Assembly (NCBI GenBank): GCA_036514555.1
Contig: DATBWY010000078.1
Coordinates: forward strand, 1 to 24,599
From: Candidatus Subteraquimicrobiales bacterium
GTDB lineage: Bacteria > Actinomycetota > Aquicultoria > Subteraquimicrobiales > DATBWY01
Reading direction: 5' to 3'
DNA: 24,599 nt
This document shows, one piece after another, positions 1-24,599 of this stretch; within the stretch, counting starts at the first letter, position 1; every line of letters starts with the position of its first letter. A program made the position numbers and the translations under genes. The notes under the pieces were generated by a model. The model was not told where the DNA came from. It worked only from the letters and a program-made list of their open reading frames with translations, and ran no database searches.

Positions 1-2
1 CC

Positions 3-1118
3 TTTGCTTTGCTCTCTTTTGTTGCCGTGTTAATTATCTCTTGTCCCTGTGCTTTAGGAATAGCCACTCCGGCCGCTTTGATGGTGGGGGTGGGGAAAGG
101 AGCCGAAAAAGGTATCCTTATTCGAGGGGGACAATACATCGAGAGAGCCAAGGATCTCCAGGCCGTCATCTTTGATAAAACAGGAACGCTCACCCGAGGC
201 GAGCCGGCCTTGACAGACGTGGTGTCCTTAAACGGAGACGAGAGTTCGGTTTTGCGCTACGCGGCCATCGCGGAGACGAGTTCAGAGCATCCTTTGGCGG
301 AGGCGATAATCAAAGGAGCTAGAGAAAAGGGCATTACGTTTGAGAGACCCGATAAATTTAAGGCGCTACCAGGACAGGGTGTTGAGGCGACCTACGGGAA
401 GCAACAGATACTGTTAGGCAATCAAAGCCTGATGAAAAAAAATTCTCTCGAAACCGAGAAGATGGAAACTAAGCTTGCCACTCTGGAAGAGCAGGGCAAA
501 ACAGTAATGTTTGTGGCCAAGGATCATCAAATCTTAGGCTTGATAGGGGTAGCCGATATCCTTAAGAAAGAAGCGGCAACGGCTGTGTCAGAATTAAAAA
601 CGCTGGGAGTAGAAGTGTATCTTTTGACAGGGGACAATGAAAGAACGGCCAAAGCCGTGGCCCGGCAGGTGGGCATAGAGAACGTCTTTGCTGAAGTGTT
701 GCCTTGGGAAAAGGTTGACGTGGTGAAGAAGCTTCAAAAACAGGGAAAAGTAGTGTCGATGGTGGGTGACGGCATTAACGATGCTCCGGCTTTAGCTCAG
801 TCAGATATCGGAATTGCTATTGGAAGCGGCTCTGATGTGGCTAAGGAGAGCGGAGGAATCGTCTTAGTCAAGGACAAAGTGACCGACGTCGCGGCGGGGA
901 TAAAGCTGAGCATGGCCACTATGCGCAAGATCAAACAAAACCTGTTTTGGGCCTTTTTTTACAACACCGCCGCCATACCAGTTGCCGCCGGGATTCTCTT
1001 TCCCTTCATCGGTCTTTCCTATATTGAAAAAATGCCAATCATTGCCGCAGCAGCGATGTCTCTTTCTTCTCTCACGGTCATTCTAAACTCCGCTTCGCTC
1101 AAAAGATTCAAGCTCTAA
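3..1118 (+). CDS. copA: Copper-translocating P1B-1 type ATPase, 5'-truncated by window edge
   Basis: CPC in TM6, DKTGTLT phosphorylation motif, SEHP, TGDN, GDGINDAP, plus YN (AFFYN) and MxxSS (MSLSS) signatures of Cu+/Ag+ P1B-1 pumps. Frame is open from the window start. Confidence 0.9.
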   Translation, partial: FALLSFVAVLIISCPCALGIATPAALMVGVGKGAEKGILIRGGQYIERAKDLQAVIFDKTGTLTRGEPALTDVVSLNGDESSVLRYAAIAETSSEHPLAEAIIKGAREKGITFERPDKFKALPGQGVEATYGKQQILLGNQSLMKKNSLETEKMETKLATLEEQGKTVMFVAKDHQILGLIGVADILKKEAATAVSELKTLGVEVYLLTGDNERTAKAVARQVGIENVFAEVLPWEKVDVVKKLQKQGKVVSMVGDGINDAPALAQSDIGIAIGSGSDVAKESGGIVLVKDKVTDVAAGIKLSMATMRKIKQNLFWAFFYNTAAIPVAAGILFPFIGLSYIEKMPIIAAAAMSLSSLTVILNSASLKRFKL

Positions 1119-1335
1119 TCCTTCCACCATAAAATCTATCGACTTTCTTGGCTTCGGCAGTTAAGCGGCATCACTGTCTTGGAAAAGCGCGTGCGGTTCG
1201 CGAAGTTTCTTTTGTCTCAGACAGACGAGCGGGAACGAAGAGGATAGGCGACCAAATAAGTTCAATTCAGGTATTGAAATCTTTAATATGATAGGCCTAA
1301 TATAATATTAAGAATTGGATGAGGGGGTGAGTGCG

Positions 1336-1482
1336 GTGGAAGAAGAACACACTGGAATGGTCGCGACCTGTTCCGCGAAGGAGTGCGCTTATAACGAGAA
1401 CATGAATTGCAGTGCTCCCAGTATTTCCGTGAGCAAACACGCGGATCACGCCGATTGTGAAACTTTTCACCCCAAAGGTTAG
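1336..1482 (+). CDS. Small Cys/His-rich protein, DUF1540-like (48 aa), not in ORF track
   Basis: GAGGGGG SD at 1321-1327, GTG at 1336, TAG at 1480-1482. Translation MEEEHTGMVATCSAKECAYNENMNCSAPSISVSKHADHADCETFHPKG shows the C-x4-C-x2-N...C-x-A...C-x-TF pattern I recall for DUF1540. Confidence 0.8.
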   Translation: MEEEHTGMVATCSAKECAYNENMNCSAPSISVSKHADHADCETFHPKG

Positions 1483-1588
1483 GATCCAAATTTAGCAAAA
1501 AAGAAGTCGGACGAGAAACGACAATGCTCTCTGTGCGCCTCGTCACCGCTCGATGCCTCGTTTTGCGGAGCCCGGGTTAGGGCGAGGG

Positions 1589-1617
1589 TTTACTTGTGTC
1601 ATGTTTTAAATTATAAT
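1589..1617 (+). promoter_or_regulatory. Sigma70-type promoter for the thi operon
   Basis: TTTACT (1589-1594), 17-nt spacer, TATAAT (1612-1617), about 35 nt upstream of the riboswitch aptamer. Confidence 0.65.
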
Positions 1618-1651
1618 TTGGTCACAACAAAATATTTAATCAAATGAATTA

Positions 1652-1745
1652 GCTGCTAGGGGTGCTCGTGAAAACGGGCTGAGAATCCCTAAATTTGGGA
1701 AACCCTCTCAACCTGATCTGGATAATGCCAGCGGAGGGAAGCACG
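1652..1745 (+). ncRNA. TPP (thi-box) riboswitch aptamer
   Basis: CTAGGGGTGC; P3 GCTCGT-GAAA-ACGGGC; CTGAGA; P3a TCCC/GGGA; ACCC; AACCTGAT; P5 CTGG-ATAATG-CCAG; CGGAGGGAAGC. Lies upstream of thiamine genes. Confidence 0.97.
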
Positions 1746-1754
1746 CTTGAGGAA

Positions 1755-1792
1755 AAGTCTACCTTACCCTTTTCGCTGAGGTAGATTTTTTT
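1755..1792 (+). terminator. Intrinsic terminator, riboswitch expression platform
   Basis: Stem AAGTCTACCTTA / TGAGGTAGATTT followed by a T run. The loop segment CCCTTTTCGCT (1767-1777) can pair with aptamer AGCGGAGGG (1730-1738) as an antiterminator. Confidence 0.85.
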
Positions 1793-1850
1793 GTTTAAAT
1801 ATGAGAAGGCAAAAGGTAAGAGACCAGTCTTTCTAAAAAGGAGGAGAACT

Positions 1851-2657
1851 ATGGCAATATTTCATCCGGTTGCGGAAAAAGACGTTACTCAGGCGATTGT
1901 TGAGAGTTTTTTAACCCAGTTTAAGCAGTATGCCGAGAGCGATGTGATTATTATCGGCGGCGGGCCGAGTGGTCTTATAGCCGGGAAAGAGCTTGCCCAA
2001 AAGAATTACAAGGTTTTGCTGGTGGAAAGAAATAATTATCTTGGAGGTGGTTTCTGGCTTGGCGGGTATTTGATGAACAAAGTAACGGTTAGAGCGCCGG
2101 CTCAAGAAGTACTGGAGGCTCTCAAGATTCCCTATGAACAGGCGGTTGAGGGTTTGTTTGTTGCCGACGGACCGCATGCTTGCTCTAAACTTATCGCTTC
2201 AGCCTGTGACGCCGGGGTTAAATTTGCCAATATGACCATCTTTGAGGACGTAATTTTGAGAGAAGAGAATAAAGTTGCGGGTGTCGTCATCAACTGGACT
2301 CCCATCTCCTCCTTGCCTAGGGAGATAACCTGCGTAGATCCAATTGGTTTAGAGGCAAAAATTGTCATTGACGCTACCGGACACGACGCCTGTGTTGTTA
2401 AGAAATTGGAAGAAAGGGGCCTAATCAAGACCCCTGGTTTCGGGGGAATGTGGGTAGAAAAATCCGAAGACTTAGTAGTGGAGCACACTGGCGAGGTTGC
2501 GCCCGGTCTGATGGTCTGCGGTATGGCTACTTCGACCACTTACGGTCTGCCCCGGATGGGACCAACTTTTGGGGCCATGCTTCTTTCCGGAAAAAGGGCG
2601 GCGGAAATCGCCGACAAAATTTTGGAAAAGGAAGAAGAGAAAGTTTTAAAAGAATAA
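1851..2657 (+). CDS. thi4: Thi4-family adenosine diphosphate thiazole synthase, Cys-type
   Basis: GGGPSG Rossmann motif, GGG-x-W-x-[22 protein letters not shown], and TCVDP with Cys at 2331-2333. Start moved to ATG 1851 behind AAGGAGG (1838-1844); the track start 1791 lies in the terminator tail. Confidence 0.95.
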
Positions 2658-2669
2658 ATCTAAAGAAAC

Positions 2670-3503
2670 ATGAAAAAAAGTCAAATCACTGTCTATCTTT
2701 ATGATGAGCCGAAATCAACCAGATTGGATACGAAGAGTATAAAAAATTACCTTGAGGAAAAAACCAGCCTTAAGGTTCGGTTGCGACCGGCCATCTTTGA
2801 CTTTTTTGTGAGTTCACGGAAGCCGGGAGAGAGAGAACTAGAAAAATGGGCTCAAAAATTAGCTCAAACCAAGATTAGAGACGTTTCCCGCGTGTCATCG
2901 CTCGCTCCCTTAAAAGGAGAAATAGAGTACGAAATAAGAAGACTTTTGGACCATTCAATCAAATCTTTTGGGCTTTTATACGACGGATTTCCACTCGTTT
3001 CTCTATTTTTTAATTTATTGCCGGAAGAAGAGCAAAACGGGCGTTTCATTCACATAATCTTTACAAACCAGCTTATTGGCACCTGGGACAAAGTAAGCGC
3101 CCGTTATCACGCACGAGTCGCTGTCTTAAGTTTTCCCTCAATCATTTCAACCACGGGTGTTGTGGAGGCGCCGGCTAAGCCCAAAGAGTATTACTGGTTG
3201 AAACAACAGGTTTTATCGCTGGGGTTCGATCCCGAAACCTTGGAGGATTTTAAAAAAGCCCGGAACAATGAGTTGCTTGAACACGAAGACCAGCGGCTCA
3301 CAGAGGTTTTGAAAGGTTATGCGCTTCAGGCAATCCTTCATCACTTTGAAGACGAACCATTTTGTAAAGATCAAAATTGCCGATTGTTCAATGCTCACTG
3401 GCAAAAAGAAGTGATAAGAGCTCAGCTCGAGGGAGAATATGAACTTTGCCCAGAACACGAGAAATTTTTTCAAGACCTCAAGGAGTTAAGGTGGCAAGGA
3501 TAA
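2670..3503 (+). CDS. Uncharacterised protein, DUF6775/DUF7001-like degenerate archaemetzincin-type Zn protein
   Basis: 277-aa ORF 12 nt after thi4, overlapping the thiE start. Motifs GTW...RYHARV, GVVEAPAKPKEYY, LKGYALQA, C-x4-C-x3-NAH...C-x2-H. Family name is from recall and is not verified. Confidence 0.75.
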   Translation: MKKSQITVYLYDEPKSTRLDTKSIKNYLEEKTSLKVRLRPAIFDFFVSSRKPGERELEKWAQKLAQTKIRDVSRVSSLAPLKGEIEYEIRRLLDHSIKSFGLLYDGFPLVSLFFNLLPEEEQNGRFIHIIFTNQLIGTWDKVSARYHARVAVLSFPSIISTTGVVEAPAKPKEYYWLKQQVLSLGFDPETLEDFKKARNNELLEHEDQRLTEVLKGYALQAILHHFEDEPFCKDQNCRLFNAHWQKEVIRAQLEGEYELCPEHEKFFQDLKELRWQG

Positions 3504-4171
3504 ATTTGGGGGTACGGCCGGAATCCAAAAGGCTGGATCGCGGAATCGATTTAAGTCTTTATGCAATTACTGCTGAATTTCCTCCGCTGGCAAGAAGTCA
3601 TCTGAAGGTAGCCGAAGCCGCGATTGACGGCGGAGCCAGTGTCATCCAGCTGCGCGAAAAAACGGCCCCGACCAGAGAATTTTTGGAAGAAGCTTTAAAA
3701 ATTCGAGCAGCGACCAAAAAAGCTAAAATACCGCTTATCATTAACGATCGTCTAGACATAGCCTTAGCTGTTGATGCCGACGGGGTTCATCTCGGTCAAG
3801 AAGATTTGCCCGTCGCGATGGCCAGGAGAATTTTGGGGCCAAAAAAAATTATTGGCGTCTCTCTGGGAAGAGCCGAGGAGGCAAAGACGGCAGTCTCCGA
3901 GGGAGCTGACTACGTTGCCTTGGGGCCTATTTTTGAAACGGCCAGTAAGAGTGATGCCAGAAAGCCCGTTGGCTGTGAGGCTGTGAGAAAAATTAGAGCC
4001 GCCCTAAAAATTCCTGTAGTCGCAATTGGCGGAATAAATGGGGATAATGTGAGGGAAGTTTTGGAGGCGGGGGCCGATGGGGTCGCCGTTATTTCCGCTA
4101 TCTCCGAGGCCCAAAACATGAAAGAGGCTACTCAGTCTCTTCTCGATAAAATCAGGTTATACAGGCGATGA
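3491..4171 (+). CDS. thiE: Thiamine-phosphate synthase
   Basis: IQLREK, LIINDRLD, DGVHLGQED, GVS, YVALGPIFET-x-SK, VAIGGI, GVAVISAI. GTG at 3491 follows AGGAG (3481-3485). Confidence 0.95.
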   Translation: MARINLGVRPESKRLDRGIDLSLYAITAEFPPLARSHLKVAEAAIDGGASVIQLREKTAPTREFLEEALKIRAATKKAKIPLIINDRLDIALAVDADGVHLGQEDLPVAMARRILGPKKIIGVSLGRAEEAKTAVSEGADYVALGPIFETASKSDARKPVGCEAVRKIRAALKIPVVAIGGINGDNVREVLEAGADGVAVISAISEAQNMKEATQSLLDKIRLYRR

Positions 4172-4214
4172 GGTTGAAGGGAAAAGTTTGAGTAATGAGA
4201 TGGGAGCAAGAAAA

Positions 4215-5516
4215 ATGACTTTAATCCAAAGGATAAAAGCGGGCGAAGTTCCTGAAATAGTAACAAAAGTAGCCTCTTTTGAAAGAGTGAACCTAAAGAC
4301 CCTTCTTGAACATATCGTTCAGGGCAAAGTGGTCATTCCTCAAAACATCGGAAGAACTCTAGCGTCGCCCGCGGGAATTGGTAAGGGCCTGCGCACCAAG
4401 ATTAACGCTAACCTCGGGACTTCCGCCGATTTTCCGTATCTCCAAGAAGAGTTAAAGAAACTGGAAATTGCTATAAGAGCCGGCGCAGACACTGTCATGG
4501 ACTTAAGCACCGGCGGCGATTTAGATAAGATTCGGCGGGACATTTTGAAAAGGTCTACCGTGCCGGTGGGAACGGTTCCTATTTATCAGGCCGCGGTGGA
4601 AGCGCAGCAAAAAAAGGGCGGCATTGTGGAGATGACCCCAGAGGATCTTTTTAGAGTGATTGAAAAGCAGGCGGAAGACGGGGTAGATTTTGTGACAGTT
4701 CACTGTGGCGTGACAACTAAGGTTTTGGATGATTTGAGCAGAACCGGGCGGATTACCAGCATTGTGAGTCGGGGAGGAACTTTCCTCGCGGGCTGGATTC
4801 GCCACAACGAACAGGAGAATCCTCTATACGAAGGGTTTGATCGGCTGCTTGATCTGGCGAGAAGATATGATCTCACTCTAAGCTTAGGGGATGGGTTACG
4901 TCCCGGGTGCCTGGCTGACGCCACCGACAAAGCCCAAATAAGTGAGCTTTCGGTCCTGGCCGAACTGGTCGACAGGGCTCGAGACGCGGACGTTCAGGTA
5001 ATTGTGGAAGGGCCGGGTCATGTACCTCTTAATCAAATCGAAGCCAACGTAAAACTACAAAAAGAACTGTGCAAAGAAGCTCCTTTTTATGTATTGGGAC
5101 CCTTAGTAACGGATGTCGCTCCGGGATATGATCATATCGTGGCGGCTATCGGTGGCACTTTAGCGGCCTTTTATGGGGCCGATTTCCTATGTTATGTTAC
5201 TCCTCGGGAACACCTGGGTCTTCCGACCGTTCAGGACGTGAAAGAAGGGACTGTCGCCTCCAGAATTGCGGCTCACGCTGCTGATATTGCAAAAGGAGTC
5301 CCTGGGGCCTCCGACTGGGACTTGAAGATGGCCCGGGCCCGGGCCGATTTAAACTGGAAGGACCAGATTGAGTTGGCAATGGATTCTCAAAAAGCCCAAG
5401 AAGCGCATGAGGAAAGAAAAGGCCCCCACAATGACGCCTGTACCATGTGCGGCGATTATTGTGCCTTGAAATTAGCTAGTGAGTATCTTAAGTCTAGCTC
5501 GACTGGGAAGTGTTGA
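4215..5516 (+). CDS. thiC: Phosphomethylpyrimidine synthase (radical SAM)
   Basis: KINANLGTS, GADTVMDLSTG, TVHCG, SRGG, SLGDGLRPG, EGPGH, APGYDH, C-terminal CTMCGDYC cluster motif, thi operon context. Start ATG 4215 (GGGAG SD) preferred over TTG 4188. Confidence 0.95.
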   Translation: MTLIQRIKAGEVPEIVTKVASFERVNLKTLLEHIVQGKVVIPQNIGRTLASPAGIGKGLRTKINANLGTSADFPYLQEELKKLEIAIRAGADTVMDLSTGGDLDKIRRDILKRSTVPVGTVPIYQAAVEAQQKKGGIVEMTPEDLFRVIEKQAEDGVDFVTVHCGVTTKVLDDLSRTGRITSIVSRGGTFLAGWIRHNEQENPLYEGFDRLLDLARRYDLTLSLGDGLRPGCLADATDKAQISELSVLAELVDRARDADVQVIVEGPGHVPLNQIEANVKLQKELCKEAPFYVLGPLVTDVAPGYDHIVAAIGGTLAAFYGADFLCYVTPREHLGLPTVQDVKEGTVASRIAAHAADIAKGVPGASDWDLKMARARADLNWKDQIELAMDSQKAQEAHEERKGPHNDACTMCGDYCALKLASEYLKSSSTGKC

Positions 5517-5522
5517 TAAAAG

Positions 5523-6530
5523 ATGACCCTTGAGGAAATCGGGGAAATAAAGCTTATCGAGGAAATTTCAAAGATCATTCAAAAGGAAGATAAGCGGGTA
5601 CTGGTTCCTGTGGGTGACGATGCCGCCGTTTGTGTTTCCCCTCGCCACAACACCGTTTTAACCACCGATATCCTCGTAGAAGAGGTCCACTTTAAGCTGG
5701 ATTCAATCTTGCCGTACCAGTTGGGTTACAAGGCTTTGGCCGTAAATTTAAGTGATATAGCCGCTATGGCGGGCTTGCCTCGATTTGCCCTGGTATCTTT
5801 GGGTTTAAAGCCAAAAACTGAATTAAAATGGATTCAAGAATTTTACCGGGGAATGATGGCTCTCGGGGCGAATTACGACGTGACTGTGGTTGGGGGAGAC
5901 GTGTCGAGAGCGGCTCTTGTTTCGGTTACCGCGACTATTGTGGGCGAGGTTGAGCCCGAACTCCTGCGCCGAAGAAACGAGGCTAAAGTAGGACACAGGA
6001 TTTTGGTTACCGGCAAGCTTGGGGCGGCCGCCGCTGGTCTTCTGCTTCTTGATTCAGGCATAGAAAATCCTGATAGCGAGCTGATTCAAGCGCACTTTTT
6101 TCCCAATCCCAGAATAACTGAGGCCAGAATAGCATCACAAGAGGGCGCCTCGGCTATGGAAGACATCAGCGATGGTTTAGCCCGGGAAATTTCGAACATC
6201 GCCAGAGCGAGCAAAGTTGGCGCCAGAATTTTTACCCAAAAGATTCCCGTTGCCCCTGGTGTTAAAAAGGTAGCTAAAGATCAAAACAAGCACTTTTTGG
6301 AATTAGCTTTAGCGGGAGGAGAGGACTATGAGTTAGTTTTTACGGTAGCTCCTCAAAAAGTGGGGCAGGTAGCTTCCTCGATCGTGAAGAAGACCAAGAC
6401 TTTAGTAACCGAAGTCGGGGAAATTGTACCTAAAGAATCTGGGGTACTTCTTGGTAACGACGATTTTCGAGACTTCCCTTTGGACAAATTAGGGTATAAT
6501 CACTTTAAAATGAATAATTTTTTAAGATAA
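5523..6530 (+). CDS. thiL: Thiamine-monophosphate kinase
   Basis: GE-x2-LI, GDDAAV, TTD-x-LVEEVHF, NLSDIAAMAG, GGD, DISDGL, GGEDYELVFT. Confidence 0.95.
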   Translation: MTLEEIGEIKLIEEISKIIQKEDKRVLVPVGDDAAVCVSPRHNTVLTTDILVEEVHFKLDSILPYQLGYKALAVNLSDIAAMAGLPRFALVSLGLKPKTELKWIQEFYRGMMALGANYDVTVVGGDVSRAALVSVTATIVGEVEPELLRRRNEAKVGHRILVTGKLGAAAAGLLLLDSGIENPDSELIQAHFFPNPRITEARIASQEGASAMEDISDGLAREISNIARASKVGARIFTQKIPVAPGVKKVAKDQNKHFLELALAGGEDYELVFTVAPQKVGQVASSIVKKTKTLVTEVGEIVPKESGVLLGNDDFRDFPLDKLGYNHFKMNNFLR

Positions 6531-6564
6531 ATCGAGGATTTTGGGGATAAATAACGAAATATAG

Positions 6565-7257
6565 ATGATAATTGCGTCAAACTTAAGAAACGTCAAGGAA
6601 AAAATCGAGCAAGCTTGTTTCGAAGCTGGACGGGACCCCACTGAAGTTAAGTTAATAGCTGTTACCAAAAATGTTTCGGTTGCCCGGATAAAAGAGGCAA
6701 TTGACCAAGGGGTTACCGATATCGGTGAAAACAGAGTTCAGGAAGTTGCGAAAAAGATAGAGCTTCTGGGCGCGGAAGACATTCAAGTAAACTGGCATTT
6801 CGTGGGACATTTGCAACGAAATAAAGTCAAGTATATTATAGATTCAATAAACCTTATTCACTCTCTGGATAATCCAAGGCTCGCTGAAGAAATCGATAAA
6901 AGAGCAGAACAAAAAGGAAAAGTGCAGAATGTGTTGGTGCAGGTGAATTTTTCTGAAGATGCAAATAGATTCGGATTTTTACCCGCGGAAACGAAGGACT
7001 TTCTCAAAGAAGCATCCAAACTTAAACACATATCAATTCAAGGATTAATGACCATGGCTCCGTTAGCATCGGCGGAACGCGTAAGGCTTATTTTTGCTCG
7101 ATCTAAGAGTTTCTTCGAAGAGTTAAAATCTCTCAAATATCCCTATGACATGCGATATCTTTCCATGGGTATGAGCAATGATTTTGAGATAGCTATAAAA
7201 GAGGGATCAAATATGGTGCGCATAGGCACTGCCATTTTTAGGGGAGCAGACGATTAA
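6565..7257 (+). CDS. yggS: PLP homeostasis protein, YggS family
   Basis: LIAVTK (PLP lysine), GENRVQE, WHFVGHLQRNKVK, GLMTMAP, LSMGMSNDFEIAI-x-EGS-x-MVRIGTAIF. Confidence 0.96.
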   Translation: MIIASNLRNVKEKIEQACFEAGRDPTEVKLIAVTKNVSVARIKEAIDQGVTDIGENRVQEVAKKIELLGAEDIQVNWHFVGHLQRNKVKYIIDSINLIHSLDNPRLAEEIDKRAEQKGKVQNVLVQVNFSEDANRFGFLPAETKDFLKEASKLKHISIQGLMTMAPLASAERVRLIFARSKSFFEELKSLKYPYDMRYLSMGMSNDFEIAIKEGSNMVRIGTAIFRGADD

Positions 7258-7275
7258 ACTAAGAGGTGCTTTAAA

Positions 7276-7755
7276 GTGAAGGATTTTTGGAAAAAGGCCT
7301 TAGTCTACTTAGGCTTAGCCTACGAAGAAGAAGAAGAGTTTGAAGAGGAGGAGATAGTTGATAATTATGAGGAATCTTCTTCTCCAGCGGTACGCCGGAT
7401 CCAACGTTCACCCGATATTATGAGGGCGAAACGAGCCGTCCTTAGACCGGTGACTACCACACCCCAGACAAGGGTACACATTGTTGAACCCCGGAACTTC
7501 CAGGATGCCAAACAAATCGCCGACAAGTTTAAGGCTAATATCCCCGTTATTCTAAATCTTCAGCAAAACGATGCGGAGCTCTGCAGACGTTTGATTGACT
7601 TCGCCAGCGGGCTCAGTTATGGCTTGAACGGAGGTATTCAAAAAATTGCCAAGAAGGTGTTCCTCCTGACTCCTTCCAATGTAGAGGTTAGTGCGGAGGA
7701 AAAAAGAAGATTACGGGAGAAGGGTTTGTTTAATCAGTTTCAAGATGATTTCTAG
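7276..7755 (+). CDS. sepF: Cell division protein SepF
   Basis: N-terminal amphipathic FWKKALVYLGL, acidic linker, P-x2-F-x-DA-x2-IAD, VILNL, RRLIDFASG-x2-YGL-x-G, VFLLTP. GAGGTG SD before the GTG start. Confidence 0.93.
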   Translation: MKDFWKKALVYLGLAYEEEEEFEEEEIVDNYEESSSPAVRRIQRSPDIMRAKRAVLRPVTTTPQTRVHIVEPRNFQDAKQIADKFKANIPVILNLQQNDAELCRRLIDFASGLSYGLNGGIQKIAKKVFLLTPSNVEVSAEEKRRLREKGLFNQFQDDF

Positions 7756-7820
7756 GCCGAGAAAAGCGTAAATTATGTAAGTGACTGACTTTAGATAGAA
7801 GTCAGAAGATGGAGTTGGTT

Positions 7821-8627
7821 GTGCTAGATAAAATCCTGGCAATTATTGGCGCCGGAGTGATGGGGGAAGCGTTGCTCAAAGGTCTAATTTCTTCTCAAGC
7901 TCTGAACCCAGAAAGCATAATCGTAAGCGATACTCGTGAATCTAGACGCTCTGAACTTCAAAAAGTTTATGGGGTTAAGGTCGCTGAAAGTAACCAGCAA
8001 GCGGTGAAGCAAGCCGATGTAATTATTTTGGCGGTTAAACCGGCAGGAATTGATGAGGTTCTTGACGAAATTACCTCTGTGGTTACAAACCGGCAGATAC
8101 TAATTTCGATCGCGGCCGGAATAAGCACGGAGCACATTTTAAGTAGGATTGGCAAGAAAATTCCGCTGGTTAGGGTAATGCCAAACTCGTGTGCCTTAGT
8201 GCAGCAATCTACCTCAGTTATCAGCGTGAGTGCTGTTGCCTCAACGGAGGCTAAAAATTTAGCGGCGAAAATTTTTTCCAGCCTGGGGGAGGTGATTTTT
8301 TTAGAGGAAAAGTATCAAAACGAAGCCACTGCGTTAAGTGGTTCCGGTCCTGCTTATTTTTACCTGTTTGCGGAAGCTCTCATTGATGCTGGAGTTAAAG
8401 CGGGTCTGGCCAGAAACATTTCATCCAAGCTCGTGGTGGGAACGTTAGTTGGTGCTGGAAAAATGCTAAAAGAGACCGGGAAACATCCTGCTCTACTACG
8501 GGACATGGTAGCGTCGCCTGGAGGAACTACCATGGCAGCGGTGGAAGCTTTCGAAAAAGCAGGTTTCAGAGCGGGGGTTTTTCAGGCAGTAGAAGCGGCT
8601 ATTGAACGAGCCCGAGAGTTAGGGTAA
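7821..8627 (+). CDS. proC: Pyrroline-5-carboxylate reductase
   Basis: IIGAGVMG, ILAVKP, ISIAAG, RVMPN, TALSGSGPAY, VASPGGTT. GTG 7821 behind GGAG preferred; ATG 7809 is an alternative start. Confidence 0.95.
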   Translation: MLDKILAIIGAGVMGEALLKGLISSQALNPESIIVSDTRESRRSELQKVYGVKVAESNQQAVKQADVIILAVKPAGIDEVLDEITSVVTNRQILISIAAGISTEHILSRIGKKIPLVRVMPNSCALVQQSTSVISVSAVASTEAKNLAAKIFSSLGEVIFLEEKYQNEATALSGSGPAYFYLFAEALIDAGVKAGLARNISSKLVVGTLVGAGKMLKETGKHPALLRDMVASPGGTTMAAVEAFEKAGFRAGVFQAVEAAIERARELG

Positions 8628-8662
8628 ATTTTGTCTTAAATTCTGTTTGTGAGGAACGCGGA

Positions 8663-8959
8663 GTGCTTGTAAGTGTAGTCAGTTTAGTGAGATTTTTATT
8701 CGAAATTTATTTTTGGTTGCTTCTTATTCGGATAATACTTTCTTGGTTTCCCGTGGTTCCGCGCAGCGAATTATCACAGTCGCTTTTGAATTTCTTATAT
8801 GAGGTTACTGAGCCCTACTTAGGACTGTTTAGACGAATTCTTCCGATGGTATCGTTGGGCGGCGCCGGTATAGATTTTTCTCCCATAGTTGCTATAATCG
8901 TTTTAAGATTAATTGAACGGGCCGTTCTAACTCTCATTGTTTTTGGGTTTAGATTTTAA
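8663..8959 (+). CDS. yggT: YggT family membrane protein
   Basis: IRIILSWFP, VTEPYL-x2-FRR-x-LP, GIDFSPIVA. Hydrophobic 98-aa protein in dcw-cluster context. Confidence 0.92.
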   Translation: MLVSVVSLVRFLFEIYFWLLLIRIILSWFPVVPRSELSQSLLNFLYEVTEPYLGLFRRILPMVSLGGAGIDFSPIVAIIVLRLIERAVLTLIVFGFRF

Positions 8960-9062
8960 AAGTAGCAGCAAAAGCAGTAAATTATCGAAAAATTTCGAAG
9001 GACTAAGGAAAAATTGCCGTAACTATTTTACTAATTTTTTTAAACCTGGGAGGAGGAAAAAA

Positions 9063-9686
9063 ATGAGACTCACGCCACTCGACATTCATCACAAAGAATT
9101 TCGCAGGTCCCTTAGAGGTTACAACGAAGAAGAGGTGGATGCTTTCTTAGACGAGATAGCGGCAGAGTTCGAGCGTTTTTTTAAAGAAAACGTTGAATTT
9201 AAAGAGAAGTTTCAGAATTTTCAAGAAAAAATTGACCAATATGAGAATATCGAGCAGACGTTGCAAAATACTCTGATTACGGCCCAAAAGTCAGCTGATG
9301 AGATTCAAGGTAACGCCAGGAAAGAGGCCGAACTTAACGTTAGAGACGCTCAGCTTCGGGCGAGAGAAGTTATCCGGGAAGCCGAAAAGGAGCGAGAGAC
9401 CATCCAGCGGGCGATAAACAGCCTTAAGCAGGCTGAAGAGGAATTTCGTCTCAAGTTCCGGTCTCAACTGGAGTCTTACTTAGGTTTGGTGGATGAAATT
9501 GAGAACCAAACCAGAGGGCAATTGGCCCGGGAAGAAATCAAAGAGCATGAGAAACAAGATCAGAAAAAGCTGAAAAAAGACAAAAAGAAGGCTCCTTTTG
9601 TGCCAACAGAGGTCCAGGAGATGGAACAGAACCGCCCGCCTCTTCATGCTGCTGACAGAAAGAATCTCAAAGAAGAGTTGAACTAA
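9063..9686 (+). CDS. divIVA: DivIVA / Wag31-like cell polarity protein
   Basis: MRLTPLDIHHKEF-x4-RGYNEEEVDAFLD then a long coiled coil. ATG 9063 follows GGAGGAGG; the track start 8937 is an overextension. Confidence 0.93.
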   Translation: MRLTPLDIHHKEFRRSLRGYNEEEVDAFLDEIAAEFERFFKENVEFKEKFQNFQEKIDQYENIEQTLQNTLITAQKSADEIQGNARKEAELNVRDAQLRAREVIREAEKERETIQRAINSLKQAEEEFRLKFRSQLESYLGLVDEIENQTRGQLAREEIKEHEKQDQKKLKKDKKKAPFVPTEVQEMEQNRPPLHAADRKNLKEELN

Positions 9687-9761
9687 AATATGGGTGAACA
9701 CCACTGGGCTTGACAACAAATTACCCGGTGACAATTTAAGGCCTGGCTGTAATGTTTGAGT

Positions 9762-9786
9762 AAAGCCCCGCCTAGCGGGGCTTTTT
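9762..9786 (+). terminator. Intrinsic terminator after divIVA
   Basis: Perfect inverted repeat AAAGCCCCGC-cta-GCGGGGCTTT followed by further Ts. Confidence 0.85.
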
Positions 9787-9794
9787 GATACAAT
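9786..9794 (+). promoter_or_regulatory. Extended -10 promoter candidate for ileS
   Basis: TG-A-TACAAT overlapping the terminator T tract, about 120 nt upstream of ileS. Confidence 0.5.
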
Positions 9795-9914
9795 CTTAAT
9801 TTATTGGCACGCTTCCTTAAAGTTGGGGAGCAATTCTTGGCGAGCAAGACAGACTATGCTTTGGCCACTTGAGCTCACGTCTACCATTGGCGGGGCGTCC
9901 GCGCGAGGAAGAAA

Positions 9915-12704
9915 ATGGCTTACAAGGAGACCTTAAATCTCCCAAAAACGACCTTTCCTATGAAGGCAAACCTTTCCCAGAAAGAGCCGGAGACTCTCAA
10001 ATTTTGGGAAGATAACAACATTTACAGCTTGGTCGCAAAAAAAAATTGGGGAAAACCTTCTTTTGTTCTCCATGACGGGCCCCCTTATGCTAATGGCGAT
10101 ATTCACCTGGGTCATACCCTAAATAAGGTGCTCAAGGATATTATTGTCAAATACAAAACTTTGCGGGGTTATTTTTCGCCCTTTGTGCCGGGATGGGATT
10201 GTCACGGCCAGCCCATTGAATACGAAGTCGAGAAGAAGTTAGAACTCAAAAAGGCGGACTTAAGTGCCGAAGAATTTCGGAAGATGTGCAAAGATTACGC
10301 GCTTCTATTTGTTGAGCGCCAAAAAGAGCAGTTTAAAAGGCTAGGTGTACGAGGAGATTGGGACAGACCCTATTTAACTCTTGATTTTGATTATGAGGCG
10401 ACTAACGTCAAAGTTTTTGGAGAACTTTACCAGAAAGGAATGATTTACAAGGGTAAAAAACCGATTCACTGGTGCTATCACTGTCAAACGGCGCTGGCCG
10501 AAGCGGAAATTGAATATGAAGACGAAGAATCCCCCTCCATATACCTTAAATTTCAAATAAAAAATAATCCTTCCTTCTTAGGCGGTTATCCCGAGCCTAA
10601 AAGCTTTCTAATTTGGACAACAACTCCCTGGACTCTGCCGGCCAATGTAGCGGTGGCTCTTCATCCGGACACCCCTTACGCGCTTGTCCGGGTGGGTAAG
10701 GAAATATACATCCTGGCCGAAAATCTTTTAACCTCCGTTTTTACGGAACTAGGGATAAAAGGGTCCAAAGTATTAAAGACCTTTAAGGGGAGGGAATTTG
10801 AGAATCTAAAAGTTAAACATCCCCTAAAAGATTTCGATTCCCGAGTGGTCTTGGCGGATTTTGTTGATTTGAATCAAGGAACGGGTTGCGTTCACATTGC
10901 TCCTGGTCACGGCGAAGAAGATTATATAGTTGGTCTAAAATATAACCTTCCGGCTCCGATGCCAGTGGATGATAGAGGATTTTTTACCGATGAAGCGGGC
11001 CAGTTTGGCGGTGTCCATATTTTAAAGGCCAACGATTTGATCATCGAGTATCTCCAAAAAGAGCACCTCCTTCTCAAGACGGCTCAAATTAAGCATTCTT
11101 ATCCCCATTGCTGGCGGTGTAAAAATCCGGTGATATTCAGAGCCACCGAGCAGTGGTTTATCTCGATGGAAAAAGGTGACTTAAGAAGCCGTTCTCTTCA
11201 GGCGGTCCCATCCGTTCAATGGATTCCCGCCTGGAGTGAAAACCGGATTACCGGGATGTTAAACGAAAGGCCTGATTGGTGCCTGTCACGACAGAGGTCC
11301 TGGGGAGTGCCCCTTCCCATCTTCTATTGTAAAAATTGCCACCAAGAACTAGTAACTTCCGAAAGCTTGGAGGTAGTGGAAGAGTTATTTAGAAGAGAAG
11401 GGGCCGATAGTTGGTTCAAAAGGGACGTTAAAGAAATTTTACCCGCCTCAATCAAGTGTTCTTCGTGCGGCCAGGGCCATTTCGTTAAGGAAAACGATAT
11501 CTTAGATGTTTGGTTTGAATCAGGCATCAGCCAGGCCGCGGTTCTTAAAAATCACCCCGAGCTTAAATGGCCGGCCGATCTTTACGTCGAAGGTAGCGAC
11601 CAGCACCGAGGTTGGTTTCAGAGCTCCCTTTTAACCTCAATTGGAACGGATGGCAAACCCCCGTATCATGCCGTGCTTACCCATGGGTTTTTGGTAGACG
11701 AAGAAAAGAGAAAAATGTCTAAGTCTTTAGGCAATGTTATCGATCCTTTACAGGTCATTATGAGCTTGGGGGCGGATATTTTAAGGCTTTGGACGGCGTC
11801 CGCGGATTATACTACTGACATCGCTATCTCGGAAGATATTTTGAGTCAAGTATCAGAGGCCTATCGAAAAATAAGAAACACCTTCCGTTACCTTTTGGGC
11901 AATCTTTATGATTTTGATGTCCGAAAAGATAAGGTCTCATACGACGACTTACAAGAGATAGATAAGTGGGGTCTGCTCAAACTGAACCTTCTCTTAAAAC
12001 AAGTAACCCAATTCTATGAGTCGTACCAATTTTACAAGGTATACCAGGCTATCTACAATTTTTGCGTAATTGACCTTAGCGGTTTTTATCTTGATGTCCT
12101 CAAGGACAGACTATATACATCCGTTCCCGACTCTTTGGAACGGCGTTCGGCACAGACGGTACTTTTTGAAATTTTAACCAGCTTGGTGAAGATTGTTTCA
12201 CCCATTATTACTTTTTCCACCGAAGAAGTTTGGCAACACTTGCCGGAAGAAGCGAAGGAGGAAATTAGCGTGGAGCTTTGCTCCTGGCCGGAGGAGAACG
12301 AAAAATATTTTGATAAAGTTCTGGACGAAAAATGGAAGAAATTTCTGCTTGTTAGAGAAGAAGTTTTAAAAGCGCTTGAGCTTGCCAGAGAACAAAAGGT
12401 AATTGGTAATTCCTTAGAGGCTCGAGTTAACATTTATGCCGGATCAAAGTGGTTCTCGTTCCTCGAAAGCTTCCAGGAAGTGCTCCCTACCTTGTTTATC
12501 GTTTCCCAAGTGGCATTGGAGGATATGGCAAACGCTCCGGCTGAGGCCTTAAAGGCCGGAGAGCTGGAAATAAAAATAGCAGTTCAAAGCGCTTTAGGAG
12601 AAAAATGCGAACGTTGCTGGAATTACCGGGAAAGTGTCGGTGAAAATCTTGAACATAAAAATTTATGTTCGCAGTGTTTAGATGCCATCAAAGATAGAGT
12701 CTAA
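9915..12704 (+). CDS. ileS: Isoleucine--tRNA ligase, type 1
   Basis: LHDGPPYANG-x-IHLGH (HIGH), PGWDCHG, WTTTPWTLP editing domain, EGSDQHRGWF, KMSKS, C-terminal CERCW...CSQC Zn finger. Confidence 0.98.
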   Translation: MAYKETLNLPKTTFPMKANLSQKEPETLKFWEDNNIYSLVAKKNWGKPSFVLHDGPPYANGDIHLGHTLNKVLKDIIVKYKTLRGYFSPFVPGWDCHGQPIEYEVEKKLELKKADLSAEEFRKMCKDYALLFVERQKEQFKRLGVRGDWDRPYLTLDFDYEATNVKVFGELYQKGMIYKGKKPIHWCYHCQTALAEAEIEYEDEESPSIYLKFQIKNNPSFLGGYPEPKSFLIWTTTPWTLPANVAVALHPDTPYALVRVGKEIYILAENLLTSVFTELGIKGSKVLKTFKGREFENLKVKHPLKDFDSRVVLADFVDLNQGTGCVHIAPGHGEEDYIVGLKYNLPAPMPVDDRGFFTDEAGQFGGVHILKANDLIIEYLQKEHLLLKTAQIKHSYPHCWRCKNPVIFRATEQWFISMEKGDLRSRSLQAVPSVQWIPAWSENRITGMLNERPDWCLSRQRSWGVPLPIFYCKNCHQELVTSESLEVVEELFRREGADSWFKRDVKEILPASIKCSSCGQGHFVKENDILDVWFESGISQAAVLKNHPELKWPADLYVEGSDQHRGWFQSSLLTSIGTDGKPPYHAVLTHGFLVDEEKRKMSKSLGNVIDPLQVIMSLGADILRLWTASADYTTDIAISEDILSQVSEAYRKIRNTFRYLLGNLYDFDVRKDKVSYDDLQEIDKWGLLKLNLLLKQVTQFYESYQFYKVYQAIYNFCVIDLSGFYLDVLKDRLYTSVPDSLERRSAQTVLFEILTSLVKIVSPIITFSTEEVWQHLPEEAKEEISVELCSWPEENEKYFDKVLDEKWKKFLLVREEVLKALELAREQKVIGNSLEARVNIYAGSKWFSFLESFQEVLPTLFIVSQVALEDMANAPAEALKAGELEIKIAVQSALGEKCERCWNYRESVGENLEHKNLCSQCLDAIKDRV

Positions 12705-12706
12705 TT

Positions 12707-12733
12707 TTGAAATTAAATTTTAAGTGATATAAT
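12707..12733 (+). promoter_or_regulatory. Promoter for the dksA-like gene / lspA / rluA
   Basis: Perfect extended -10 TG-A-TATAAT (12725-12733). TTGAAA at 12707-12712 is only 15 nt away. Confidence 0.65.
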
Positions 12734-12811
12734 TAGCTCTTAGCGCGGATTCAACTGGTGTTTATCTGCTGGATGAAGACTCTGCTTTTATGTATTCAAG
12801 GGGGAAGTATT

Positions 12812-13186
12812 GTGGACCAGAAAAAGCTGAAATTTTTTAAAGAAAGATTGTTAAAAGAGAAAGCTCGGTTGGAAAAGGATATAAAAGAAATTGAGATCGG
12901 CATAGTGGACAATACCCAATCCGAATTTAGTGGCGAAAACTCCTATGAAGACAATTTCGCCGATATTGGCACGGCCACTTTCGAGAGAGAGCGCGATCTT
13001 TCTTTGGAACGTAATACCAAAGATATTCTGGGTCGAGTAAATCAAGCTCTCGAAAAGATGAGCAAGGGTACCTACGGTGTTTGCGCCCACTGTGGCGATG
13101 AGATAGATCCCGCCCGCTTAAAGGCTCTACCCTATGTTGATCTCTGTATAAAGTGCAAAAAGAAAGAGGAAGCAGAAAGCTGGTAA
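12812..13186 (+). CDS. DksA/TraR C4 zinc-finger protein (YteA-like)
   Basis: Coiled coil with DNFADIGTATFERERDLSL and CAHC...RL-x-ALP-x3-LCIKC. GTG 12812 follows a G-rich SD. Confidence 0.9.
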   Translation: MDQKKLKFFKERLLKEKARLEKDIKEIEIGIVDNTQSEFSGENSYEDNFADIGTATFERERDLSLERNTKDILGRVNQALEKMSKGTYGVCAHCGDEIDPARLKALPYVDLCIKCKKKEEAESW

Positions 13187-13229
13187 CTTGTCGTAATTTC
13201 TCTAAAATGTCACTTGGTGAGGCAGCCAG

Positions 13230-13670
13230 TTGATTTTCCCGGCCACGATTATTTTAGTTATTCTTCTCGATTTTTTAAGTAAAACCATTGTCCGCGAAAC
13301 CTTCAAGCCCGAGCAGACCGTTCCCATCATAAAAAATGTTTTCCATCTTACCTACGTCAGGAATTCCGGGGGGGCTTTTGGTCTCTTTTCCGGACAGCAA
13401 GCCCTTTTTATACTCATTTCCTTGATAGCAATCCTGCTTCTTAGCGGTTATTATTATCTCGGCCGGCCCCAAAAAAAATTTCTCCAAATGGCTTTAGGAT
13501 TTAGCGTCGGAGGAACTCTTGGGAATCTAATTGACCGCCTCTTGAATGTCACGGTTACCGACTTTTTAGATTTTCGTGTTTGGCCCGTATTTAATGTGGC
13601 CGATGTCGCGATCGTATTCGGGTTCCTTCTTCTCATCTTGGAATTGCTGAAAAGTATTCGGGAGCCTTAA
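13230..13670 (+). CDS. lspA: Lipoprotein signal peptidase II
   Basis: DFLSK, N-x-GGAFG, GG-x-LGNLIDR, V-x-DFLD, FNVAD. TTG start with GAGG SD. Confidence 0.95.
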   Translation: MIFPATIILVILLDFLSKTIVRETFKPEQTVPIIKNVFHLTYVRNSGGAFGLFSGQQALFILISLIAILLLSGYYYLGRPQKKFLQMALGFSVGGTLGNLIDRLLNVTVTDFLDFRVWPVFNVADVAIVFGFLLLILELLKSIREP

Positions 13671-13736
13671 GGTCACACGGTTTTAATTTTCGGTCGGCAA
13701 GATTGGGGCTCGAAATTCGAAATTCAAAGGGTTAAA

Positions 13737-14687
13737 GTGAGCGAACGAAGACACGAACGGCAAGTTGACGTCGAAAGTATCAATTTGCGGCTGGATCAGT
13801 TTTTAACCAAGCAACCAGAGATCTCCTCACGCGCCTTTGCCCAACGGCTGATCGCCGGGGGGCATGTATCCGTTAACAACAAAAAATCAAACAAACACTA
13901 TCATCTCAAGGAAGGAGACAAAGTCTTTTTTAAAATTCCTGCCGCCTTTGGGAAGGCCTTGATTCCCGAGACTTTGCCTCTTGATGTGCGTTATGAAGAC
14001 AAAGACCTTCTTATACTTTCAAAACCGCCGCATATGGTCGTTCATCCGGTTTCTCCGGCGCAAAAAGGAACTTTAGTCCATGCTTTGCTGGCGTATTCTA
14101 AAGATTTTGTGAAGATGACGGGGCACGAGGGCGACGAGATGTTAAGACCGGGAATTGTTCACCGTTTAGATAAAAACACTTCCGGTCTGATGATAGTTGC
14201 CAAGCACGAGCAATCAAAGCTCGCCTTGGTGCAGGCCATAAAAAACCGCGAAGTTAGACGGGGGTATTTAGCGCTCGTCCATGGATCAGTAGAGATGGAT
14301 TCGGGTACGATTGATGTTCCTTTAGGTAAAGGGTATCGGGACCGAACCAGAGTGACGATTGCCGGCAGAGCGAGTCAAAAAGCGGTCACCCACTTCAAAG
14401 TGAAAAAGCGTTTTGACAAACATACATTACTCCAGATAGATCTAGAAACGGGAAGAACCCATCAAATTCGGGTTCACCTCCGGTATATCGGGCATCCGGT
14501 GGTTGGGGATCAAGAATACGGTTATAAAAATAAAAAAAGGGAATCAAGAGGGGAGCTAGAACTTGATAGGCAATTTTTGCACGCTTATCGCCTAAGCTTT
14601 AAGCATCCTATAACAGGTCAAGAACTTACTTTCACCGACGAGCTACCCCGAGATTTAAAAAAGGCGCTTGACGAGTTAAGCTCTTGA
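13737..14687 (+). CDS. RluA-family (RluD-like) 23S rRNA pseudouridine synthase
   Basis: N-terminal S4-like RLDQFL, KP-x2-MVVHP, RPGIVHRLDKNTSG (catalytic Asp), TGRTHQIRVH, GHPVVGD, QFLHA. Confidence 0.93.
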   Translation: MSERRHERQVDVESINLRLDQFLTKQPEISSRAFAQRLIAGGHVSVNNKKSNKHYHLKEGDKVFFKIPAAFGKALIPETLPLDVRYEDKDLLILSKPPHMVVHPVSPAQKGTLVHALLAYSKDFVKMTGHEGDEMLRPGIVHRLDKNTSGLMIVAKHEQSKLALVQAIKNREVRRGYLALVHGSVEMDSGTIDVPLGKGYRDRTRVTIAGRASQKAVTHFKVKKRFDKHTLLQIDLETGRTHQIRVHLRYIGHPVVGDQEYGYKNKKRESRGELELDRQFLHAYRLSFKHPITGQELTFTDELPRDLKKALDELSS

Positions 14688-14711
14688 AATTAGGTTTTTC
14701 TGAGGTCTTTG

Positions 14712-15584
14712 ATGAAAGCACTTGTAGTAGTAAACCCGGTTGCCGGCCAAGGACGGACCCTAAAGGTTCTACCTAAAGTCAAGGCTGAGTTTCACAAAGC
14801 GAGCTGCCAAGCCGAGATTTTCCAGACAAAATTTCCGGGGGAAGCCACTTTAGTGGCCAAGAGGGCGGTACGGGAAGGATATGATGCCGTCGTTGCTGTG
14901 GGCGGTGACGGGACTATTTCTGAGATTGTAAATGGTGTTGCCGGTTCAAGCGTTAACTTAGGGGTTATTCCCACCGGAACGGTAGATGTTTTTTCCCGGG
15001 AGATGAAGATTCCATTTCAAGTACACTCGGCGTGTAAAGTAATATTTGAAGGAAAAACAAAAAGAATTGATCTGGGACAGGCTAATAGCCGCTATTTTGT
15101 TTTAGTAGCCGGAGTAGGAATTGATGCCCAGTTGATTAGGGATGTCAGCCCAGAGGTTAAAAGGGTGTTAAAGGATTTAGCCTATCCGTTAACCGGCATA
15201 AAAACTTTGCTGACATACAAGCCCACCCTAATGAAGATAAATTTAAATGGGAAAAGTACTGAAGAGGGTTATTTTGTGGTGGTCGGAAACGCCAGATACT
15301 ACGCTGGAAGATTCAGTATTACTTCAAAAGCGAGCATAAGCGACGGTTTTTTGGATGTTTGCATCTTTAAAAAAGGAAACCTGGGAAGCTTCGTGCGCTA
15401 TATTCAGGGGGTGGTTAGAGGTAAGCACCTTAAGTATTCCGATGTCAAATATGTGAAAGTAAGAGAAGTTTTGATCGAGTCGAGTCATCCCTCTTTGGTT
15501 CAGGCCGATGGAGATCTCATTGGCCAGACCCCAATGAATTTTCGGGTTGCCCCGCGAGCTTTGTCAGTATTCGCCCCAGATTAA
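14712..15584 (+). CDS. Diacylglycerol/lipid kinase family protein (YegS/BmrU-like)
   Basis: VNPVAG, AVGGDGT, IP-x-GT, IDLG, AGVGIDA, GNARYYAG, DGFLDV, QADGD. Confidence 0.9.
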   Translation: MKALVVVNPVAGQGRTLKVLPKVKAEFHKASCQAEIFQTKFPGEATLVAKRAVREGYDAVVAVGGDGTISEIVNGVAGSSVNLGVIPTGTVDVFSREMKIPFQVHSACKVIFEGKTKRIDLGQANSRYFVLVAGVGIDAQLIRDVSPEVKRVLKDLAYPLTGIKTLLTYKPTLMKINLNGKSTEEGYFVVVGNARYYAGRFSITSKASISDGFLDVCIFKKGNLGSFVRYIQGVVRGKHLKYSDVKYVKVREVLIESSHPSLVQADGDLIGQTPMNFRVAPRALSVFAPD

Positions 15585-15632
15585 GAAGAACAAAATTCTT
15601 GAAGTTTGGGTAAACACCCTAACAGGAAAAGG

Positions 15633-15661
15633 TTGACTTAACTAATTGAACTGTATATTAT
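15633..15661 (+). promoter_or_regulatory. Sigma70-type promoter for the bS22-like gene
   Basis: TTGACT (15633-15638), 17-nt spacer, TATTAT (15656-15661). Confidence 0.65.
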
Positions 15662-15710
15662 ATATAAATTGTGTCGTTTAAATCGACAAGTGGCGGAAAC
15701 TTAACGGTTT

Positions 15711-15732
15711 TTTGAGTAAAATTTGAGTAAAA
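15711..15732. repeat. Tandem 11-bp direct repeat (TTTGAGTAAAA)x2
   Basis: Exact duplication at 15711-15721 and 15722-15732. Confidence 0.85.
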
Positions 15733-15790
15733 TCAAAGCTTGAACTTTTTAAGTCGAATTCTTCCGCAATTATGACTAAGAGGTAAAATA

Positions 15791-15883
15791 ATGGGTTCAG
15801 TCCTAAAGAAGCGCCGCAAGAAAATGCGTAAAAAGAAGCACAAGAAATGGCTGAAACGGACCAAATTTAAACGCCGACGTTAA
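15791..15883 (+). CDS. 30S ribosomal protein bS22-like (AURKAIP1/COX24 domain), 30 aa, not in ORF track
   Basis: GAGGT SD and ATG 15791. Translation MGSVLKKRRKKMRKKKHKKWLKRTKFKRRR matches the MGSVIKKRRKRM-x-KKKH-x-KLL pattern of the bS22/mS38 family. Confidence 0.92.
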   Translation: MGSVLKKRRKKMRKKKHKKWLKRTKFKRRR

Positions 15884-16000
15884 TTTGTCTTCGAGAGTTG
15901 ACTATTTGATCCTGAGCACAATTAAAAATTTTGTTTGTCTATCTAGGTCATCTAAGAGCCGACTGTGAGCAGGGCGATAAGCGAGTGAGTCTCGAAAAGG

Positions 16001-17143
16001 TTAATTTGAGTTCCTGTTTTCGTGGACATAAAGGGCGTAGGTTATATTCTCAACTTCTTTTGCGGTTTCAACGGCTTGTTTAATTTCTTCGGCCATAAGT
16101 TCACTTTCTAAAATCTTCCTCAGACAAACCTCATCCACTTTGATCACTTGTTCCCAAAGACCCAAGGGTTCTAGTATCTCCTTCAGCCTTTCGGAATTAT
16201 ATTGCGGCTGAACACGGCGGCCGCGAGAAATAATCGTATTTTCGGTAAAGAGGCGAGTGAGTTTATGCTCTTCGCAATAGTTATGAATAATTTCTTTGAG
16301 CTCTGAGAGGCGTGACTGAATTTTTACCCCGTCTCTTTTTAGACCCGCATACTCGTCGGCTACCTTTTTTATATCCTCGCCAGTGATTCCACCCTCAGCC
16401 TCTTCTTTAAGAAATTTGTGTTTGAACAGGGGGCAGCGATTTTGAAAGTCACACCAAGGGCAGAGGGGATTTTCCCGAGCTTTGAAGGTTCCGTTAGCTC
16501 CGTCCTTAGAGATGTTCTCGGCCACGGATCTAATAATATTTCTGGTTCGACGAGCATCGGTTTCATTCCGGGTGGTGCTTATTCGCTGGTCTGGGATCAA
16601 AAAGTAAAGGGTTAATTTTTCGGGTTCTATCCCCCACAGTTCTTTGGAGGCAAGATAATAGATGGAGAGCTGAAGATCGGAATCAACCCTATATTTAGGA
16701 GGAATATTTCTGCCCGTTTTGTAGTCTATTATTTCATAACCTCCAGCGGGAAGTTTGTCTAGACGGTCAATAATCCCTCGTAAAACGTGTCCATCAAGTT
16801 CAACCTCAAATCGCTGTTCGACCGCGGCCGGAATCTGAAATTGCGAAGCGTTTGAGTGGTAAAAATTGGTCAAGACCTGCTTGGCGTGCTCAAAGTACTG
16901 TTGTTCTTCCGCTTCACTGCTGTAACCCGCTTTTTCCCAGGTTTGAGTTAGGTGGCCCAGAAGTTCCTCCAGGGAAGGGGGTTTGGGAACTGTAACGGCG
17001 TAGAATTTTTCCAGGGCGGCGTGCAGGCTAGTTCCAAAGCTTAAGACAGGGGTTCTTTTAGTTGGTAATTTATCGACGTACATAAACTTATAGGAAAGCG
17101 GGCAGTTCTTATAGGTTGAAATAGCTGAAAAACTTAGTTTCAT
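16001..17143 (-). CDS. RecB-family PD-(D/E)XK nuclease with four-Cys (Cas4/AddB-like) motif and a C-terminal extension
   Basis: LSFSAISTYKNCP, GTSLH-x-ALE, GIIDRLD, IIDYKTG, QLSIY, CPWCDFQNRC. ATG 17143 with AAGGA SD; GTG 17146 is an alternative start. Confidence 0.88.
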   Translation of the reverse strand: MKLSFSAISTYKNCPLSYKFMYVDKLPTKRTPVLSFGTSLHAALEKFYAVTVPKPPSLEELLGHLTQTWEKAGYSSEAEEQQYFEHAKQVLTNFYHSNASQFQIPAAVEQRFEVELDGHVLRGIIDRLDKLPAGGYEIIDYKTGRNIPPKYRVDSDLQLSIYYLASKELWGIEPEKLTLYFLIPDQRISTTRNETDARRTRNIIRSVAENISKDGANGTFKARENPLCPWCDFQNRCPLFKHKFLKEEAEGGITGEDIKKVADEYAGLKRDGVKIQSRLSELKEIIHNYCEEHKLTRLFTENTIISRGRRVQPQYNSERLKEILEPLGLWEQVIKVDEVCLRKILESELMAEEIKQAVETAKEVENITYALYVHENRNSN

Positions 17144-17175
17144 CACACCTTCCTTGCGTACTTTAAATAAGAACT

Positions 17176-19254
17176 TTAATGATTACTCGTTTTTGCTTGG
17201 GCTTCAGCGATGACTTTGTCTCTTATATCCTTGGGAACCTCTTCGTAGTGAGAAAATTCAATCGAAAATGTGCCCCGTCCGTGGGTAATAGATCTTAATT
17301 CACTGGCGTAATTTGCCACTTCAGCTAGGGGGACCTTAGCTTTAACAACTTGATTCCGCCCCCGAGCGTCCATCCCCAATACTTTTCCTCTTTTTCCGCT
17401 CAAGTCTCCAATGGTATCTCCCATATATTGTTCCGGGATAATCACTTCCATATTTACTATTGGTTCCAAGAGAACAGGTTTTGCGTCCAGGGCCGCTTTT
17501 TTGAAAGCAAGAGAACCAGCGATTTTAAAAGCCATATCCGAAGAGTCAACCGGGTGGTAGCTTCCGTCGTACAGTGTTACTCTAATGTCGACGATGTGGC
17601 ATCCGGCCAGTAGCCCCGTGTCCAAGGCCTCTTTTACACCCTTTTCGACCGAGGGAATATAATTTTTGGGGATCGACCCTCCCGTAATTTTGTCTACGAA
17701 TTCAAAACCCTTTCCTGTTTTGAGTGGCTCAACCTCTATCCAGGTGTCTCCGTATTGCCCTCGTCCGCCCGTTTGTTTCTTATACTTGCCTTGGGCTTTC
17801 GCTTTGGCAAGAATTGTTTCTTTGTAGGGTATGCGTGGCGCGGAACGAGTGGTTTCAACGCCGAATCTTCGGTGGAGACGGTCCACGATTACTTCAAGGT
17901 GGAGGTCGCCAAGGCCGGAGGCGAGAGTTTGTTTTGTCTCCGGATCCCGCTTGACAGTAAAAGTAGGGTCTTCCTCCGCCAATTTGGCCAGAGAAGTACT
18001 TAGCTTTTCTTCATCACCTCTGGTTTTGGGCTCAATGGCCACCGAAAAGAGGGGTTCAGGAAATTTAATGGAGGGCAAAATGACCGGCTGATTTTCGCTA
18101 CACAAGGTATCACCGGTCGTTGTCACTTCAAGTTTGGGAGCCGCTCCAATATCTCCAGTTGGAACTTGTTTAATGTCTTCTTGAGTTTTTCCTTTCAGTT
18201 GAAGAAGGTGTCCCAGACGCTCTTTCTTTTCCTTGGTGGCGTTATAAATGGTCGAATCGGCTGTGACGGCACCGGAATACACTTTGAAGTAGGTAAGTCT
18301 TCCAATATAGGGGTCGGTTACCGTTTTAAAAACGAGCGCTAAAGGATTTTTGTTTTCTTCTGGTTTTATTGCTACTTCTTCATTTTGAGGGTTTGTGGCT
18401 TTGATTTCGCCGTGCTCGAGGGGTGAGGGAAAATAGTCTACAATGCTATCCAAAAGAAGGCTGGTTCCAATATTTTTAAAGGCAGAGCCACAAAGAACCG
18501 GGATAATTGAGCCCTTCAAGATGCCTTTTTTCAAAGCGGTTTTTATTTCATCCTCAGGGAGGGTGCCGGAATCTAGATATTTTTCAAGTAACTCGTCGCT
18601 GGTTTCGGCCGCCGACTCCACCAATTTTTCGTTGTATTCAGCCGCTTGAGCCTCCAGATTCTCGGGAATTTTGTCCTCTTTTACCTCTTTGCCGGCTCCC
18701 TTAAAAGCCTTCAACTTTATGAGGTCGACGACTCCCTCGAAAGTCTTTTCTTTGCCAATTGGTAGCTGAAAAAGGGTTAAGCCGGCCTTGGGAAAAGCTT
18801 CCTTAGCCATCTTTAGGGTCTCTTCAAAATTAGCATTCTCCTTATCAAGGCGGTTTATAAAAACAAGACGCGGAAGGCCGTATTCTTTAGCGTACTGCCA
18901 CGCTCGCTCGGTTTGGACCTCAACTCCAGAAACAGCGCAGACGTTAATCAAGGCGATGTCGGCTACTCTTAAGGCGCTTATTACCTCGGCGACGAAGTCG
19001 GCGTACCCCGGAGTGTCCAAAATATTAATTTTGTAATTTTTCCACTCCACCGGGGCTAAAGCGGTTGATATAGACATTTTTCGTTTGATTTCATCGGGAT
19101 CATAGTCGCTGGTTGTTGTGCCGTCGTCAACTTTTCCCAATCTCGTGATGGCTCCCGAGGTGTAGAGCATTGCTTCAGTAAGCGTTGTTTTTCCGGAACC
19201 ACCGTGACCTACTATACTCACGTTTCTCAAAGTCTCTGAAGAGTAATTCGCCAC
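17176..19254 (-). CDS. Elongation factor G paralogue (EF-G2 / FusA2-like)
   Basis: Full five-domain length (692 aa). GHGGSGKT, RKMSI, DTPGYADF, NRLD, GLGDLHLE, KQTGGRGQYG, HPVDSS-x-MAF. Divergent G-motifs and location outside the str operon indicate a paralogue. Confidence 0.92.
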   Translation of the reverse strand: MANYSSETLRNVSIVGHGGSGKTTLTEAMLYTSGAITRLGKVDDGTTTSDYDPDEIKRKMSISTALAPVEWKNYKINILDTPGYADFVAEVISALRVADIALINVCAVSGVEVQTERAWQYAKEYGLPRLVFINRLDKENANFEETLKMAKEAFPKAGLTLFQLPIGKEKTFEGVVDLIKLKAFKGAGKEVKEDKIPENLEAQAAEYNEKLVESAAETSDELLEKYLDSGTLPEDEIKTALKKGILKGSIIPVLCGSAFKNIGTSLLLDSIVDYFPSPLEHGEIKATNPQNEEVAIKPEENKNPLALVFKTVTDPYIGRLTYFKVYSGAVTADSTIYNATKEKKERLGHLLQLKGKTQEDIKQVPTGDIGAAPKLEVTTTGDTLCSENQPVILPSIKFPEPLFSVAIEPKTRGDEEKLSTSLAKLAEEDPTFTVKRDPETKQTLASGLGDLHLEVIVDRLHRRFGVETTRSAPRIPYKETILAKAKAQGKYKKQTGGRGQYGDTWIEVEPLKTGKGFEFVDKITGGSIPKNYIPSVEKGVKEALDTGLLAGCHIVDIRVTLYDGSYHPVDSSDMAFKIAGSLAFKKAALDAKPVLLEPIVNMEVIIPEQYMGDTIGDLSGKRGKVLGMDARGRNQVVKAKVPLAEVANYASELRSITHGRGTFSIEFSHYEEVPKDIRDKVIAEAQAKTSNH

Positions 19255-19519
19255 TAGTCCCTCCTTAACAGGAAAAAGCTCTAAAAGAGGAGAAGATGGG
19301 TTACATTTTACAACATAGAAGTTTAGGTTTCCAGAAAATAAAGAAAAATACGATCCTTATTTGAGCGAGGTAAAAGATTAATCTTCTCTTAAAGGAAGAA
19401 GAGGCTTCGTGCCGAAAATTATTGGTAAATCCGGACCTACCAAAATAAGGCATTTTTGAAAGAAATTCTTTAGTTCCTAATCAAAGGCTAGACCCGGGTT
19501 TTGTTGAAAGTTTGCGAAA

Positions 19520-19528
19520 TGATAAAAT
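19520..19528 (+). promoter_or_regulatory. Extended -10 promoter candidate for the L,D-transpeptidase gene
   Basis: TG-A-TAAAAT about 48 nt upstream of ATG 19577. Confidence 0.4.
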
Positions 19529-19576
19529 GGGTTTGATACGGAGTAAGCTCAACAATTTTTTTATTTTATAAAAAAT

Positions 19577-20896
19577 ATGAAAAAAAAGACCAGACGTAAA
19601 ATCCTTTTTCTGGCTTCCATTGTTCTTTTTCTTTTTTTGGCAGGATGGGGAAGTATTTATGGATTCGCTGACCGGTTCGTCAAATTTGTGCCAAAAGAAG
19701 ATTCATTTCTTCCGGTAGGTGCTCCAACAATCTCTGCTAAGTGGGAGCGCATACCGGGCGTGAAGCTAGTCCGAGCCCGCATTGTCCTTGACGGAGAAGA
19801 TATTTCCTCGCGAGGTTCCCTTTCGACGACCGGTTTTATTTATAAGTCGCTTGCCGCTCTTGAGGAGGGAAAGCACACCCTAAAAGTTACGCTCGATTAC
19901 CGGTTTTTACTGGTTCGTCACCTCAAAAGAACCTGGAATTTTACCACCGACACCATTCCTCCCGGAATCACTCTAAAAGGATCGGTAGACGGCTTAATCG
20001 GAACGGCGAAACCTCAGTTTGATTTGGCGGGAGCAACTGAGCCCCGAGCTAAGCTTAGAGTTAGTTTTAAAGGCCGCCAAATTCCCAAGGTTAAATTGGA
20101 TCCGGAGGGTAGGTTTGCGCTCAACCTAAAAACTGACTCCAAAAGTAATAAATTAAAGATGTCAACGGTAGACCGGGCCGGCAACAGGTACCATCAAGTG
20201 CTTTCGGTAATTTATGACAAGGCTCCGCCGGAGATTGTGACTTTAAACCCGGCCCCAAATACAATAGTCCGTACCCAAAAACCGGAGCTGGTTGCGAAGT
20301 TAAATGAACCGGATTCCGTTATTCGCTCAGCCATTTTAAAGATTGACGGAAAAACTGTTGCTACCAGTTACGATCCTCAAAATCAGACGCTTCTTTTCGT
20401 ACCACAAGTATTTTTTGACGGAACCCACAGTGCCGCTCTAGAGGTGGTAGACGCCGCTGGTAACAAAAATTTTAAAGAATGGGTGTTTACGGTTGATACG
20501 AGTCACATAAGGATTAGTCTTGCTCAGAGAAGACTCTTTTTTCACAAAGGGGGACAACTCTTAGGGACTTACCCCGTGGCCGTAGGACTACCCCAATTTC
20601 CGACTCCTCAAGGAAACTTTAGAATTATTAGAAAACGAAAAAATCCGGCCTGGGTCAATCCTGGGGCGGATTGGGCCCAAAGCATGCCTGATAAAATTCC
20701 ACCAGGACCGGATAATCCTCTGGGTCAAAGGGCGCTGGATCTTAGTGCGCCGGGAATTAGGATTCACGGGACTCCGAGCATCGGATCCATAGGGCGTGCC
20801 GCTTCCCACGGTTGTGTTCGAATGTATCCATGGAACATTGAGGTGCTCTTTGATCAAGTTGGGGTGGGAACGCCGGTCGAAATTTCTTTGCAGTGA
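19577..20896 (+). CDS. Membrane-anchored L,D-transpeptidase (YkuD family) with Ig-like repeats
   Basis: Basic N-terminus plus hydrophobic helix, repeated beta-rich D-x2-PP / G-x-H / D-x-AGN segments, catalytic IHGT...SHGCVRM, and YPVAVG...TP-x-G. Confidence 0.92.
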   Translation: MKKKTRRKILFLASIVLFLFLAGWGSIYGFADRFVKFVPKEDSFLPVGAPTISAKWERIPGVKLVRARIVLDGEDISSRGSLSTTGFIYKSLAALEEGKHTLKVTLDYRFLLVRHLKRTWNFTTDTIPPGITLKGSVDGLIGTAKPQFDLAGATEPRAKLRVSFKGRQIPKVKLDPEGRFALNLKTDSKSNKLKMSTVDRAGNRYHQVLSVIYDKAPPEIVTLNPAPNTIVRTQKPELVAKLNEPDSVIRSAILKIDGKTVATSYDPQNQTLLFVPQVFFDGTHSAALEVVDAAGNKNFKEWVFTVDTSHIRISLAQRRLFFHKGGQLLGTYPVAVGLPQFPTPQGNFRIIRKRKNPAWVNPGADWAQSMPDKIPPGPDNPLGQRALDLSAPGIRIHGTPSIGSIGRAASHGCVRMYPWNIEVLFDQVGVGTPVEISLQ

Positions 20897-20998
20897 GACG
20901 TGATAATTTGTCGGGCGGCACGCTCCGGGAAATCCGTTTTTAAGACGTTTGCGGCTGTGAGATTAGACTTTATTTTAGAGGAGATTGGTTTTAAGAGG

Positions 20999-21790
20999 AT
21001 GACTAAAGAATCAACCGGTGTCGTCACTGCATTAACAATTGGTGGTTCGGATCCAAGCGCGGGCGCTGGTGTTCAGGTGGACGCTCTCACCTTGGCCCAA
21101 CTTAAAGTGTTTCCTTTCTCGGTAATTACCGCGGTGACCGCTCAAAACAGCTTAGGTGTTACTGTTACCTTTCCTTTACCTCCAAGACTAGTTTTGGACC
21201 AGCTAGAAGCGATTTTTAGAGATTTTGGGGTAAGTGTTGTTAAAACGGGTATGCTGGGAAGCAAAGCCAACGCCATGGCCGTTTCCAGGTTTTTAAAAGA
21301 ACAAAAGATGCCATTGGTAGTGGACCCCGTCTTAAAGGCTTCAGACGGCACCCCCCTTTTTGAGGACTCCGATCTTTCCGTTTTTAAAGAAGAATTATTT
21401 CCCTTAGCTATTTTGGTTACTCCCAATATTGAGGAGGTTCGAAGGCTTACGGGGATTTCTGTCCGTGACACTAGTGACATAGATGATGCGGCCAAGACTA
21501 TGTATGGCCTCGGGGCCAAGTGGGTTCTGATAAAAGGAGGACACCTAAAAGGGGAGGATAGTTCAGATTTTCTCTATGACGGGAAGGAATTGAGGAGATT
21601 TCCGGGTGAGAAAATAGGAACCGAGATGCGTGGAACAGGATGCATTTTTGCCTCGGCAATCGCTGCTCATTTAGCGCAAGGAAAGAATGTCCCCGAAGCG
21701 ACGAAACTCGCCAAAGAGCTTGTGACCGGAAAGATAAAATCGGCTTTTTCGCTAGGGGAAGGAAGGCCCCAGGCGCTTCCGTGGACCTAA
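20999..21790 (+). CDS. thiD: Hydroxymethylpyrimidine/phosphomethylpyrimidine kinase
   Basis: TIGGSDPSAGAGVQVD, TAVTAQN, VKTGML, VVDPV, VTPNIEE, LIKGGH, GTGC. Start ATG 20999 preferred to the track start 20900. Confidence 0.92.
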   Translation: MTKESTGVVTALTIGGSDPSAGAGVQVDALTLAQLKVFPFSVITAVTAQNSLGVTVTFPLPPRLVLDQLEAIFRDFGVSVVKTGMLGSKANAMAVSRFLKEQKMPLVVDPVLKASDGTPLFEDSDLSVFKEELFPLAILVTPNIEEVRRLTGISVRDTSDIDDAAKTMYGLGAKWVLIKGGHLKGEDSSDFLYDGKELRRFPGEKIGTEMRGTGCIFASAIAAHLAQGKNVPEATKLAKELVTGKIKSAFSLGEGRPQALPWT

Positions 21791-21811
21791 AGTTAGCACC
21801 ATTTTTGGATG

Positions 21812-21840
21812 GCCGAAGGCATAAGGCCTGAGGCTCGGGC
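21812..21840. repeat. Short intergenic hairpin element, copy 1
   Basis: GCCGAA...GCCTGAGGCTCGGGC, similar to 24048-24070. Confidence 0.45.
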
Positions 21841-21912
21841 CAAGTCTTGAGCTCAAAAGTTAAGAGTTTCCTAATTCCGGATTTTTGATTCCAGTTTCAG
21901 CCGAGGAGAATT

Positions 21913-22473
21913 ATGAAAATCGGGGTGGTCAGTGACACTCACGGTGACCTAAAAGGGTGGAGGGCCGCTCAAGAGGTTTTCAAAGGCGCCGATTATATCG
22001 TCCATGCCGGAGACATTCTTTACCACGGCCCGTTCAATCCAATTTTAACTACTTATAATCCACTTAAGCTCGCCAAAGATCTTAATAGATCCCCAATTCC
22101 TATTATTTTTGCCAAGGGGAATTGTGATTCTGACGTTGACACGCTTGCTCTCGAATATCCCATTGAAAATCCTTATGCCTTCATTTTTGTTGAGGGCTTA
22201 AGGATTATGGTTAATCACGGGGACCGGTTGGAGTCAAAAAGTTTAGCCGATTTAGCCAAAAAATACCTGATAGATATACTCATTATCGGGCACACCCATA
22301 TCTATGAGGTAGAAAGAAGCGATGATGTTATTATTCTTAACCCGGGGAGTCCCTCCATACCAAAGGGAGCCGGGATTCCTACAGTTGCCGTGATAAAAAT
22401 CGAGGAAAGCAAGAGAAATATCGAAATCGTGGATATTGAAGCAAAAAAAGGAGTTGAATCGATTGAATTCTAA
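21913..22473 (+). CDS. YfcE-like metallophosphoesterase (phosphodiesterase)
   Basis: SDTHG, HAGDILYHGP-x-NP, KGNCDS-x-VD, HGD, GHTH, NPGS. GAGGAG SD. Confidence 0.92.
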   Translation: MKIGVVSDTHGDLKGWRAAQEVFKGADYIVHAGDILYHGPFNPILTTYNPLKLAKDLNRSPIPIIFAKGNCDSDVDTLALEYPIENPYAFIFVEGLRIMVNHGDRLESKSLADLAKKYLIDILIIGHTHIYEVERSDDVIILNPGSPSIPKGAGIPTVAVIKIEESKRNIEIVDIEAKKGVESIEF

Positions 22474-22481
22474 CGTTTATC

Positions 22482-22670
22482 TTACGCTACGACCACTTTT
22501 CCGGCCTTGAGACACTTGGCGCAGATGTTTATTTTTTTCGGGGAACCATTCACTACGGCGCGAACTTTGTGAATGTTCGGTTTCCATCTCCGGGGGGTAC
22601 GCCGATGGGAGTGGCTAACCTTCTTCCCGAACAGGGAACCCTTGCCGCACACGTGACACACTTTAATCAC
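22482..22670 (-). CDS. rpmB: 50S ribosomal protein L28, four-Cys form
   Basis: CHVCGK, G-x2-VSHS-x-R-x-T-x-R-x-WKPN, [14 protein letters not shown] start with AAGGAG SD. Confidence 0.96.
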
Positions 22671-22760
22671 CTTTATCTCCTTCTAAAGCCCAATATAAGG
22701 GGCTGGTTTGGCAAATTTTTTTAAAAATATTTGAAAATAATGTCGTTTGCAAACAGAATA

Positions 22761-22789
22761 ATCTTAACATTCCTGAATAAACTAGGCAA
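22761..22789 (-). promoter_or_regulatory. Sigma70-type promoter for rpmB
   Basis: On the minus strand: TTGCCT, 17-nt spacer, TAAGAT with a TG extension. Confidence 0.6.
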
Positions 22790-23007
22790 GAATCTCTTTC
22801 TTTTAGGGTCCGCTCGCAGTGCTGGGATTCTCGAGACTCACGACTCTAAAGCGAATCCATCCAAAGGTCGCAACTTAAAATCTTCTCGGCTTTAATTATT
22901 AAGGTTTTTGGGATACCATCTCTTTAAGAATTATGGGACTTTACCAAATCAAAGACGAAACAAGTTCGTGGGACCCAACAAGTGTCCAGTTAACGTTGAG
23001 GAAAAGG

Positions 23008-23880
23008 ATGCCGGAGTTACCCGAGGTCGAGACGGTTAAAGAAGACTTAAAACAAAAGATTGTTGGCGCCAGAATCTTAGAAGCGAAAACCGATTGGGAA
23101 AAGATTGTAAAAGAGCCAAGCTTTGACCGGTTTTCCCAGCAGATTGTCGGGAAAAAAATAGTGGATGTCTCCCGCCGCGCTAAAAACATTATTGTGACTC
23201 TTTCAGCGGAAAAAACGCTTTTAATTCACCTTAAAATGACTGGCCATCTCCTTGTCGCCGACGAAACTATCCCCATTGTTAACGGAAAATGGGTTGCTCG
23301 ACCAGGAAGCTCCCTGGCGGACCCCCAAAATCAATTTATTCATCTAATATTAGACCTGGACACTCATAAAGTGCTCGCTCTTTCCGATCTTAGAAAGTTT
23401 GCCAGTGTAAGGCTGGTTTCAACCGAAAAGCTGTCGGAAATTCTGGCCGACTATGGCCCCGAACCCCTGGACCCCGACTTCACTTTTGATAGATTTAAAG
23501 AGGCCCTAAAGGGGCGAAAAGGCCCGATCAAAAAAGTGTTGATGGACCAGTCCGTTATTGCCGGTATTGGTAATATTTATGCCGATGAAATTCTTTTTGA
23601 TGCTAAAATTTATCCTAAAACACCCACTTTAAAACTGACCAAAGACCAGTTAAGGCGGATATATGAAAGTATTCCAAAAATTTTGACCGAGGCTATCCGC
23701 TTAAGGGGCACTTCAACCTCGGATTTTCGAGACACGGCTGGTGACAAGGGTTCATATGGGGATGTTCGCCGAGTCTACCGGAAGCACGGAGAGCCGTGTC
23801 CGGTTTGCGGGACCAAGATTGAAAGGATAACTGTGGGAGGAAGAGGCACCCATTTTTGCCCCAATTATCAGAAACATTGA
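23008..23880 (+). CDS. mutM: Formamidopyrimidine-DNA glycosylase (Fpg)
   Basis: MPELPEVET at ATG 23008 (the catalytic Pro must be N-terminal, so the track start 22933 is wrong), RRAK, HLKMTG, D-x-RKF, LMDQ-x2-IAGIGNIYADE, Zn finger CPVC...CPNY. Confidence 0.95.
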   Translation: MPELPEVETVKEDLKQKIVGARILEAKTDWEKIVKEPSFDRFSQQIVGKKIVDVSRRAKNIIVTLSAEKTLLIHLKMTGHLLVADETIPIVNGKWVARPGSSLADPQNQFIHLILDLDTHKVLALSDLRKFASVRLVSTEKLSEILADYGPEPLDPDFTFDRFKEALKGRKGPIKKVLMDQSVIAGIGNIYADEILFDAKIYPKTPTLKLTKDQLRRIYESIPKILTEAIRLRGTSTSDFRDTAGDKGSYGDVRRVYRKHGEPCPVCGTKIERITVGGRGTHFCPNYQKH

Positions 23881-24040
23881 TTAAGACCAAGTTTTATCTG
23901 GAGTATCCAGCGGACGTACTCTCTCCGTCCGAAAATCGTTGATTGAACCTCAGTGGTTTCGGAACAACACACAGAAGTCGTTCCTTCCAATAAACAGAAA
24001 ATCGAGGCGCATTCAAACCTATGCGGTGTAAGAACGGAGC

Positions 24041-24083
24041 CCCGCCTGCCGAACGCCTGAAGCCACGGGCAATGGCGGGCAGG
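24041..24083. repeat. REP-like palindromic element, copy 2 of the hairpin family
   Basis: CCCGCCTGCC...GGCGGGCAGG outer stem (one mismatch, one G-U pair) enclosing GCCGAAC-GCCTGAAGCCACGGGC. Confidence 0.5.
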
Positions 24084-24130
24084 TCTGTCTGCGTCGGAAG
24101 ACCTTTTTAAAAGGAGTCATCAGTCTGGCA

Positions 24131-24599
24131 ATGAGAACCGTTAACGCCATAGTTCTACATTACACAGCCTCGGACGATGTTTCGGCGGCGATAATTGATG
24201 CTTGGCATCGCCAAAGAGGCTGGTCTCAAATTGGTTACCACAAAGTTATCCGTCGGGATGGCTCTTTAGAGGAGGGACGCCCGGAGCCCTTGACGGGGGC
24301 CCACACCAGAGGCCACAACGAGAATACCTTGGGTGTCGTTCTGACGGGGGCGGATGTTTTCTCCTGGTACCCGACCCTAGCGCAGTATCAAACTTTGGTT
24401 TCAGTACTCTTAGGCTGGTTGAGGGATTATAACGTTCATTCCTCCCAAATTTTTCTTCACCGGGATTTGAACCCGACCCAGTGTCCGGGGAGGCTTGATA
24501 AGAAATATATCCTAAGAAAAGTTGCCGGAACCGATGAACCCTTCCCTAAACCGCCGCCTCTGCCCGTTTCCCCGGAACGAGGAGCTTTAAAACTTACCA
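24131..24599 (+). CDS. N-acetylmuramoyl-L-alanine amidase (Amidase_2 / T7 lysozyme-like), 3'-truncated, not in ORF track
   Basis: ATG 24131 with AAGGAG at 24111-24116. Translation MRTVNAIVLHYTAS...IDAWHRQRGWSQIGYHKVIRRDG...EGRP...GAHTRGHN...HRDLNPTQCPG shows the His/Tyr/His/Cys amidase pattern, then a Pro-rich linker. Frame is open to the window end. Confidence 0.93.
   Translation, partial: MRTVNAIVLHYTASDDVSAAIIDAWHRQRGWSQIGYHKVIRRDGSLEEGRPEPLTGAHTRGHNENTLGVVLTGADVFSWYPTLAQYQTLVSVLLGWLRDYNVHSSQIFLHRDLNPTQCPGRLDKKYILRKVAGTDEPFPKPPPLPVSPERGALKLT

Follow-up and report, generated by a model that had tools for sequence, protein, structure and literature searches.

Introduction

Thi4 enzymes need a mononuclear metal, and those of the Cys type destroy themselves with each thiazole made and count among the costliest enzymes on record. 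By what means prokaryotes bear the expense of a Cys-type Thi4 is a question relevant to crop engineering, as the turnover of plant THI4 is costly.

A full-text search found only one work on DUF6775, by Oliveira-Filho, Van Gelder, Obe, Voiniciuc, Wilson and Hanson (bioRxiv 10.1101/2025.09.23.678117; ACS Omega 2026, PMC13325395). According to this work, no other gene clusters with suicide Thi4 as often as DUF6775 does: the clustering was seen in about two-thirds of over 400 genomes (PMC13325395). The published AlphaFold model is similar to 3LMC and 2X7M, carries a site made of three Cys and one His, and misses HExxH (10.1101/2025.09.23.678117; PMC13325395). The recombinant protein was insoluble, and ICP-MS performed on inclusion bodies detected no metal (PMC13325395). 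A metallochaperone role was suggested by these authors (PMC13325395), and the non-suicide (His-type) Thi4 clusters with metal-binding TRASH proteins (as cited in PMC13325395).

Here we analyse a stretch of 24,599 nucleotides from a Candidatus Subteraquimicrobiales bacterium (contig DATBWY010000078.1, assembly GCA_036514555.1), hereafter called the window, in which a DUF6775 gene lies within a thiamine operon. A preliminary description, made from the sequence alone, had presented this gene as an undescribed component of the thiamine pathway. The pairing of DUF6775 with suicide Thi4, its fold and the loss of HExxH were, however, published in 2025-26, and the window gene is an ordinary member of the published family and no new kind of object.

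Results

The DUF6775 gene is expressed from a TPP-riboswitch operon shared with thi4. The features of the operon, and one related gene outside it, are as follows:

1589..1617, + strand: promoter-like site TTTACT-17-TATAAT upstream of the riboswitch, supported by a 10/12 match to the consensus alone, shuffled sequence giving no fewer sites than the region
1648-1756, + strand: TPP riboswitch aptamer (RF00059, 74.2 bits for a gathering score of 54.3, E 3.5e-13, full model 1-105)
1851..2657, + strand: thi4, Cys-type ('suicide') thiazole synthase (PF01946, E 6e-70; TIGR00292, 250 bits)
2670..3503, + strand: DUF6775/DUF7001 protein gene (P0001), 277 aa, ATG start, TAA stop at 3501-3503
3491..4171, + strand: thiE, thiamine-phosphate synthase, GTG start (Pfam/NCBIfam)
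4188..5516, + strand: thiC, HMP-P synthase (PF01964, E 3.5e-192)
5523..6530, + strand: thiL, thiamine-monophosphate kinase (AIRS and AIRS_C)
21050..21763 (match coordinates), + strand: thiD-like HMP(-P) kinase (PF08543, E 6.6e-78), outside the riboswitch operon

The identities of the flanking Thi4, ThiE, ThiC and ThiL agree with both Pfam and NCBIfam. The thi4 stop codon (TAA, 2655-2657) leaves a 12-nt spacer before the DUF6775 ORF, and the thiE GTG at 3491, which has an AAGGAG Shine-Dalgarno sequence 5 nt upstream, overlaps the end of the DUF6775 gene by 13 nt; both distances, noted in the preliminary description, were confirmed on the sequence. Translation is almost certainly coupled along thi4, the DUF6775 gene and thiE. 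Other starts exist, at a TTG at 1791 for thi4 and possibly at an earlier TTG at 3446 for thiE, ThiE homology starting only near residue 34 of this longer ORF. No convincing terminator was found inside thi4-DUF6775-thiE-thiC-thiL, and no sulfur-relay genes were found near it. The window is a clean minimal test case, with one riboswitch operon and no other sulfur genes. The thiD-like kinase gene lies about 14.5 kb downstream of the operon end (thiL ends at 6530), which places HMP-P kinase outside the control of this riboswitch.

The encoded protein matches the DUF6775 family HMM (PF20565) over its full length and above the gathering score (positions 3-258 of 259, E 9.9e-84, 281.3 bits, cut-off 27), as well as DUF7001 (PF22529, positions 2-246 of 247, E 3.2e-77, 259.8 bits), and the family named in the preliminary description was thus the correct one; no NCBIfam model matches the protein. 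DUF6775 is a large family: clustering at 90% identity leaves more than 3,000 groups. In an alignment of 31 of its sequences (32-63% identity), about 29 positions are invariant, mostly polar. Among them are the motif residues H147 and R149 (RYHAR), P168 and A169 (EAPAKP), Y175, C232, C237, N241, H243, C260 and H263, together with F231 and L239, and further invariants (29 in all) include Y11, R39, E88, Y104, H128, T132, S160, D207, Y217, Q220, W244, Q245, E247 and Q252. The RYH, EAPAKP, NAH, C-x4-C and C-x2-H motifs first picked out by eye are accordingly real and conserved. Three Cys and one His are invariant and there is no HExxH; no cysteine other than these three, which belong to the metal site, is conserved. 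At position 228 the window protein has Asp, where 90% or more of family members have Gly. Judged from this conservation, the roughly 29 invariant residues would point to a precise pocket or interface.

An AlphaFold2 model of the protein, built from 31 homologues, reached a pLDDT of 91.1 and a pTM of 0.89 and shows the alpha/beta/alpha fold of metzincins. The likeness to archaemetzincins was detected solely by fold comparison: solved structures searched by sequence, with the protein and with the profile, gave no match, and the neighbours found in AlphaFold DB clusters and the ESM Atlas are uncharacterised or M54-like only. When a reference set of 12 archaemetzincin sequences from Thermoproteota genomes was used in a profile-profile comparison, 47 C-terminal columns were aligned, weakly (E 0.07). 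The register relative to HExxHxxGxxHC-x4-C-x-M...C-x2-C is anchored by C232, equivalent to the Cys of HExxHxxGxxHC, and involves two segments:

3297..3347, + strand: helix 210-226, counterpart of the metzincin HExxH helix, reading A221-I222-L-H-H225, with the invariants Y217 and Q220
3363..3458, + strand: Cys3His metal-site motif C232-x4-C237...C260-x2-H263, all invariant, aligned with C-x4-C...C-x2-C of the 12 archaemetzincins

In this register, the first His of HExxH is A221, the Glu is I222 and the second His is H225, unconserved in the family; the third zinc His position is the invariant Phe F231, and the metzincin Gly position is D228. The Met of the Met-turn is replaced by the invariant L239 (C-V-M in the 12 archaemetzincins against C237-R-L239), and their C-x2-C corresponds to C260-x2-H263. 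These substitutions indicate the loss of both the catalytic zinc site and the Met-turn, with the second metal site kept as Cys3His. The HExxHxxGxxH/D catalytic motif is absent from the window protein, and neither Peptidase_M54 (PF07998) nor any other peptidase family in Pfam matched it at E <= 1. The DUF6775 protein is an archaemetzincin-type fold without the catalytic zinc site and the Met-turn Met, and the initial view of a degenerate archaemetzincin-like protein devoid of HExxH stands on both fold comparison and motif alignment. No Nudix family or fold match was obtained either (Pfam, NCBIfam, fold comparison).

The distribution of DUF6775 was established in 462 genomes, 401 of the window's phylum and 61 Thermoproteota. 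The gene was present in 18 of them, all with a Cys-type Thi4, and in none of the approximately 51 genomes with only a His-type Thi4 nor of the approximately 384 without Thi4; the lineages bearing it are few and related, and these counts overstate independence. Within the window's phylum, it occurs in 9/401 genomes, all nine with a Thi4 at least 65% identical to that of the window, and at every readable locus this Thi4 is of the Cys type and lies directly upstream wherever the contig allows. Twenty-three genomes of the phylum have only a Thi4 of about 40-45% identity; DUF6775 was found in none of these, and HVDP was read in every Thi4 fetched from them. Among the Thermoproteota, the gene is present in 9/61 genomes, in each case directly downstream of a Thi4 reading LPRNITCVDP, and absent from all 28 genomes with a more distant Thi4, which is His-type in the 21 of 21 that were read. 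None of the 40 nearest relatives of the window's genome has DUF6775 (16 of them have Thi4). Cys-type Thi4 without DUF6775 was found in nine sampled genomes of the phylum, or 11 with two less complete relatives, and no DUF6775 homologue was found in Haloferax volcanii, the control genome of the searches. Phylogenetic profiling against the Thi4 types, a check put forward in the preliminary description, therefore shows co-occurrence and linkage with the Cys type only, bar one Ser variant described below. No gene is more faithfully linked to Cys-type Thi4 than DUF6775, which is present throughout the marine ammonia-oxidising archaea.

Several particular genomes were encountered in this survey. Five genomes of one family (G163, G211, G246, G400 and G410) have two thiazole synthases each: a His-type thi4 belongs to a thiE/thiC/thiL operon, and a Cys-type thi4 accompanied by DUF6775 lies apart from it. 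In one Thermoproteota genome (G472:C1:1420430-1421181), the DUF6775 frame beside thi4 is broken by TAG and TAA, and could be a pseudogene or reflect a sequencing error. All nine DUF6775-bearing Thermoproteota are without a true archaemetzincin (PF07998), which 41 of the 61 sampled genomes have; this absence is probably a lineage effect.

Starting from DUF6775 itself, we collected 57 metagenomic loci with at least 850 nt of upstream DNA. The thi4 gene was directly upstream on the same strand in 54/57 and within 2.7 kb in 56/57, and every such Thi4 was of the Cys type except one with Ser; the window gene likewise adjoins the gene of a Cys-type Thi4. The next gene after DUF6775 elsewhere encodes ThiS, ThiF, MnmA, HcyBio, a BioB-like protein or ThiN, and sulfur-related genes are found after DUF6775 in the published clusters as well (PMC13325395). 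The constant unit across loci is thi4 followed by DUF6775. In the exceptional locus (L154:1908-3466), the Thi4 of the pair reads PREIASLDP, that is, Ser in place of the sacrificial Cys; both residues flanking this Ser are changed, and the protein is otherwise well conserved, sharing many residues with the window's Thi4 from end to end. A Thi4 of the Ser type cannot act as its own sulfur donor.

In a quick IQ-TREE phylogeny of 63 Thi4 rows, Cys and His types separate with full support. The 22 DUF6775-linked Thi4s and one unlinked (G044) form one group in the Cys clade (SH-aLRT 91), with two label changes for DUF6775 linkage over the 63 rows. Within the Cys clade, the window's Thi4 is placed next to DUF6775-linked Thi4s of other phyla. 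It groups with that of a Thermoleophilia MAG and those of another family of its phylum, and apart from the Cys-type Thi4s found in its own class. Only five Thi4 columns (60, 128, 150, 158 and 215) separate 80 DUF6775-linked proteins from the 8 unlinked Cys-type proteins of the window's class, a comparison that involves few independent lineages and gives a lead only. Two of these columns, T150 and E158, lie in the segment that runs up to the active-site Cys161 (in ITCVDP, numbered from the ATG at 1851), and the residue three before this Cys is E, Q or N in 80/80 linked proteins and Ala in 8/8 unlinked ones. The G044 gene (L088:1432-2400) is a stand-alone Cys-type thi4 reading LPRQITCVDP that has all five discriminating residues. 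DUF6775 was not found in this genome, which is 95% complete, and ThiM is present there; a recent loss of DUF6775 is likely.

The operon of the window is a mosaic. Relatives of the same order have thi4(His)-thiE-thiC-thiL and no DUF6775. The window's ThiE, ThiC and ThiL are 55-56, 64-67 and 50-60% identical to the proteins of these relatives, versus 46-49, 50-55 and 45% to those of foreign thi4-DUF6775 operons, whereas its Thi4 is 73-80% identical to the Thi4s of the foreign DUF6775 operons and 42% to those of the same order. These opposite patterns indicate that a foreign cassette of thi4(Cys) and DUF6775 replaced the His-type thi4 in an otherwise native operon. No flank synteny with the same-order relatives was found beyond the operon core. 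The DUF6775 gene and the Cys-type thi4 of a single clade form a two-gene cassette that is inherited and transferred as a unit, and nature has performed a swap experiment here: of operons that are otherwise related, some contain His-type thi4 alone and the window's contains Cys-type thi4 together with DUF6775.

The slot between thi4 and thiE can hold another gene. In three same-class Cys-type operons without DUF6775, it is occupied by thiM (hydroxyethylthiazole kinase):

L024:4229-5050: thiM in the DUF6775 slot, same-class relative
L025:4901-5725: thiM in the DUF6775 slot, same-class relative
L026:3579-4385: thiM in the DUF6775 slot, same-class relative

Within the window's phylum, ThiM is present in 0/9 genomes with DUF6775 versus 10/11 Cys-type genomes without it, a suggestive complementarity that involves three or four lineages per side. 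It is broken by the Thermoleophilia genome of locus L006, which has both, and the Thermoproteota are uninformative on this point, a true ThiM occurring in one sampled genome only. Neither ThiM nor a true ThiG was found in the window's own genome (82% complete), and ThiS- and ThiF-family genes are on other contigs. Three Nudix genes lie elsewhere in this genome and 5-6 in each of the DUF6775-bearing archaea, which rules out the idea that DUF6775 genomes are devoid of Nudix genes.

Finally, a co-fold of Thi4 and DUF6775 was computed. The two genes are in the same frame, and the two TAA codons of the spacer were read as Gly to give a Thi4-linker-DUF6775 chain. The input consisted of 11 paired rows (the window and 10 other in-frame pairs) and 33 Thi4 rows, MAFFT block alignments that placed the N-terminal 100 residues of DUF6775 on Thi4 having been excluded as mis-aligned, and the AlphaFold2 monomer model was used. 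Both halves were well folded (pLDDT 89) with no confident mutual arrangement (pTM 0.54), a weak result given 11 paired rows only, a monomer model and the fact that Thi4 is an oligomer.

Discussion

A factor that serves the enzyme itself best accounts for three observations: the strict tie to Cys-type Thi4, inheritance in the manner of a cassette, and the repeated occurrence of sulfur-relay genes next door. We infer that DUF6775 is an accessory of Cys-type Thi4 and does not perform a general step of the thiamine pathway. Since Cys-type Thi4s work without DUF6775 in yeast, in H. volcanii and in 9-11 of the sampled genomes, it is an accessory and not a requirement.

What this accessory does can be proposed only tentatively. 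The reading that we favour, without holding it to be probable, is that of a reactivation or sulfur-supply factor for Cys-type Thi4, and it is suggested by a specificity that follows the Cys/His split, by the conservation of a protease-type cleft and by the E, Q or N found three residues before the Cys. The protease-derived cleft of DUF6775 would engage Thi4, possibly at the loop carrying the sacrificial Cys. By one route, DUF6775 may help return sulfur to the dehydroalanine left after turnover; by another, it may bring an external sulfur donor to the Thi4 active site. With either route, the 'suicide' Thi4 would turn over more than once. The preliminary description had also mentioned a handling of spent or re-sulfurated suicide Thi4, which fits the strict Cys-type specificity. 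A more specific form, in which DUF6775 derives from a protease and acts as an enzyme on Thi4, restoring its sulfur by binding the dehydroalanine loop and catalysing sulfide or persulfide addition, or by feeding an external donor, has in our opinion only a small chance of being right. Three points speak against the simplest form of repair. From the alignment, no obvious persulfide-carrying Cys is available, as the conserved Cys all belong to the metal site. The locus with a Ser-variant Thi4 is not explained by plain dehydroalanine repair. The predicted co-fold, which is weak evidence, showed no confident interface. Besides, many of the invariant residues are Arg, His, Lys, Ser, Thr or Tyr, a set that would also fit a pocket for a small molecule (nucleotide). 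If reactivation or sulfur supply were the function, the 'suicide' Thi4 of many bacteria and of the ammonia-oxidising archaea would be a catalytic, repairable enzyme; in any case, the function of DUF6775 would show whether 'suicide' Thi4s are truly single-use.

The other readings rank below this one. The best of them, although we consider it unlikely, is the proposal of Oliveira-Filho et al. that DUF6775 is a metallochaperone or metal reservoir, which would take up Fe(II) or some other metal, either through the Cys3His site or through a new one, and load it into Thi4; iron delivery to Thi4 would be the nearest alternative of the same kind to reactivation or sulfur supply. The invariant H128, H147, H243, E166 and D207 could form a putative metal site. 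Moreover, a mononuclear metal is what Thi4 needs, chaperone genes often adjoin those of their clients, a client-specific linkage is compatible with such a role, and the TRASH proteins found with non-suicide Thi4 provide a parallel partner. However, the published preparation contained no metal (although it came from inclusion bodies), in archaemetzincins the counterpart of the Cys3His site is structural, and the co-fold provided no confident interface here either. Metal delivery alone also leaves the Cys/His split and the frequent sulfur-relay neighbours unexplained.

A still less likely reading, put forward in the preliminary description, is that of a new ADP-thiazole (ADT) hydrolase or release factor turning ADT into thiazole phosphate and AMP, perhaps directly from the spent, product-holding Thi4. 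It accounts for the position of the gene between thi4 and thiE or thiN, and invariant Arg, Lys, His, Ser and Thr suit a nucleotide pocket. Such a hydrolase should co-occur with every Thi4, and the data show the opposite, which disfavours it: the same ADT is made in the approximately 51 His-type genomes, which have no DUF6775 and in most cases no ThiM either, and several Cys-type genomes and H. volcanii do without DUF6775 too. The natural swap leads to the same conclusion, as thiE-thiC-thiL of the same-order relatives work downstream of a His-type Thi4 without DUF6775. In addition, Nudix genes are present in the own genome and in the archaea, and the DUF6775 protein has no signature of a Nudix or other hydrolase (Pfam, NCBIfam). 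A product-release role limited to suicide enzymes might find support in the near-complementarity with ThiM, which occupies the same slot in same-class Cys-type operons (0/9 against 10/11), but this pattern involves few lineages and fails in the Thermoleophilia genome.

Least probable of all is a disposal factor, whether an adaptor or a peptidase whose active site has moved, which would recognise and remove inactivated (dehydroalanine) Thi4: the Cys-type specificity fits, databases use the label 'putative metallopeptidase' and the modelled protease fold appears to preserve its cleft-forming strand and helix, but the canonical catalytic residues are all lost (HExxH to A-I-x-x-H/variable, third His to Phe, Met to Leu), no peptidase family matches, and general proteases could do the job.

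DUF6775 can be placed among known systems as follows. Archaemetzincins are not known to be linked to thi4, unlike DUF6775. Compared with these proteins (Peptidase_M54; AmzA, PDB 2X7M, 3ZVS and 3LMC), DUF6775 is without their HExxHxxGxxH/D, their Met-turn Met and an M54 match, and it is longer by about 100 residues, which form helical inserts, and differs in which residues are invariant. The second metal site is made of four Cys in archaemetzincins and, putatively, of three Cys and His263 in DUF6775; 3LMC itself has three Cys and one His (PMC13325395). The Nudix hydrolases, presumed to be the ADT hydrolases, share only a proposed role with DUF6775 and have no sequence or fold similarity to it. 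The TRASH-domain proteins are, like DUF6775, small putative metal-binding partners encoded beside a Thi4 gene, but they have an unrelated fold and accompany the other Thi4 type. Finally, the window protein has the same fold, Cys3His motif, HExxH loss and place directly after a Cys-type thi4 as the published DUF6775 proteins, and nothing essential differs; its particularities are the riboswitch-controlled thi4-DUF6775-thiE-thiC-thiL operon and Asp228. To the published picture, the present analysis adds the co-occurrence count in 462 genomes, the metagenomic neighbourhood of 57 loci and the mosaic operon.
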